Assembly (NCBI GenBank): GCA_965205505.1
Contig: CBDBHB010000008.1
Location: 960,001 to 1,024,000, forward strand
Source of the DNA: Acidobacteriota bacterium
GTDB lineage: Bacteria; Acidobacteriota; UBA890; WLXD01
DNA length: 64,000 nucleotides
Direction of reading: 5' to 3'
Shown here: positions 1-64,000 of the stretch, piece by piece
Numbering within the stretch: the first letter of the stretch is position 1
Layout: every line of letters starts with the position of its first letter
The notes under the pieces: generated by a model
Database searches by the model: none
What the model saw: the letters and a program-made list of their open reading frames with translations, nothing else
What the model was told of the DNA's origin: nothing
Position numbers and translations under genes: made by a program

Positions 1-58
1 GGACACCGTTGATCACACTGACCGGAATCATGGTTGATTGGTAGGGGGAATAGTCTCA

Positions 59-1216
59 ATGAATATTCAAAGACGTCGATTTCTGGGCAGCTTGTTGGGC
101 CCAGCGTTTCTGGCAGGAATGCCGCTCTCCACGCTCGTCCCCGGGTCACCCTCGCCAACCGTGGCAGCCGATGCAAACGCTACTTTGATCGACGAAGCAC
201 AACGTTGGGCGGTCTCGGAACGTGCGGCGGCTCTGCACGCTTCAGCCCTGGTGTGGGACGATCACGCTGGCTGGGGCTTTAACCAGGCCGAAGATCTCCA
301 GTGGCTGGCGCTGTGGAGCGCCGCCGGTGCGGACTTCCTCTCGGTGAACATCGGCTATGACGCCACCCCGTGGACGCTGGCTATCCAAGCGGTTTCGCAA
401 TACCGCCACTGGATTCGCGAGCACAGCGACCGTTTTGTTCAGGTCGAGACCTTTCAGGATGTGCAGATGGCAAGGCGCGAAAACAAATTGGCGGTCAGTT
501 TCGACCTGGAGGGTATGGGCGCCCTGAACGGTGATGTCGGCATGGTCGACTTTTATTACCGGCTGGGGGTTCGACAAATGCTCATCGCCTACAATCTCAA
601 CAACCTGGCGGGTGGCGGGTGCCACGACAACGACGCCGGCCTGACGCCATTCGGCCGCTCGGCGATTCGGGAAATGAATCGCGTCGGAATGCTGGTCGAC
701 TGTTCACACACCGGCTACCGAACTGCCCTCGAGGCAATGGATGTCTCCGATGCGCCGGTCATTTTCTCCCATTCGAACGCACGCAACCTCCAGGATCACG
801 AGCGAAACATCACCGACGACCTCATCGAGGCATGCGCTGCCACGGGCGGCGTGATCGCAATAAATGGTGTGCATCTGTATCTCGGGCCGCAGGACGGTAC
901 CGTCAATCGCCTGGTCGACCATATCGAATACATGGTTCAACTGGTTGGCCCGGAGCATGTAGGCATCGGCCTCGACAGCGTACCGGTGCAGATAACTGAC
1001 GACGCCCCGGCGGACCCGCAATACTGGCCGGCCGGCCAGTATCCCGCTTCCGCGGGCCCAGATCCGTTCGCCCAGGTCGTTCAGCCCGATGCCATCCCCC
1101 AGATCACCGAACGACTGCTTGATATCGGCTATGACGACAGCGCAATACTGGCGGTCATGGGAGGCAACTTTGCCCGCGTTGCGGAACAGGTCTGGAAGCC
1201 CGTGAATGCCGGCTAA
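59..1216 (+). CDS. Membrane dipeptidase (peptidase M19 family), probably Tat-exported
   Basis: RRRFL Tat-like leader; M19 motifs LEG, YYRLGVRQM, GMLVDCSH, FSHSNAR, HVGIGLD, MGGNF. ATG 59 chosen within ORF 38..1216. Confidence 0.9.
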   Translation: MNIQRRRFLGSLLGPAFLAGMPLSTLVPGSPSPTVAADANATLIDEAQRWAVSERAAALHASALVWDDHAGWGFNQAEDLQWLALWSAAGADFLSVNIGYDATPWTLAIQAVSQYRHWIREHSDRFVQVETFQDVQMARRENKLAVSFDLEGMGALNGDVGMVDFYYRLGVRQMLIAYNLNNLAGGGCHDNDAGLTPFGRSAIREMNRVGMLVDCSHTGYRTALEAMDVSDAPVIFSHSNARNLQDHERNITDDLIEACAATGGVIAINGVHLYLGPQDGTVNRLVDHIEYMVQLVGPEHVGIGLDSVPVQITDDAPADPQYWPAGQYPASAGPDPFAQVVQPDAIPQITERLLDIGYDDSAILAVMGGNFARVAEQVWKPVNAG

Positions 1217-1281
1217 AGGCCGGTCTCGACTACGCCCGGAAGCTACGTCGGCGGCAGGGTCGTCTGGGCGACGCTTGGTTG

Positions 1282-2652
1282 CTAGCAGGCCGTGGTGAAA
1301 GTGTGGTGGGTCAAGACGGTGACGTGATCGACATCTTGGAGGGACCATGTATGCGTGCGATCGATGGTGTCATTCTGATAGTTGGCGCGATTCAGTTGGC
1401 GACTCTGGGCCAGGGCGGCAAACGGGTCATCAAGATGACCGGCGGGGACCACGATATGCCGGCAAGTGCGGCAGTGGTCGCCGGAGACTATGTGTACGTA
1501 TCCGGACAATTCGGACGCGAACCTGACGGTAGGTTCGGCGACATCAAGGCCCAAACGCGTCGGGCTCTCGACAACATTTCCGCGATCCTGCACGAAGCAG
1601 GCACCAGCCTAGAGCAGGCGGTGTCCAGTTACGTGTACCTGCGGAGCAGGGGTGACTTCAGGGCCATGAACGACGAGTACAAGGCCTATCCAGGCTGGCC
1701 CAAGACCACACACAAGACCGCGCGAGGCGACGATTTGGACCTCCCGGTCCGGACGACGATGACCGGCGACCTATTGGCACCATCCGGAGCGCTGGTGGAA
1801 ATTACGATCATCGCACTTCGCAAGGGAGCTGAGCGCACAATCGTCCAGCCCGCCGAATGGGGGAAGTCGAATCTGCCCTACCCGTGGGCAATCAAGTCGG
1901 GCGACACGCTGTGGATTTCAGGACTCGTCGCCAGCAACAAGCGAGGGGGCCAGTACATACGTGGCGACATGAGAAAGGACGTGACCCAAACCCTGACTGA
2001 TATCGGGGAGGCGTTGTCGACGGCTGGAATGTCACATGCCGACGTCGTCTTCTCGCGTGTCTATATCCAGGATCAGGCGCTGGCGAAAGAGATGGACGAG
2101 GCCTATCGCACATTCTTCCCCAAAGAACCTCCGGCGCGAGCGACCCTCAGGGCCGGCATCATGGGCAGAATCCTTGATGAAATCACTACGATCGCCGTCG
2201 AGGCTCCGAAGACGATTGTCAGCATTCCGAATGCTGACGTCGCGCCCTCGGCGAGCCCCGCGGTCGTTGTAGGCAATCGCTTTTTCAGCAGCGGTATTCA
2301 GGGCGTGACCGACGCGACGAGAGGTGACGCGAACGCGCAGACGCGGGAAGTGCTGGCAAGGCTGGGTCGTGGGTTGGAAACAGCCGGCTTCGAGTGGCGG
2401 CACGTCGTTGATGCGTGGGTTCTTCTGAGTGACACGCGGGATTACCCTGCGATGGTTGATGCGTACCGCGAGGTCTTCAGAGGGGATTATCCGGCTTGGA
2501 CCGTGGTCGGCGAACAGCCGCTTGGTCGTGGGGTCGTGCAAATTCAAATCATGGCGGTGAAATAACTAGGAAACCTTTCGCCTCGCCACACGCTGCGCTT
2601 AGCGGGAATGCGATCTCGCCAGACCCACCACACTTTCACCACGGCCTGCTAG
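1282..2652. mobile_element. Non-autonomous composite element: type-A TIR pair with CTAG on both outer sides, carrying a RidA-family gene
   Basis: CTAG 1282-1285 + CAGGCCGTGGTGAAAGTGTGGTGGGTC 1286-1312; reverse-complement TIR 2619-2648 + CTAG 2649-2652. No transposase inside. Confidence 0.7.
1351..2565 (+). CDS. Triple-domain RidA/YjgF/UK114 family protein with hydrophobic N-terminus
   Basis: Three Rid repeats (YVSGQ..AQTRRALDNI..LPVRT; WISG..PPARAT; FSSG..YPAWT); GGAGG RBS before ATG 1351. Confidence 0.88.
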   Translation: MRAIDGVILIVGAIQLATLGQGGKRVIKMTGGDHDMPASAAVVAGDYVYVSGQFGREPDGRFGDIKAQTRRALDNISAILHEAGTSLEQAVSSYVYLRSRGDFRAMNDEYKAYPGWPKTTHKTARGDDLDLPVRTTMTGDLLAPSGALVEITIIALRKGAERTIVQPAEWGKSNLPYPWAIKSGDTLWISGLVASNKRGGQYIRGDMRKDVTQTLTDIGEALSTAGMSHADVVFSRVYIQDQALAKEMDEAYRTFFPKEPPARATLRAGIMGRILDEITTIAVEAPKTIVSIPNADVAPSASPAVVVGNRFFSSGIQGVTDATRGDANAQTREVLARLGRGLETAGFEWRHVVDAWVLLSDTRDYPAMVDAYREVFRGDYPAWTVVGEQPLGRGVVQIQIMAVK

Positions 2653-2739
2653 GCTTGGCGGCCATTCGAGGGTCCGCACCTGAGGTAATCATTTCCGCCT
2701 ACGACGGTGCCGGCCCGCTGCAAGCAGGAGGCCTACCTG

Positions 2740-4227
2740 ATGAGAGCTCCAACGACCACATCGTTCGCCCTAACCGTGCTCATCGGACTTCAGGTGGTCC
2801 TGGGCGGAGGCGCACTTCGGGGGCAAGCCGCTGTAGACACGGGGCTTCTCACACGGCCGGGTCAGGCGGTGGTGATTCGTGGCGGGTGGTTATTCGATGG
2901 GGTCGCGGACACCCGCGTACGGAACGAAGGGCTCCTCATCCGGGGAGGGAAGTTCCTCGACGTCGACGGCGGCCTCGGTAGCTACGAGGTCCAGGGCGCG
3001 CTCGTCGTTGATCTAGACGATGAGGAGACGATCATGCCGGGCATGTTCGATCTTCATGCCCATCACCGCGTGGGATTCGGCACGGACGACGCCGAGGAAA
3101 CCAGATGGGTTCCCATGCTGCATCTGGCGAACGGCGTGACATCCACGTTCCCGGCTGGCGAGCTCGATCCTGAAGGCATGATGGAGGCTCGCCGCCGGAT
3201 CGAATCCGGGGAGCAGATCGGGGCTCGGATCTTCAACTCGGGACCCTATTTCGGCAACGCGCGCAATCAGTGCCCAGAGGTTCGAACCTACCAGGACAGC
3301 TGCGCGCACTGGCCCGCTGACATAACGGACCAGCAGATCCGTGATCGTGTCGACGAGTGGGCGCTCCGTGGGATCAGGGGTATCAAGGCGAAGCAAGCGA
3401 GTGCGCGCGAGCTTGGGATCATCATCGACCAGGCCCACCGGCATGGGATTACCGTGACCGCACACCTCCACAACTACGCGGGTCGCGGCACCGACGTCAG
3501 TGTGCGTGATGCAATTCTCATGGGCATCGATCGTGTGGAGCACTCATTCTTTGACCAGCCTCTGATTCTAGCCGGGCAGATGGCGCCCGGGACATCGGAG
3601 TTCGACGAGAGGATACGTCTGTTCGTCGATCACAACGTCTACTTCGACGGCACGAACTGGCTGTACGGCCAGGCCGTAATCGAAGCCGAAGTCGACTCCA
3701 GCGAGGTGGCTGAGGTCGATACGGACCGATTCCTCACGCCCTATCTCCGGAGCTTGCGATCGGGGAGGGGGCCCAGGGGTGGCGCCGACTCCCAGCTCAC
3801 CGAGCAGGAGCGGGAGTGGGACCGGATCAACGGTACCGATGGGTACACAACGGTTTTCCACAACAAGGCTCCGGCGTTGCTGAGGCTCTATGAGCTGGGT
3901 GGGGGGCATCTCATCACCACGGGGACGGACAGCTGGAGCGGTTTCAGCATCCACAACGAGTTGTTCGCCCTCGCGTATGTCGGTCTCCCGCTGCACGCCG
4001 TGCTGAAGGCCGCGACGATAAACGGGGCCAGCGCCCTGGGTGTCGGTGATGGGCTCGGAACGATCGAGCCAGGCAAGATAGCGGACCTCTATGTTCTGCG
4101 AGGCAATCCCCTGGATGACATCCTCGCCACTCGGAACGGTCATTTGGTGATGAAGGCGGGACAGCTCTACGACGTAGAGACTCTCATCCGAGCAGCGGAG
4201 GGGAAAATAGGCCCGACCGGGCCGTAA
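2740..4227 (+). CDS. Exported metal-dependent amidohydrolase
   Basis: PGMFDLHAH, VTAH, DRVEH, TGTD, AATINGA..GTIEPGKIADL; AGGAGG RBS; signal peptide. Confidence 0.9.
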   Translation: MRAPTTTSFALTVLIGLQVVLGGGALRGQAAVDTGLLTRPGQAVVIRGGWLFDGVADTRVRNEGLLIRGGKFLDVDGGLGSYEVQGALVVDLDDEETIMPGMFDLHAHHRVGFGTDDAEETRWVPMLHLANGVTSTFPAGELDPEGMMEARRRIESGEQIGARIFNSGPYFGNARNQCPEVRTYQDSCAHWPADITDQQIRDRVDEWALRGIRGIKAKQASARELGIIIDQAHRHGITVTAHLHNYAGRGTDVSVRDAILMGIDRVEHSFFDQPLILAGQMAPGTSEFDERIRLFVDHNVYFDGTNWLYGQAVIEAEVDSSEVAEVDTDRFLTPYLRSLRSGRGPRGGADSQLTEQEREWDRINGTDGYTTVFHNKAPALLRLYELGGGHLITTGTDSWSGFSIHNELFALAYVGLPLHAVLKAATINGASALGVGDGLGTIEPGKIADLYVLRGNPLDDILATRNGHLVMKAGQLYDVETLIRAAEGKIGPTGP

Positions 4228-4261
4228 GAGCCCTGCAGGTAGCCAAGTAACGCTACCTACG

Positions 4262-4687
4262 TCAATTCTCTGGGAAGCCCCTCTCATGCCGGGGCAAGCC
4301 GTCATCTAGACGGAGCCAGTCGAGCCAGCGCACCGTCCAGAGATGCTCCCCGGGTGTCATCTGTTCCGGCTCGTCCAGGCTACAGACGGTCACCCAGACC
4401 CCTCCCCCCGAATCGTCCGGCCGCTGGTAGGTCATCTGGGTGCCACAGGCGTTGCAAAACTGACGGCGGACTCGGGCTCCGGCGTCGTTCCGGGACTCGT
4501 AGCATCCCGGTGAGCCTGCTGTGAGTTCGAACTCGTCGGCATCGAAGTTAGCCCAGGCCAAGAAGGGGGCACCTGAAGACCGGCGGCAATCACTGCAGTG
4601 GCAGAAGTGCACCCGAGCATCCGCCAACATCCCGCGATAGCGAATGGCGCCACAGAAACAACCACCCTCGACGATCACACCCTCCAC
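4262..4687 (-). CDS. GFA/CENP-V family Zn-binding protein
   Basis: GGCFCGAIRY, CHCSDCRR, RQFCNACGT motifs. Confidence 0.92.
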   Translation of the reverse strand: MEGVIVEGGCFCGAIRYRGMLADARVHFCHCSDCRRSSGAPFLAWANFDADEFELTAGSPGCYESRNDAGARVRRQFCNACGTQMTYQRPDDSGGGVWVTVCSLDEPEQMTPGEHLWTVRWLDWLRLDDGLPRHERGFPEN

Positions 4688-4752
4688 TGGATCCTCCCGG
4701 CCGTCTCATGGCCTGGTTTTGATTGATCTACCCGCGCAGTTGGCACCACGTA

Positions 4753-4845
4753 TCAGTCGGGGGTCTGCCCCGTCAGGGACTCGCTTGGCGCAAAGAGCGT
4801 GACGACCAACAGCAATGCTCCGGCACCTTTCATCGCGTTCGTCAC
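4753..4845 (-). pseudogene. 5' stub of an exported-protein gene (signal peptide only)
   Basis: GGGAGAG RBS, then (V)TNAMKGAGALLLVVTLFAPSESLTGQTPD followed by a stop. Confidence 0.4.
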
Positions 4846-4912
4846 TAGTCTCTCCCGCGCCCCAGTGCGTTGGCCCCTCCTCTTGATAAATCCGATACAC
4901 ACCATGCTTCGT

Positions 4913-5242
4913 TCAAGCCCGAGTGACCTCCGTGATCCATTGGAGATACGGATCAGACCCGGCCGTGATTGGAAGACAGATTACCTCTGGGACATCGTAG
5001 GAATGCTCAGATTGCAGGACGGTCTCAATTTCATCATAGAGATCACGACGGGTCTTGATGAGTACTAGGGTTTCCGGCTCATTGGCGATGGCGCCTTGCC
5101 AAACGTAAAGACTATGGATGGGCAGAATCTGAACACATGCCGCGAGGCCATGACCAAGTAATGAGGACGCAAGCGAACGAGCTTGCTCTTGGTCGGACGC
5201 AGTGGTCATGACGACGCAGTAGTTTTGATTTTGTTCAGGCAT
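4913..5242 (-). CDS. cutA: Divalent-cation tolerance protein CutA
   Basis: LAACVQI, SLYVWQG, E..VLIKT, HSYDVPEVI, YLQWI. Confidence 0.95.
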   Translation of the reverse strand: MPEQNQNYCVVMTTASDQEQARSLASSLLGHGLAACVQILPIHSLYVWQGAIANEPETLVLIKTRRDLYDEIETVLQSEHSYDVPEVICLPITAGSDPYLQWITEVTRA

Positions 5243-5264
5243 AGCGTTGTGTACTCCCTGTTCC

Positions 5265-5350
5265 GAGAATTCGCGGCATACACCAGATGCGAGCCGTCGG
5301 GTGAAAGGGCCATCGAGGGGACCGCCTCAAACCCGAACGACAACTGCGGA
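5265..5350 (-). pseudogene. Internal fragment of a PD40/WD40-like repeat gene
   Basis: Translates to PSMALSPDGSHLVYAANS, a typical SPDG repeat with no start or stop context. Confidence 0.4.
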
Positions 5351-5423
5351 AGACCTCAAGAGGAGCCACTTCTTCGGATTCTAGGTGGAGAGAGACGAAT
5401 GTACCGCCTGCCAGACGAGGCGC

Positions 5424-6522
5424 TCAGCCTATGACCTCCTCGTACACGCGGTAGAGGTTGCGCCCCATGATCTTCTCGATCTGATCCTCCGAGTAGCCCC
5501 GATCGACCAGCCCGGCCCAGACGACATCCATGCGGCGCGGGCCGTTGAGCTCGTCGATGAAGTAGGGCAGCTCGCTGTTGGTGACCTGGCTCCCCTCCTC
5601 GGCCCTGAGCTCGGCCTCGTACTCTGGGGTCATCTCGATGACGCGATGGTCACGGTCGCTGCCGATGCACACGTGATCGACGCCCGCCACCTGGACGGCG
5701 TGGTCGATGTGGTCGAAATAGGTGTGCAGGTTGTCCTGCTTCTTCAAGGTCAGGAAGGGGCGTAGCTGGCAAACTCCCACCAGGCCACCGTGCTCGGCGA
5801 GCAGGCGGAGGTTGGCATCGGTGGTATTGCGTTCATGTGGGTGCACGGCATTGCAGGCGGTGTGGGAGATGATCACCGGCCGGCTCGAATACGCGATCGT
5901 GTCGGCCATCGTCTGCATGTTGGCGTGCGAGAGGTCCACCAGCATGCCGATGTCGTTCATGCAGTCGACCATCTGGCGTCCGAACTCGGTCAGACCGCCC
6001 TCGTCGCCAGCGGCCCGGCAGCCGACGCCGGCGAGGTTGCGCTCGTTGTATGTGACCTGACAGCTCGTCAGGCCAAGCCGATGGAACATCTCCACGCGGT
6101 CGAGGTCATCGTCGAACTGGGTCGCATTCTGGTACAAGTAGAAGACGGCCATGCGTCCGGAGTCACGCGCCTCGTCGATGTGGGCGACGGACGTTGCCTT
6201 GACGAACAGGTCGGGGTGGGTCCCGAGGTAACGGTCGTATTCCATCAGGCCGTCGACGGCGAGTTCCAGTGCCTCCGCCCCCCTCTGCTTTCGGATCGCA
6301 GAGCGTCACCGTGATGGAGTCGATCCCGCTGGCCAGCATTTCTCGAACCAAGGGCGGCTCGTAGATCGGACGCAGCTCGCCCATCGCGTCCATGATCAAC
6401 GCGCTGGGGTTGGGCGGCCCCGAGAAATAGGGCGCGCTGCCCCCACTGACGGTCGCGCCGGGTCCGAGCCAACCAGCTGCGGCCGCGGCACCCGAGTGCT
6501 TCAGGAACGCTCGTCGGTTCAT
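5424..6522 (-). pseudogene. Membrane dipeptidase (M19), Tat-exported, split by a +1 frameshift
   Basis: ORF 6163..6522 (NRRAFL leader, IDSITVTL) joins ORF 5424..6245 (GMLVDLSH, ISHT, HVCIGSD) if one G is removed from the G6 run at 6278-6283. May be a homopolymer sequencing error. Confidence 0.8.
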
Positions 6523-6531
6523 GCTTTGCTC

Positions 6532-7209
6532 CTATAGCAGACCGTGGTGAAGAGTGTACGCCGTCCGTCGCGACCCCCCGAGACTCTCTCTGACAGCGGC
6601 AACGCACTCGACGCCGAGCGGCAGGTCTTGAGCCAGCAGCAGCCGCCGGTCCAACGTGCCGCGCAACAGACCGTCCTGAGAGTGGGAATGCTCTGGCACG
6701 ATAGCGTGGACGAGCTCATGCACGAGAATCCGAGCGAATGCCCGCGTCGTCCGATGATGACAACGTGTCCCGCCGCGACAATTGGCGCGTTGTCTGCCCC
6801 CCAGGACATGGAAGATCCGCTCCGGAAAGATGATGACGCGGCGTCCTAGCGCCCACCTGGGTACGAACATCCCCATCGCCCGTGCCTTCACACCCCACGC
6901 ACTGGGCGGTCTTGCCGTAAGCGTCACCAGGTAGGAATCCGCGGCGGCCGGACGCCAGAATTCGCTCTCGGCTTCGGCGCTGGTGGAATTCTCTCCAGAC
7001 CAGGTGGCGCGGATGCCGATCTCACTCAGGAGGGTTACAGCCTGGTCGCCCATGGCTACCAAGAAGCTCTCGTCGAAGCCGACGCGGTCCGAAATGACGA
7101 AGTGGAGATGCGGAACAGGATCGGACGCCGCTGGTTTCTTCCCCGATTCTCCAAGCCAGCCATGCAATGCGAGCGACACAACGAGATTCAACACGAGTAC
7201 CAGGTACAT
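6532..7209 (-). CDS. Hypothetical secreted protein with HExxH zincin-like motif
   Basis: Hydrophobic N-terminus; ARILVHELVHAIVPEHSH..GLLR. The final residues LHHGLL are encoded by a degenerate TIR. Confidence 0.65.
   Translation of the reverse strand: MYLVLVLNLVVSLALHGWLGESGKKPAASDPVPHLHFVISDRVGFDESFLVAMGDQAVTLLSEIGIRATWSGENSTSAEAESEFWRPAAADSYLVTLTARPPSAWGVKARAMGMFVPRWALGRRVIIFPERIFHVLGGRQRANCRGGTRCHHRTTRAFARILVHELVHAIVPEHSHSQDGLLRGTLDRRLLLAQDLPLGVECVAAVRESLGGSRRTAYTLHHGLL
6535..6557 (+). repeat. Degenerate orphan type-A element end
   Basis: TAG CAGACCGTGGTGAAGAGTGT versus consensus TAG CAGGCCGTGGTGAA-AGTGT. Confidence 0.7.
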
Positions 7210-7519
7210 GCTAATCACACATTTGGGGATGCAATGGAGCGGGTCATTCCAAGTCGCCCCAGATATGTCGTGCCGGAGCCGCCTTTCGGGCACCGCTTAC
7301 GTATGCGGCGGGCAACCTCGGCTCTCCCCGGCCAATTGCCTCCGATACACGACGCGGTTTCGGTACCCCAGCAACGGGGCATACAAGTCGGGTACTACCG
7401 GGCAGCGCTGTGACGCATATAACGACCCCGTAGGGGAGCACCTGCCGGACCGAAGTCGAACTCTTTTTGAAGCCGCAAGTCGAGCTGCCTGAACGGGTCG
7501 ACGGTGCGGTTGCCGTTGC

Positions 7520-7806
7520 TGCAGATCGAACAGCTCCGGCTGCGGCGACATGATCAGCTTGTAACGGTCGCTACGTAGCGTCTTGAGCTCGCTCCAGCCG
7601 AAGTGCAGTCGCGGGTAATAGGACTCGGCATAGACCGCATCGCGCCATGGAGCCTCGTCACGCCCCAGCGGTGACCAGCAGGACGTTGTAGTCGCCGTCA
7701 TCGCGGAGCTCGTCGAAGCTCGGCGACGAGGTCGAGCAACCCGAGCTGCCAACCAGCAGCCCCAACAGAACCGCGCAGCTCGCAGGTACCTGGTGCCGGC
7801 GCCCAT
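7520..7806 (-). pseudogene. Sulfatase remnant with a large internal deletion
   Basis: Lipoprotein leader + YNVLLVT (sulfatase N-terminus) abuts VYAESYYPRLHFGWSELKTLRSDRYKLI..PELFDL (C-terminal part) in another frame. Confidence 0.75.
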
Positions 7807-7911
7807 ATGGGCTCACGGACCGTGGTCCGCGCAAAACATCGCGTGACGTCCTACTACTCCTGGCCACTGCACCCCAACTGCCGATTGGCAACCAAGGTCA
7901 CATGGAAGCGA

Positions 7912-9318
7912 TCAACTGACGATGTAGATCCCGTAGTTTGGGACCTGAATCCATTCGACGCCGTTGGGTCCGACCACTTGCGGATTCGAAAAGTTGATAG
8001 AGATCGGATATCCGGGCCGGTCCGGCAGGTTGGTGTGGACGGCGTATTCGAACGCGAAGATGTGGTTCGGGCGGATAACCAGGTCGTCCCGATCGCGGCG
8101 GAATGGCGCGATCGACGGCCCGACCGTCATGAGCTCGCCGTTGTTGTTGCCCTGGGCGTGAAGATCCAGGTAGAAACCGGGGCTGTCGGTGCCGGCGAGA
8201 TAATCCTGGACCATTCGGTAATCCTCTTCTCCATCGTCAGTGAAAGGCGTGTAGATGTATCCCTCCGCCTCCAGCGCGGCGACGATTTCCTCGAGCGCCT
8301 CTCCCGAGGTCATGCCGACCCGTACGTGCTCTCGCATGATTCCCTGCGCTCTCTTGCCGAAGTCCCAAGCCCGCTGGAGGCTCTCCGGAACTTCGGTCTC
8401 GCCGTCGCGAAGGATGTACGCCTGGAGCTTGGAGTCGACTGAAAACGAGGAGAACCCGAAGTCGAAGATCCGCTCGACACCGTAGTTGAGGCTGATGAAA
8501 TCACCGCCCTGAAGCACGTAGTTGCGACTGTGGGCCGGGGAGGAAGTCTGCGGCGCTGCCTTGCCTTCTGCAGTGGCCGAATAGAGGACGGAGCCACGGC
8601 GGAGGTCGCCGACCTTCGTCTTGCCGGGAACGATGCTCTCGAGTTGCGCGATCGCCGCCTGACGGGCGGCTTCGAGCGTGATCGCCTGGATGGCGACCTC
8701 GAGAGAGAGGCGGCGCGAGCGAAAATCGGTGATGAGATGCTCCGCCGATACGATCCGGGAGGAAAGCTCGGGCCCGAGGATTTGCTCGAGCTTTGTAAAT
8801 TGCGTGTGGGAAATGCTGTCAGCAACCGCCAGCCAATCGGAAACATTCACGGCGATCGTCTGCGGGTCGTGCGTTTCCACGTACTCTCTCAGCTCATCGT
8901 AGACCGCAAAATCCACGTTGCCGTGGTCGTAGCCGGTGAGAGCGCGTGAAATCTCCATCGATCCAAAGACGTCGATGTTTTCGATGGCGCCCCCTCCACC
9001 AAAGACCTCACCGAAGACTGCTCGTTCGACCCGATCGCCAAGGTCGGTGAAGATAATGAAACCGCCGATCCTGCCGAACTCGTAGGCGAGCGGATCGGGG
9101 TTGCCCTGGCGCGCGGCGTGAATCCACATGTCGACGTTGTTGTCGCGCATGGCGCTGGGGAGAATGAGATCGAGCCGGTCGTTGCGGATCAAGCGAAGCC
9201 ACTCGTCCTGATCAGGCTTCGGCATCTGCTCCTGTGCGCCGGCCGGTAGTCCGACGCCCAGCATGAACGCGATGAGGGCCAATACGAGGCGAGCTTGCAT
9301 CCTCCTGTCCTTCGTCAA
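7912..9318 (-). CDS. Exported M24-family (Xaa-Pro aminopeptidase-like) protein
   Basis: AMRDNNVDMWI, DPQTIAVN, ADSISHT, RIVSAE, DLHAQG, FAFEY; paralog of the genes at 26453 and 45498. Confidence 0.85.
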   Translation of the reverse strand: MTKDRRMQARLVLALIAFMLGVGLPAGAQEQMPKPDQDEWLRLIRNDRLDLILPSAMRDNNVDMWIHAARQGNPDPLAYEFGRIGGFIIFTDLGDRVERAVFGEVFGGGGAIENIDVFGSMEISRALTGYDHGNVDFAVYDELREYVETHDPQTIAVNVSDWLAVADSISHTQFTKLEQILGPELSSRIVSAEHLITDFRSRRLSLEVAIQAITLEAARQAAIAQLESIVPGKTKVGDLRRGSVLYSATAEGKAAPQTSSPAHSRNYVLQGGDFISLNYGVERIFDFGFSSFSVDSKLQAYILRDGETEVPESLQRAWDFGKRAQGIMREHVRVGMTSGEALEEIVAALEAEGYIYTPFTDDGEEDYRMVQDYLAGTDSPGFYLDLHAQGNNNGELMTVGPSIAPFRRDRDDLVIRPNHIFAFEYAVHTNLPDRPGYPISINFSNPQVVGPNGVEWIQVPNYGIYIVS

Positions 9319-11153
9319 CTTCCTTCGAGATCCTCTGTTACCAGGGTGACGTCGTCGCTGTTGCCGGTCATTTCCCAGCGAATGAGTGACATCGGTATGT
9401 TGCCGGCCGACAGGAACTCATCGACGAAATCACGAAGCACGAATTCGTCACCGAGCTTCTGCGCCCGTTCTCTGAACAGTTTCATGAAATAAGCCTTGCC
9501 GGTAACAACGTTGCTATGAAAGCCACCCGGGTTACGCAGGTTGGACTGCATTTCAAACCAGACCATACCTTCATCTTCTTGTGACCAGCCGCGCGGCATG
9601 ATCTCGGCACACAGACGCCTCGCCTCGGCCAGGTTGATCTCGTTGGCGTGCATTTTCATGTCCGGTATCGCGAGGCTCATATGCGAGGCATTCATCAAGT
9701 ATTCCATTTCCCTGCCCTTGCGCGGCCGATCGTCGAGTACGCCAGCCTGCATCAACAACTCCTCGAGTGCTACGGCCCAACCCTCGGTGCGCATCGAGTC
9801 CATGTTGTAGCGGCGCCCGGCGCTGCGGATCGGGCTCCTGGTCAGGCGCTCCTGTCTTTGAAAATCGAGCATGTGCCCAATGAACTCGTGGGTTTCGCCG
9901 GGCAGTATCTCGCGCTGGCGGACCTTGGTGTCGATACTCGTGTTTTCGGGCAGGAACCGGTCACTGGAATCGTCACCCTCTCGGGCGAGACGCTCATCGA
10001 GCTCAGCGAGGGTCTCGAAGCCCGTGTAGTCCGCTGGGTTCACCCAATCGTCGATGGTCATGATCTCTTCGTCGCGCAAGAAATCGACGACATGATTGAG
10101 CGCGTGGTACAGGCTGGTCTCGAATTCCTTTTCGTTCGAGGCTACCTGCAGGGGCGGCAGGTTGCGATTTCGGTGTTCTTCGAGCTTCAGGAACGTGATG
10201 ATGCGATCGTATTCTCTCTGGATAATCGCGTTGTTTTCTTCCCAGCCCCACGGAGACAACTGCACGTTGCGCATCCACCAGCTGTAGTTTTCCTTGCCGA
10301 TCCCGGCCGCGGCGGTCATCTCGTGCTTGGTCGCTTCCAGCCATTCGGCATAGTCACGTACCGCCTTCCCGGCGCCGAGCGCATCGGCCGCCAGGTCCGG
10401 ATGATGTTCCTCGAGCTGCGCGGCAATTCGGACATAGGTCTCGGCTTCGCGCGCAGAGTTCCGAACCGCGAGCTCGGCGAGATCAGCGGCCGCTTCGGTA
10501 AGGTTGGTCCTCGCCTGCACGTAGATTCCGGGGATAGCCCTCAGCGCCGCCCGGTATCGTGCCTTTTCGTCCTCCGAGAAAGGGGGTCGCAGGGAAAAGA
10601 GCGCAGACCTGAGGCTCGCGGCGTTCATTGACGCCCCCGCGTCTCCCCCTCTGATCGAATAGAAACCGGGGTCACGTGCCCAAGGCTTGAGCACCCGGTG
10701 ATGGAACTCCAGGGCGTTCATTTCGGCACGAACCAAGTGATAATCGACTCTTTGCCAGACGGGCCAATCACCCGTTTCCATCGCAGCCAGGCGCTCTTGA
10801 AACTGCTTCAGGCCACGGTATTGCTCTCTAATTGCGGCAGCGCTGTAGTCGGGTACGCCGTTGTTGTTGTTGGTTGATTCCTGAAATCCACGAAACTCAT
10901 CGAACAAACCCGCAAGATCGCCATAGTTGCTGCTGGTGGTGATTCTCCCGGGAATCTGCTTGCGGGGGAGGGCAAGGAGCGACGACGAGGCGATGCTGGA
11001 GTCATCGCGGGGGAGGAGCGGCGCCGCCAGTCGTCCGTAATTCCCACTTGCCCGTAGGGTTGTGCCGCCAACCAGATCCATCACACTTTCACCACGGCCT
11101 GCTAGCAATAGCATCACGGAACAAGTCGCACAAACAACGTACCGAGTTGACAT
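9315..11153 (-). CDS. DUF885-like exported protein with an element-derived N-terminal insert
   Basis: AGGAG RBS at start; VDYHLVRAEMN, PWARDPGFY, REILPGETH..GH, EGWA, F+DEFL..G.IP.SLIRWE. About 52 N-terminal codons derive from the repeat element. Confidence 0.82.
   Translation of the reverse strand: MSTRYVVCATCSVMLLLAGRGESVMDLVGGTTLRASGNYGRLAAPLLPRDDSSIASSSLLALPRKQIPGRITTSSNYGDLAGLFDEFRGFQESTNNNNGVPDYSAAAIREQYRGLKQFQERLAAMETGDWPVWQRVDYHLVRAEMNALEFHHRVLKPWARDPGFYSIRGGDAGASMNAASLRSALFSLRPPFSEDEKARYRAALRAIPGIYVQARTNLTEAAADLAELAVRNSAREAETYVRIAAQLEEHHPDLAADALGAGKAVRDYAEWLEATKHEMTAAAGIGKENYSWWMRNVQLSPWGWEENNAIIQREYDRIITFLKLEEHRNRNLPPLQVASNEKEFETSLYHALNHVVDFLRDEEIMTIDDWVNPADYTGFETLAELDERLAREGDDSSDRFLPENTSIDTKVRQREILPGETHEFIGHMLDFQRQERLTRSPIRSAGRRYNMDSMRTEGWAVALEELLMQAGVLDDRPRKGREMEYLMNASHMSLAIPDMKMHANEINLAEARRLCAEIMPRGWSQEDEGMVWFEMQSNLRNPGGFHSNVVTGKAYFMKLFRERAQKLGDEFVLRDFVDEFLSAGNIPMSLIRWEMTGNSDDVTLVTEDLEGS
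10950..11105 (-). mobile_element. Partial type-A miniature element read in frame inside the DUF885-like gene
   Basis: CTAG 11102-11105; TIR 11072-11101 (28/30 match); CCCTACGGG linker; core GCAAGG..GAGGCGATG-N7-CATCG..GAGGA at about 10972-11028. Second TIR absent. Confidence 0.85.
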
Positions 11154-11349
11154 GCTTGCGTCTCCTTTGCTTCCTATCCGAGGAATCGGCTGAGACTCAA
11201 TGACGGATGCGGAGTGTTGTGCATACCGATTCCCGGCGGCGATTGTATCGGCTCAGCGATTCTACGATGCCGAAAACCAACGGGCCCTACCATGCCGTGG
11301 CGGATCCGGCTCAGCGTGAGCCTCGAGGAAGCCGCCACGATGGCCCTGT

Positions 11350-11450
11350 TGTACTCCAGCCCGAACTTCGCACACCAGTACTGGATCGCCTCGTGCGAGA
11401 CGGTGACACCTCGCTCCGCGAGGAGAGCTTCGACGTCTCGGAGGCTTACA
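11350..11450 (+). mobile_element. Possible decayed IS (IS6-associated ORF-like) fragment at the island edge
   Basis: Translation ELRTPVLDRLVRDGDTSLREESFDVSEA resembles short ORFs I associate with IS6-family elements. Recognition from memory only. Confidence 0.3.
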
Positions 11451-11470
11451 GGCCGTGGTGATCTATCGGG

Positions 11471-12715
11471 CTATTCCCCCACGATGACGAGATCTAACGG
11501 AGACTTTAGAGGCTGATACGCAGTATCCGCTTTGAACATCAGCGTATCGACGTAATAGGTGATTCCTGACATGCGGGGCGAGAAACACTGGCTCTCGAAA
11601 TTAACGACTGTCCCCGGCTCAAACATCCTCTCCGTCTCGGTATCCGTCATCACGTAGACATAATTGCCGACCCAATCGGGCGGAAAGGCAACGCCGAGCT
11701 CATACCCGCCGACCCAGGCAGCATCGGACCAAATCCCGACCTCGTCGTAGTAGGCCCTGGTCTTGGTCACGAGCTCTGCAACCGGCAGGTTGGGACGCAG
11801 CATCTCGGCGATCACGTCGAAAACACCCGTGGAACGCCGGTGATAGTCCATCACGTCCTTGGCCGGTTCTCCGACATGAAATGACCGTCCGGCATTGCAA
11901 TGATAGCGGTTGAACACACCACTGACATCGACATTGACTTGTTCACCCGCCTTGATCACCTTTCGGCTGGCCAGCGAATGGCCGCAATTGGCTTTCAGCC
12001 CTGAATTCACCGGCAACGTGATTCCGGGGTTCTCTCCGCCCGCCTTCGCCATGGCATGAGCGATCTCGCCGTACACGTCGAGCTCGGTGACACCGGCCCG
12101 GATGGCATTCTTCGCCGCCTGCAAACCGATGTCGGTGATTTTCGCGGCCTTCTCGATACAGGCGATCTCGGCTTCCGATTTGACCCAACGAATATCGCGC
12201 AAGATATCGCTACCGTCGATCACGCTCATACCAGCACTCTCGAAGGCTTCCCAGAACCGCGTGCTGATCGCGGGATTGGGCCGATAGCTATGACATTCCA
12301 TTCCGACCGTGCCAGAAGACATCCAGCCCTGGGATTTCAGTTCGTCGATAATGAATGACATGCCATCGCGACGCCCGCCCAGCGGGAACATCCGGATGTC
12401 CGTCGCGCAGGTGACGAAGCGACACATGATGCCTTCGCTGGGCGTGTCGAACAGGATGAAATCGTCGCGGTCCTTGTGAATTGCAATTCCGCTCGTCGCG
12501 GGCCATTGTTTGGGGCCTTGCGCCTGATACCAGATGCATTTGTAGCCGCTCACATAGTAAAGGCTTTCGGGGGCCATGAGCCACAACACATCAATGCCGT
12601 TGCCGTCCATACGCGCACGGATGCGCTGAAGACGATGTTGACATTCTTCCAGGCTGAACGCCGGTTCGACCTCTGGCTGGCACTCCTGAAGGGCAAGATC
12701 TCGGTTTCTTCCCAA
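11471..12715 (-). CDS. M24/creatinase-fold hydrolase, DoeA/EutD (ectoine hydrolase)-like
   Basis: Creatinase N-domain (YYVSGY), RWVKSEAEI, SGVFNRYHC, GYELGVAFPPDW (compare DoeA GYSIGLSYPPDW). Confidence 0.8.
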   Translation of the reverse strand: MGRNRDLALQECQPEVEPAFSLEECQHRLQRIRARMDGNGIDVLWLMAPESLYYVSGYKCIWYQAQGPKQWPATSGIAIHKDRDDFILFDTPSEGIMCRFVTCATDIRMFPLGGRRDGMSFIIDELKSQGWMSSGTVGMECHSYRPNPAISTRFWEAFESAGMSVIDGSDILRDIRWVKSEAEIACIEKAAKITDIGLQAAKNAIRAGVTELDVYGEIAHAMAKAGGENPGITLPVNSGLKANCGHSLASRKVIKAGEQVNVDVSGVFNRYHCNAGRSFHVGEPAKDVMDYHRRSTGVFDVIAEMLRPNLPVAELVTKTRAYYDEVGIWSDAAWVGGYELGVAFPPDWVGNYVYVMTDTETERMFEPGTVVNFESQCFSPRMSGITYYVDTLMFKADTAYQPLKSPLDLVIVGE

Positions 12716-12740
12716 TTACCGCCTCCTTCACTTACATGAC

Positions 12741-12759
12741 TTGTCGTTCGATCCGACAA
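12741..12759. promoter_or_regulatory. Candidate operator dyad in the 85-bp divergent spacer
   Basis: TTGTCG-N7-CGACAA inverted repeat between the M24 gene and the dmf genes. Confidence 0.45.
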
Positions 12760-12800
12760 TTGAACCCGAACAGTGATCAGAACGACTATCGGGGTGTCCA

Positions 12801-13100
12801 ATGTATCAGATCGATCCTTTGAGAACGGACCTCGTTGAGGAGTTTCGAAATAGCCCTGGGGGCCCTTATAGTCGCGACCTCACTCTCGTTGTGAACCGGT
12901 TACGAGTAATGCCAATGGCAGATCGCCATATTCTCGTTTGCACGCAGCGCGGCCGCGAATGGATTCTGGCGAAAATGCCATCGAAACGTGGCACCGCGCT
13001 GGAACTCTTCGAAGATCATGTCTTCGACGACTACCATGAAGGCGTACGGGAGGTTTTCAAACTGCGGTGGCAAACCGTAACGGGAACCGACCTGTCATGA
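12801..13100 (+). CDS. dmfA1: N,N-dimethylformamidase small subunit-like protein
   Basis: 99 aa; EEFRNSPGGPYSRDL..VNRLR, REVFKLRW; directly upstream of the large subunit. Confidence 0.75.
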   Translation: MYQIDPLRTDLVEEFRNSPGGPYSRDLTLVVNRLRVMPMADRHILVCTQRGREWILAKMPSKRGTALELFEDHVFDDYHEGVREVFKLRWQTVTGTDLS

Positions 13101-13131
13101 GCGGATTGCCAGTGGCTAAGGAGCCGACCGC

Positions 13132-15366
13132 GTGAAAACGATACTGGGATATACAAACGTATGGGGGATCGCTCCGGGAGAGACGCTCAACGTCATGGTC
13201 AGTACATACGGTCCTGAGCGCTATCGAGCCGATCTGGTTCGCATCATCTGCGGAGACGACCACCCCGACCATGATATCTATCGTGAAGAAGAACTTGATG
13301 CACCGTTCAGCGGTGAGTATCGAGGCCGGCTACAGCCGATTGACTGCGGATCATATGCAGTGGTAGCTAACTCCGTTGAACTCGCTGCGCTCGAAAGCTT
13401 CACTGTTCTGGCGTGGATATGGCCGACCACACCCCCCAAGGGAGAACAGGGTCTCATTGCGAGGTGGCAGGACGATCCAGCCCTCGGGTTTGCTCTGCTG
13501 ATCGACGACACTGGCGCGCTTGCCCTGCGCGTGGGCGACGGTGGCGGAAACGTGGCGGAGATCAGCACGGGCGAGCCGTTGGCGATGCGGCGCTGGTATC
13601 TGGTTAGCGGGTCGTATGACGCACTCACGGGCGAGCTCAACGTCTATCAAGAACCCGTTAATGTCGACCATGAACGTCACGAAGTCGCCCAGGCAACGAG
13701 TCGGGTTGAACTCGACGTTGCGGCCAACTCCGCTTCGCCGCTCATGTTTGCGGCATTACCCACGACGCTATCGACAGGGAAACCCGGATCTCAATGTCAC
13801 TACAATGGCAAGATCGACCGGCCCCGCCTGGCTGCCGGGGTATTGTCTCCGGCGGAACGTTCAGCGATGGCGCGGGATGCGCTGCCCCATGAACGAAACA
13901 CTCAAGTGATTGGCGCCTGGGACTTCTCACGTGACATTGGTGGCGGCGTAATAAGTGATGTTGGTCCTAACAGGCTTCACGGGAAGACGGTCAACCTGCC
14001 ATCACGCGGTTGCAAAGGCCATAACTGGACCGGCACGGAGCAGAATTGGGCTCACGCACCACAGGAATATGGTGCTATCCATTTCCACGACGATGACCTT
14101 TATGACGCCGGATGGGAGACCGATTTCGAATACATCGTGCCTGATGAGCTGCGAAGTGGTGTTTACGCAGTGCGTCTGACAACCGACGATGACGAATGGT
14201 ACGTTACCTTCTTCGTCCGACCAACTCGGGGTACCACCACCTCAAAACTCGCCTTCTTGGTTTCGACGGTAACCTATATGGCGTATTCCAATTATCACTG
14301 GTTATTCCATGAACGCTTTTGCGAGGTGGCCGAAACCATGTGGACCACGTTGGACAGAGGCGACGTCTTTCTGCAGGAGCACACCGAAGTCGGGTTATCG
14401 ACCTACGATACGCATTCTGACGGGAGCGGTGTGCGCTATGCATCACGATTGCGTCCCGTGCTCAATATGGCACCAAAGACCCCCTTATGGAGTTTCAATG
14501 CCGATACCCACATACTGGGTTGGTTGGAAGCTCACGGTATTGAATACGATGTGATTACCGATGAGGACCTTCACGAGGAAGGTGCCGCGCTGCTTGATGG
14601 ATACCAGGCCGTGCTGACGGGCACGCATCCTGAGTACTACACCACGCCCATGTGGGACGGGCTGCGCGCGTATCTCGCAAGAGGGGGTCGTATAGTCTAT
14701 CTCGGCGGCAATGGTTTCGTCTGGCGCTGCGCCCTTTCATCCGAAATGTCCGGCGTTGTCGAGTTGCGCCGGCCAGAAGACGGTATTCGGTACCGTGATG
14801 AAGAGCCCGGTGAATATTATCTGGAATTCACCGGAGAATACGGTGGTTTGTGGCGACGCCTCGGCATGGCACCACAGGCTTTGGTCGGCGTCGGCACGGT
14901 CGCCGCCGGGTTTGATGCTTCCGGTTGTTACAAGCGTAAGAAGGCGAGCTTTGATCCTCGAGTCAGTTTCATGTTCGAGGACATCGGTGATGATGAAGTG
15001 ATCGGAGATTTCGGTATTCGCGGCGGCGGTGCCAGTGGTTCTGAAATCGATGCTGCGGACCCGATGCTGGGAACACCATCCCATGCTCTGGTCGTTGCTA
15101 GTTCAGAAGGTCACACTGAAAATACGTATTTGGTACCAGACGAGACCGGCTTTCATCATAGTGCCATGGATGGCATTCAGAACCCACACATTCGGGCGGA
15201 CATGACGTTCTTCGAAACGCCTGGAGGCGGTGCCGTATTCTCCGTTGGATCAATCGCTTGGAGTGCGAGTCTTCCGCACAATGGTTATGAGAACAACGTA
15301 TCCCGGATTTCGGAGAATGTGGTTCGGCGCTTCCTCGATGATAAGCCCTTTGCCATGCCCGAATGA
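13132..15366 (+). CDS. dmfA2: N,N-dimethylformamidase large subunit-like protein
   Basis: PQEYGAIHFHDDDLYDAGW, TYMAYSN, LSTYDTHSDGSG, TGTHPEY, YLGGNGF, RADMTFFETPGGGAVFSVGSIAW. Confidence 0.9.
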   Translation: MKTILGYTNVWGIAPGETLNVMVSTYGPERYRADLVRIICGDDHPDHDIYREEELDAPFSGEYRGRLQPIDCGSYAVVANSVELAALESFTVLAWIWPTTPPKGEQGLIARWQDDPALGFALLIDDTGALALRVGDGGGNVAEISTGEPLAMRRWYLVSGSYDALTGELNVYQEPVNVDHERHEVAQATSRVELDVAANSASPLMFAALPTTLSTGKPGSQCHYNGKIDRPRLAAGVLSPAERSAMARDALPHERNTQVIGAWDFSRDIGGGVISDVGPNRLHGKTVNLPSRGCKGHNWTGTEQNWAHAPQEYGAIHFHDDDLYDAGWETDFEYIVPDELRSGVYAVRLTTDDDEWYVTFFVRPTRGTTTSKLAFLVSTVTYMAYSNYHWLFHERFCEVAETMWTTLDRGDVFLQEHTEVGLSTYDTHSDGSGVRYASRLRPVLNMAPKTPLWSFNADTHILGWLEAHGIEYDVITDEDLHEEGAALLDGYQAVLTGTHPEYYTTPMWDGLRAYLARGGRIVYLGGNGFVWRCALSSEMSGVVELRRPEDGIRYRDEEPGEYYLEFTGEYGGLWRRLGMAPQALVGVGTVAAGFDASGCYKRKKASFDPRVSFMFEDIGDDEVIGDFGIRGGGASGSEIDAADPMLGTPSHALVVASSEGHTENTYLVPDETGFHHSAMDGIQNPHIRADMTFFETPGGGAVFSVGSIAWSASLPHNGYENNVSRISENVVRRFLDDKPFAMPE

Positions 15367-15390
15367 CATGATGGCTCTGCGACGGTCAAG

Positions 15391-15421
15391 TAGGTGGATG
15401 GGCAAATAGGTGGATGGGCAA
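15391..15421 (+). repeat. Short tandem duplication at the right edge of the DMFase island
   Basis: TAGGTGGATGGGCAA twice with a 16-bp period. Confidence 0.8.
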
Positions 15422-15446
15422 CCAGCGGACCGACCGGTCTGGGAGG

Positions 15447-16271
15447 CTATCTCCCGGAACCCTGCAGCGCGGTCAGTCTCTCCCTTGCCCCCTGGTGATC
15501 CGGTCGTAGATCGAGCACCCGCTGGTAGTAGCGCACGGCTGTCTCTCCCTCGCCCTCTTCCTCGTACAGTCGGCCGAGGGTGAAGTTGATCGCCACGGAC
15601 TCTGGATAGAACTCGGCATTGAGCTCGTAGACCGTGATCGCTTCTGGCACTCGATCGTCGTCGGCGAGGCGCTCGCCGAGGGTGTTCATTTCCCATTCGC
15701 CGAAATCGAACGCGCCGCTCATGCCATAGTTCTCCCGCAGCTCCCGGTAGCGTGCCACAGGCGCATCGATGCCCTCGGCATCGAGTGTCAGGCGAAGATC
15801 GTCGGTCAGCAGCAGCGGGCTGGACTGTCCCCTGTGACACGTCTTGCACTGGATGCGAACCGGCGGGTCGCTGCGATCCGGAATCGAGGGAAGGATCTCG
15901 GCGTTGAGTCGCTCGACCATGCGCAACATGAACCGCGCCTTGCGCTTGTCAGGGTCGTCGTCGCTGTGGAACTCCACACCCGCGAACGAGATGCCGTCAC
16001 CGCCAACGTGGCAGTACTGGCATCGCACACCAAGCGCGAAAGAGAATCCGCGCATGATGTCGATGAGCTCCTCACGGGGGATGTCCTCGCGGAACACCCG
16101 CAGGTTCTGGAACTCGCTGGGCAACTGCGACGTGGTTGCGGATTCCGCGGTCACTACTGGCGCCGCGGCCACCGCAGCGATCCTGGCACCCGCGGCAGCA
16201 GGGAGGATGTACGGCGAGGCTATAGCCAGTATGGTCAGCAGGATCATCGGAAAGCTGCGCGGCACGCTCAT
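15447..16271 (-). CDS. Di-heme c-type cytochrome (reaction-centre cytochrome-like domain) with C-terminal TPR
   Basis: Signal peptide; NLRV..M..FS.ALGVRCQYCH, CKTCHRG; TPR-like tail. Confidence 0.85.
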   Translation of the reverse strand: MSVPRSFPMILLTILAIASPYILPAAAGARIAAVAAAPVVTAESATTSQLPSEFQNLRVFREDIPREELIDIMRGFSFALGVRCQYCHVGGDGISFAGVEFHSDDDPDKRKARFMLRMVERLNAEILPSIPDRSDPPVRIQCKTCHRGQSSPLLLTDDLRLTLDAEGIDAPVARYRELRENYGMSGAFDFGEWEMNTLGERLADDDRVPEAITVYELNAEFYPESVAINFTLGRLYEEEGEGETAVRYYQRVLDLRPDHQGARERLTALQGSGR

Positions 16272-16460
16272 GCCTACCTCCGGAGTTGTGAGCCAGTCGT
16301 GTGCTACCGGGAATGGTCCGCAGACTACCGGCTTCAGAGGTCCCGGTGGTGGCGTCAGCGCAAGACATCTGTGTGGTGGCCGTGAGGAAGATGTCAGGAA
16401 AGCGTCAGAAGCCGGATTCGAAACTGGGGGACCTCCGGGAGGCGACGTCGCGCCCCATCC

Positions 16461-16687
16461 CTACTCTTGGCCGGGCACTCGTTCGGTCTCTTGGCCGGTC
16501 GCTCGTTCAGCCGTTCCGCCAAAAGGCAGAGCGCGGCACGATATCCAAAAGGCCCCGAATCCCAGCAACGACACGGTCCGCGCCGCGAGTCGGCCGACGT
16601 ACGGCACGCTCGAGATCAGCGTCAGCAGGATCACGCCGATCATCAGTGGCAGGAACCGCGCCGCTGTCCCGCTCAGCTCGGCGTCTC
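16461..16687 (-). pseudogene. 3' remnant of a membrane-protein gene, cut at an element end
   Basis: LMIGVILLTLISSVPYVGRL..LLGFGAFW hydrophobic C-terminal segment begins right at CTAG 16688. Confidence 0.5.
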
Positions 16688-16707
16688 CTAGCAGGCCGTT
16701 GAAAGTG
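16688..16707 (+). repeat. Orphan element end fused to a MerR-type operator
   Basis: CTAG CAGGCCGTTGAAAGTG versus type-A CTAG CAGGCCGTGGTGAAAGTG. Confidence 0.65.
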
Positions 16708-16720
16708 AACTTCAAGTCAA
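16699..16720 (-). promoter_or_regulatory. SoxR/MerR-type -35 box and operator, apparently truncated
   Basis: Minus strand reads TTGACT TGAAGTTCACTTTCAA, resembling the SoxR box CCTCAAGTTAACTTGAGG. The expected -10 position is occupied by the element end. Confidence 0.6.
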
Positions 16721-16730
16721 GAGGGTTTCG

Positions 16731-17144
16731 ATGGGCGTGATGAAAATTGGCGAGGTTGCCGAAAAAGCAGGCCTACGGGCTTCGGCGCTCCGCTACTACG
16801 AGCGGATCGGGTTGTTGCCAGCGGCGAAACGAGAAAGCGGCCAGCGTCGTTACACGGACGAAATGCTGACTCGGCTGGCCGGGATCAAGGTGGCGCAGCA
16901 AGCCGGCTTCTCGGTGGAAGAAATCAAGCAGCTGTTCTACGGCTTTCAGCGACAGGCCAGGCCGTCGAAACGCTGGGCCGAGCTGGCTCGCGCGAAGCTG
17001 CCGGAGAGCGAGGCGCTGATTCGCCGCACCCGGGCGATGAAGACGCTACTGGAGGAAGGAATCCGGTGTGGCTGCAGCTGTCTGGAGGAGTGCAGCCTGA
17101 TCGAAGACGGAACGGCGGCGCGCCAGCAGCGTAGCTCCTTCTAG
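16731..17144 (+). CDS. MerR-family regulator, SoxR-like
   Basis: MKIGEVA..SALRYYERIGLL, GQRRY, GFSVEEIK; C-terminal CGCSCLEEC cysteine cluster. True start may be ATG 16740. Confidence 0.88.
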   Translation: MGVMKIGEVAEKAGLRASALRYYERIGLLPAAKRESGQRRYTDEMLTRLAGIKVAQQAGFSVEEIKQLFYGFQRQARPSKRWAELARAKLPESEALIRRTRAMKTLLEEGIRCGCSCLEECSLIEDGTAARQQRSSF

Positions 17145-17223
17145 ATCCATCCGACTGCCTCCTGCTATGGTCATCGAAAATCTGCTCTGGCCGGGACTGA
17201 AGATCGACTGAGGAGGGCTTGCA

Positions 17224-19194
17224 GTGGCACGCTTCGTACAGTTCCTCGCTATTTGTCTTTTGGTGAGCCTTGTTGCCGGGGCGCTGCCGGCAGCAACAAC
17301 ACCGTTACCACTACCGTCCCAAGACGAATGGCGCTACTTCGGTGGTGACAAGGGTTTCACACGCTACTCCCCGCACGATCAAATCCACCGCGACAACGTT
17401 AACGATTTGCGGATCGCCTGGCGTCGCCCGGCGGTGCGCGACGAACTTACAGAGGCGTTTCCTGATCTGTACCCCGATGCCTACCTGAGGGCGACGCCGA
17501 TCATGATCGACGGCGTGCTCTACACGCAGGATGCCCACGGTTTGGTAATCGCCCTCGATGGCGAGACCGGCGAGACCCTATGGGAACAGGAGCTCGTTGT
17601 GTCGACACTGGAAGAGGCCGACGCGTCGAGCACTCGTGGTGTTGATCACTGGAGCAGTGGCACCGGCGATGAGCGCATCCTCGCCATCCGAGGTGAGTAT
17701 CTCTACGCGCTCAATACCAGGACCGGCGAGCCTTACGCTGGTTTTGGCGATGACGGCAGGGTCAGCCTGCGGTTCCATGAGCGTCAGCCCTTGGCCCGTG
17801 CATTCAGCGACAGCACGGGTCCTCTCGTGGTGGGCAACGTCGTCGTGGTCACCGGGATCACGGGCGGAGCCGGCGATGGCGGTAACAAGAAGGAATCGGC
17901 GCCGGAGGATGTACGCGGCTTCGATGCTCAAACGGGCCGGTTGCTGTGGACGTTCCATCCGGTGCCGCGGGCGGGCGAGTTCGGCGCCGACACTTGGGGC
18001 GACGATTCTTGGAAGGTAGCAGGCGACCTCGGCGCCTGGGCTCTGATGACCGCGGACGAAGAGCTCGGTTATGTCTATATCGCGCTGTCAGCGCCGACGT
18101 CTGCTTGGTATGGCGGCTGGCGACCCGGTGACAATCTGTTCTCGAACACCTTGGTCGCTCTGGACGTGAAGACCGGCGAGCGCGTGTGGCACTTCCAGAT
18201 GATTCACCACGACCTCTGGGAATACGACAACATCGGTCCCGCGATACTCGGCGACATCACTGTCGACGGCAAGCGCATCAAGGCGGTGATGCAGCCGAAC
18301 AAGAATGCGTTTCTATTCGTCCTCGACCGTACCAACGGCGAGCCGGTGTGGCCGATCGAAGAGCGCCCGGTACCACGGTCGACGGTGCCCGGCGAGGAGT
18401 CCTCGCCGACGCAGCCGTTTCCGACCAAGCCGCCGCCCTTCGACCAACAGGGGATGACCGACAGCGACTTGATCGACTACACACCGGAGCTCAAGCAACG
18501 GGCGCGCGAGCTCGTCAAGGACTATCAACTCGGTCCGCTCTATACCCCACCGTCCGTGCCGAGCGATGAGCCGGGTGGAACGAAGGGGACGATCGTATAT
18601 CCGGGAGCGTGGGGCAACGGAAACTGGAACACCGGAGCCTTTGATCCCGAAACAGGAATCTACTACGCGGTCTCAAACACCTCGTATGGTCCGACAAACC
18701 GCGCTGTGGTCAAACAAACCGACCCGGAAGCGACGATGGAATATGCCTATGTCCCCAGCGCCCGACTCGAGCTCGACGGGCTCTTCTTCAACAAGGGGCC
18801 GTACGGCCGGATCACAGCCCTCGATCTCAACCGAGGCGAGCAGCTGTGGATGACCGCCAACGGCGATGGGCCACGCAACCATCCGTTGCTGAAGGATCTC
18901 AACCTACCGCCGCTGGGGAGTCCCAACCGTCCGGCTCCACTTGTCACCAAGACCCTGTTGTTCCTCGGCGAAGGCAGCAACGCCGTGAGCGGAACGCTGA
19001 ACGAGGACTGGGCATGGGGCAAGAAATTCCGTGCCTATGACAAGGCCACGGGTGATGTGATTTGGGAGATCGAGCTGCCGTCGGGGACCACCGCCGGCCC
19101 GATGACCTACATGCTCGACGGAAAACAGTACATCGTGGTGTCAATCGGAGCGCAGGATCACCCGGCGGAGTACGTCGCACTGGCGCTTCCATAG
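17224..19194 (+). CDS. PQQ-dependent (quinoprotein glucose dehydrogenase-like) enzyme
   Basis: W.YFGGD, ATPIMIDGVLY, GDNLFSNTLVALD, WHFQMIHHDLWEYD, PVWPIEERPVP, PMTYMLDGKQYI. Confidence 0.93.
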   Translation: MARFVQFLAICLLVSLVAGALPAATTPLPLPSQDEWRYFGGDKGFTRYSPHDQIHRDNVNDLRIAWRRPAVRDELTEAFPDLYPDAYLRATPIMIDGVLYTQDAHGLVIALDGETGETLWEQELVVSTLEEADASSTRGVDHWSSGTGDERILAIRGEYLYALNTRTGEPYAGFGDDGRVSLRFHERQPLARAFSDSTGPLVVGNVVVVTGITGGAGDGGNKKESAPEDVRGFDAQTGRLLWTFHPVPRAGEFGADTWGDDSWKVAGDLGAWALMTADEELGYVYIALSAPTSAWYGGWRPGDNLFSNTLVALDVKTGERVWHFQMIHHDLWEYDNIGPAILGDITVDGKRIKAVMQPNKNAFLFVLDRTNGEPVWPIEERPVPRSTVPGEESSPTQPFPTKPPPFDQQGMTDSDLIDYTPELKQRARELVKDYQLGPLYTPPSVPSDEPGGTKGTIVYPGAWGNGNWNTGAFDPETGIYYAVSNTSYGPTNRAVVKQTDPEATMEYAYVPSARLELDGLFFNKGPYGRITALDLNRGEQLWMTANGDGPRNHPLLKDLNLPPLGSPNRPAPLVTKTLLFLGEGSNAVSGTLNEDWAWGKKFRAYDKATGDVIWEIELPSGTTAGPMTYMLDGKQYIVVSIGAQDHPAEYVALALP

Positions 19195-19244
19195 CAGGGT
19201 GCGGAAGAGCTCTGGTGGATCTGGTTACGGCGTCGCGGGGCCAA
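19192..19244 (+). repeat. Type-B TIR plus the start of a type-A hairpin arm, forming the 5' end of the next ORF
   Basis: TAG (upstream stop) CAGGGTGCGGAAGAGCTCTGGTGGATCTGG (26/30 to type B), then TTACGGCG..GGGGCCA as in the 49035 copy. Confidence 0.8.
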
Positions 19245-20536
19245 TCGTCTTGCTGCTGCTGGCTGTTTCTCTCGCTCTCGCGGCAGTGGCCGGGCTAGTG
19301 GCCCAATCGCCCACTGAGGCGGCGTCCTGGCGGCAGTGGGGCGGGCCGCACCGGAACTTCATCTCCGACGCGACGAGCCTTGCCGACTCATGGCCCCCGG
19401 GAGGCCCCAGAGAAGTCTGGAGTCGACCGCTCGGCCTGGGCCATTCGACGATCGTCGTCGACGGCGCCCATCTCTACACCATGTACCGGCCGCACCTCGA
19501 GGAAGCACGGCCCAACCAATGGGCCGGCGAGGAGCTCGTCATCGCGCTAGAGGCCGCCACCGGAGAGACGATCTGGGAGTACCCCTACGGCGCTCAGCCC
19601 TTGAACTTCAGATTCGGGGCGGGGCCGCACGCGACGCCGCTCATCGTCGGCGATCGGCTGTTCACCTCAGGCACGAACAAGCAGATCCACGCCTTCGACA
19701 AGCGGACCGGCGAAGTTCTTTGGTCGCACGATCTCGTCGCCGAGTACGATGCGCCGCCGACGTTGATCCGGCCGGCCGTAACGGCTGGCTACGCCTCCAG
19801 CCCCCTGGCGTACAACAACACGGTGATCGTGACCGCCGGGGGCGACGGCCAGTCGGTGATGGCCTTCAACCAGAGCGACGGTTCGCTGGTCTGGAAGAAC
19901 GGTGACTTCCTGGTCGCGCCGTCTTCGCCGATCCTGATCGAGCTCGAGGACGAGACCCAGCTCGTTGTGGTGGGAGGCCGGACGGTCAACGGGCTGAACC
20001 CGGACACCGGTGAGATCCTCTGGAGCCATCCGCACGACACCAACGGCGACATGAACAACACGACGGCGGTGTGGGGACAGGACAACGTGTTGTTCGTGTC
20101 ATCGGCCTACAACGGGGGCAGCCGCGGCATGCGTTTGTCCAAAGCGGGCGACGACACGGAGGTCGACGAGCTCTGGTTTACTCGCGACATGCAGATCATG
20201 TTCGGTAGCACGATTCGGTTGGGTGACTTCATCTACGGAAGCAGCGGCGGTTTCGGACCGGCATTCATCACGGCGCTCGACCTGCGAACGGGCACCGCGG
20301 CGTGGCGCGAGCGAGGCTTCTCCCGGTCGCACTTTCTCTACGCCGATGGCAAGGCGATCATCCTCGACGAGGACGGCAACCTGGCGCTCACGGAAGTTTC
20401 GCCGGAGGGCCTGACGGTCATCTCGACGGCTGAGGTGCTGACCGGTACGTCGTGGACAGCGCCGACCCTCGTCAGCACGACCCTCTACCTGCGAGACCGG
20501 CAAACGATCAAGGCGCTGGATATCGGGAAGCGTTGA
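19199..20536 (+). CDS. PQQ-like beta-propeller (BamB-like) exported protein
   Basis: WRQWGGPHRN, GPHATPLI, GYASSP, WTAPTL...LYLRD. The GTG start lies inside the TIR. Confidence 0.85.
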   Translation: MRKSSGGSGYGVAGPIVLLLLAVSLALAAVAGLVAQSPTEAASWRQWGGPHRNFISDATSLADSWPPGGPREVWSRPLGLGHSTIVVDGAHLYTMYRPHLEEARPNQWAGEELVIALEAATGETIWEYPYGAQPLNFRFGAGPHATPLIVGDRLFTSGTNKQIHAFDKRTGEVLWSHDLVAEYDAPPTLIRPAVTAGYASSPLAYNNTVIVTAGGDGQSVMAFNQSDGSLVWKNGDFLVAPSSPILIELEDETQLVVVGGRTVNGLNPDTGEILWSHPHDTNGDMNNTTAVWGQDNVLFVSSAYNGGSRGMRLSKAGDDTEVDELWFTRDMQIMFGSTIRLGDFIYGSSGGFGPAFITALDLRTGTAAWRERGFSRSHFLYADGKAIILDEDGNLALTEVSPEGLTVISTAEVLTGTSWTAPTLVSTTLYLRDRQTIKALDIGKR

Positions 20537-20564
20537 GCCCGGACCCTCCACGATATCTCTGCAA

Positions 20565-21539
20565 CTACCGCAGGTTCGGCGACCAAGACGGGAATCGGTC
20601 ATTGCCCGGACTACTCGTCAGTCTCGTCTGATCAGAGCCATCTATTCGCATGCTGTAAACGTCCCAATGCCCATGCCTGTTGGTTTCAAATACGATCTTC
20701 GAGCCATCCGGCGACCATCGGGCGTGGCGATCTTCGTAGGCGGGTTGTCTTTCCACGGAATATAGGGGTGTGGACAACTTCTTCTCATTGGTCCCAGTGG
20801 AATCCATCACAGAGATGCTCATGCGATTCTAATCGAAAAGTATCAGCGCGCCGTCCGGTGACCATGATGGAAATCCGTTGGCATCGGAGTTATCGGTCAA
20901 TCTCACCAGATTCGTGCCGTCCAGGTCGATCACGAAAATGTCAACGTCGCCGCCCAGGTGCGGATCCGTGTCAGATTCGATGATGACTCGAGACCCATCA
21001 GGTGACCAGACAGGAACTTTTGCGTTGATGACACTGTCGGTTATTCTCCGCTGGTTGGATCCGTCGAGGTTCATGACATATGCCTCAACGTGTCCATCGC
21101 GGCCTGTACTAAAGGCGATTCGAGAACCGTCGGGGGCCCAACTCGGGAAATTGTCATCGTAGCTATTAGAGGTCAGTCTTCGTTGGCTCGAACCGTCCAT
21201 ATTCATCAGGTAAATTTCCCAGTTTCCGTCCCTTTCAGATTCGAACGCGAGCATTGAACCGTCCGGCGACCAGGAAGGATGGCGATCTGCGGCGGGATTG
21301 TCTGTGATCCTTCTCTGAGTCGATCCATCGGTGCTCATCACGTAGATTTCCCAGTTTCCGTCCCTATCAGAATCAAATGCGATCATCGATTTTTCATCGT
21401 AGGCGTTTTCAGTACGGGATATCATGTGGAATCTCGTGTCGTCGCAGGGGTCATGTTCAGTCTCTGCGCCGGCTGCAATTACAAGAAGCGACAAGACTAT
21501 CGAAAGCTGTACCTTCATCGACATTGTCCTCGCTTTCAT
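20565..21539 (-). pseudogene. TolB-like PD40 repeat protein interrupted by an in-frame TAG
   Basis: Repeated PSWSPDG and [12 protein letters not shown]. ORFs 20829..21539 and 20565..20822 share a frame, reading FD*NR (likely FDSNR). Visibly more AT-rich than its flanks. Confidence 0.8.
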
Positions 21540-21748
21540 ATCGTTGCCGACCTCAGCAACCCTGATTGGAATGCGGGTCGTTTATCCAACATCCGGTGCA
21601 ACAGGTTGCACGATCGCGCGTTGCCAGAACCGTTTCTGGAACTGCCAATCGGATCGCGATTCTGCCGTCGAATCGGTCGGATGACAACCACCCCTGCCCC
21701 ACTCTGGGGTGGCTTCCCGAGCCGTCGGCACGAACCCGTCTCGGACGG

Positions 21749-22594
21749 ATGAACAAGCGCACCTTCGGCCCCACGGGCTTGGACGTTCCAGTCATCGGGC
21801 AGGGCACCTGGGAGATGGAGCTGTGCGATCGTGCCGCGGCGAGCCGGGCGCTGCACCGCGGCCTCGATCTGGGCGCGACGCACATCGACACCGCTGAGAT
21901 GTACGGCAACGGGGCGGTCGAGAAGCTCGTAGGTGAGGCGATAAGGGATCGGCGCGACGGGGTCTATCTGGTTAGCAAGGTGCTGCCGTCGAACGCGTCG
22001 CGGGCCGGGACGATCGCTGCGTGTGAGCGGTCGCTGCGGCGTCTGCGCACCGATCGGCTCGATTGCTATCTGTTGCACTGGGAAGGAAGTTATCCGCTCG
22101 CGGAGACGGTCGCCGGGTTCGAGCAACTGCTCGCCGACGGCAAGATCCGCGCCTGGGGCGTGAGCAACTTCGACGAGGCCGCCATGGCCGAGGTCGTTAC
22201 GATCGCTGGCGCCGAGAGCATCGCCTGCAACCAGGTCTGCTACTACCTGCAGGAGCGCGCTATCGAGCATGCAGTGATACCGTTTTGTGAGCGACACGGG
22301 ATCGCGGTGGTCGCGTACAGCCCGTTCGGCTCGGGCTCATTTCCTCCCGCGCGCTCTCCGGGCGGCCAGCTGCTTGCGGAGATCGGCGCGAACCGCGAGG
22401 CTAGCCCCTTCCAGATCGCGCTGGCGTTTCTTTGCCGGCGCCGGGCGCAGTTCGCGATTCCGAAGAGCTCGACCGTCGCTCACGTCGAAGACAACGCCGC
22501 CGCCGGTGATCTCGCCCTTACCGACGCGGAAATCGAGCGGATCGATGCGGCCTTCCCGCTCGGCCGGCCGCGGGGCGGGATTCCGATGATCTGA
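21749..22594 (+). CDS. Aldo/keto reductase
   Basis: IGQGTW, HIDTAEMYG, LVSKV, DCYLLHW, WGVSNF, AYSPFG, IPKS. Confidence 0.95.
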   Translation: MNKRTFGPTGLDVPVIGQGTWEMELCDRAAASRALHRGLDLGATHIDTAEMYGNGAVEKLVGEAIRDRRDGVYLVSKVLPSNASRAGTIAACERSLRRLRTDRLDCYLLHWEGSYPLAETVAGFEQLLADGKIRAWGVSNFDEAAMAEVVTIAGAESIACNQVCYYLQERAIEHAVIPFCERHGIAVVAYSPFGSGSFPPARSPGGQLLAEIGANREASPFQIALAFLCRRRAQFAIPKSSTVAHVEDNAAAGDLALTDAEIERIDAAFPLGRPRGGIPMI

Positions 22595-22631
22595 GAGCAG
22601 TTTCAGTGAGCTCCGACGGGCTTCCAGCGCT

Positions 22632-23903
22632 TTGAGCGAGAAACTCTCCCGAAGCCTTACTTTCATCGGACTCCTCGGCTTCGGCTTCAACATCATGATC
22701 GGCTCCGGCATGTTCTTCCTGCCGGGCAGGGCGATGGCCATCATGGGGCCGGCCTCGATACTCGCTGGAGTGGCAGCACTCTCGATCGCGGCATTGCTGG
22801 TTTTCTGTTTCGCCGAGCTCAGCAGCCAGTTCACCCAGACCGGTGGACCGATTCTCTACACCCACGCGACGCTGGGGCCAGCAGCCGCGTTTGGCGTGGG
22901 TTGGCTGGGCTACCTATCCCGAGTTTCTTCGAACGCGGCGCTCGTCGTGATCTTTGCAACGTCCGCGGTGACGGCGTTTCCAACGCTCAGCGGCCTGGAG
23001 TCCGTCCTGATCGCGGCATTCGTGGCGCTGCTGCTGGTCATCAACCTTCGCAACGTGGCGTTCAACGCCAGGGTCATGGACATCGTTCTCGTGCTGAAGG
23101 TCATCCCGTTGCTGGCGTTCATCGGCTGGGGGGCTTTCCATATCCAGCCGGAGAACTTCACGCCCTTCGCACCTGACGGCGTGACGAGGCTTGGCGAAGC
23201 CACGCTGGTTATTTTCTACGCCATTGTCGGCTTCGAAATGATGACGGTCGTCGCAGGTGAGGCACAGGACCCGCAGCGGAATGTACCCAGAACGCTGTTC
23301 GTCGTTGTCCTGACGAGCGGCGCGTTGCTGTTTTCGCTGTTCGTCGTCCTGATCGGCGCCTTCCCGGAGGCCGCACTTTCTGACAGCCCCGTTGCCGACG
23401 CGGCCCTGTCGATCATGGGCCCTGCCGGCCGTCTCATCGGCGTCGGCATCCTGCTATCGGTGATCGGGGTCAATCTGAGCTGCGCTCTGGCAACACCGCG
23501 CTACCTGTATGCGATGTCCCTCGAGGGGTCCCTGCCGCGCGTGTTCGCGCGGGTGTCGTTGGGCGGACAAGTGCCCTATGTTGCCGTGCTCTTGAGCAGT
23601 GGCCTGACGTACGTTCTGACGATCGGTAACAGCTACGTAGCTCTGGCCGTGCTCTCGGTCATCGCCCGGATCGTCCAGTACATGGCGAGCTGCGTTGCGT
23701 TGCTGATCCTTCGATCCCATCAGGAGCCACAGGAGCCAGGCGAGGTTCGATTCCGTGCGCCGGCCGGCCGTTTCGTGGCCGCTGCCGCACTGCTCGTTTG
23801 TGTTTGGCTTCTCTCGTCTGCTACCAGCAGCCAACTGCTGTGGACAGCGGTCGCATTGCTCGCCGGCTATGTTCTCTACTATGCCAACAAGGCACTCGCG
23901 TAG
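22632..23903 (+). CDS. APC-family amino acid permease
   Basis: MIGSGMFFLPG, FAELSS..TGG, YAIVGFE..AGEAQDPQRNVPR; about 12 TM segments. Confidence 0.92.
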   Translation: MSEKLSRSLTFIGLLGFGFNIMIGSGMFFLPGRAMAIMGPASILAGVAALSIAALLVFCFAELSSQFTQTGGPILYTHATLGPAAAFGVGWLGYLSRVSSNAALVVIFATSAVTAFPTLSGLESVLIAAFVALLLVINLRNVAFNARVMDIVLVLKVIPLLAFIGWGAFHIQPENFTPFAPDGVTRLGEATLVIFYAIVGFEMMTVVAGEAQDPQRNVPRTLFVVVLTSGALLFSLFVVLIGAFPEAALSDSPVADAALSIMGPAGRLIGVGILLSVIGVNLSCALATPRYLYAMSLEGSLPRVFARVSLGGQVPYVAVLLSSGLTYVLTIGNSYVALAVLSVIARIVQYMASCVALLILRSHQEPQEPGEVRFRAPAGRFVAAAALLVCVWLLSSATSSQLLWTAVALLAGYVLYYANKALA

Positions 23904-23928
23904 CCGCAATAGGCCGGCACCCTTGCTG

Positions 23929-24513
23929 TCAGTCACGCAAGTTGATCTTGGCGCTCTCCGGTTGTTCCTGTACACGATCCAGCAGTTCGTAGCCACCTTG
24001 CATCGCTTCCTGGTCTCCGTTCGGGGCCCAGTCTGCCCAAACGACAACCGCCTTTTCTTCCGAAATGATTTCGAGGCTATGTACTGCGTTCGGTCTCATG
24101 TAGACGGTCGAGCCAGGTGTGGCGATGAATTCCTCCCCGTCGACATTCCATCTCGCGCTACCTGAGATGAAGTAATACAGCTCTGGGCACGGATGTCGGT
24201 GTGAGGGATAGATTGCACCCGGACCCAGCTCGCCAACACCAAAACCTATGTCGCGGTCCGGCAAGGCCTCGCCGAATCGGCCACCTGTACCAATGAGCGT
24301 CTTCCAGCGCATGACTTCCAGCATCCGCCGCATTTCCTGTGCCCGCTCCCTGAACTCTTCCGGAATACTCGCCGCATCTGCGGCGACCAGTTCGGGCCAC
24401 GGAACATCATGTTCGTTCAGGTGAACTGCCGATTCGAGATCGTCAACGACCTGGCCAGACAACGGCATAACCACCAACAGGGCAACTACGAATCCGGAAA
24501 TGAACCTAAGCAT
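23929..24513 (-). CDS. Exported cupin, DMSP-lyase (DddW/DddQ/DddK)-like family
   Basis: Signal peptide; LGPGAIYPSHRHPCPELYYFISG..VYMRPNAVHSL metal-binding cupin motifs. Confidence 0.7.
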   Translation of the reverse strand: MLRFISGFVVALLVVMPLSGQVVDDLESAVHLNEHDVPWPELVAADAASIPEEFRERAQEMRRMLEVMRWKTLIGTGGRFGEALPDRDIGFGVGELGPGAIYPSHRHPCPELYYFISGSARWNVDGEEFIATPGSTVYMRPNAVHSLEIISEEKAVVVWADWAPNGDQEAMQGGYELLDRVQEQPESAKINLRD

Positions 24514-24665
24514 GACCTGCTCCTTTGGCGAAACTCTTTCGGTCGGGACATTCTAATTCAGTACAAGATGTTGACAATCAAACGGCGGACGCGAGGTCGA
24601 CGGGCAACACGTAAGCCATCGGATGCCTCGACGGCGCCCTCAACATGGGGGGCGGTGCGGTCCGC

Positions 24666-25298
24666 TCAGAGTCCGAGCAGGTAACGGAAGCCGATCTCGA
24701 GACGGCTACCGGGGTTGCGCGCGGTGGCCAGCTGAAGCGGCGTGCTCAGCGGATCGCGCCACAGTGCCCAGACTCGAGTCTCTCCGTTTAGGTGGCTGGT
24801 GAGAGCATACACGCGTCCCACCTCCTGCAGACCGCCGACACTACGGGTCTTGCCGTAACGAAACTCGAGCTCGAGGAACTTCACCGCGCGCTCGTTGTGG
24901 ATCCAGGGCCACGCCGGGGGCCACGGTATTCCCAACAGCGCCGCGTAGACCCGCGTCGTCGAGCCCGATACGGAATCGTGGTTCTCGCTGGCCTCGGCTG
25001 CGAGCTGGGGGACGTTGCGATCGGCGTCCGTGTCCAGCACGCCGAAGAGGAAGGCGCGGTTGCCCAGGCGAAAGCGGATGCGGCCGCTCGAAGCCTCATC
25101 CGAGGTGCGGGCCACCAGGTCCAGATCCACGAGCTGGATGCCGCCGCAGGCCCCCGGGCTGCATGGCATTGGCAGATGATCCACCGGATAGTCGATCTGT
25201 TCTTGGCCGCTCGTAGTGACCTGCGGCGGCTGTTGGGCACAGACCCCGGTGGGCCAGATCGTGACTACCGCCACCGTGATCAGTAGCCCGTTGTTCAT
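24666..25298 (-). CDS. Hypothetical exported protein
   Basis: Signal peptide ending AQQ; ATGA overlap with the upstream gene's stop. Confidence 0.6.
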   Translation of the reverse strand: MNNGLLITVAVVTIWPTGVCAQQPPQVTTSGQEQIDYPVDHLPMPCSPGACGGIQLVDLDLVARTSDEASSGRIRFRLGNRAFLFGVLDTDADRNVPQLAAEASENHDSVSGSTTRVYAALLGIPWPPAWPWIHNERAVKFLELEFRYGKTRSVGGLQEVGRVYALTSHLNGETRVWALWRDPLSTPLQLATARNPGSRLEIGFRYLLGL

Positions 25299-26449
25299 AG
25301 CGCCGCCCGCGCCGAGTCGAGCACGCGCTGGTCATCGTCGGTCGGAAAGTAGCGGGTGATGTCGGGCACGAGTTGCTCGTACGGCAATGTCACCGCACCG
25401 CCGGCAGCGGCTCGCACCCGGCTCAGGAGGTGCTCGTACAGATCGACGGACTCTATTGAGGAGGCGAAATCGGACTCGATGGATTCAATGCGGATGAGAC
25501 GAAAGTCGTCGGGCTCGAGGTCGAACAGTACGAAGTGATAGATGCGCTCGGCGGTCGCAATCTCCGCACGCATGCGAGCATTGCTGTCGGTGAACCAGGG
25601 CAGGTGGTTGGCTGTGCCGCGCGCGCCGGTCTCGGTGATCCAGACCGGCTTGTCGGTCATGCTGCCCAGCAGCTCGATCGCACGCTCGTCATATACGTGC
25701 ATCGCAACGACGTCGCAATGCTCTTCCAGCCCCGCCTCGATCATCTGCCGCAGCCTGAAGATGCCGTCACGTCCGCCGACGGGGGCAGCGGCCACGACGC
25801 GGAGGTCGGGACGCCGCGCCTTCAGGTCGCGGTAGGTAGGTGCGAGGAACAGCCGGACGTAGTCCTCGGGCCGCAGGCCGAGGAAATTGCCGGGCTCGTT
25901 GAGCACCTGAAAAGCCACGCTGCTGAGCTCGCCGGCGCGCCGGCGGGCAGGTGACACCTCGCCGGCGAACAGCGTCAGGTAGGTGTCGACAACCAGGGCG
26001 CGTTGCCGCGGGCGTCTCAGGGCGCGGGTCAGATCGTGCCCGCTACCGAACTGACCGAGGATTGCCAGCACGTCGACGCCGAGAGCACGTGCGGAGCGGA
26101 CATAGGGGATCGCGCCGACGAGGTCGGCGCCGAAGCCGTTGAACGAGACCGTCGTACGGATGGACTCGAACCCCAGCTCGTAAACCTCGCGCATCTGCAG
26201 ATCGACGAGCCGGGGAACGATCAGCGGCGGGCTGAAGTCTGAGACCTGATCGAAGCGTCGCACCGGCTGCAAGTTGAGCCCGCCGTTGACCCGTGGGACC
26301 ACGATGTGACGGCCACGGCGCCGCTGTTCGGTTCGCACTCGCCGCAGACTCAGCGCCAGACCGGCAGCCACGAATCGACGGCGACTGAACACGCGCTCCA
26401 CCTCCCGTTCCCGTGCCTGATCGACGACGACATCCAGGCTGGCGCCCAA
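25295..26449 (-). CDS. Putative clan GH-A glycoside hydrolase
   Basis: QVLNEP (acid/base), MHVY, KPVWITETG (nucleophile); SRRRF Tat-like motif. Start uncertain. Confidence 0.7.
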   Translation of the reverse strand: MGASLDVVVDQAREREVERVFSRRRFVAAGLALSLRRVRTEQRRRGRHIVVPRVNGGLNLQPVRRFDQVSDFSPPLIVPRLVDLQMREVYELGFESIRTTVSFNGFGADLVGAIPYVRSARALGVDVLAILGQFGSGHDLTRALRRPRQRALVVDTYLTLFAGEVSPARRRAGELSSVAFQVLNEPGNFLGLRPEDYVRLFLAPTYRDLKARRPDLRVVAAAPVGGRDGIFRLRQMIEAGLEEHCDVVAMHVYDERAIELLGSMTDKPVWITETGARGTANHLPWFTDSNARMRAEIATAERIYHFVLFDLEPDDFRLIRIESIESDFASSIESVDLYEHLLSRVRAAAGGAVTLPYEQLVPDITRYFPTDDDQRVLDSARAAL

Positions 26450-26452
26450 GTT

Positions 26453-27883
26453 TCAGCGGATGAGCCGTATTCCGGGGTCCGGCGGATAAGGGAACTCGAC
26501 GCCGTCTTCCGTCACTACCGCACCGTCATGGAAGGCGATGTAAATGTGCTTGCCCCTCCCCCACGCAGGTACTGGCATGTGGATCATGTACTCGAACGTG
26601 AAGGTGTGCAGCACCGGGATCGTCATCTCGCGTTCCCAGTCGGAGCCGAGCGGAGAAATCCTCGGAGCAACCAAGCCGCTTCGTCCCACGGCGTGCACAT
26701 CCAGATGCACCTGCGTCTTGTGAGGGTCGGCCGTCGAGTCGTATTGGTCGACCGGATTGTAGTGGTAGCCCGCCTCTTCGATCTTCCGGATCAGCAGGTC
26801 GAGGGTCTCCCCTGCCGTGCGCCCGGCAACGATGTTGTCGAGTAGCATCTGGCGGGTCTCGAGCGCAACTCGCCAGATCTCTTCGATCTCCGGCGGTGCT
26901 TCCGTCTCGCCCTCGCGCAGCAAGTAGGCGTTGCCCCCGAGGTCCGACGAGAAGATCCGGTTGCCGGCGCCGTGAAGAATCGTGAAGACGTCGCCCGGCT
27001 GCAGGACATAAGGCTGCGGATCTCCAGTGTGGAACTCGACGCCGTCAGGATCGCGGCGGAAAACGTTGCCCTCCAGGTCGCGGAGCTCGGTTACTCCCGG
27101 CACGACTTTGCCGAACTCGCGGTCGAGGTTGTCGGCAGCGATCAACCCGAACTGGCGATAAAGCTCGATCTCCTCGGCAACGCGACCCGCCAGGTAGTCG
27201 ATGATCAGGTGCTCGGCGGAGACCACGCGCCCGGCGTAGGTGTCGCCTAGCGCCTGCATCAAAAGGCCGTAGTCGGTGTGGGAGAGCCCGTCGGTCAGCG
27301 GGGCACGTTCCGACGCGGCCGAAAGCCCCAAATCCTCCGAGTAGTTGACGCCGATGCGGCGTGGGTCGCGTTCGGCCACGAATTCCCCCACACGGTCGAA
27401 GCGAAATTCCAGATGGTCGGTCTCATCGCCGCCGGGCTGCTCGGTGATCACACCGTCGACGAAGGTGGGCAGCTCCACGAGCGGCCGAGCGATGACGTCA
27501 TAGGCGTCTGCGTCGTCGACGTGTCCGGCGAACAGGGCCCGCTCTATTCGATCGGCTCCGCGGTCGGTGAAGACGAAGATCCCCGCGTCGCTCCCGAGCT
27601 CGAAGCTCAGCGGGTCGGGTGCCCACGGCCGCATGACATGAATCCACATGTCGATCTCGTTTTCCCGCATGATGCGCGGCAGAACCTGATCGAACTTGCT
27701 GTGGCGCACCTGGTTCTCAAGCGCCACCGAATCATCGGGCAGCACGGTGGAGGGATTCACCGTTTCGGGGTTCTGCGCCCTTGGCGGCGCAACCAGACCC
27801 ATCACACTTTCACCACGGCCTGCCAGCAGTGCCAAGAGAACGAAACAGCAAGCGGTGAGCTTCGAGAGTACGCCCATGGACAT
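26453..27883 (-). CDS. Exported M24-family protein with an element-derived segment in the signal peptide
   Basis: MRENEIDMWI, DPRRIGVN, DGLSHTD, RVVSAE, DVHAVG, TFEY; N-terminus contains LLAGRGESVMGLV. Confidence 0.87.
   Translation of the reverse strand: MSMGVLSKLTACCFVLLALLAGRGESVMGLVAPPRAQNPETVNPSTVLPDDSVALENQVRHSKFDQVLPRIMRENEIDMWIHVMRPWAPDPLSFELGSDAGIFVFTDRGADRIERALFAGHVDDADAYDVIARPLVELPTFVDGVITEQPGGDETDHLEFRFDRVGEFVAERDPRRIGVNYSEDLGLSAASERAPLTDGLSHTDYGLLMQALGDTYAGRVVSAEHLIIDYLAGRVAEEIELYRQFGLIAADNLDREFGKVVPGVTELRDLEGNVFRRDPDGVEFHTGDPQPYVLQPGDVFTILHGAGNRIFSSDLGGNAYLLREGETEAPPEIEEIWRVALETRQMLLDNIVAGRTAGETLDLLIRKIEEAGYHYNPVDQYDSTADPHKTQVHLDVHAVGRSGLVAPRISPLGSDWEREMTIPVLHTFTFEYMIHMPVPAWGRGKHIYIAFHDGAVVTEDGVEFPYPPDPGIRLIR
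27760..27826 (-). repeat. Type-A TIR and collapsed hairpin read in frame in the M24 gene
   Basis: CTGG (27823-27826) + TIR 27793-27822 (29/30), then GGTTGCGCC..GGCGCAGAACC and CCGAAACGG. Confidence 0.85.
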
Positions 27884-28367
27884 GCACGGTATCAGTGCGG
27901 ATCAGGGGCCGTCAGCAAGGACGGGGCGGGGCCGCGGCCGACAGGGTAGGCTTCGGCTGCCGCCGGCGGAGAGAGCGATTCGCTCATGCCGCCCATAGCG
28001 CCGATCCCGGCCGCTGAGCATACGGAGAGTGACGATGCAGCGTTGTGGCGCGGCACGGCAGCATCGTCTTCCACGACGCCGTCGGCACCCCGACCTCCGC
28101 GTGCTCGACGGCGGACCTCGCTGTGGTCTCCATGATCCAGTTAATGGGGTCGCCCTACCCGCTGCGTCGAGAGCTGCAGGCGCTGACCTACGGTGCGCTC
28201 ACGGAGCTGAGTGACCGGTGACGAGGTGCCGGACGGCCCTTTCGTGATGTTCCGCGGTACGGATGAGCGCCAGCGCAGGCTGCCGGATCACGCGACAGCA
28301 CCTCTATGGTTATCCTGGGGTGCCCGCATGTCGACCCGATGCCGGTGTCGCTGGGAGGGAACCAGCA

Positions 28368-28952
28368 GTGGACTCGAAGACTCTCCAGGAACTCATGGAC
28401 GAAACCAAGAGCCCCGAGGAGCAGGCCGAGATCCGCCGAGACGCTGGACGGTGCCAATCTCGACTCGAACAGATCGACCCTGGCGACATCCCGGAGCCTG
28501 CTCGCGAGCTCTTGGTGCACCAGAACGACATGACATCGACGTTGCAGGGGTTCTTCAGAGACGAGATCCACCTCCGCATCTTGGATCGACATCGAACCTC
28601 GAAGGTCTATACGCGCGAGGTCGTGCTCTGCCTCGATCGCGATGATCGGCCGGTTGAGTACGGCACGATCGATGTCCACTACACGCTCCTTCCCAAAGCT
28701 GCGCAGGCAGACGTCGAACGAGAATATCGTCCGTTTGGCGCGATCCTGGAAGACTATCGGGTTACTTATCGGTGTCGCCCAGGACCCTATTTCCGAGTCC
28801 ACGCGGACGAGCGTGTGCACAAGGCTCTACGGCTGCAGCCGCGGCCGGTCCTGTATGGCCGACGAAACCGCTTGCTCACAGAAGATGGGGCCGTACTGGC
28901 AGACGTGCTGGAGGTCCTGCCACCGTTGACCGGGCGGGATCGCGGCGCGTAA
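28368..28952 (+). CDS. Chorismate lyase/UTRA-fold-like protein
   Basis: LLVHQNDMTSTL, YTREVVL..PVEYGTI, PFGAIL, LYGRRNRL, DVLEVLPP; GGGAGG RBS before GTG. Confidence 0.65.
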   Translation: MDSKTLQELMDETKSPEEQAEIRRDAGRCQSRLEQIDPGDIPEPARELLVHQNDMTSTLQGFFRDEIHLRILDRHRTSKVYTREVVLCLDRDDRPVEYGTIDVHYTLLPKAAQADVEREYRPFGAILEDYRVTYRCRPGPYFRVHADERVHKALRLQPRPVLYGRRNRLLTEDGAVLADVLEVLPPLTGRDRGA

Positions 28953-29100
28953 GCGGGCGCCCCGTGGGCCGCCGCTCTGGGCGATCCGCAGACGATCATC
29001 GTCGGCGTAAGTGCGCTCGAAGGTGGTGAAGTCGACTACAGGGAACAGCGGAAAGCAGCCGTTCGGTAGCAGGAAGAAGTACGCCCCGGTTAACGGCGCG

Positions 29101-31480
29101 TTATTGGAGGTAGCCGAGAGCACGGAGCCGACTGGCGAGCTCGGCGTCGATCACCGCGTCCTCAGACTCGAGAAGGCTCTGCTGCGAGGAGGCCCTGGCG
29201 TGCATGACGAGTTGGAGATATCCGGCCAATGCGGGTGACTGACCGGAAACCTCGACCTGCTCCCTCGGGTCGGTGCGCCAACGAAACATGCGCGCCGTTT
29301 GATCCACGCCCGGCGCGCCCGGGTACCGTTCGATGAGATGGTGGCTACCCGTTAGCAGGCTGTCGACTCGGTGTCGGTCGAGCTCGATGTATGCCACCAG
29401 GCGTCGCGTCGCGAAGCGCTCGTCCTCGGTACCTTCTTGTGCGGTCGAGATCACCGGCAACAGGCTGTCGCCAGCGGACCCTGGCGGAGGCGGCACGCCG
29501 ACCAGGTCTAGGATCGTCGGCAGAATATCGACGTGTTGGACGGGTGCGTCGACGCGGGTGCCGGCAGCCCAGCCACCGGGGAACTTGATGACCAGTGGGA
29601 CGAAGATGAGCTCGGAGTAGAGCGTCTGGCCGTGCTCGAATGATCCGTGCTCGAAGAACTCCTCACCGTGGTCGGAAACGAACAGGATCAAGGTCGAATC
29701 GTAGATACCCAATTCGCGCAGGTGATCGAGCAACCGCCCGAACTGCGCATCGTTGTGGGCTATCTCGGCGTCGTACAGATCCACTAAGGCAGCCACCGCA
29801 TCCGTCATCGAGAGGTCGGGCATCTGTTCGAAGGCCTCTACGATCAGGTTCGGGTCCGGGAGATATGGCATCCGCGAATCAAGACGAAAGCGTGAGAGAT
29901 ACGGCTCGCTCGGCGTATACGGCTTGTGGGGGTCATCAGCGTGCAAATAGGCGAAGAACGGCTTGTCCGTTTGGCGTTGCGAGAGCCACTCGAAGAAGGC
30001 GTCGTCGACTCGACCCGACAGCTGGGCGGAAACGAGCGGCTGCGAAGGTGCCCAGTCCGGGACGTAGACGAAGCTGTCGAAGCCGTTTTCGAAACCGAAT
30101 GGGGTCGAGACGTTGCCGTTGGTGACTACAGCGTGGGTCTGATAGCCCCGCTTTTTAAGCAGCCCGGGTAACGTGACCGCTTCGACTGAAAGGGCGTCCA
30201 AGCGACCGAGCACGTCGTGCACGCGCGGCTGAAGACCGGTGAGGATCGACGCCACCGAAGTGCGCGTCCATCCCGACTGCGCCATGGCGTGGTCGAAGAC
30301 GACGCTCTCCAGGCTCATCGCGTCCAGGGAGGGGCTCGTTGGACGCCCGTAACCGTACGTTCCGAGGTGGTCGGCGCGCAGCGTATCCACCAAATAGATA
30401 ATGACGTTGGGTGGCCGCTCGGCCGGCAGGCTTGCCCGCAGCGCGGCCCCGAGGCCGGCCGGCAAACTTTTCGCTACATCCTCAGTCGGGCTGAGAACTT
30501 CGCTGGCCGGCTGGACGACATCCCCAACCTCTGCCCCGTTCGGCTTCGGCGACCCGATACCGGCCGGGGCGGTGAGCGCGGGTTGAAGGATACGAAGTCC
30601 GGAGGCGCGTTCCGGCGTCCCAGGGGCCGGCAGGGCGAGGAAGGACACACGCGCCACGCCGTGGCTATCCAGCGCCGCGCTGAACGGCGCCGCCAGGTCC
30701 GTGCCGGTCAATACGGCAACTCGTGTTGGCGTCGAGCTACCCTCGTAGAAGACGTCGGCGTGCAGCGTGGGCGCGGCCTGTCTGGGAGCGACGCCCCAGG
30801 GCACCACCCGCTCCCAACGCAGCTTCGCACCTGCTTTGACGTCGACGAAGTAGTCGACTCGAGTGTGGAACGGAATCTCGAGCGCTTGGCTGTCAGCGCG
30901 AACCGACCCAAAGGCGAACTCGGAGCCGATGCGAATCCGCTGCCAAGCAACCGCCGGCGACCGCCGGACCGAGTCTCCCGCCCACGGCACCTCATTGCCG
31001 CGATTGCCGTAGCGGAGGACGAGCTCGTTTCGCCCCACACGCAATCGTCGGCGAGGCACACGAACGTGATAGTCATGAAAGCCGCTGAGGAGCGTGACCG
31101 TTGACCACCACCTCGACTCGAGGTTCGGCATCTGCCATTGCTCTCGAGGGTCTGCCCCTGAATCTGATCACCGTGCTGCGCGGATCGAAGGTGTAGAAGT
31201 TCAGGGTCGACTCGGGCCACAGGCCCCAGGCGAACGCCCAATCGGCCGCCCAGTTCTCGTCGTAGCTCCAGCCCCGGATCAGGTGACGGCGGGCTGATGC
31301 GAGGCCCACATTGACGATCCGAGTCTCCGGATGGACGATGGCGAAATCGAGGTTGGCAGCAAAGTCGAACACGACGGGATCGGGGGTGCCGCAGGCAACC
31401 GTGGTCAGCAGCGCCGTCGTCAACAGCGCCATCGAGGGCACGCGGAGCCGGCGCCTGCTCACGGTCGTGTGAAGGCTCAT
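29101..31480 (-). pseudogene. Lipoprotein sulfatase-like protein, frameshifted near 31100
   Basis: N-terminal ORF 31073..31480 (lipobox VAC) continues in ORF 29101..31131 (PNVIIYLVDTLRADHL, SDHGEEF, HVDILPT, LRALGYL). Active-site motif is non-canonical WTRTS. Confidence 0.8.
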
Positions 31481-31569
31481 TCCTCGTCCTCGAGGCCCGA
31501 CGGAGCGACCGCAGAGACCCTCACCAGGCCGCGGATCCCGTAGCGGTCCAGTCGAGTGCCGGGTTCCAT
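31477..31569 (-). pseudogene. 30-aa mini-ORF beginning like a Ser/Thr kinase N-terminus
   Basis: MEPGTRLDRYGIRGLV.. (compare MxPGTRLGxYEI); its TGA overlaps the ATG of the sulfatase. Confidence 0.5.
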
Positions 31570-31669
31570 GGTGTTACCAGAGGGGGGCGTGCGTGGGAGC
31601 GTGAAGTGTATCGCCCGAACATGCGGGAGCCAACGCAGAATCGGGTGCGCTGAAGGTAACCACGGCCTG

Positions 31670-32986
31670 CTATCGCATCCACACCTGGGCGCTCGACGTA
31701 TCGGGCATGCCCCAATCGGCGCCATTCCAGCCGTCGAAGCCTTCCATACGGAATGCCCAAAAACCTGTGGTGAAATCACTGATCACGATGAGACCGTCCT
31801 CGTTGCGCACGTCGACGCCCCAGGCACCGTTGAACATCGCAGCCGTGCCGCCACCAGAGTTTGGCGGCCCGAGATAGGTGTCGTAGTAGGCGACCGTCAC
31901 CGGCTTCGTCGGATCCATCATGCTGAACACCTGCAGCCCGTCCAGGAGGCCGGAAACGAACACATAGGGCCAGCGCACCTCGTGGTTGTGCACCAGGTGT
32001 CGCCAGTCGGCCGTCCACGCGCCAACGGGTGTACGGATGTTCTGCACCTCGCCATCGAGGGCTGGCTGCAGGTCGAAGATACGCAGCGGGGCGTAGCGGT
32101 ATTCGGTCTCGGCGATCGCGTAGCGACCGTCCGGTGTGGGCGTGAACGTGTGGCCGTACTCCACTCCCTGGATACCGGTCAGCGAGAACAGCATCTCGGG
32201 CGCCTCCAGGTTGGTGACGTCATAGACGTAGTATCCGTCGGTGCCGCCACCGTAAAAGCGGTCGGTCTGCGTGTCCTCGTGCCAGCCGACGTAAAAGTCG
32301 TGATAGCCACGGTAGCCACGATCACCTCCCGAGCCCGTTCCGACGGGTACGTTCGCCACACGCGCGTCGTCCATGTGTCCGGTAATCACGTGCACCAGGT
32401 CATAGACGTTGGCACCGGGTCCCGCCAGGGTCGTGAACAGCAACGGGCGGCCGTTGCTGTGCGCGTAGATGTAGATGTTGTGAAAGCCGCCTACCATCTC
32501 CGGCTCGCTGATGCGTGCCACCTCAACGATTTTCTCAGGCAGGCCGGTGACATCGAAGATGATGGCGCCGAGATCCGCGTCCGGTCCACCCTGCGCGAAC
32601 TGCACCGATAGCACGACGTAGTAACGACCCTCCCACATGAAGTACTTGATGTCCTTGCCACCGGCACCGGCATGCAAGTCCTGGTCCTCGATACGCCACT
32701 CGTGAATACGTTTCGGGTTGGAGGGATCGGTGAGATCGATCACGTCCATTCCCTTCTCGCCGAACTCGCCGAATACCTCACGCGCCACGTACGCGTAGGG
32801 GCGCGAGAGCTCCTGTTCAATCTCGATATCGGCAACGCTGAGCGGCGCGCCCAGCGGCAGGTGGGCCACCACCTCGATGTTGTCGCTACCGGGTTTGTCA
32901 GGGGTCCACTGCTGTTCGACCGCGCCGGCCGAGGTCGCGGCAATGAAGAAGCTGGTGGCAGCAAGAGCGGTCAATCGACGTGACAT
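31670..32986 (-). CDS. LVIVD-repeat exported protein
   Basis: Signal peptide; IEQELSRPYAYV, GFHNIY, YHDFYV, HTFTPTPDGRY, HNHEVRWPY, GAWGVD; GGAGG RBS. Confidence 0.8.
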   Translation of the reverse strand: MSRRLTALAATSFFIAATSAGAVEQQWTPDKPGSDNIEVVAHLPLGAPLSVADIEIEQELSRPYAYVAREVFGEFGEKGMDVIDLTDPSNPKRIHEWRIEDQDLHAGAGGKDIKYFMWEGRYYVVLSVQFAQGGPDADLGAIIFDVTGLPEKIVEVARISEPEMVGGFHNIYIYAHSNGRPLLFTTLAGPGANVYDLVHVITGHMDDARVANVPVGTGSGGDRGYRGYHDFYVGWHEDTQTDRFYGGGTDGYYVYDVTNLEAPEMLFSLTGIQGVEYGHTFTPTPDGRYAIAETEYRYAPLRIFDLQPALDGEVQNIRTPVGAWTADWRHLVHNHEVRWPYVFVSGLLDGLQVFSMMDPTKPVTVAYYDTYLGPPNSGGGTAAMFNGAWGVDVRNEDGLIVISDFTTGFWAFRMEGFDGWNGADWGMPDTSSAQVWMR

Positions 32987-34121
32987 GCTGAACCTCCACT
33001 GTGTTCGAGATACTACTGAGGAACTGGGAGAATCGATGATGCGCGTCTGTCGACTCCGACGACCCCGCTGGCGAGGCCGGGTGCCTTCCAAGGTCGCGTC
33101 GAGTCAACGTTGACTCGAGTAGTCGCAGCAACCGGTCGGCATCGACCGCGACGGCTACGGCGACGGCCGGCGCATCGTGCCAGGGCTTCCACTCCTCTGG
33201 AGCGTCGAGCGGTGCCGTGATCGTCTGCCCCCTGGCGATTCCCTCAGTCGCCACGCGGACGCGCGCATCCTGCGTCGAGAAGATGTCCGGATCAATGAGA
33301 TACGCCACCGCCGAGGGATCGTGCACGTAGAAGCCGCCCGTCACGCCGATCGACTCATAGAACTGCTTGTAGAAGCGGGTTATGCGGTAGATAAAGGCGC
33401 CGATATCGTTGCTGTGTGCCAGGCGCTCGAGGACGCTCTCGGTAAGCCGTACCTGCGTCGTCACGTCGAGGCCGACCATCGTGACTTTCCACGATGCGGC
33501 CAGCACGATGTCGGCGGCGTGCGGGTCACCCGCGATGTTCGCCTCGGCGACCGGCGAAACGTTGCCGGGCACTGGGGCAGCACCGCCCATCAGCACGACC
33601 TGCTTGACCAGGCTTGGAAGCGCCGGCTCGATCGCCAAGGCGACGGCGAGGTTGGTCAGCCGACCCAGGGCAAGGAGCGTCACCTCGCCCGGGTTGCTAC
33701 GTACGGTCTCGACGATGAAGCGGGCGGCGCCCACATCGATCGGTGCGGTCGTCGGTGGCGGCGTATCGATGTTGCCGATGCCGTCGGAGCCATGGACAAA
33801 GTCGGGCGGCGAGGGCGTCTCGCCTATCCACGGGCTAGAGGCACCGCGGGCCACCGAAACGCGACGGCCGGCGAGCTCCACCAAGCGCAGCGCGTTCAGC
33901 GTCGCCCGCTCGATGTCGGCGTTGCCGAACACCGTCGTGATGCCGAGAACGTCGAGCGCCGGCGAGCGCAATGCAAAGAGAATGGCGATCGAATCGTCGA
34001 TCCCCGGGTCCGCATCGATGATCACTTTCTGCGCTTGGCGCTCGGCCGGCGCTACGTCCGCCGCGCCCGGAGCCACCGAGATCATCAGGAGGCCTATCAG
34101 AAGCGCGAGGTAACTGCTCAT
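32898..34121 (-). CDS. Nucleoside hydrolase (IUNH) with signal peptide; stop lost, reading about 65 codons into the downstream region
   Basis: IIDADPGIDD, FGN, HGSDG, AEANI..DPHAA, GLDVT, HDP. Homology appears to end near 33100. Confidence 0.88.
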   Translation of the reverse strand: MSSYLALLIGLLMISVAPGAADVAPAERQAQKVIIDADPGIDDSIAILFALRSPALDVLGITTVFGNADIERATLNALRLVELAGRRVSVARGASSPWIGETPSPPDFVHGSDGIGNIDTPPPTTAPIDVGAARFIVETVRSNPGEVTLLALGRLTNLAVALAIEPALPSLVKQVVLMGGAAPVPGNVSPVAEANIAGDPHAADIVLAASWKVTMVGLDVTTQVRLTESVLERLAHSNDIGAFIYRITRFYKQFYESIGVTGGFYVHDPSAVAYLIDPDIFSTQDARVRVATEGIARGQTITAPLDAPEEWKPWHDAPAVAVAVAVDADRLLRLLESTLTRRDLGRHPASPAGSSESTDAHHRFSQFLSSISNTVEVQHVTSIDRSCCHQLLHCRDLGRRGRTAVDP

Positions 34122-34155
34122 GGTCCGTCGCCTCGTCAGACTCAGCGCCTGGCCG

Positions 34156-35880
34156 TCATTGCCGTGCGTACTCGAGCTCGCCGTCGATAAAGGTCATGTC
34201 GACGGCGATTTCCTTGATGGTTGCAGGGGGCACGCTCGTCGGATCCGCTGAGAGGACTACGAAATCCGCCAGCTTTCCGCTCTCGATCGACCCCTTGATC
34301 TCTTCGTCGAAGGTCGAGTAGGCGCCCCCAAGGGTCCAAACACGAATGGCGTCTTCGACGCTGATCTTCTGCTCCGCACCATAGACCTTTCCCTGAGCAC
34401 TGGCTCGCGTAACCATGCTCTGGATTCGGAGCATCGGATCCGCCGCACTCACGCCGTAGTCGGAGTTTCCGGCCACCGGAATGCCGAGCTCTAAGGCTGA
34501 TCGATTGGCATGCATCATCTTCCAGCGTGTCGCGCCGTAGGCCTCCATCTTGTCGCCGTGCTCGTACACGTAGGAATGCAAAGCCAGGACGACGCCGAGC
34601 TCCTTGACCCTCCTGAGAATGGTGGGATTGACGATGCTCGCGTGCTCGATGCGGTGTCGATGATTCCTGCGCGGCCGACGATTCAAAGCTCGCTCGAGCG
34701 CGTCGAGAACCATGTCGATCTCGCGGTCGCCGTTCGAGTGTACGGCAACCTGGAATCCGGCCTCGTGAATCTCGAGAATCATGGCGTCGAGATCCTCTTG
34801 AGATCTGGCCGGTGGGATGCCGTAGTAGTCGCGCTCGCCCGTTGCCGGATTGGTCATCTCGTAGGGCTCGTATAGCCAGCAGGTTCTCCCCGAGAGCGAG
34901 TTGCCATGGAAGCTCTTGATCGCGCCGATTCTCAGATGGTCGCTACCAAACCCTGTGCGCAGGCCGAGCGCTCGTAGCGCCGGCAGGTGGCGGAATTCGA
35001 ACATGATGCTCACCCTGACCGGTTGGCCTTGCTCGGCCGCGTCCTGGTAAACCTCGAAGGCCGCTGGACCGCTCCCTGCATCGACGACGCTGGTGATGCC
35101 CTTGCTCAGGAAGGCCTCGAAGGTCCGCAGCGTCCCCTGCGTCTGTTCGTCGCGTGTGGCCTCGGCCAACGGAGGACCGGCGCGCATGATGGGCTCGATG
35201 GCGTTTTCCCATACCACCCCCGTGGGGCGCCCTTCGTTGTCGCGCTCAAACCCCCCGCCAGGTGGGTCCGGTGTCGCGCTGTCGATGGAGGCCGTCTCCA
35301 GAGCCAGGGAATTGACCGCCGATACATGGCCACTGGAATGAGTGATGAAGATCGGATGAACCGTTGAGGCCTGATCCAGATCCCAGCGACTCGGGTGTCG
35401 GCCGAGCTTGGTGTCCTGGTATCGAGTGCCAATCACCCACTCGCCCTCTGGGGTGATGGAAGCCTTTCCCCTCAACGCAGCGACAACGTCCTGCATCGTT
35501 GGCACGTTGTCCGGACTCAGGTCGACCCTGCCCAAGCGCGACGTCACCGGATACGTCGGCCCCGGGTGCATGTGGGCGTCGACGTAACCGGGGACGAGGG
35601 TCTTGCCGCCAGCATCAATGATCTGTGTGTTTGGGCCGATCAGCGAACGTATCTCTACGTCGCTCCCCACCATCACGAATTTACCGTCTCGAATCGCTAG
35701 CGCTTCGGCCCTCGGATTCCTGTCGTCGACGGTAATGATTTTCGCCGAGATCACCACCAAGTCGGCGGTCAAGCGCTCTTGCGTCGCAACAGGAGAAGAC
35801 ACCGACAAGGCCCAAATGCCGACTGTCACAGCGGCGGCAACCGACCGTTGACTGAGGCGAACACCGGCCTGGACAGGCAT
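34156..35880 (-). CDS. YtcJ-like amidohydrolase (Amidohydro_3)
   Basis: PGYVDAHMH, GH..AVNS.AL, VHSNGD, HRIEHAS, GNSD, KGSIESGKLADFVVL. Confidence 0.92.
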   Translation of the reverse strand: MPVQAGVRLSQRSVAAAVTVGIWALSVSSPVATQERLTADLVVISAKIITVDDRNPRAEALAIRDGKFVMVGSDVEIRSLIGPNTQIIDAGGKTLVPGYVDAHMHPGPTYPVTSRLGRVDLSPDNVPTMQDVVAALRGKASITPEGEWVIGTRYQDTKLGRHPSRWDLDQASTVHPIFITHSSGHVSAVNSLALETASIDSATPDPPGGGFERDNEGRPTGVVWENAIEPIMRAGPPLAEATRDEQTQGTLRTFEAFLSKGITSVVDAGSGPAAFEVYQDAAEQGQPVRVSIMFEFRHLPALRALGLRTGFGSDHLRIGAIKSFHGNSLSGRTCWLYEPYEMTNPATGERDYYGIPPARSQEDLDAMILEIHEAGFQVAVHSNGDREIDMVLDALERALNRRPRRNHRHRIEHASIVNPTILRRVKELGVVLALHSYVYEHGDKMEAYGATRWKMMHANRSALELGIPVAGNSDYGVSAADPMLRIQSMVTRASAQGKVYGAEQKISVEDAIRVWTLGGAYSTFDEEIKGSIESGKLADFVVLSADPTSVPPATIKEIAVDMTFIDGELEYARQ

Positions 35881-35930
35881 CGGGCATCTCGTGGGTTTGC
35901 CGGGTGTCCGGCGAGGGCCGTAGTCGATGA

Positions 35931-36761
35931 TCAGGGTCTTGCGCCGCCAGCGAGACGAGCTTCGATCTTGTCCAAGACCGGAGCAACATCGGCGATTCCG
36001 TCCACCACATAGTGGGCGCCGGCCTGACTCATTCGGCGATACGCTTCAGACAGGCGTTCCGTGTAATCAGCCGGCTCGAGGGCGTCGATCTCCGCTTCGG
36101 TCAGCCCGATCTCGTTGCCGGTCTTGGCCAATCCTATTGTCCACATCCCGGCATTGAGACCTTCCGAAATGTCCGGCAGCGTGTCGCCGATCTTTACAAT
36201 TGCTTCCATAGGGTAGACCTGCAGATCGAGAGCGTTCTTGAGGCACATCCAGGGATGGGGCCGAGCAGCAGGCACGTCGGTCGCACAGACCGTGGCGTCT
36301 GGCTCGTAGCCGCGTCTCTTGGCCTCCAGCAGGAGCAAATCCATCATCTCGCCCGTATACCCAGTCGTTGACCCGATCTTCAGCCCACGGTCGCGAAAGG
36401 CCGCTACAGCATCGAGCGTGCCGGGTATCAGATCCGCGTAGTCGGCCAAGCAATCCAGCTGCAGCGGGATGAACTGCTGGAACATGGACTCGACGTCGTC
36501 GTCGCTTGGGGCGCTCCCGTGAGCCTCGCGCCACATCGACTCCACTTCTTCCATTCTCGAGATCGCATGGATGTGGACCTTCTTGTGAGCGCCCATAGGA
36601 ATCCGCGCTTGCCCGATCGTGATGGGCACTTTCATACGCTTGAAGACTTCGACGAAGACAACCGCCGGGGCATAGCATCCATAGTCTAAGGTCGTGCCAG
36701 CCCAATCCAGGATCACGGCTTTCAAGCGGCCTCGGTACGATCGTTTGAAGTAGAACTCCAT
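35931..36761 (-). CDS. phnX: Phosphonoacetaldehyde hydrolase
   Basis: DWAGTTLDYGCYAP, ARIPMGAHKKVH (Schiff-base Lys), GSTTGY, KIGDT..DISEGLNAGMW, GAHYV. Confidence 0.95.
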   Translation of the reverse strand: MEFYFKRSYRGRLKAVILDWAGTTLDYGCYAPAVVFVEVFKRMKVPITIGQARIPMGAHKKVHIHAISRMEEVESMWREAHGSAPSDDDVESMFQQFIPLQLDCLADYADLIPGTLDAVAAFRDRGLKIGSTTGYTGEMMDLLLLEAKRRGYEPDATVCATDVPAARPHPWMCLKNALDLQVYPMEAIVKIGDTLPDISEGLNAGMWTIGLAKTGNEIGLTEAEIDALEPADYTERLSEAYRRMSQAGAHYVVDGIADVAPVLDKIEARLAGGARP

Positions 36762-36838
36762 GAGGGCTCCCCCTTAAGACGGCGTCTCGATTTCACCTCA
36801 GCCAGGAATCGAAGGCCTCTGGTTGCGCGCGTCTGTGC

Positions 36839-38476
36839 CTATTCCTTCAGGCCGAAGGTGAAGATCACATTTCCCGCGGCGACCGAAATGTACTGTTGCC
36901 CGTTCACGGCGTAGGTCATCGGCGCCGAATGCACACGGGCGCCTACGTTCACGTGCCATAGCTCCTTGCCGCTGGCGGCGTCGAGCGCGAAGAAATAGCC
37001 GCCGACCGTGCCGCCGAAGACCAGATCTCCAGCAGTCGACAGCAACCCCGACGTGGAGTGCGGCGCTAGCGGGAACTCCCAACGGAGGTCGCCGGTCGCC
37101 GGGTCGATAGCTCGGATGGCGCTCTGATAGCTGTCCACCGGCAGCACGCGACGCCCGGCACCGCCCGAGTAGTACTCGCCTTCCACATACTCCTGATCAC
37201 GCTTGAAGTACTCCTGCTCGCCATCGAAGGCATTGACGTAGAACAGGCCGGTACGCGGACTGTACGCCGGTGACCACCAGTTGGTGGCTCCATACACCGA
37301 TGGCGACACGACGACGCCCTCGAACGTCGGCGACGTGTCAGGGAAGCGGATCGGACGCCCGTTCTCATCCAGGCCTTCTGCCCAGGTTTGCCTGGCGAAC
37401 GACTCGCCGACCAGAAACTCGCCGGTCTGGCGGTCGAGCGTGTAGTAGAAGCCGTTGCGGTTGGCCCACATCATTACCTTGCGCATCTCGCCTTCGTAGA
37501 CCACTTCGCCGAGGATCGGAATCTGGATGGCATCCCAGTCGTGCACGTCATGCGGGGTGAACTGGAAATACCATGCCAACTCGCCCGTGTCGGCATCCAG
37601 CGCCAGGGCCGAGTCGGAATACAAGTTGTCGCCCAACCGGACGTCGCCGTTCCAGTCGGGGCCAGGATTCCCCGTGCCCCAGTAGATGAGGTCGAGATTC
37701 GGATCGTACGAGCCGGTGATCCAGGTGGGAGACCCGCCCGTGCGCCACGATTCACCCGCCCAGGTCCGATTGTCGGCGTGCTCCGGCCCCGGGATGGTCC
37801 AGGCACGCCATTCCCGCTCGCCGGTCTCGGCATTGTAGGAATCGAGAAAGCCGCGGATGCCGTACTCCCCACCGGCGATGCCGGTCACAACATGGTCCTT
37901 GACGATCAACGGCGCCGCAGTCTTACTGTAGCCGGAGCTGTACTCCGCAACTTCCCGATTCCACACCAGGTTGCCGCTGCGCGCGTCGATGGCCACCAGA
38001 TGCGCGTCCAGCGTGCTCATGTAGAGCGTCTCACCCAGGATCGCGACGCCGCGATTGTTGCGACCGCAGCACAAGCGCAGGTCGTCGGGCAGCTCGTGAT
38101 CATAGCGCCAGTACGGGCGCCCGGTTGCGGCATGGAGCGCCACGACGTTGCTTGGCGCCTCGGTAACGAACATCACACCGTCGACGACCAGCGGCGTGGT
38201 CTCGGCGCGATCGATGGCGGGAATCTGGTAGGCCCACTTGAGCTCGAGATCTGCCACGTTCCGGGTGTGCACACGGTCGAGCCGGCTGTGACGCTGGCTG
38301 TCGAGGGTCCCCGAGTACATCAACCAGTTCTCCGGCTCGTTCGCCGCGTTCAGCAGTCGCTCCCAGGTCACCGGCGAAAGCGCTGGCGTCGGCGCTTTCG
38401 TGCTCGGTGGTTCCTGGGCCGGCACGAGCGGCACGAACGTGAAGATGGCAATGACAAACAGGAGACGTTTCATCAT
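36839..38476 (-). CDS. PQQ-dependent alcohol dehydrogenase-type quinoprotein
   Basis: ETTPLVVDG, vicinal CC in LCCGRNNRG, GGEYGIRG, GDNLYS, FQFTPHDVHDWD, ANRNGF. Confidence 0.93.
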   Translation of the reverse strand: MMKRLLFVIAIFTFVPLVPAQEPPSTKAPTPALSPVTWERLLNAANEPENWLMYSGTLDSQRHSRLDRVHTRNVADLELKWAYQIPAIDRAETTPLVVDGVMFVTEAPSNVVALHAATGRPYWRYDHELPDDLRLCCGRNNRGVAILGETLYMSTLDAHLVAIDARSGNLVWNREVAEYSSGYSKTAAPLIVKDHVVTGIAGGEYGIRGFLDSYNAETGEREWRAWTIPGPEHADNRTWAGESWRTGGSPTWITGSYDPNLDLIYWGTGNPGPDWNGDVRLGDNLYSDSALALDADTGELAWYFQFTPHDVHDWDAIQIPILGEVVYEGEMRKVMMWANRNGFYYTLDRQTGEFLVGESFARQTWAEGLDENGRPIRFPDTSPTFEGVVVSPSVYGATNWWSPAYSPRTGLFYVNAFDGEQEYFKRDQEYVEGEYYSGGAGRRVLPVDSYQSAIRAIDPATGDLRWEFPLAPHSTSGLLSTAGDLVFGGTVGGYFFALDAASGKELWHVNVGARVHSAPMTYAVNGQQYISVAAGNVIFTFGLKE

Positions 38477-39279
38477 CGACGCTCCTTCCGCAGCGAGAAA
38501 AGGTAGGCAACCAGGTCGTCCACCTCCCCCGTAGTCAGCGTGTTCTCATAGCTCGGCATGCTCGAAGTCGTAATCCGATCGCTGCCGCTGATCTGACTCT
38601 TCGAAAAGTGCCAGAGGTTCTCGTCCTCGTCCATCATGCTGAGCGTGAACGTATCTTCGTTCATCCGCAGACCCTCGACGACGGTACCGTCATGCTGTGT
38701 GACCCGTAGCGTCCACCAGCGCGGCGCGACCTCTTCATTCGGATCGAGCAGGTCGGCCTTGAGCTCGTCTGGATCGCGGCGGTTCGCAACCACCGAAAGG
38801 TCGGGTCCGAGCCGACCGCCTTCCCCGCCAACCATGTGGCAGCTTGCGCAGTTGCCCTTCCCGTCGAAGACCTGTCGTCCGGCGCTGGGGCTACCCGGAA
38901 GGTCGTAGTCGGCAGGATCGAGGTTCAATGAGTGGATGTAAGTGATGATTTGCCAGACCGTCTGGTCCGGCGCCTGCGGGCTGATCCCCATCATGGCGGT
39001 ACCGTCGATACCCTCGCGAATGACATTGAAGAGCCCGGCGTCGGTGCTGGCCGTCGCAAAGGTGCCCGTCGTGAGGTCGGGCGCCCCGGTCTCGCCACCG
39101 CCGGTCCCGTCGAGGCCATGGCAGCGCCCGCATTGGGACAGGAACACGCGCCTGCCCATCCGGAGGTCGACCGAGGTCGTGAGCGGGTTCTCCTGGGCTG
39201 CTGCCGGCGCGGCGGTCCCGCCGACGATCAGCAGACCGCCGATGAGAGCGGTTCGAACGGCACTAGCCCGAAGGCGCAT
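38473..39279 (-). CDS. Di-heme c-type cytochrome partner of the quinoprotein
   Basis: CGRCH and CASCH, GRLGPDLS, SSMP, DLVAYL; overlaps the start of the downstream gene. Confidence 0.9.
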   Translation of the reverse strand: MRLRASAVRTALIGGLLIVGGTAAPAAAQENPLTTSVDLRMGRRVFLSQCGRCHGLDGTGGGETGAPDLTTGTFATASTDAGLFNVIREGIDGTAMMGISPQAPDQTVWQIITYIHSLNLDPADYDLPGSPSAGRQVFDGKGNCASCHMVGGEGGRLGPDLSVVANRRDPDELKADLLDPNEEVAPRWWTLRVTQHDGTVVEGLRMNEDTFTLSMMDEDENLWHFSKSQISGSDRITTSSMPSYENTLTTGEVDDLVAYLFSLRKERR

Positions 39280-39357
39280 GGGGCAACCTCTCTTGAAGTC
39301 GGTTAGCGGACGTGTGGGCGCCATCGGCACCCTCACGACCTGATACGACCGTAGTGT

Positions 39358-40098
39358 TTACCGTACCGGCTCGTCCCCCATCAGTCGCGCCAGCATCGGC
39401 TCCATGGCCTCGGCCCAGATCTGATAGCCACGTTCTTGCGGGTGTAGGGCGTCGGGCATGACGCTCTCCGGCAGGACACCGTCGTCCTCCAGAAAGCTAT
39501 CGCCGATGTCCAGATAGTGGATCCACCTACCGTCGTCGAGCTCGGCGATGACGGAGTTGGCTGCTGTGTTGACGCCGCGTTGCCAGTCGTCGCCCGCTCT
39601 ACCCCGCGGAAACACGGCCAACAGGAGGATCTTCGTTTCCGGCAGCAGAGCTCGCAGCGTGTTGCAGATCGCGCCGATCCCCTCAGCGATATCGTCCGGA
39701 GTGTAGTTGCGGGAGTTGTTGGTGCCGATCATCAGCACCGCCACCTTGGGGCTGACGCGGTCGAGCTGACCGTGGATCAGCCGCCACAGCACGTGCTGCG
39801 TGCGATCGCCGCTGAAGCCGAGATTCACCGCCTTGCGGTGCCCGTAGTACTTGTCCCAGGTTTCCTTGCCGGCGCTTTCCCAGCTGTGGGTTATGGAGTC
39901 GCCGATGAACAGCAGGTCGACATCGCCGCCCCCGATCTGTCGAACGTTGTTGTAGAAGCGGCTCATCCACCATGCTCTGTCGGCGCGCGGCGTCGGCACA
40001 GTGGCGGGGTCCTGTGCCTGCACGATGCCGGTCGTTGCCATCTGCACGCACAGGAGCAGCAGCAGAACCTTTCTCGGTGCCCTCTTCGCAGCTCTCAT
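39358..40098 (-). CDS. SGNH/GDSL hydrolase (PAF-acetylhydrolase-like)
   Basis: FIGDSIT, GFSGDRTQH, MIGTNN, PDALHP; GGAGG RBS before ATG 40098. Confidence 0.93.
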   Translation of the reverse strand: MRAAKRAPRKVLLLLLCVQMATTGIVQAQDPATVPTPRADRAWWMSRFYNNVRQIGGGDVDLLFIGDSITHSWESAGKETWDKYYGHRKAVNLGFSGDRTQHVLWRLIHGQLDRVSPKVAVLMIGTNNSRNYTPDDIAEGIGAICNTLRALLPETKILLLAVFPRGRAGDDWQRGVNTAANSVIAELDDGRWIHYLDIGDSFLEDDGVLPESVMPDALHPQERGYQIWAEAMEPMLARLMGDEPVR

Positions 40099-40166
40099 CG
40101 TGTGCGCCTCCGTCCACCGATTCACGCACCGTCTGCAGGCAAGCTGCGATGTCCGCGATCGGTTGT

Positions 40167-40347
40167 CTAGCAGGGTGCTGAAAAACTCTGGTGGGTCTGG
40201 CGCGTGGGTCTTGCTGGCGAGATCAAGGAAGAGCGACGATGGCGATGCCAGGGCGCATCGTCGAGGAGCTCTGACGCTGAGATCGTCGGCAACCCCCATG
40301 CGCCTTACAGGTTACAGACCCACCAGAGTTTTTCAGCACCCTGCTAT
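40167..40347. mobile_element. Complete type-B miniature inverted-repeat element
   Basis: Perfect 29-bp TIRs (40171-40199 and 40315-40343), flanked by CTAG and CTAT; one long internal hairpin; abuts the TAG stop of the DUF1501 gene. Confidence 0.9.
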
Positions 40348-41807
40348 AGCAACACCTTCTCGAACACGCGGCCGGCCACGTCTGTGAGTCGGTGATCACG
40401 GCCCTGATACCTGTACGTCAGTCGTTTGTGGTCGATGCCCAGACAGTGGAGGATCGTCGCCTGCAGGTCGTGCACGTGCACCGGGTCCTCGAGGATGTTG
40501 TACGAGAAGTCGTCGGTCCGTCCGAGGGAGACGCCGGGCTTGATACCTCCACCGGCCATCCACATGGTGAAACAACGTGGATGGTGGTCGCGCCCGTAGT
40601 TGTCTTCTTTCAGGGTGCCCTGGCAGTAGACCGTGCGGCCGAACTCCCCGCCCCAGATCACCAGCGTCTCGTCGAGCAGGCCGCGCTGCTTCAGGTCGGT
40701 GATCAGCCCTGCCGAGGCCTGATCGGTATCCTGACACTGCAGTGCGAGGTCGCGCGGTAGATCCAGGTGCTGGTCCCAGCCGCGATGGTACAGCTGCACG
40801 AAGCGCACGCCCTTCTCGGCAAGCCGGCGCGCCAGCAAGCAGTTGGCCGCGTAGGTGCTTGGCCGGCGTGCGTCTTCGCCGTACAGATCGAATGTGCTTG
40901 CCGGCTCGTCGGAGAGGTCCATCAGATCGGGCACCGACGCTTGCATCCGGTAGGCCAGCTCGTACTGGGCAATGCGCGTCTCGATCTCCGGATCACCGAG
41001 CGTCGCGGCACGTTCCTGGTTGATTGTCCGGATCGCGTCGATCAGGCGGCGGCGATTCGTGCGGCTAATGCCGGGGGGGTCTGAGAGGTGCAGCACCGGG
41101 TCACCGCTCGATTGAAAGTTGACGCCCTGATGATTCGACGGCAGAAAGCCGCTGCCCCACAACCGGGAGAACAGCGGCTGCTGGTCGAACTTCGCGCTGC
41201 CGCGTGAGAGCAGAGCGATGAAGGTCGGAAGATCCTGGTTCGCGCTGCCGAGGCCGTAGCTGAGCCACGCACCCATGCTGGGGCGACCCGGCTGCTGGCT
41301 GCCGCTCTGGATGAAGGTGATCGCGGGATCGTGATTGATAGCGTCGGTGTGCACGCTCTTGATGATGGCGATGTCGTCGACGATCTTCGCCGTATGCGGC
41401 AACAGCTCGCTGATCCAGGTCCCCGATTGTCCGTACTGGTCGAAGCCGAAGATCGGGTTCACGAGCGGGAACCGATCCTGTCCCGAGCTCATGCCGGTCA
41501 GCCGCTGTCCCTGGCGAACCGAGTCGGGAAGCTCGGTGCCGTGCAGCTCTCTCAGCTTGGGCTTGTAGTCGAAGAGATCCATTTGCGAGGGTGCGCCCGA
41601 CTGAAACAGGAAGATGGCACGCTTGGCCTTCGGGGCGAAGTGGGGCAGCACTCCTGGCGTTACACCGGCCTGCCCTCCTTCCCCGGCGGCCCACACCAGC
41701 TCGGGGGGCAGCAGCGCGGTCAGCGCCGCCACGCCGATGCCGGTGCGCGCCCGCGAGAACAGCTGTCGACGCGTCACCCGGAGCTCGTCCTCGCGTATGG
41801 GATCCAA
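40344..41807 (-). CDS. DUF1501 family protein (Tat)
   Basis: [63 protein letters not shown]. Confidence 0.93.
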
Positions 41808-41812
41808 CCTTG

Positions 41813-44800
41813 CTACTCCCGCGTGATCGTCTCGTCGAGGTTCATGATGATGCCGGCGACGTTGGCCAGGCCGCCAGCTCGATGGGGTCGTGGCCGGGAT
41901 CGTAGCTGCCCTCACCGACGGTCAGCAGCTGGTGGGCGGCCTCGGGATCGTCGCGGTACTCGTCGAGCTGCCCCTGCGCCGCCTCGACGAATGTCGGGTC
42001 GTTCAACAACACCAGCGCCTGCAGCGGCGTGTTCGTCCGTGGCCGGCGCACCGTGCACGACTCGCGGTCGGGCGCATCGAACGTATTGAGCGACGGCGGC
42101 GGCACGGTGCGCTTCCAGAACGAGTACATGCTGCGACGGTAGAGATCTTCGCCGTGGCTCGGCGTGTAAGACTGCGCCGTGAAGTGCGCGCCGTAGGCTA
42201 GCGGCTTCCACAAGTCGGCTGGTTGGTACGGAAACACGCTCGGCCCGCCGATGGCGCCGTTCAGCAACCCGCTCACCGCCAGCGCGCCATCGCGAATCAT
42301 CTCGGCGGGCAGCCGGAACCGTGACGCGCGGCTCAGCAGCCGGTTCTCTGGATCATGCTCCGCATGCCATGGCGTCAGGCGCGACGACTGCCGATAGGTA
42401 GACGAGGTGACGATCAGCCGCTGCATGGCCTTGACGTCCCACCCCGACCGGACGAACTCGGTGGCTAGCCAATCGAGCAGCTCGGGGTGGCTCGGCAGCT
42501 CGCTCCGGGTTCCGAAGTCCTCCAGCGTCTTGACCAGGCCGGTGCCGAAGTACATCTCCCAGTACCGGTTCACGGTGACCCGTGCCGTGAGCGGGTGCCC
42601 GGGGTCGACGAGCCATCGTGCCAGTCCGAGCCTGTTGGCCTCGGCGCCGGCAGGCAACGGCGGCAGCGCGCTGGGTGTGCCCGGCGAGACGGGATCAGTT
42701 TGGTTTCGATAGTCGCCCCGGCGCAGGATGAACGTCTGGCGCGGCTCCTCGCGCTCCGCCATGACCATCGTCGTGACGACGGTGTCCTCGAGCGCAGCGA
42801 GCTCGCTCCTGAGGGTCTTCAGCTGGCGGTGAGCGCGCCGGTACTGCGGCGGCGCATGCCGTGTGAGGAAGTAGTCGCGGAGCTCCTCGTCCTGCACCTC
42901 GCGCAGGTCAGTTTGCTCCTCGCTTTCGCCCACTGGCTCCTCCGACCGGTCGGTGTGTATCTCGTCGAGGATGCTCCGCACCGGCAGGTCGGTGACCAGG
43001 CGGTCGATCTCGTAGGCCTCGATCTTTCGCGCGTAGAACCTCAGGTCGTCGACCAATCCCGCATAGCCATCCACGGGCCGATCCGATCCGACATGAAGGT
43101 CGCCGCCGATCCGCAGCACGGAAGCCGACTCGATCGTCCCCTCCAAGCTGTCGTGCTCGATCACCACCTCGACCGGCCTACCATCCACGTAGAGCTGTAC
43201 ACCCGCCGCTTGGCGCGATCCGTCATAGACGATTGCCACGTGCTGCCACCGGAACATAATCAGCGGCTCCGCGCGTCCTCACCGACAGGGCGCTCGATGG
43301 CCAGTCGTGGATCAGCCGAAAGTACAGGTGTGTGCCGATATTGGCCCGTGGCAACACGATCGATTCTCCGAAGGAGACGGCGTAGCCACGGTGCCCCCTG
43401 CCCTCGTCGACCTTCGAAACGAGCGCTTAGCGAGCTTGCCTCGATGACGGGGAAACCCAGGCCGCGATCGACAACGGCTGCGCTGCGTCCAGGTCCAGCG
43501 CCGATGCATCGTCTAGATCGGCGTGCGTCTCGCCGTCGAGGTACGCCGCCTCGCCGACGCGGCCGTCGCGGTATGCGAGATACGCGCTACTGGCCTTGGC
43601 GTGCAGATAGTGCCCGCTGGTATCGGCAAGGTGGCCGTCGAACTCGAAGTGAGCGACCAGATCGTCACGTGGGGCGGTCGGGACCGTGGCCAGGGCGCCC
43701 GCCTCCCATCGCCCCTGCAGGTGGCCGATCGTCGCCTCCGGCAGCTCGTCTTCGAGCGCTTCGATCCGCGCCTCGATCGAGGTGAGTGTCCGGTCTTCGT
43801 CGGGCGTGGGCACGAGCACGAACGGCTCTGCGTTGCCGGCCTGGCCGTCCAGCCCCACCTCGTCGACGTTGTTGAAGAAGGCGAAAAAGCGATAGAAGTC
43901 TCTCTGGCTGATGGGGTCGTACTTGTGGTCGTGGCACCGGCTACACCCCATCGTCAGGCCCATCCAGACCGTCGAGGTCGTGTGGAGACGGTCGACGACA
44001 TACTCGACGAGGTATTCCTCGGGGATGGCGCCACCCTCGTAATTGATCATGTGGTTGCGGTTGAATCCCGTGGCAATCAGCTGCGCCCGCGTCGGGTCCG
44101 GCAAGAGGTCGCCGGCAAGCTGCTCGATGGTGAACCGGTCGAACGGCATGTTGGCGTTGTAGGCGTCGATCACCCCGTCACGCCAGGGCCACATGTCACG
44201 GTGACTGTCGATGTGGTAGCCGTGCGTGTCGGCGTAGCGCGCCAGATCCAACCAGCGCATCGCCATGCGCTCACCGTAGCGCGGTGAGCTCACCAATCGT
44301 TCGACCACCTTCTCGTAGGCGTCCGGCGAGTCGTCAGCCAGGTATGACTCGACCTCCGCCGGAGTGGGCGGAAGGCCGGTAAGATCGTAGGAAGCGCGTC
44401 GTATCAGGGTCGACCGGTCAGCCTCCTCCGACGGTTTCAGTCCTTCCCGCCCCAGGCGAGCGCGTACGAAAGCATCGATCGGGTTCCGGCCCCAGTCGAC
44501 GTCTGTGACCGTCGGGACCTCGGGTCGTACGGGAGCGACAAACGCCCACGGAGGCTCCCACTCGGCACCCTGATCGATCCAACTGCGGATCTTCCCGATC
44601 TCGTTCGGCGTTAGCGACAGACCCGAGCCCGCCTTCGGCATGCGGCGGTGCTCGGACTCGTCGGTGATGCGCTGGTAAAGGGCGCTCTCGGCCGCGGCAC
44701 CGGGCACGACAACGGGACCACCGAATCGACCGCGATCACCGAACAACCCCTCCTCCACGTCGAGCCGAAGTCCCCGCTGGCGCCCTGCATCATCCGGCCC

Positions 44801-45292
44801 GTGGCACACGAAGCAGTTCTCGGACAGTATCGGCCGCACGTCGAAGTCGAAATCCACGACTCGATCGCTCGTCAGCATCACCGGCACGAGCGCCACACCA
44901 GTCCCCAGTTTGGCGCCGGCGTCGATCCACGCACGGATGGACTCGATCTCACCTTCCGTCAGCGCCAGCCCGGAGCTGACGGGTGGCATACGCTCGATGC
45001 CGTCACGCGCGGTCAGCCGTCGATACAGCGTGCTGCTTCCCGCGTCTCCCGGAACGATGGTCGACAATGGACCGTCCGGCGTGTCGAGGCGAAGCTCGCT
45101 CACCCGAGTCGATTCGTCGGAGCCGTGGCACGCCAAGCAATTCGCTGCGAGAAGCGGCTGGATGTCGCGGCTGAACTCGGGTGTCGCGGACGGGGTCTGT
45201 GGCTGGGCCCGCGCCGCCGGTACGATCGCCGATAGCCCACAGGCGAGAGTTACCGCCACGATCACGGTGAAGGCAACGCGCCGTGCCATCAT
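41813..45292 (-). pseudogene. PSCyt1/DUF1549/LamG/DUF1553 planctomycete-type cytochrome c protein with multiple lesions
   Basis: [36 protein letters not shown]. In-frame TAA at 43427, frameshift near 43270, apparent deletion after TFVEAA, frameshift near 41865 before NLDETITRE. Confidence 0.88.
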
Positions 45293-45497
45293 CGAGCTCA
45301 CCAAGTCCGCGGCGCCACATCGGCACCGCCCTGTGAGTGGGTCGCCAAGGGGCCAGTAGACCACCGAGCATCAAGCATCATTCGAATCTGGGAGTCTCAC
45401 CTGCACTTCCGAGAGGAGCATGATAGTAGCTGGCTCGTTCCTTGTGGGAAGGAGCGACCCGGTTAGGCTCGAACGCGGGTTCGAGAAAGGAGTAACT

Positions 45498-46835
45498 GTG
45501 ACTAGTGCACGATTGCTAGCCGTGTGTTGGGCTCTCGCTGGTCTCGCGATCGGCCTGGAATCCCACGCGCAGGAGTCGAAACAAAACTACGAGATCATGA
45601 GGCTCATACGTCACGAGAAAATGGATCTCATCCTGCCGGGCGCCCTGCGCGACAACAACGTCGACATGTGGATTCACGTCGTACAGAGCGGCAATATGGA
45701 TCCTCTTGCGCTGGACTTGGGCGGTTGGTTCGAATACCGAGCTTGGGAGCCGTTCGGCTACTACATCTTTACGGATCGGGGTGGTGACAGGATCGAGCGG
45801 ATAATCCTGGGTGGCGAGGACCAGGAAGGTCTCTATGACATTTCCGGTTCGGGAAGCGACCTACTGAAGCTGGTCGAGGAGCGCGATCCGGAGGTGATCG
45901 CCGTCAACATGTCGACCTCGCTTCCCATCGCGAACGGTCTTTCTCATACGGCGTACATGAGCATGATCGCAGCGTTGGGCGAGAAATACGCCCAGAGAAT
46001 CGTCTCTGCAGAACAGGTGACCACCGACTTCCGGGTCAGACGAGTGCAGCGGGAGATCATCGCATTCGCAAACGCGCTGGAGATCCAGCGACAGATCATG
46101 GAGGCGGCCCTACGGAGGATCAGACCCGGAATCACAACTCCTGAAGAAATCGGCTGGTGGGCGGCCGACCAGCTACTGGAGCAAGGAATCGGCCCCTCCT
46201 ATCAAGCGGCGACTCTGTTTCTGCCCTACATGCCGGGAGGCGCCCGAGATGGCGTGTATCAGCGCGGCGCGTTCATATCCTGGGACATGGGTATCGGTTA
46301 CTTGAACTTCGGTACCGACATCAAGCGAAACGCGTATGTCCTGAGGGACGATGAGACGGACATACCCGACGGACTAAGGCACGCCTGGGACCGCGGCATG
46401 AAGGCGCGCGAGATTCTTCGGAAGACGTTCAAGGCCGGCAGGACGGCAGGAGAATCTCTCGAGGCGATCGTCGCTGCCCTGGAAGCAGCCGATTATGTGT
46501 ATACGCCTTCCGACGATCGGACCTCGCAATACAGAGACCTGGTGACAGAGCTCGGAGACGACGAGAGGTCGGGGTTCTCGATCGACTTCCATGCCACCGG
46601 AAACACCAGCGTCGGCGACGCCACGGCAGGCCCCTCGATAGCGCCGTGGCGTTCGACGACGACCCATATCACAGTGCAGCCGAACTACATCTTCTCGCTC
46701 GAGTTCGAGCTCAATACATGGGTTCCGGAATGGAATCGGCGCATAGGCATCAACTTCGAAGACAACGCGATTGTCACCAACCTCGGTGTTGAATACCTGA
46801 GTCCTATAAACGAAAGGATCATCATCATCCGCTAG
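45498..46835 (+). CDS. Exported M24-family protein (third paralog)
   Basis: LRDNNVDMWI, DPEVIAVN, GLSHT, TDIKRNAYVL, DFHATG, SLEF, NFEDN; AAGGAG RBS. Confidence 0.87.
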   Translation: MTSARLLAVCWALAGLAIGLESHAQESKQNYEIMRLIRHEKMDLILPGALRDNNVDMWIHVVQSGNMDPLALDLGGWFEYRAWEPFGYYIFTDRGGDRIERIILGGEDQEGLYDISGSGSDLLKLVEERDPEVIAVNMSTSLPIANGLSHTAYMSMIAALGEKYAQRIVSAEQVTTDFRVRRVQREIIAFANALEIQRQIMEAALRRIRPGITTPEEIGWWAADQLLEQGIGPSYQAATLFLPYMPGGARDGVYQRGAFISWDMGIGYLNFGTDIKRNAYVLRDDETDIPDGLRHAWDRGMKAREILRKTFKAGRTAGESLEAIVAALEAADYVYTPSDDRTSQYRDLVTELGDDERSGFSIDFHATGNTSVGDATAGPSIAPWRSTTTHITVQPNYIFSLEFELNTWVPEWNRRIGINFEDNAIVTNLGVEYLSPINERIIIIR

Positions 46836-46871
46836 GCCTGTAACAGAGGTCGTGGTCACAAAGGGGTCAAG

Positions 46872-48596
46872 GTGGACGATTCTATATCGAAGGCGACCGC
46901 GTCGAAGCTCCGCCGCCGCTGCTTCCTCACCTGCTGCGGCAGTCTCGGGCTCGGCTCGACACTCTTCCCGGGCACGTTGTGGGTCCGTTCGCAGGAGGCC
47001 GAGGAAGCGATCACCAGCGAGATGATCGCAGACGCGGCACGGATCGCCGGCCTGGAGTTCTCCGAAGAGGACCGCGCCGAGATGGTGGAGACCATCAACG
47101 CCAATCTGGCGAGCCTCGAGGAGCTGCGGCAGATTCCCATCGACCAGAACGTCCCGCCGCCCCTGTACTTCAACCCGGCCGTGCCCGGGCTAACGTTCGA
47201 CGACGAGCGCCGCCCCTTCACGCCGAGCGCACCACCCGACGTTGCGCTCCCCACCGCCATCGAAGAGGTCGCCTTTTGGCCGGTCACACATCTGGCGCGC
47301 TTGTTGGAATCGCGCCAAGTGAGCTCGGTAGAGTTGACCCGCATGTACCTCACCCGGTTGCAACACTACGACCCGGTTCTCGAGTGCGTGGTTACGCTGA
47401 CCCGGGAGCTGGCGATGGAGCAAGCCAGACGCGCCGACCGAGAGATCGACGCCGGAATGTACCGTGGCCCGTTGCACGGCATCCCGTGGGGGGTGAAGGA
47501 CCTGTTTGCGAAACGCGGCTACCCGACGACCTGGGGATCGGCAGCCTACCGCGACCAGACGATCGATCTGGATGCCACGGTGATCACGCGCCTCGAGGAG
47601 GCGGGCGCGGTGCTGGTGGCGAAGCTCTCCACCGGTGAGCTCGCCAGGGGCGACCGCTGGTTCGGCGGCCGCACTCGCAACCCGTGGAACACCGAGCAGG
47701 GATCGGGTGGGTCGTCCGCCGGGCCGGCAGCGGCGACTGCCGGCGGGCTGGTCGGCTTCGCCGTGGGCACCGAGACCCTCGGATCGATCGTCGGCCCGTC
47801 GAGAACATGCGGTATCTCGGGGATGCGCCCGACCTTCGGAAGGGTGAGCCGGCACGGCGTCATGCCAGTGAGCTGGAGTCTCGATAAGGCGGGGCCGATG
47901 TGTCGCGCCGTGGAGGACTGCGCCATCGTGTTCCATGCCATCTACGGCCCCGATGGACTCGATCTCGCGGTCGTCGACAGGCCGTTCAACTGGAACGCCG
48001 GACTCCCCGTCGAAACGCTACGAGTCGGCTACTTGCAGGATGCCTTCGAGGCCGAGCCCGGCGGGCCCGACGCGGCGACGGCGCGCGCCAACGACGCCGC
48101 AACGATCGAGACGCTGCGATCGCTGGGCATCCAGCTGCAGCCGGTCAGCCTGCCGGAGCACGCTGGCATGGACGCGCTGCAGATGCTCCTCGTCGACGAG
48201 GCGGCCGCGTTCGACGAGCTCGTGCAGAGCGGCAGGATCGACCTTCTCATCCAGGACCGCGACGAGCCGGAGGACATGCTGATGCGCACCGCCAGGCTGA
48301 CACCGGCGGTGGAGTACATCCAGATGAACCGCCTCCGTATGCTGATGATGCAGGAGATGGCCGCCGCACTGCGCGACATCGACGTCTTCGTCGCCCCCCA
48401 CGGGGGCGGCCCGATCAACAGCGCGACGAACCTGACGGGACACCCGGCCGTCACCGTCGCCAACGGGTTTACCGACGCCGGCACCCCCACGGGGATCCTC
48501 TTTGTGGGAAAGCTGTACGGCGAGGCGGAGATGCTCGCCGTTGCCAGGGAGTATCAGGAAGCCACGGACTTCCACCTCCGGCACCCGCCGCTGTAG
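46872..48596 (+). CDS. Amidase-signature family enzyme
   Basis: GPLHGIPWGVKD, GGSSAG, GTETLGSI, NLTGHPA; RRRCFL Tat-like leader. Confidence 0.93.
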   Translation: MDDSISKATASKLRRRCFLTCCGSLGLGSTLFPGTLWVRSQEAEEAITSEMIADAARIAGLEFSEEDRAEMVETINANLASLEELRQIPIDQNVPPPLYFNPAVPGLTFDDERRPFTPSAPPDVALPTAIEEVAFWPVTHLARLLESRQVSSVELTRMYLTRLQHYDPVLECVVTLTRELAMEQARRADREIDAGMYRGPLHGIPWGVKDLFAKRGYPTTWGSAAYRDQTIDLDATVITRLEEAGAVLVAKLSTGELARGDRWFGGRTRNPWNTEQGSGGSSAGPAAATAGGLVGFAVGTETLGSIVGPSRTCGISGMRPTFGRVSRHGVMPVSWSLDKAGPMCRAVEDCAIVFHAIYGPDGLDLAVVDRPFNWNAGLPVETLRVGYLQDAFEAEPGGPDAATARANDAATIETLRSLGIQLQPVSLPEHAGMDALQMLLVDEAAAFDELVQSGRIDLLIQDRDEPEDMLMRTARLTPAVEYIQMNRLRMLMMQEMAAALRDIDVFVAPHGGGPINSATNLTGHPAVTVANGFTDAGTPTGILFVGKLYGEAEMLAVAREYQEATDFHLRHPPL

Positions 48597-48625
48597 AAAT
48601 CCGGCGCCCGACAGGGTCGCCCGGG

Positions 48626-49003
48626 CTACTCCCGGCCCTTCAGAAGCTTGTCCAGCTCAGCGAAGGGGTTTTGGGTGACCGAAGATCGCTCACCGCGACG
48701 CCGCGCCGTGCCGGAGGATTCCGCGACCGCACGCCGGGAGTGCTCGTTGTCGTGGCACCAGTAACAGAGAAGCTCCCAGTTGCTGCCGTCCGGCGGGTTG
48801 TTGGTGTGATCGTGGTCCTTGTGGTGGACGGTCAGTTCGCTGAGGTTCTTGCTAACGAAATCGCGCCCGCAGCTGCCGCAAACCCAGGGCAGCAACTTCA
48901 GCGCCCGGCCGCGGTAGCTGCTGTCCCACTCGGCCCGCGCACGACGACCTTCGGCAACGATTCGATCGCTTCGACCCCGGTCTGACGGCTTGCTCGGTGC
49001 CAT
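48626..49003 (-). CDS. yajD: YajD family HNH nuclease
   Basis: YR.RALKL.PWVCG.CGR.F, ELTVHHKDHDH.NNPPDGSNWELLC..CHDNEH. Confidence 0.9.
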   Translation of the reverse strand: MAPSKPSDRGRSDRIVAEGRRARAEWDSSYRGRALKLLPWVCGSCGRDFVSKNLSELTVHHKDHDHTNNPPDGSNWELLCYWCHDNEHSRRAVAESSGTARRRGERSSVTQNPFAELDKLLKGRE

Positions 49004-49034
49004 GGCAGCGTTCCTGCGCTCGAGTAACTCGTGC

Positions 49035-49313
49035 CTAGCAGGCCGTGGTGAAAGTGTGGTGGGTCTGGTTACGGCGAGTTGGGGCCAGATGCAAGGCGGC
49101 CTGACACAGGCGATGCCCTAGCCATCGTCGAGGAAGGCCAACGCCGCAAATGGCCCCAAATCGCCGTAACCCTTCGGGCGACAGGGGGTTGCGCGCGTAT
49201 GCTGCGTCGTTCCTCGTCAACGATGCGGTACCCATCGCCTCCTCCTCTCTCCTTGCCTCCACTTCGCAACACCCTGTCGCCAGACCCACCACACTTTCAC
49301 CACGGCCTACTAG
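49035..49313. mobile_element. Complete type-A miniature inverted-repeat element (279 bp including both CTAG)
   Basis: 30-bp TIRs (29/30 complementary), CTAG on both sides, two long internal hairpins joined by CCCTTCGGG. Confidence 0.92.
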
Positions 49314-49437
49314 CTTGCCACACGAGTTCAGACTGGTGACCGTTGAGGCCGTTTCCTCCCGGCCCGGCCTTCCCGTCCGCCCCTGCGGGCCCTGTAGTTT
49401 TATCTCGCGCGCCCTGGCGATAGGCTGCATCGAGCGG

Positions 49438-51126
49438 ATGATGGAAATGACGACCCCCACCAGATTGCTGACGACCGTAACTCGTGCGATACCGCCGCCG
49501 GCGAGTAGGGCTATTGAACCCTTGTCGAAAACCGGCCGTCTCGTTGCCTGCTTGCTGTTCGTATCGTTGAACGTTGCCGTGATGGGCTCATGCGGCACCA
49601 CCGAGGGCCGGATACCGCGTCTCCGGCTCGAGGGACCGATCCCCAATACCGCAGACTCGCACACGTGGAACGGCGCCATGTGGCAGCGGCTGCCAATCGA
49701 CCTGGCCGAGTACCGCTATGTCGAGGAGGAGTACTACGTATCGGGCGGTGCTCACGTCTACGACTGGGTCCCGGACAGCGACTTCGACTTGGTGGTCTTC
49801 GACCCTGCGACCAAGAACTGGCTCCCCTACGAGGACAGGGACCTGCTCGAAGCCACCGAGTACACCACCAGAATCATGGTTCGTCGCCCGCAGAACATGA
49901 CGGAGTTCAGTGGTCGGGTCGTCGTCGAGATCATCAACATGAGCGCCGGCTACGACTGGACGGCGATCTGGGCGGCGCTGTGGGAACAGATCTTGAAGCA
50001 AGGAGACGTGTACGTCGGCGTCACCAGCAAGCCGAACGTCTTTCCCGGCATGGTCGAGTTCGACGCAGGCCGGTACGGGCGCCTGTCGATGCCCAACCCC
50101 CTACCCCCGGATGAGCAGGCCTGCGGCATGCTGCCGGGAGAGCCCGGCTACGACCCGAATCTCTCAAAGCTTTCGGAAAACGGGTTGTCATGGGACATCT
50201 TCACCCAGATCGGTACACTACTGAAGTCGAATGCCCCTCACAACCCGCTCGGGCAGGCCGCCGAACGCCTATACCTCACGGGCGAGTCGCAGTCGGGGTC
50301 GTACCTGTCTCGGTATTTCCGCTGGTTCCACCAGCGCGCCAACCTGCCCGACGGCAAGCCCGTCTACGACGGCTACCTGGCGGAAGCTGGGGGGACCACT
50401 ACAGCCCGCAGCGGCGGCCTCCATCAATGCGGGCCAGAGGTCAATCCGCTTCCCGACGATGATCCGCAGTGGAGCATTCCGGGGCGCCGTGTCCCCTATT
50501 TCGTCGTGCTCTCCGAATGGGACTTTCCGCTTGCCAACCGTAGTCCTTTCGCTTCAGCCCGCAGGCCAAATGCCAATACCGCAGACGACCAGTTCATGTT
50601 GTGGGAGCTAACCGGTGCCAGTCATGGCTGGACGTGGCAATACAACTATAGCGACGCCGCGCGGGACGATGTGGCAGCGGCTGGCTTCGGCGCCTACGAC
50701 TTCGTTTGTGATTCGAATCAGCCAGAGATCAACCTCTATATGGTCGAGAAGGCCGCCTACGTGTTGCTTGATCGTTGGGTTACCTCGGGCGTCGCTCCCC
50801 CAAACGCCGACTACATCCAGACAAGCGGTTCCGCGAACGCCCCGGGCCCGTCGCGCGACGAGTACGGCAATGCCATCGGCGGCCTGCGCATGCCGGAGAT
50901 TACTGTCCCGATTGCGAGCTACCGAGGAAACTACGTGCCGGCGCCGGACTGCAGAGACACGATCCTGCCATTCGATCAGGCCACCATCGACAAGCTCTAT
51001 CCGACGCGCGGCGACTATCTAAAGCAGTTCGAGGCGGCCACGAGAGCATTGGTCACAGAAGGCTTCCTCCTTCAGGAAGACGCCCTCAAGCTCATCAAAG
51101 CGGCGGAGCGAAGGGACATCCCTTGA
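49438..51126 (+). CDS. Alpha/beta hydrolase domain lipoprotein
   Basis: YVEEEYYVSG, YTTRIMVRRP..FSGRVVVE, GESQSG, GASH, RDEYGNAIGGLRMPEI.VP, EGFLL.ED. Start uncertain. Confidence 0.85.
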   Translation: MMEMTTPTRLLTTVTRAIPPPASRAIEPLSKTGRLVACLLFVSLNVAVMGSCGTTEGRIPRLRLEGPIPNTADSHTWNGAMWQRLPIDLAEYRYVEEEYYVSGGAHVYDWVPDSDFDLVVFDPATKNWLPYEDRDLLEATEYTTRIMVRRPQNMTEFSGRVVVEIINMSAGYDWTAIWAALWEQILKQGDVYVGVTSKPNVFPGMVEFDAGRYGRLSMPNPLPPDEQACGMLPGEPGYDPNLSKLSENGLSWDIFTQIGTLLKSNAPHNPLGQAAERLYLTGESQSGSYLSRYFRWFHQRANLPDGKPVYDGYLAEAGGTTTARSGGLHQCGPEVNPLPDDDPQWSIPGRRVPYFVVLSEWDFPLANRSPFASARRPNANTADDQFMLWELTGASHGWTWQYNYSDAARDDVAAAGFGAYDFVCDSNQPEINLYMVEKAAYVLLDRWVTSGVAPPNADYIQTSGSANAPGPSRDEYGNAIGGLRMPEITVPIASYRGNYVPAPDCRDTILPFDQATIDKLYPTRGDYLKQFEAATRALVTEGFLLQEDALKLIKAAERRDIP

Positions 51127-51764
51127 GCAGCGCGGCTATCGCATTCGCTTGGGCCGTGGCCGTCGGTACCGCGGCGGCCAGTGCCGCAGCAATACCCATG
51201 GCGCAGAATCCGCAGCAGATCTTCGACCGTGCCGTCGACGACTTCCGCGCCGGGCGCATCAGCGAATCGGCGGCCGGATTCGACCGGCTGGCCGAGTTGC
51301 TTCCCAACTACGCACCTCAGCTCTGGCAGAGGGGCGTCGCCCTCTATTACGCAGGGCGCTACCAAGACTGCCGCGAGCAGTTCGAAGCGCACCGCACCGT
51401 CAATCCGAACGACGTCGAGAACGCCGCTTGGCACTTCCTCTGCGTCGCCCGCGCCGAGACCCTGGAGGCAGCGCGCGCCGCCCTGCTGCCCGTGGGGCCC
51501 GACCGGCGGACACCAATGACGGAGATCTACGGGATGTTTCGCGGCGACCTCGCCCCCGAGGAGGTACTCGCAGCTGCCGGCGGCCGGTCCTCGGCCCAAT
51601 TCTACGCCCACCTCTACTTGGGTCTGTACTTCGAGGCATCGGGACACGACGAAGCGGCATTCGAGCACATCGCTGCCGCCGCCGATGAGCAATATGCCAG
51701 GATGGGCGGCTACATGTACATGGTCGCCAGCGTGCACCTTGGCGGCTTGCAGCGGCACGACTAG
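51123..51764 (+). CDS. TPR-repeat exported protein
   Basis: PQLWQRGVALYYAGRY, QFEAHRTVNPNDVENAAWHFLC, FYAHLYLGLY; TTGA overlap with the upstream stop. Confidence 0.85.
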   Translation: MSSAAIAFAWAVAVGTAAASAAAIPMAQNPQQIFDRAVDDFRAGRISESAAGFDRLAELLPNYAPQLWQRGVALYYAGRYQDCREQFEAHRTVNPNDVENAAWHFLCVARAETLEAARAALLPVGPDRRTPMTEIYGMFRGDLAPEEVLAAAGGRSSAQFYAHLYLGLYFEASGHDEAAFEHIAAAADEQYARMGGYMYMVASVHLGGLQRHD

Positions 51765-51781
51765 TGCTAGCAGGGTGCTAG
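51761..51781. repeat. Minimal type-B footprint between convergent genes
   Basis: CTAGTG CTAG CAGGGTG CTAG: three CTAG in 21 bp, containing the first bases of the type-B TIR. Confidence 0.55.
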
Positions 51782-51784
51782 AGA

Positions 51785-54095
51785 TCACGCTGGGCGCAGG
51801 TGCTCCAAGAAGTAGTCCTTCACCGCGTCACGCCAGTAGCGCGCGCTCGCTCCCGACAGACGGTGGCTCTGCTCCGGCAGGATGAGCAGGTCACTTCTTG
51901 CCCGCACGAGTAAAAGCCTCGATCATCCGCATGGTGTGGGCGAAGGGCGTGTTGACATCGCTGGTGCCGATCGTCAACAGCACCTTTCCCTGCAGATTCT
52001 CGGCAAGACGGAGGTTGGAGGCATAGTCCCAGGCCTCCCGGTTGTTCTGCGGCAGTCCGAGATACGGCTCGCTGGGCTCCGGCGATCCAGCCAGATCTAC
52101 CACCGGCGACGAGGAGACCCCGACATGAAAGACTTCCGGCGCCGTCAGCATTGCCCGCAGCGTGAAGTAGCCCCCCCAAGAGTAGCCATGTACCCCGACA
52201 CGCCCCATGTCGATGTAGGGCCGACGCTCCGCCAGTTGGCGTAACGCGGCGACATGATCGGGGATCTCATGACGCCCGATGTTCTGGTAGACGACGTCCT
52301 GAAAGTCCTTGCCTCGCAACGGTGTGCCGCGGGCATCGACGACGAAAGTGAGATAACCGAACTGCGCCATTGCCTGAGCGAAAACAGCTCGCCTGCTGCT
52401 CGTGAACGTGCGGGGCACGACGGCGCTCTGCGACCCGGCGTAGATGAAGTCGATGATCGGATAGCTGCGACCCGGATCAAAGTCGTAGGGCTTGTAGAGC
52501 AGCCCCCACAGGTCGGTCTCGCCGTCGGCTGCCTTGACGACGAACTCCTCAGGCGGTGTCCACTGCAACGCTTCGAGCGCCGATACGTCGGCGGTCGAGA
52601 GCACCTGCAGTAGCTCTCCATCGGCCTGCCTCAACTCCACCGCAGGGGGTCTGCCGACCGAGGAGTGTGTGTCGACAAAATGGGTCGCCGCCGGGGCAAA
52701 CGCGATCTGGTGCCGGCCAACACCCTCCGTCAGACGCCGCCAACCAGCGCCCTCGAAGTCGATTCGATAGAGGTGATCGTCATACGGCCGGTCACGTTCC
52801 GCCTACGCCATGAAGTAGATCCAGCCGGCGTCGTGGTCGACTGCCACCACTCTGTTGACCGGAAACTCGCCGTGGGTGAGGCGCCGTACGAGGGTGCCGT
52901 CGAGCCCATACAAGTAGAGGTGTGTCCAGCCGTCACGCTCCGACAACCAGAGAAAGCGCCCATCTTCGAGCAGCGTCAGAAAGTTGTCGGCGACACCGTA
53001 GAAGCGAAGCCCCTCGACGTAGGTTTCCTGCTCCTCCGTTACGACGACTCGACTTGTTCCCGTGCTCGGGTCGGCGGCCATCAGGTCCATCCGTTTCATC
53101 AGCCGATCCAGTCGAAGGAAGAAAACCTCTTTGCCGGTTGGCCCCCAGCCGATCAGATGGAATATCTGATCCGGATCATCGCCGACGTCGATCTCCACTT
53201 GTTGCGTCGAATAGATGTCCACGATGAACAATCGATTCTGTGGTTGGCTGGCACCGGCCAGCGGATACAGCTGCCACTCGACCTCCTCCTCGCCCGGCTT
53301 GAGCCAATGGACGATAGGCATTCGGTGCGCTCCACGAGAATCCACCCGACGCGTCAAGAGATTGCTACCGTCGGGCGACCACTTGGTATCCCAGGTGCTC
53401 CAACCGTCGAGCTCCTCCCCATCACTGGTGAGCTCGACCAGCCGCCCATCCTCGGTGGAACGCAGCCAGAGGTTGTCGTCCTGATCGCGGACAAACCAAC
53501 TTCCATCGGGTGAGCGCAGCTCGTAGAGGTCCGGTTCCGTGCTCGGGAACGCTCGTCGCACCAGCTGTGGCGTGAGGCGCTCTCGTTCGGCCCGCGAGTC
53601 GACCGGCAATGCCTCGATCTCGTAGGTGGCGAGCCGGATTTCGAACTCGCGGTCCTCAACCACGAACCTGGCCGCCCGCTCGTCGTCTAGGAACGTGAAG
53701 CTGTCGAAGGGCAAGCCCTCGTAGGGTGGCTCGTGCCCGAGCGGTAGCGTCAACGCCCGTCGCAAACGGTCGACGTCGAAGAGCGGCGCCTTCTGGTTGG
53801 CTACCGGGTCGACCTTGAAGATCATCGTCCTTTCCGGCATTCCCTCGGCGTACCAAAATCCGCTGCCATCGGCGAGCCAATGCGGTCGCGCCGAAGCGCC
53901 CTTCACGAGCGATGGAAACTCCAGGTAACGCTCGTACATCTCCTGCCGCGACCCAGGCTCGGGCGTCGACACCACCTGCGAGGTGGCCAGCTCGGTGTGC
54001 GTGGCATACAGCGTTTGCGATCCGAGCCCGGCCACGGCAACGAGCAACCCGATCACCAAAGGCCGATCACGAGCCTTCATCGATAGTTCCATCAT
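51785..54095 (-). pseudogene. S9B dipeptidyl-peptidase IV-like protein with nonsense and frameshift lesions
   Basis: WSPDG, SERDGWTHLY, GYSWGG, GTSDVN. In-frame TAG at 52803; frameshift near 51893 puts the QSH His in another frame. Confidence 0.88.
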
Positions 54096-54151
54096 CCCTC
54101 CTGCGCCCGCTGCGGGCGATTCTCTGCGTGCCGCACAAGAACGCCAGGACA

Positions 54152-54171
54152 CTAGCAGGTCGCGGTGGAAG
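54152..54171 (+). repeat. Degenerate orphan type-A element end
   Basis: CTAG CAGGTCGCGGTGGAAG, 13/16 match to the TIR start. Confidence 0.5.
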
Positions 54172-54436
54172 AAGCGGTGTTCCGCCAAAGGCCTTTCTTC
54201 CTGCCTACACGGCATTGTTCGCCCTGGCACGGCGGCGTTCGACTGGGCGGCGGCAGAGCCACGGGTTGCGCCTCGGTGGCGAGCCGGTTGCCAGCCGGGC
54301 ACCGATGCCTTAGCATCCGGCCACCTCGACAAAGAGGTGGCCTAAGCGGCCTCCCGGCGCTCGCCCTCCGCTGTGTACGACCCATCCGGGCCGTCAGACA
54401 GCCAGAGCCAGCCGTCGCTCTGAACGGAGGGATGAC

Positions 54437-56059
54437 GTGCAGCGACTTCGAATCGGCGTTCTGGATCTCGTAGCGCGAGCGCCCACCAAGGCCCTCTGGG
54501 CCCGGGTAATGAACGCCAACCTCGCGAGCGTCATGCCGCAGGTGATCGCGGTCTGGTGCGAGGATGCCGGCCACGACGTCAAGCTGGTCTGCTACACGGG
54601 GGCAGAGGACCTCCTCGAGGAGCTTCCCGAGGACATCGACCTGCTGTTCATCGGTGCGTTTTCACAGGCGGCGCAGCTTTCGTACGCGCTCAGCAACCTC
54701 TTCCGCAGCCGTGGCGTGGTGACGGTTCTCGGCGGCCCACACGCGCGCTGTTATCCGGATGACGCGCGCCGCTACTTCGACTACGTGGTCGGATTCACCG
54801 ATCGCGAGATCGTCGGCGAGATCCTCTCCGATTGTCAGCCGCACCGACCGCTGGGCGTGCACCTGGCGGCGAGGACACAACCGCAGGAGCTTCCGAGCGT
54901 TCGGCAGCGCTGGAAATACATCGAACCGACGCTGCGCCACGTGCCAACAAGCATCAAGATGGTGCCCATGCTCGGCAGCGTCGGGTGTCCCTACACCTGC
55001 AGCTTCTGCATCGACGCCGAGGTCGACTACCAGCCGCTCGACTACGAGCAGATCCGCGACGACTTGCGCTTTCTCGTCAAGGTAATGCCCAACCCCACCG
55101 TCGGCTGGCACGACCCGAACTTCGGCGTGCGTTTCGACGACTACTTGACCACCATCGAGGAAGCGGTGCCCCCGGGCAGCATCCGATTCGCCGCCGAGAG
55201 CAGCCTGTCGCTGCTCTCGGAGCCGAATGTGCGGCGCCTACGCAATGCCGGCTTCAAGGGCCTGTTGCCGGGCATCGAGTCTTGGTACGACCTCGGCGGC
55301 AAATCGCGTACCGGGCTCAAGTTCGGGGCCGACAAGGTCCGGCAGGTATCTGAGCACGTGAACATGATCTTCGACTACATCCCCTACATTCAGACCAACT
55401 TCGTGCTCGGCCTCGACTGTGACGAAGGGGCAGAGCCCTTCGATCTCACCAAGAGCTTCATCGATCGGACGCCGGCTACGTTTCCCGGCTATTCGCTCTT
55501 GTCTGCGTTCGGCGAAGCGGCGCCGCTGAACCTCGAGCTGCAGCGGGCCGGACGCGTGCTCCCGTTCCCCTTCCACTTCCTGAACAACAACCATGCGATG
55601 AACGTCAAGCCGAAGAACTACGGGTGGGGCGAGTTCTACGACCGTGTCATCGACTTGACCCGCTACACGTTCTCGCCGCGGCGGATCATGCGGCGTGCCC
55701 GGGCCTCACAACGCGGCTTCGCGACCTGGCTCAACGTGGTGCGCGCGATCTCGTCGGAGGGTTACGGCCGCATCCGCTACTACACGGAGCTACGGCGGCG
55801 ACTGCGGGAGGATAGGCCGCTGAGACGCTACTACGAGCGCGAGACCGACGAGCTCCCGGAGTTCTTCGTAAACCGTATCCGCAACGACCTGGGCCCGCTC
55901 TGGGAATACCTGCCCTCTGGGGCACTCGATCACGAGCCCAACGCCTACCTGCAGAAGACCAGCGGTACTGGGCTCGGCGCTAAGGCTGTAGCGCCGGCCT
56001 TGGCAAATTCGTTGATAGCTCCGCCCGGACAACCGCAAGCACCGGCAAGCAACCCCTAG
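54437..56059 (+). CDS. B12-binding-domain/radical SAM protein
   Basis: VLGGPHA (cobalamin-domain-like), GCPYTCSFC (CxxxCxxC), PGIES, NFVLGLD; GGAGGG RBS. Confidence 0.9.
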   Translation: MQRLRIGVLDLVARAPTKALWARVMNANLASVMPQVIAVWCEDAGHDVKLVCYTGAEDLLEELPEDIDLLFIGAFSQAAQLSYALSNLFRSRGVVTVLGGPHARCYPDDARRYFDYVVGFTDREIVGEILSDCQPHRPLGVHLAARTQPQELPSVRQRWKYIEPTLRHVPTSIKMVPMLGSVGCPYTCSFCIDAEVDYQPLDYEQIRDDLRFLVKVMPNPTVGWHDPNFGVRFDDYLTTIEEAVPPGSIRFAAESSLSLLSEPNVRRLRNAGFKGLLPGIESWYDLGGKSRTGLKFGADKVRQVSEHVNMIFDYIPYIQTNFVLGLDCDEGAEPFDLTKSFIDRTPATFPGYSLLSAFGEAAPLNLELQRAGRVLPFPFHFLNNNHAMNVKPKNYGWGEFYDRVIDLTRYTFSPRRIMRRARASQRGFATWLNVVRAISSEGYGRIRYYTELRRRLREDRPLRRYYERETDELPEFFVNRIRNDLGPLWEYLPSGALDHEPNAYLQKTSGTGLGAKAVAPALANSLIAPPGQPQAPASNP

Positions 56060-56946
56060 CAGGGTGCCCGTAGCTCGGTGTCGAGCAGATCCTCCAACAG
56101 CTTCACCACATGCAGCTCGCCCTGCTCGCCGCCGTACTGGGATTTGGCACGGAGGAAGACCTGCTCGACCAACGTTCCAAGCTCCAGCGGCACATCCAAC
56201 TCACGGCCGAGGTCACTGATCAGGTGGAGGTCCTTACAGCACAGATTGAGGGTGAACGACGGGTCGTAGTCGCCTCGAAATAGCGCCGGAACGTCGTGTT
56301 CAGCCACCCAGCTGTTGCCGGCGCTCGACTTGATGATCTCCCATACCGTCGGTAATCCGATGCCAGCCTTGGCACCCAGCATCAACCCTTCGCCAATCGC
56401 CACCGCATTGATGAACCACAGCAGGTTGGTCAACAGCTTGGCCGCCAGCCCGGTACCCAGCGGGCCGGCATAGAAGATTTTCTCCCCCATTGCTTCAAAC
56501 ACCGGTAGCTGTCGCTCGAAAACCTCCCGTTCTCCGCCGACAAAGTAGACCGATCGACCAGCCTGGGCGCCATCCACCGCCCCGGTGACCGGGGCATCCA
56601 GAGTGTCCACTCCCCGCTCGGCGGCCAGAGCGGCCAGGCGCTTCAACAGCTTGGGCGAGTTGGTGCTCAGATCAATCCAGGTGCTGCCTGAGCGCGCGCC
56701 GGCCAGAACTCCTTCGTCGCCGAGCATCACCGCTTCGACCTGCGGCGGGCCGGGGAGCGAACAGAGAATCGTATCCGCGGATTGGGCCAGCTCGCGTGGA
56801 CTGTCGGCCCACTTCGCGCCGCCCGCCAGCAGATTATCAGCGGCTGACTGGCTTAGGTCATGCACCGTCAACGCGAAGCCGGCCCTGATCAAGTTGGCCG
56901 CCATGGGGTTGCCCATATTCCCCAGGCCAATGAACCCAATCGTCAT
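56056..56946 (-). CDS. NAD(P)-dependent 3-hydroxyisobutyrate/tartronate semialdehyde dehydrogenase family
   Basis: IGFIGLGNMG, DAPVTG, KLLTN, F.L.L..KDL. Ends GCACCCTGCTAG (type-B end) and shares CTAG with the convergent stop. Confidence 0.92.
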   Translation of the reverse strand: MTIGFIGLGNMGNPMAANLIRAGFALTVHDLSQSAADNLLAGGAKWADSPRELAQSADTILCSLPGPPQVEAVMLGDEGVLAGARSGSTWIDLSTNSPKLLKRLAALAAERGVDTLDAPVTGAVDGAQAGRSVYFVGGEREVFERQLPVFEAMGEKIFYAGPLGTGLAAKLLTNLLWFINAVAIGEGLMLGAKAGIGLPTVWEIIKSSAGNSWVAEHDVPALFRGDYDPSFTLNLCCKDLHLISDLGRELDVPLELGTLVEQVFLRAKSQYGGEQGELHVVKLLEDLLDTELRAPC

Positions 56947-57089
56947 CGTCGTTTCTGTAACAGGAGCCAGGCGGCCAGGTCCGGGAAACGATAGGCGGAG
57001 TCCGACAGGAAGCCGGTCTGCAGTTGCGGCTGCGACACTGGGCCGACAGCGGCGAGCAGCAACACGCCTATCAAGACAGTCTGTGGCAT
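56943..57089 (-). pseudogene. 48-aa hollowed gene: signal peptide and first residues fused in frame to the C-terminal tail of an esterase/peptidase
   Basis: MPQTVLIGVLLLAAVGPVSQPQLQTGFL|SDSAYRFPDLAAWLLLQKRR; its TGA overlaps the ATG at 56946. Confidence 0.6.
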
Positions 57090-57122
57090 GGGGTTCTTCC
57101 GTTGGTAGACCGCGGGGCGCTA

Positions 57123-57680
57123 CTACTTCGAGACCCCCTCGACGATTCTCTTCAGCGCCACCAATTCGCGGTCGAAGCGGGGCTTGTTGGCCTCGTACCC
57201 CTCACGCGTCATCACGGCGAGTTGTTCCGGCGTCAGCCGAGATCCCTCTTCCGCCGCTAGCACCGTCTCCGTGTAGACGTCGTAGGTCACCAGAGTGTGA
57301 TCATCGTGTCCGGCCAAAGTCCAGGTGGCGTACCCGATCAAGGCCCCATGGCCGGGCAGGGTGAGCTTGATGGTGCGTCGCTCGTTGGGGACGAGCTCGA
57401 CGTTCTTGACCAAATACTCGATGGTGTCCGGAGCCGTGGAGTCGAACGCAGCGAAGACCTCTCCGACGGCGCCCGGCTCTCCGGCGTGGTGGCGCAGGGG
57501 GAGCGCTTCTTTCCAGGCACTCGGATCGACGATGTGGGGCCAGACTTCGGATGCTGGACGATCGATGACGACCGAGCTGTGGGTGACCAGCTCGATGGCG
57601 ACGCGGGTGTCGCTCCCCTGCGTGGTGAAGACGGATATCGCTGCGACAGCGGTGGCTAGCGCCAGCACGCCGGTGCACAT
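57123..57680 (-). CDS. SRPBCC (START-like) family protein
   Basis: HSSVVIDRPASEVWPHIVDP..W, FDRELVALKRIVE; GAGGAG RBS. Confidence 0.8.
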   Translation of the reverse strand: MCTGVLALATAVAAISVFTTQGSDTRVAIELVTHSSVVIDRPASEVWPHIVDPSAWKEALPLRHHAGEPGAVGEVFAAFDSTAPDTIEYLVKNVELVPNERRTIKLTLPGHGALIGYATWTLAGHDDHTLVTYDVYTETVLAAEEGSRLTPEQLAVMTREGYEANKPRFDRELVALKRIVEGVSK

Positions 57681-57810
57681 GATTGGCGCAACTCCTCGTT
57701 GGCAGCTTGACTGTGGGGATGCCCCTCTGATCGCGGCGAGCATCCGAATGATGCTGAGCCGGAGACGGGCTACTGTCAACCTGAGTCAATGGATGGCCGC
57801 TCAGGCTCCC

Positions 57811-57909
57811 GCAAGCATCGAGGAGAGCGCCTCACGAGCGGCAGCCGACCTGCCGCCAACGACTTCCCGAAGGGAAGTCCTTGTCCTGTTCGATCGCCTC
57901 AACACCGGC
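57811..57909 (+). repeat. Diverged direct copy of the RBS and 5' end of the dienelactone hydrolase gene (59996-60093)
   Basis: Shared exact blocks CATCGAGGAG, CCGCCAACGACTTCCCGAA and CCTGTTCGATCGC; ATG changed to ACG; 1-nt insertion. Confidence 0.85.
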
Positions 57910-57954
57910 TGGCTGGCCTTCAGCGAGGCGCACGAGGCGCATGGCAGGAGTGCT

Positions 57955-59585
<1,631 letters not shown>

Positions 59586-59589
<4 letters not shown>

Positions 59590-59645
59590 CTGCATACGCG
59601 CAACCGAGGGCGACCCGGCAGCGAGGCGCCGAACTTCACGTTCAT
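59586..59645 (-). pseudogene. 19-aa mini-ORF with strong RBS, possibly the 5' stub of an LLM-class oxidoreductase
   Basis: GGAGGAG RBS + MNVKFGASLPGRPRLRVCR; its TGA overlaps the kinase ATG. Confidence 0.45.
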
Positions 59646-59770
59646 CTTTGCTCCTCCGAGGCGACGGGCGCTCCGCCACACTGTCCGTCCATGAGCTCTC
59701 CTGACGGCCGGATTGTAGGCAGGCGCGTCGCATACAGCCATCCTCACCGCTTCGATCCTCGCCCACCGGG

Positions 59771-59795
59771 CACCAGAGTTCTTCAGCACCTGCTG
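59771..59795 (-). repeat. Degenerate type-B element end
   Basis: CACCAGAGTTCTTCAGCACC-TGCTG versus CACCAGAGTTTTTCAGCACCCTGCTA. Confidence 0.75.
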
Positions 59796-60018
59796 CAGAC
59801 GGCCGGATGGAGCTTGCAAGAGCCGCGCTGCGGAAATTGGCAGGACGGCTGCCGCAGCACTCCGCCCTGTGGCAGGCTCACTGCGCCGGCCGGGGCCAGC
59901 CGCCTACCACCGAACGCCTCTCGTTTCGCTGGCACGATAGCCAGCTCGACTCGCCGTCCGTCCAAACAGACGCCAGCATGAATCACGCGCCCCACGCAAA
60001 CATCGAGGAGGCTCCCTG

Positions 60019-60909
60019 ATGAGCGCCCAACGACCGACCGCCAACGACTTCCCGAAAGAGATCCTTTCCCTGTTCGATCGCTACGTCCACGGCATGATCG
60101 ACCGGCGTGCCTTCCTCGAGGGGGCCGGCAAGTTCGCCGCCGGAAGCATGACGGCGATGGCCATGCTCGACAGTCTGAGCCCCCGCTACGCCCAGGCACA
60201 GCAGGTGGCGCCGACCGACGAGCGCATGCGCGCCGAGTACATCGAGTACTCGTCGCCTAACGGCGCCGGCACCATGCGTGGCTACATGGCACGACCGGCC
60301 GGGGAAGGTAGGAAGCCGGCAGTTCTGGTCGTTCACGAGAACCGCGGGCTAAACCCCTATGTCGAAGACGTCGTGCGCCGCTTCGCAGTGGCCGACTTCC
60401 TGGCGTTCGGCCCCGACGCCCTGTTCCCTCTCGGCGGCTACCCGGGCAACGACGACGACGGCCGTGCCCTACAGCGTCAGCGTGATCGCGACGAGATGAT
60501 GGAAGATTTCGTGGCTGCAGCAGAGCTCCTCATGGCCGACGAGGGCTCTACCGGCCGCGTCGGCGCCGTCGGCTTCTGCTTCGGCGGAGGAGTCGTCAAC
60601 TACCTGGCGACGCGCCTCCCGAACCTGGGGGCGGGGGTGCCGTTCTACGGCTCGCAGCCCGCTGCAGAGGATGTTCCCAAGATCGAGGCGCCGCTCATGA
60701 TCCAGTACGCCGGCCTGGACGAACGCGTCAACGCCGGCTGGCCGGCCTTCGAGGAAGCCTTGGACACTCATGGCAAGACGTACACGATGCACATGTACGA
60801 CGACGTCAACCACGGTTTCCATAACGACACCACGCCGCGGTTCGATCCGTCGGCGGCGAAGCTGGCTGAAGAACGCACGATCGCCTTCTTCAACGAACAC
60901 CTCAGGTAG
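60019..60909 (+). CDS. Dienelactone hydrolase family (YghX-like), Tat motif
   Basis: [38 protein letters not shown]. Confidence 0.95.
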
Positions 60910-60918
60910 GACAAGACC

Positions 60919-61920
60919 GTGAACGCCGGCACCCGACCAGGTCGCTACGCTGAGCACGCCCGGCGCACCATCGGCCCGGTTGCCGTGGCGCTGCTCTTGG
61001 CCGTCGGCTGCGGCCCTGCCGAGCCTCCATCGACCTCCGATACCGGAACCTCGAATCTGCACGCCAACTTCGAGCCTCAGGATCGAGATTACAGAATCGT
61101 CTTCAGCTCCGAGCGTGACGGCAATTCTGAGATCTACCTCATGAACCAGGATGGCTCCGGGCTCACGAGGCTCACCGACAACCCTGCTAGCGACGCCCTT
61201 CCCTACTGCTCCCCCGATGGCTCCCGGATCGTCTTCTCATCAGACAGAGAAGAAAGGAAGCAGCTGTATCTGATGGACGTCGACGGCAGCGACGTAACGC
61301 GCCTCACTCACAACGACTACGACAACAACTCGCCCTCCTGGTCACCAAACGGCAGCAAGATTGCGTTCAGCTCGGGCGGCAACGCAACACCGTCGAACCT
61401 CTTCACGATCCAGCCCGACGGATCGAACGAGCTCCAGGTGACGAACATTGCCGGCTACAACTTTCTTTCCCCGACGTGGTCGCCAGACGGCACCAAGCTG
61501 GCGGCCGAGGGAGGGCAGCTGGGGGAAACCATCACGACCGAGTGGGGCGAGGCCGGAAGATTGCAAATCTGGACGTTCAACGCCGATGGTTCCGATCCCA
61601 CTCAGCTAACGCAGTTGGACGCCTACAATGGTTATCCGGCGTGGTCTCCAACCGGATCGAGCATCGTCTTCGACTCCACCTTGGAGGGCTGGGCCGACAT
61701 CCTGTCGGTGAGCTTGGCCGACCAGAGCGTTACCAACCTGAGCAGGGACCCGCGTTCGAACGAATTCGCCGCCTGGTCACCGGACGGTGCCAAGATCGCA
61801 TTCGTTGCCGACCGGGACGGCAACAACGAGATCTACGTGATGGATGCAGATGGTGGTAACCAGATCCGATTGACGAGCCACGAAGCGGCAGAATCGGGGC
61901 CCGCCTGGTGCTCGCCCTGA
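60919..61920 (+). CDS. TolB-like PD40 repeat lipoprotein
   Basis: Lipobox AVGC; six (W/C)SP(D/N/T)G repeats; [10 protein letters not shown]. Confidence 0.9.
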
Positions 61921-62149
61921 AGCGCCGCGGAATGGGCTGCACGTAGTACGTTACCCGCCGGGTCGGGCGACTCGCCGCCGCTGGGTGGCGAGGCCGGCCA
62001 GAATCGCCGGACGCGGCGAGACAGAGCGCTTCCGTGGTCGATGTCACCAACAGTTGGATTCCTCCCGCCATGCCTCTATCCTGTTGTCGGCGCAAGGGTA
62101 TGCTATCTTGGGCAACATTCGACGTGCCTCGGGGCGGAGGACACCGATC

Positions 62150-64000
62150 ATGAGAAGCGCGAAGCTGTTGATGCTCTTAATGGTGCCGCTGTTGTTCTTC
62201 CACACGCAGGCTGCGAGCCAGGCAACGAACCCGACTACGGCGCTACCGCAGACACTCGCGCCGCCATCGCAGAGCGCCACGAGTCCCGTCGCATCGACGG
62301 CGCCTTTGCCAGCCGAGATCATCGACGCCTATTGCGTGTTTTGCCACAACCAGGAGCTGCTCACGGGTGGGCTGACGCTCGACGGGATCGACCTCGAGGG
62401 TGTGGGTCAGGACCCCGAGGTGTGGGAGAAGGTGTGGCACATGGTTCGTACGGGGCAGATGCCCCCGCCGGAGATGCCGCGGCCCGACAAAGAGACCTTG
62501 AGCGCCATGCTGGCGTGGCTGGAAGCGGAGCTGGATGACGCGGCCGCGGCGAATCCCAACCCGGGTAGGGTTGGTATTCATCGAATGAACCGGACGGAGT
62601 ACACCAACGCTGTCCGCGACCTGCTGGCGGTGGAGATCGACGCAACAGCGCTCCTCTTGTCCGACGAGGCCGACGAGGGCTTCGACAATATTGCGGAGAG
62701 CCTGACGATCTCGCCGGCGCATCTGGAGCGCTACCTGTCTGCGGCCCGAACGATCAGCCGCCTCGCGGTGGGCGACCCGACGATGGGGGCTGTCGCGAGC
62801 TCCAAGCTCCATCAGCTGCCCGTGTTCCTGAATCAGGACGTTCGCATCAGCGAGGACCAGCCCTTCGGATCCCGCGGCGGTTTGGCCGTTCGCCACAACT
62901 TCGAGCTCGATGGCGAGTACGTCGTCAAGGTGCTACTGAGACGTCAGATCTACTCCTACATCGTCGGCCTGCGTGATGCCCAGCAAATTGACGTACGCAT
63001 CGACGGGAAGCGCGTTGCGCGCTTCACGGTGGGCGGCGAGGGACGAGAAAAGGGCATCGCCGCCCCATTAACCTGGGCCGGGGAAATCCGTGGGGACATC
63101 GAGTGGGAAAACTACATGCACTCCGCCGACGCTGCCCTGGAGGCCCGCGTGCCCGTGCGGGCCGGTGCGCGAACGGTGTCGGTCTCGTTCGTTCAGCAGC
63201 CGCGCGAGCTCGAGGAAGCGTTGCAGCCGCGGAGCCTCGGCTTCGGGTTCATGTCGGATCAGCTGTACGACGGCTTGGCCGCCGTCGAGAGCGTCGGCAT
63301 TGCCGGTCCGTACCTCGCCGAGGGACCGGGGGATACGCCCAGCCGCCGCCTGGTGTTCGTGTGCCGCCCGCCGACCCCGGCCGACGAAGCGCCCTGTGCC
63401 CGGAAGATCTTGTCGACGCTCGCTCGACGCGCCTATCGCCGACCGGTCACGGACGCGGAGCTGCAGACGCTCGTCGACTTCTACGACACCGGCCGCAGCA
63501 CCGGGGGGTTCGATGCGGGAATCCAAGCGGCAATCGAGCGACTGCTGGTCAGCGTCAACTTCCTACTGCGGGTCGACACCCCCCCACCCGGCGCTGCTCC
63601 CGGCGGGGCGTATCGGCTCAGTGACCTAGACCTGGCCTCGCGGCTGTCTTTCTTCTTGTGGAGCAGCATCCCGGACGAGGAGCTTCTCGATCTGGCGACT
63701 CGCGGCGAGCTCAGTCAGCCAGCAGTTCTCGAAAGCCAAGTACGCCGCATGTTGGCCGACACTCGGTCGAGGATGCTCGTGGAGGACTTCGCAAGTCAGT
63801 GGCTCGGCTTCGGGAAGGCTCTTGTATGGCGGCCCGATCCGGACCTGTTCTTCGAGTTCGACGAAAACCTGCGGCACGCTTTCCTGAAGGAGACCGAGCT
63901 CTTCGTCGACAGCCAGCTGCGCGAAGATCACAGTGTGTTGGACCTGTTGTCCGCCGACTACACATTCGTCAACGAGCGACTGGCCCAGCACTACGGCATT
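62150..64000 (+). CDS. DUF1587/DUF1592-type planctomycete cytochrome c domain protein, 3' truncated by the window
   Basis: Absent from the ORF track (no stop in window). GGAGG RBS, signal peptide, YCVFCHN, MPP, RMNRTEY.NAVRDLL, GFDNIA, LASRLSFFLWSSIPDEELL, FVNERLAQHYG. Confidence 0.92.
   Translation, partial: MRSAKLLMLLMVPLLFFHTQAASQATNPTTALPQTLAPPSQSATSPVASTAPLPAEIIDAYCVFCHNQELLTGGLTLDGIDLEGVGQDPEVWEKVWHMVRTGQMPPPEMPRPDKETLSAMLAWLEAELDDAAAANPNPGRVGIHRMNRTEYTNAVRDLLAVEIDATALLLSDEADEGFDNIAESLTISPAHLERYLSAARTISRLAVGDPTMGAVASSKLHQLPVFLNQDVRISEDQPFGSRGGLAVRHNFELDGEYVVKVLLRRQIYSYIVGLRDAQQIDVRIDGKRVARFTVGGEGREKGIAAPLTWAGEIRGDIEWENYMHSADAALEARVPVRAGARTVSVSFVQQPRELEEALQPRSLGFGFMSDQLYDGLAAVESVGIAGPYLAEGPGDTPSRRLVFVCRPPTPADEAPCARKILSTLARRAYRRPVTDAELQTLVDFYDTGRSTGGFDAGIQAAIERLLVSVNFLLRVDTPPPGAAPGGAYRLSDLDLASRLSFFLWSSIPDEELLDLATRGELSQPAVLESQVRRMLADTRSRMLVEDFASQWLGFGKALVWRPDPDLFFEFDENLRHAFLKETELFVDSQLREDHSVLDLLSADYTFVNERLAQHYGI

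Follow-up and report, generated by a model that had tools for sequence, protein, structure and literature searches.

The DUF885 gene and its surroundings

The window analyzed here, a stretch of 64,000 nucleotides from an Acidobacteriota bacterium, carries on its minus strand an ORF of 612 amino acids (11153 to 9315) that is free of stops, begins MSTRYVVCATCSVMLLLAGRGESV, and belongs to the DUF885 family (Pfam code PF05960; 86 bits against a cut-off of 32.4). A strong AGGAG, already recognized in the original prediction, which was made from the DNA letters alone, lies 8 nt upstream of its start at 11153. The signal-peptide features, namely, a charged n-region (R4) and a hydrophobic h-region, are both present, with a peak 11-residue hydropathy of 2.49 versus 2.69 in P0002, the nearest ortholog without the insertion described below. 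Directly behind the h-region the ORF enters the end of a MITE at a CTAG as LAGRGESV and runs stop-free into the DUF885 body; this much had been claimed from the start, and both the sequence and Pfam bear it out. The parts of the locus are as follows.

11162..11166, minus strand: ribosome-binding motif AGGAG, 8 nt 5' of the ATG at 11153, read from the sequence
11106..11153, minus strand: n- and h-regions of the host gene's signal peptide (M1-L16), with homology to the N terminus of the empty ortholog P0002
11102..11105, minus strand: left copy of the target site CTAG (codon L17 and the first base of A18)
11072..11101, minus strand: left TIR of the MITE, element positions 1 to 30, reading (A)GRGESVMDL
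10959..11071, minus strand: element positions 119 to 231, comprising the last part of the otherwise deleted left hairpin and the greater part of the right one, reading GGTTLRASG...IASSSLLALPRK
10926..10958, minus strand: junction linker Q66-N76, unalignable to the element; probably host, with only SSN clearly so
9315..10925, minus strand: DUF885 body Y77-S612, intact and conserved by Pfam, the conserved-column count, and Foldseek

A scan of positions 10900 to 11520 for promoters and terminators found none. Between the DUF885 gene and an upstream peptidase gene lie short ORFs (11214 to 11460) that we take to resemble a fragment of an IS6-type transposase; Pfam gave no match for one of them. The window also has a cluster of peptidase genes of the M24-like and M19 types (7912 to 9318, 11471 to 12715, 26453 to 27883, and 45420 to 46835), many of which encode signal peptides.

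A pruned element within the coding frame

The element-derived stretch spans L17 to K65, i.e., 49 codons including the CTAG, and similarity to the element stops at 10959 in both blastn and nhmmer searches. Of the 52 element codons originally proposed, the in-frame stretch itself stands, but the last three (QIP) cannot be aligned to the element. Within the window, the repeat end at 11105 to 11070 has its match in a free copy starting at 49035, with 34 of 36 nt identical (E = 9e-11). The interior is 88% identical over 102 nt (E = 1e-32) to the 270-nt copy in locus L001, the nearest element copy found, and a profile of the element matches 11070 to 10959 (nhmmer, E = 4.5e-21). The repeat-end and the 102-nt interior matches are far beyond what chance would produce.

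The remnant consists of element positions 1 to 30 joined to positions 119 to 231, with the 88 to 90 nt of the left hairpin deleted between them; it is devoid of the right TIR and of a second CTAG and retains 143 of the approximately 271 nt of the element. The repeat end and the loss of the far TIR, for which alignment provides confirmation, had both been recognized correctly, while the internal deletion had been overlooked. A candidate decayed right TIR (QIPGRITT) showed only a partial alignment, far below the 88% of the rest, and was rejected. Loss of the left hairpin recurs, with different breakpoints, in free copies of 157 to 171 nt; hence, this deletion is by itself no sign of selection.

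Full copies of the element fold strongly (z = -17.7 and -12.5) into a TIR stem bearing two internal hairpins, whereas the 156-nt remnant folds no better than shuffled sequences (z = +1.6) and, contrary to the “hairpin core” seen in it originally, is no longer a hairpin. The 113-nt part that it shares with other copies has a z-score of -0.2 in the remnant versus -2.2 in L001 and -1.9 in L047. At the protein level, the structure model has residues 19 to 64 at a pLDDT of <50 and without secondary structure, between helices at 3 to 17 and 77 to 92; such low values are expected where the underlying alignment has no rows. By the -3,-1 rule, the small residues at A18, G19, G21, and S23 are presumably candidate cleavage sites.

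The parent MITE family

The parent, here termed family A, is a bacterial MITE: it has TIRs, duplicates CTAG, and is short, transposase-free, dispersed, and structured. Among 34 two-ended copies (counted after one duplicate row was dropped), 24 are 269 to 273 nt long, and the remaining 10 are deletion derivatives of 29 to 201 nt. Free copies have TIRs of about 30 to 36 nt, and most two-ended ones are flanked by CTAG on both sides; over the window and the 66 loci listed, CTAG precedes 82 of 112 family-A TIR-like sites. These loci come from a scan of genome contigs with a 20-nt TIR, which recovered at least 66 loci in at least 10 assemblies, and their titles name Acidobacteriota or Acidobacteria in 52 instances, an uncultured bacterium in 13, and Myxococcales in 1. 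Two of the 66 are orthologous to stretches of the window (83 to 96% identity), which points to a host that is probably acidobacterial. Within the window, family-A ends also occur at 1282, 2652, 27826, 49035, and 49313. Two free elements deserve separate listing.

49035..49313, plus strand: free full-length family-A copy, 271 nt between the CTAG copies, intergenic; belongs to a sister subfamily and is not the direct parent of the remnant
40167..40347, plus strand: member of family B, a shorter, related MITE with TIRs nearer to IS5-family ends

Several further observations concern the dispersal of these elements. The two family-A TIRs at 1282 to 2652 face inward, are each accompanied by CTAG, and flank a gene of the Rid family with three domains; this could be either a gene-carrying cassette or two pruned copies. 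At 6532 to 6557, the window has a degenerate TIR (6535 to 6557) where the relative L002 has a different, longer remnant. Four loci (L006, L021, L039, and L056) have a mini-element of 29 nt in which TIR ends are fused, outside called genes in the frame concerned; together with CTAG it amounts to 33 nt, is open, and would add 11 codons in frame. In genes of L006, L062, and L011, the TIR supplies the last codons and the stop (...SRPW*, ...QAVVKV*, and ...LHHGLL*).

As for the enzyme that moves the family, plasmid searches with the full element and with the family-A TIR found no relative, and no transposase with family-A ends was found in these searches or in the loci scanned; none was present among 49 TIR-adjacent ORFs scanned out of the 764 ORFs listed from the loci. 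Of five plasmid matches opened, the sole IS was an element on Methylocella tundrae plasmid 3 (L067), flanked by CTAG on both sides. Its transposase (WP_134493465.1) has the DUF772 and DDE_Tnp_1 domains and scores above the cut-off of NCBIfam transpos_IS5_4. The family-B end matches that of this IS5-family element in 22 of 24 nt, while the family-A match is looser. Because family-B ends match a CTAG-flanked IS5-family element, we regard mobilization of family A by an IS5-type transposase as likely on the basis of these sequence matches. Unlike the MITE, the Methylocella element is autonomous and alphaproteobacterial, which makes it a model of the partner and not the cognate transposase.

The family mostly survives where it is harmless, given that CTAG and the TIR mostly lie at gene stops and that only one locus has a broken gene: CTAG is the gene's stop codon in 17 of the 66 loci listed, and in 3 the gene ends within the TIR. 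The exception is L055 (2497 to 2775), where a full copy at CTA|G breaks a xanthine/uracil permease gene, the reading frame of which passes through LAGRGESV and ends at a stop after 43 codons. This is the disruptive precursor state.

Empty orthologs, a twin allele, and the state of the host gene

The expectation that orthologs would be without the segment is borne out by 119 of the 120 homologs listed, the sole carrier among those being P0001. In P0002, which is about 87% identical in the aligned part, the signal core leads straight into the first helix, and the net gain of the focal protein over it is 47 aa (612 versus 565). The spacer preceding the first conserved motif, which could be measured in 116 of the 120 listed homologs, has a median of 38 residues and a range of 26 to 65 without the insert, as opposed to 82 with it.

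The twin, P0001, is identical to the focal protein at 605 of 612 positions (99%), with an identical signal peptide and the same insert; the substitutions fall at positions 41, 45, and 69, with four more in the body. These differences amount to 3 of 60 residues in the insert plus linker versus 4 of 536 in the body (P = 0.025), or, when the count is restricted to codons of element origin, 2 of 49 versus 4 of 536, which is not significant (P = 0.08). The remnant's differences from L001 are spread evenly over codon positions (5/5/5), as expected if the peptide has no constraint of its own, a sequence-level signal that is confounded by the occurrence of N38, Y39, and L42 in other element copies too. 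Of the checks originally suggested, a protein search was carried out in word-indexed form with residues 14 to 72 and yielded P0001 alone among 112 candidates; a TIR peptide of 11 residues does not attain the E-value limit of this search, so that short remnants escape it.

The twin also bears on whether the insert is an artifact. A multicopy element family might invite repeat-induced misassembly; however, P0001 was deposited independently and has the same insert despite seven differences, the empty ortholog is collinear on either side of the insert, and the remnant is unlike every other copy in the window. Since a 99% identical protein has the insert, we consider misassembly highly improbable.

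The DUF885 body likewise appears sound. It departs from 2 of 237 conserved columns, defined as those shared by 90% or more of 57 homologs; under the same scoring, eleven homologs depart at 0 to 3. Its 536 codons contain no stop or frameshift in either of two strains. The best Foldseek matches of its model are 3U24, 3IUK, and 3O0Y (E ≤ 1.5e-8), the fold of solved members. Relative-rate tests against P0002 and P0003 were nonsignificant in 10 of 12 comparisons (5 of 6 outgroups each); with the outgroup P0008, the focal body was faster in both tests (P = 0.03 to 0.04). Relaxed selection, raised originally as an outcome that would speak against the case, was not seen. This evidence also bears on the idea that the gene has recently turned into a pseudogene or lost its export, with a frame that stays open by chance (1 in 3). 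Displacement or deletion of the ancestral c-region and the faster body with one outgroup would be in keeping with such an allele; nevertheless, the insert went through two deletions and up to 12% divergence during which the body kept 235 of the 237 conserved columns and an unbroken frame in two strains. Such an allele strikes us as improbable, and, judging from these comparisons, the remnant, which is real and in frame, very probably lies in a working gene.

Entry frame, target site, and frame history

The peptide at the entry point is dictated by the element. When CTAG is entered in the forward direction, one frame gives LAGRGESV and the others stop at TAG or at a TGA within the TIR. The alanine codon consists of the G of CTAG and the first two bases of the element. 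Accordingly, as LAGRGESV is the sole open forward entry frame, the Leu-Ala pair is made by the element itself, and the original view that CTAG occurs at existing Leu-Ala codons of signal peptides does not hold.

The corollary that such CTAG sites direct insertions into signal peptides proved overstated. In a census of 273 roughly called genes from the window and the loci, 83 of them with a signal-like N terminus by a hydropathy rule, in-frame CTA|G occurred at 6 of 3,320 codons in signal-type N termini versus 57 of 77,448 body codons (2.5-fold, P = 0.045), and signal-type N termini hold 6 of the 70 in-frame sites. This mild enrichment is not enough to account for 2 of 2 window cases at signal peptides, and the position reflects survival and tolerance more than targeting.

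It had further been supposed that deletion restored the reading frame. Deletions are indeed present, but restoration may have been needless, as there are variants open over 92 codons. Two proteins from a profile search, P0244 and P0246, begin at the ATG of the TIR and stay open for 85 residues, across the far TIR, and a variant of this type has 92 stop-free codons per element plus CTAG; two further ORFs from that search are open from the left arm onward, and in L052 the TIR and mid-element share one frame. Starting from the open 92-codon variant, the focal deletion equals exactly 30 codons. On the other hand, P0244 and P0246 come from a search biased toward open frames, and among the 24 full-length DNA copies a single one combines a length divisible by three with an open frame; both 272-nt copies carry stops, the 270-nt copy of L001 would frameshift, and P0243 is also out of frame. 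We give slightly better than even chances to an insert that was in frame from the start (an open 272-nt variant that later lost 30 codons), as opposed to a rescued frameshift.

A second remnant and the frequency of read-through

The window contains a second case, in an M24-like peptidase gene (26453 to 27883).

27772..27826, minus strand: another remnant in the coding frame, made up of the left TIR and some 20 nt of the left arm; it adds a net 13 codons (LAGRGESVMGLVA) where the signal peptide ends

The gene reads CCFVLLAL-LAGRGESVMGLVA-PPRAQNPE and keeps about 50 of the 271 nt of the element. Its ortholog in L035 is empty, with 39 nt fewer at the insert site. The GRGES peptide is present in 0 of the 120 M24 homologs listed, the closest of which read LLALPLRAQNPE or similar, and no independent twin of the insert was found among them. 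At the junction, a 9-nt stretch is common to the left arm of the element (in this subfamily) and to the empty site, which at the sequence level fits a deletion between short repeats. As the left arm of the M24 copy is the reverse complement of the arm that the DUF885 copy has kept, the two come from the same subfamily. The broader original claim, that element-derived peptides can persist in exported proteins, thus gains a second example in the window, but none in the 66 listed loci.

Forward read-through was found in 0 of these 66 loci (upper 95% bound, 4.4%), though both window cases match the scanned pattern. The contrast with the window, where 2 of 4 to 5 family-A elements are read through, has a P value of 0.004, or 0.057 without the case that the original prediction had itself singled out. 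In L042 (2497 to 2554), a solo TIR in reverse (HPEPPHFHHGLL), with 54 nt between two CTAG copies, lies in a DUF5605-like ORF and may represent read-through in the reverse orientation; it is outside a signal peptide, has no empty ortholog, and follows an upstream long ORF that ends just before the TIR. A profile search of 1.84 billion representatives found none combining a signal peptide, the element, and a domain, in a collection whose 50% clustering can hide alleles. Among its 23 matches, 18 were element derived (mostly short ORFs starting in the element, with one C-terminal run-on of a helicase), and 5 were unrelated repeat proteins.

Family B provides a possible variation. At 19192 to 19243, its TIR lies at the stop codon of a gene at 17224 to 19194, and the reading frame that begins at a GTG within it (19199) leads without a shift into the signal peptide of a PQQ-propeller gene, for which no empty ortholog was found. 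From this arrangement, the element may supply the start and n-region of the latter gene. At 1279, 39358, and 49150, ORFs seem to extend into elements, but they have better native starts farther downstream and were left out of the count, and an element-derived C terminus in L038 was rejected on reading of the sequence.

The two remnants allow two further readings to be weighed. In both, GGTGA lies 7 nt 5' of an in-frame ATG; in the DUF885 gene, GGTGA at 11093 to 11089 and an in-frame GTG-ATG (ATG at 11081) form a possible second start. GGUGA can pair with the 16S tail. Part or all of translation might hence begin in the TIR (at 11081, and at 27802 in the M24 gene), giving a cytoplasmic protein for which the signal peptide is bypassed, or a second isoform. 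A codon-score gene caller picked the ATGs inside the TIRs, and the native M24 start is without a clear SD; however, such callers often clip signal peptides, and the same caller clipped others. Moreover, the strong AGGAG is kept at the native DUF885 start, the signal peptide is identical in P0001, and an exported enzyme so relocated should show the relaxed selection that was not seen. We deem a takeover of this kind unlikely.

Alternatively, the TIR could be preadapted, with LA-GRGES extending the h-region and providing a new cleavage site, such that insertions at signal-peptide ends are favored or useful. Both window cases lie 2 to 6 residues N-terminal to the putative ancestral cleavage site, with LAGRGESVM in common, and, were every in-frame CTA|G site equivalent, the chance of finding 2 of 2 in signal-type N termini would be about 0.007. 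Yet, there are only two cases, one of them chosen by the original prediction; 0 of the 66 loci listed show the same, plain tolerance would produce this very pattern, and L042 is perhaps a read-through elsewhere in a protein. We are a shade more skeptical of preadaptation than of a relocated start. A reading that joins the two would have the left TIR act as a portable module, bringing a new signal-peptidase region and an internal start and repeatedly rewriting the N termini of exported enzymes. It would cover the DUF885 and M24 genes, perhaps the PQQ-propeller gene at 19199, and the open 92-codon variant, possibly with exported and cytoplasmic isoforms from one gene; we think it about as doubtful as the relocated start.

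Proposed history of the insertion

Taking these findings together, we propose that a nonautonomous MITE, for which an IS5-family transposase probably acted in trans, entered the DUF885 gene at a CTA|G where the signal-peptide core ends; its single open entry frame makes the protein read LAGRGESV. The left hairpin and the right TIR were then lost through deletions, apparently between short stretches of shared sequence, and with them the mobility of the copy and its RNA structure; the losses themselves are evident from the alignment, and their order and cause are conjectural. The allele would have survived by virtue of its position between the signal peptide and the first body helix. Because the insert sits in a spacer where the family tolerates 26 to 65 residues, the protein most likely continues to be exported; the added stretch of about 45 to 55 residues would be unstructured and presumably has no function by itself. 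We consider this account as a whole, from an IS5-moved insertion behind the signal core through pruning to a tolerated peptide in a host that is most likely exported, to be probable. In its essentials it agrees with the original prediction that a conserved, probably exported protein has retained an element-derived peptide in frame just where its signal-peptide core ends.

The locus offers an uncommonly well documented snapshot of transposon exonization in a bacterium: the target site and the parent family are visible, as are empty orthologs, an independent twin allele, the deletion junctions, and, in L055, the disruptive precursor state. It suggests that the junction between signal peptide and mature protein is a sink for MITE remnants, and such remnants mislead the annotation of start sites and signal peptides. 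That parasitic DNA can add a tolerated peptide to proteins by this route is known already, and the present locus is a clean further case; its importance would grow if the cleavage site or a second start came from the TIR, or if there were many cases genome-wide.

Relationship to known systems

In the literature searched, which included few subscription papers and no supplements, the family is undescribed, and no MITE remnants at signal-peptide c-regions were found. As a mobile element, it is reminiscent of MITEPsy1 of Pseudomonas syringae, described in the available text as a 100-nt element that duplicates CTAG or YTAA and whose ends tie it to an IS5-family element (PMC3189936). Both are short CTAG-duplicating MITEs whose ends suggest a link to IS5, a likely one in the case of family A; however, the TIR sequences differ, and MITEPsy1 insertions disrupt genes, the phrase “in frame” being absent from that text (PMC3189936).

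In-frame MITE fusions are already known, namely, those of RPE and YPAL. In the YPAL/RU-2 fusion YPO1552 of Yersinia, the accessible accounts place a peptide that stems from a MITE within, or adjacent to, a predicted signal peptide (PMC2759123, PMC2229807). Here, too, a MITE peptide lies at the predicted signal peptide of a putative exported protein. As far as those accounts go, the element there forms part of the signal in a small, possibly new ORF, whereas in the DUF885 gene a long-standing conserved gene with empty orthologs was interrupted and the host n- and h-regions were kept.

The RPEs, which the original prediction rightly took as its model, are described in the text available as hairpin-forming MITE-type repeats read in frame inside conserved genes (PMC2229807, PMC10969869), with host function tolerated in the case of gmk (PMC2229807). 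RPEs of three families, 105 to 146 nt long, lie within ORFs in nearly half of cases (PMC2229807, PMC10969869). In-frame coding repeats had been called rare on that occasion; a 2024 review, in the part accessible, terms in-frame MITE fusions “not unusual” (PMC10969869). By these descriptions, the DUF885 remnant shares with RPEs its origin in a hairpin MITE-type repeat, its in-frame position in a conserved gene, and the existence of empty orthologs. It differs in that read-through is rare here (2 of 4 to 5 family-A elements in the window and 0 to 1 of the 66 loci listed), in that the copy is pruned (143 of about 271 nt) and unfolded, without the whole palindrome retained, and in that CTAG duplication points to IS5-type mobility, with both cases situated at signal-peptide ends. 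The element thus works like an RPE-type coding repeat, yet departs from it in two features, the share of copies in ORFs and the keeping of the whole element, and it extends in-frame MITE remnants to the Acidobacteriota.

Follow-up and report, generated by a model that had tools for sequence, protein, structure and literature searches.

The exported M24-like gene of the window (the whole 64,000-nucleotide stretch of Acidobacteriota DNA analysed here) carries a short in-frame insert directly behind the hydrophobic core of its signal peptide, and the insert matches one end of a MITE that is abundant in the source genome. We consider it, at a probability of roughly three in four, to be a tolerated, deletion-trimmed scar of a non-autonomous IS1182/IS5-like MITE in a cleavable leader. 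The features on which this reading is built are collected in Table 1.

Table 1. Features of the window and of the genomes compared with it
Feature	Position or locus	Strand	Details and basis
Exported M24-like (Xaa-Pro peptidase fold) host gene	26453..27883	-	476 aa from first ATG; PF00557
Host-derived n- and h-region, Sec/SPI-type signal peptide	27827..27883	-	Aligns with orthologue leaders
Target-site flank CTGG (usual form CTAG), giving the Leu-Ala junction	27823..27826	-	Sequence
30-bp TIR of the MITE, subfamily-1 variant with internal ATG	27793..27822	-	29/30 to reference TIR; only stop-free inward frame
Subterminal MITE sequence, subfamily 1, ending in 9-bp microhomology GGGCGCAGA (27780-27772)	27772..27792	-	BLAST to subfamily consensus, orthologue DNA; putative deletion junction
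DUF885 host gene, 612 aa	9315..11153	-	PF05960
Second remnant: CTAG, TIR and second arm of subfamily 1, about 141 bp	10963..11105	-	In frame after h-region; replaces host linker
Full-length reference MITE, CTAG + 271 bp + CTAG, intergenic, three-way hairpin	49035..49313	+	TIRs, fold
Nested subfamily-1 copies	G000 C8:237039, C8:899539, C9:1325706, C9:1907520, C9:2856857, C9:2939002
Leader remnants	M24; DUF885; GWxTD/TPR protein C9:390322; lipoprotein n-region C9:1487693
G011 IS loci with MITE-like end	L045, L051, L055, L059
G007 IS630 loci at MITE/IS5 ends	L067, L072, L075, L078, L080, L082, L084, L085

The host gene and its insert

The match of the M24-like protein to its Pfam family (E=3.7e-4) falls below the cut-off of the profile search. 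The public gene call starts at 27877 and gives a protein of 474 aa, present in exactly this form in the public collection and found on six public contigs; DNA of the gene stretch was found in several studies, and at most 5-6% of its words were contained in any RNA run. The exported M24-like family is much expanded, with 34 matches in the source genome (G000) and as many as 34 in relatives. Its sequences come mostly from marine metagenomes, as far as their habitats are named, and one homologue carries the source label Acidobacteriota. Orthologues from eight relatives are 84-94% identical, and the 94-95% identity to the closest relative (G004) is typical of this genome pair, for which the median over 180 genes is 93.7%. 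For the mature part, comparison with five orthologues gives a dN/dS of 0.115-0.19 (0.115 against G004), while the DUF885 gene, at near-saturated dS, has 0.11-0.17. Neither host gene is thus a decaying pseudogene, an outcome the preliminary description had allowed for, and on these substitution rates the M24-like gene is under purifying selection with no decay. Branch-specific amino-acid changes number 11 on the G000 branch versus 6 on the G004 branch: a slight relaxation is possible, the counts being too few to call.

The signal peptide was assigned by eye. The protein runs from a typical leader through LAGRGESVMGLVAPP to RAQNPET, and the orthologue leaders end in x-x-A ahead of Gln at the predicted cleavage point, the three residues being L-R-A, L-W-A, V-G-A or similar. 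None of the orthologues has a lipobox Cys at the cleavage site; Cys is found only early in the h-region and is missing there in some. No lipobox has therefore been replaced, contrary to the earlier suggestion that the LAGR of the insert stands in place of a LAGC-like box and might alter lipidation.

Of the 30 bases of the reference TIR (49039-49068), the TIR within the insert (27822-27793, minus strand) has 29 and the TIR copy in the DUF885 gene (11101-11072) 28; the two in-gene copies agree with each other at 29 of 30. As first reported, both face inward, in the same orientation and frame, after an h-region. The two host genes are unrelated, again as reported, but the peptides, which had been called the same, differ at one of 13 residues (LLAGRGESVMGLV in the M24-like protein, LLAGRGESVMDLV at 11105), with G in the former and D in the latter. 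Beyond its TIR the M24-like remnant continues for 21 bp into subfamily-1 subterminal sequence, as far as 27772, and BLAST aligns 55 bp to the subfamily-1 consensus at 91%.

Compared with all eight orthologues the gene has gained a net 39 bp, and the insert is missing from each of 25 homologous proteins. The two M24 paralogues in the window (ORFs 7912 and 45420) lack the segment, as had been stated; since they are only 34-36% identical, the true orthologues are the proper control, and these lack it also. In an independent study (run X4, record 22) one contig covers 27419-28100, insert included, and differs at one of the 682 bases without any gap; in a further run the contig of a relative skips the insert, which is thus no assembly artefact. 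It appears fixed in the source species and is confined to its own lineage, being absent in all other species examined.

The 9-bp word in which the remnant ends occurs also in empty alleles just before the mature start, namely in the G004, G007 and G012 orthologues and at locus L231. By chance 5.8% of random 21-nt host stretches share a 9-mer with the element, and the microhomology counts only because its position is exactly the junction. At the other end of the insert the preliminary description had seen a synonymous change of CTAG to CTGG. The CTGG stands at 27826-27823 as described; its origin from CTAG by a synonymous change is presumptive, as CTAG was found at none of 26 readable orthologue junctions (from 30 loci). 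Nor is the loss of CTAG special, as had been implied: 231 of the 327 TIRs in the genome are flanked by CTAG and 96 by other sequence, CTGG in seven cases, and the A of the flank is replaced by G in 15 of 289 A-type TIRs. Deviating flanks accompany three of six in-gene TIRs and 93 of the 321 others (Fisher p = 0.36).

The MITE family and its partner insertion sequences

The TIR repeat does not arise by chance, since 327 hits were obtained in G000 at up to 7 mismatches and none in three shuffled controls. The hits comprise 78 pairs and 171 solo ends. There are 54 full-length copies, with about 271 bp between the TIRs, in three subfamilies; the size classes span 260-279 bp, 24 of the 78 pairs lying outside them, and 45 pairs are flanked by CTAG at both ends. 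Targeting of CTAG is demonstrated at sites other than the M24-like one: comparison of G004 with G000 gives clean empty sites with a single CTAG, and at three full-length sites a gain of 275 bp, which is compatible with a 4-bp duplication, a 2-bp duplication or none. Folding gives a branched hairpin for the element, with a strong z of -13.8, and an Rfam search with its full length returned only a chance hit to MIR1437 (E = 0.21). All three subfamilies have the same two-arm hairpin layout, with arms that are changed yet complementary and a CTTCG/CGTAG linker (window 49035-49313 and 40167-40347). Matches occur in 20 of 25 relatives. Most copies are intergenic, and 74 of the 327 TIRs directly abut the stop codon of a gene. 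The family thus consists of short, non-coding, TIR-bounded elements in many dispersed copies, with filled/empty polymorphism and with ends in common with autonomous ISs, as expected of a MITE.

Each of the six full-length subfamily-1 copies lies within another repeat, always at the same position; the empty form of this repeat is found in G004, and the copies accordingly spread as its cargo. Within the window, a subfamily-B remnant (19192-19243) begins at the TAG stop codon of a PQQ dehydrogenase gene and overlaps an open frame upstream of the next gene. Also in the window, a gene with three RidA/YjgF domains (1282-2652) lies between two inward-facing solo TIRs, identical over 31 bp and with CTAG on both sides. 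It has other neighbours in G004 and G003, where the copies have different flanks, and either the gene may have been moved by a MITE-ended composite or the two TIRs may be remnants that lie there by chance; among 31 close solo TIR pairs, six face inward.

Read inward from CTAG, the second frame starts with TAG and the third contains TGA, leaving only LAGRGESVVGL open. Every surviving inward copy must therefore read LAGRGESV, and the shared frame of the M24-like and DUF885 inserts, which had been taken as a sign of a recurring route into leaders, is uninformative. According to the consensus, a whole copy adds 275 bp, with a frameshift and a stop in the M24-like frame, and would break the gene.

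The MITE has no transposase, unlike the IS1182-like and IS5 elements of related Acidobacteriota (L045 and L036), with which it shares CTAG flanks and terminal bases. The former is a 1505-bp IS of G011 with a DUF772 transposase, in which CTAG is followed at one end (A type) by 17 identical TIR bases. Its best NCBIfam hit is IS1182 (NF033551), but with a score of 158.6 bits, below the cut-off of 270, it is called no more than IS1182-like. Subfamily-B ends are a near match to the IS5 element L036, the transposase of which scores 275 bits with NF033581 (cut-off 140). Neither partner transposase was found by tblastn in G000, an assembly 96% complete. IS630 as the mobiliser, after the RUP/Correia type, is unsupported by a search of 24 IS630 loci in 13 genomes: the TIR matches there are MITE or IS5 ends adjoining the IS630 boundary at CTAG, not ends of IS630 itself. 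IS630 insertions at the CTAG that borders MITE or IS5 ends recur in G007, and through them a MITE can look IS630-derived.

In-gene remnants and the leader skew

Positions of in-gene TIRs were tested on a gene model of our own (5463 genes, 4607 used), which sets starts too far downstream for most exported proteins. Of 74 cases of a TIR in an open frame, 32 were set aside for want of an in-frame start upstream. From the remaining 42, eight, in seven genes, were kept by hand on the basis of orthologues, ribosome-binding sites (RBS) and starts, the other 34 being judged upstream of the real start or unclear. Six intact in-gene remnants resulted: four of them lie in leaders, and of the other two one is internal and one belongs to a C-terminal tail. 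A seventh remnant truncates its gene; six intact cases against 327 TIRs make in-gene copies rare. Their position is non-random when set against the CTAG distribution, the comparison proposed at the outset: four of six lie in leaders (p = 6e-5), versus 128 of 2859 coding CTAG sites (4.5%) in the first 40 codons of signal-peptide-like genes, and two of four when both index cases are removed (p = 0.011), an enrichment that depends on hand curation and on starts and leaders assigned by heuristics, with empty orthologues for only two of the leader cases.

In three unrelated genes, M24, DUF885 and GWxTD, the inward TIR peptide directly follows the h-region. The GWxTD case is without an empty-allele control, as the G004 orthologue lacks the N-terminal part and a search with the N-terminus gave its own cluster only. 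The lipoprotein case is read in the outward frame, in the other orientation, and has a different peptide; paralogues of about 60% identity were the only ones available.

The DUF885 remnant has replaced a variable host linker, and the G001 orthologue has an in-frame CTA-G at the point of insertion. It is present in conspecific strains. Between the most distant pair of four strain proteins, 3 of 54 insert-region residues have changed versus 4 of 537 mature residues (p = 0.019). The first 13 residues of the insert are unchanged in all four, with too few changes to separate neutrality from constraint. A protein search with insert residues 14-66 found only the species' own protein, one hit among 164 candidates.

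No leader case was present among 164 TIRs of G004, a partial sample covering 2.28 of about 5.7 Mb. A pattern search for A-type TIRs after hydrophobic codons gave ten non-self matches in 25 relatives, none in a signal peptide, with a pattern that is insensitive, having caught one of the three inward leader cases of G000. TIR hits at 8-9 mismatches and nhmmer remnants lacking a TIR yielded no further convincing in-gene case.

The remaining in-gene copies are of other kinds. At G000:C7:376089-376252 (L090) a recent two-ended deletion derivative of 168 bp occupies, in frame, the central part of a gene for a PF13557 outer-membrane transporter; this gene is 168 bp longer than its empty G004 orthologue and has a dN/dS of 0.34, and a single-sequence fold of the protein with its internal insert has a pLDDT of 31. 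A 33-bp mini-element at G000:C7:674800 (L092), with CTAG lost from both flanks, lengthens a beta-lactamase/cupin gene by 30 bp and the C-terminal tail of its product by 10 residues. In G004 (locus L128, 9323) an outward solo TIR is found inside a short open frame with no G000 homologue, possibly a broken gene.

Origin of the insert, rival explanations and known systems

An element of about 275 bp would first have entered a CTAG-like sequence where the h-region ends, Leu-Ala/Gly codons being able to spell CTA-G there, and a deletion between the 9-bp word in the element and the host's downstream copy would have left the 39 bp in frame. Since the whole element brings a frameshift and a stop, and the remnant ends in the shared word, insertion followed by deletion is the simplest history; the overlap at the junction is observed, the order of events we infer. 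The family has many internal-deletion and solo-end derivatives (171 of 327 TIRs are solo). A one-step illegitimate recombination is a possible alternative, given that no orthologue junction offers a CTAG target.

The 13 added residues would lie in the c-region of a cleavable signal peptide. Signal peptidase cleavage sites obey the (-3,-1) rule and, with Pro now at the old -3 position (P-R-A), the old cleavage site is probably unused; cleavage would move upstream to L-L-A or G-R-G, leaving a short extra tail at the N-terminus of an exported protein. The gene itself stays under purifying selection. Remnants would accumulate in leaders through the purging of inserts from other parts of genes, not through any job done by the peptide. 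The leader skew is expected equally under tolerance and under function. What separates the two favours tolerance: inserts restricted to one species, differing orientations and lengths, and the faster change of the DUF885 insert.

The preliminary description had favoured domestication of the element, and the small residues offered to signal peptidase by the peptide start L-A-G-R-G, together with the three unrelated genes that have it right after the h-region and the significant enrichment in leaders (with or without the index cases), could be read as selection for a usable cleavage site or better export, with repeated recruitment. We find this quite improbable. The frame is forced and the enrichment is predicted equally by tolerance; the M24-like insert is absent in all relatives examined and no parallel case appeared in the 2.28 Mb of G004 or among the ten pattern matches, while the fourth leader case is oriented the other way and encodes another peptide, and drift is seen in the DUF885 insert. 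That the insert impairs export, the gene being in an early decay not yet visible in dN/dS, is unlikely: Pro at the old -3 position, the 11 versus 6 branch-specific changes and the redundancy that 34 related sequences in G000 make possible would fit, but the frame is open, dN/dS against G004 is as low as 0.115, the identity to G004 is typical of the genome pair, and the same protein recurs on six public contigs and the gene DNA in several studies.

The TIR might also provide an internal start, its GTG-ATG lying a few bases after GGTGA, which we take to be SD-like, so that part or all of the product would be a signal-less cytoplasmic protein. The ATG variant is found in 19 of 289 A-type TIRs, both window copies among them, our own gene model chose the TIR ATG in both genes, and a simple RBS rule finds no RBS at the native M24 start. 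Against this, the variant is an inherited state of subfamily 1, the native M24 start and h-region are intact and alignable with the orthologues, the native DUF885 start has an RBS, and the model is biased downstream for most exported proteins; we regard an internal start as very improbable.

A tolerated scar of this kind has precedents. In-frame MITE fusions are not unusual, RPEs being the extreme case (PMC10969869), and a MITE insert in gmk has been read as neutral and tolerated (PMC2229807). Like the present MITE, the RPEs of Rickettsia are structured non-autonomous repeats found in frame in unrelated conserved genes, with the same peptide in each (PMC10969869, PMC2229807). By these accounts they carry an ORF and often insert in frame, whereas the MITE causes a frameshift when whole and only deletion remnants survive, its in-gene copies being rare and leader-skewed unlike RPEs. 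The M24-like insertion is likewise in frame, in a gene under purifying selection with orthologues that lack it, and by analogy the remnant is RPE-like, a known kind of event. It is unlike a domesticated element in being without conservation across species, and the DUF885 insert region changes faster than the mature protein. In the YPAL/RU-2 fusion YPO1552 of Yersinia, too, the MITE forms part of a predicted signal peptide (PMC2229807); there it gives hydrophobic residues to a putative new gene, while in the M24-like case it follows a pre-existing h-region in an old conserved gene.

Residues from intragenic GTAG/CGTC REPs are commoner at protein N-termini than at C-termini, for which the authors argue neutrality and removal of inactivated genes (PMC3733652). 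Whereas the MITE is TIR-bounded, about 275 bp long and linked to DDE transposases, REPs are short palindromes, and the transposases proposed for their GTAG class are RAYTs; the available part of the REP account does not single out signal peptides. Our literature search found no paper on a signal-peptide-specific repeat skew, though the list of intragenic REPs in Supplement 3 of PMC3733652 may bear on the point.

Two DUF772-transposase IS ends, read in the CTA-G frame, give L-A-G-C-G in an open frame (L037, in G011) and L-A-G-C-stop (L036, in G005), a perfect lipobox by coincidence; a pattern search of 26 genomes found no IS end reading L-A-G-C after hydrophobic codons and no in-gene use. The A-type end L-A-G-R-G is one transition from the lipobox L-A-G-C. 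As the ends read Leu-Ala-Gly in one open frame and land where h-regions end CTA-G, CTAG-targeting IS5/IS1182-type ends, if selected, might act as a repeatable means of rewiring export signals, moving cleavage sites, turning secreted proteins into lipoproteins or giving a signal-less isoform through the TIR ATG. This idea has no positive support here and we hold it to be highly unlikely. The remnant would matter much more if cleavage, lipidation or localisation were changed, of which the sequences compared gave no sign. If the main reading is true, the M24-like gene would show, cleanly and on a small scale, how proteins gain residues from selfish repeats, through insertion, rescue by microhomology deletion and survival mainly in cleaved leaders. 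It is a warning to annotators, since the remnant brings with it a spurious start codon and makes unrelated proteins seem to share a motif. The element being abundant across the whole order, the leader skew is testable at scale.
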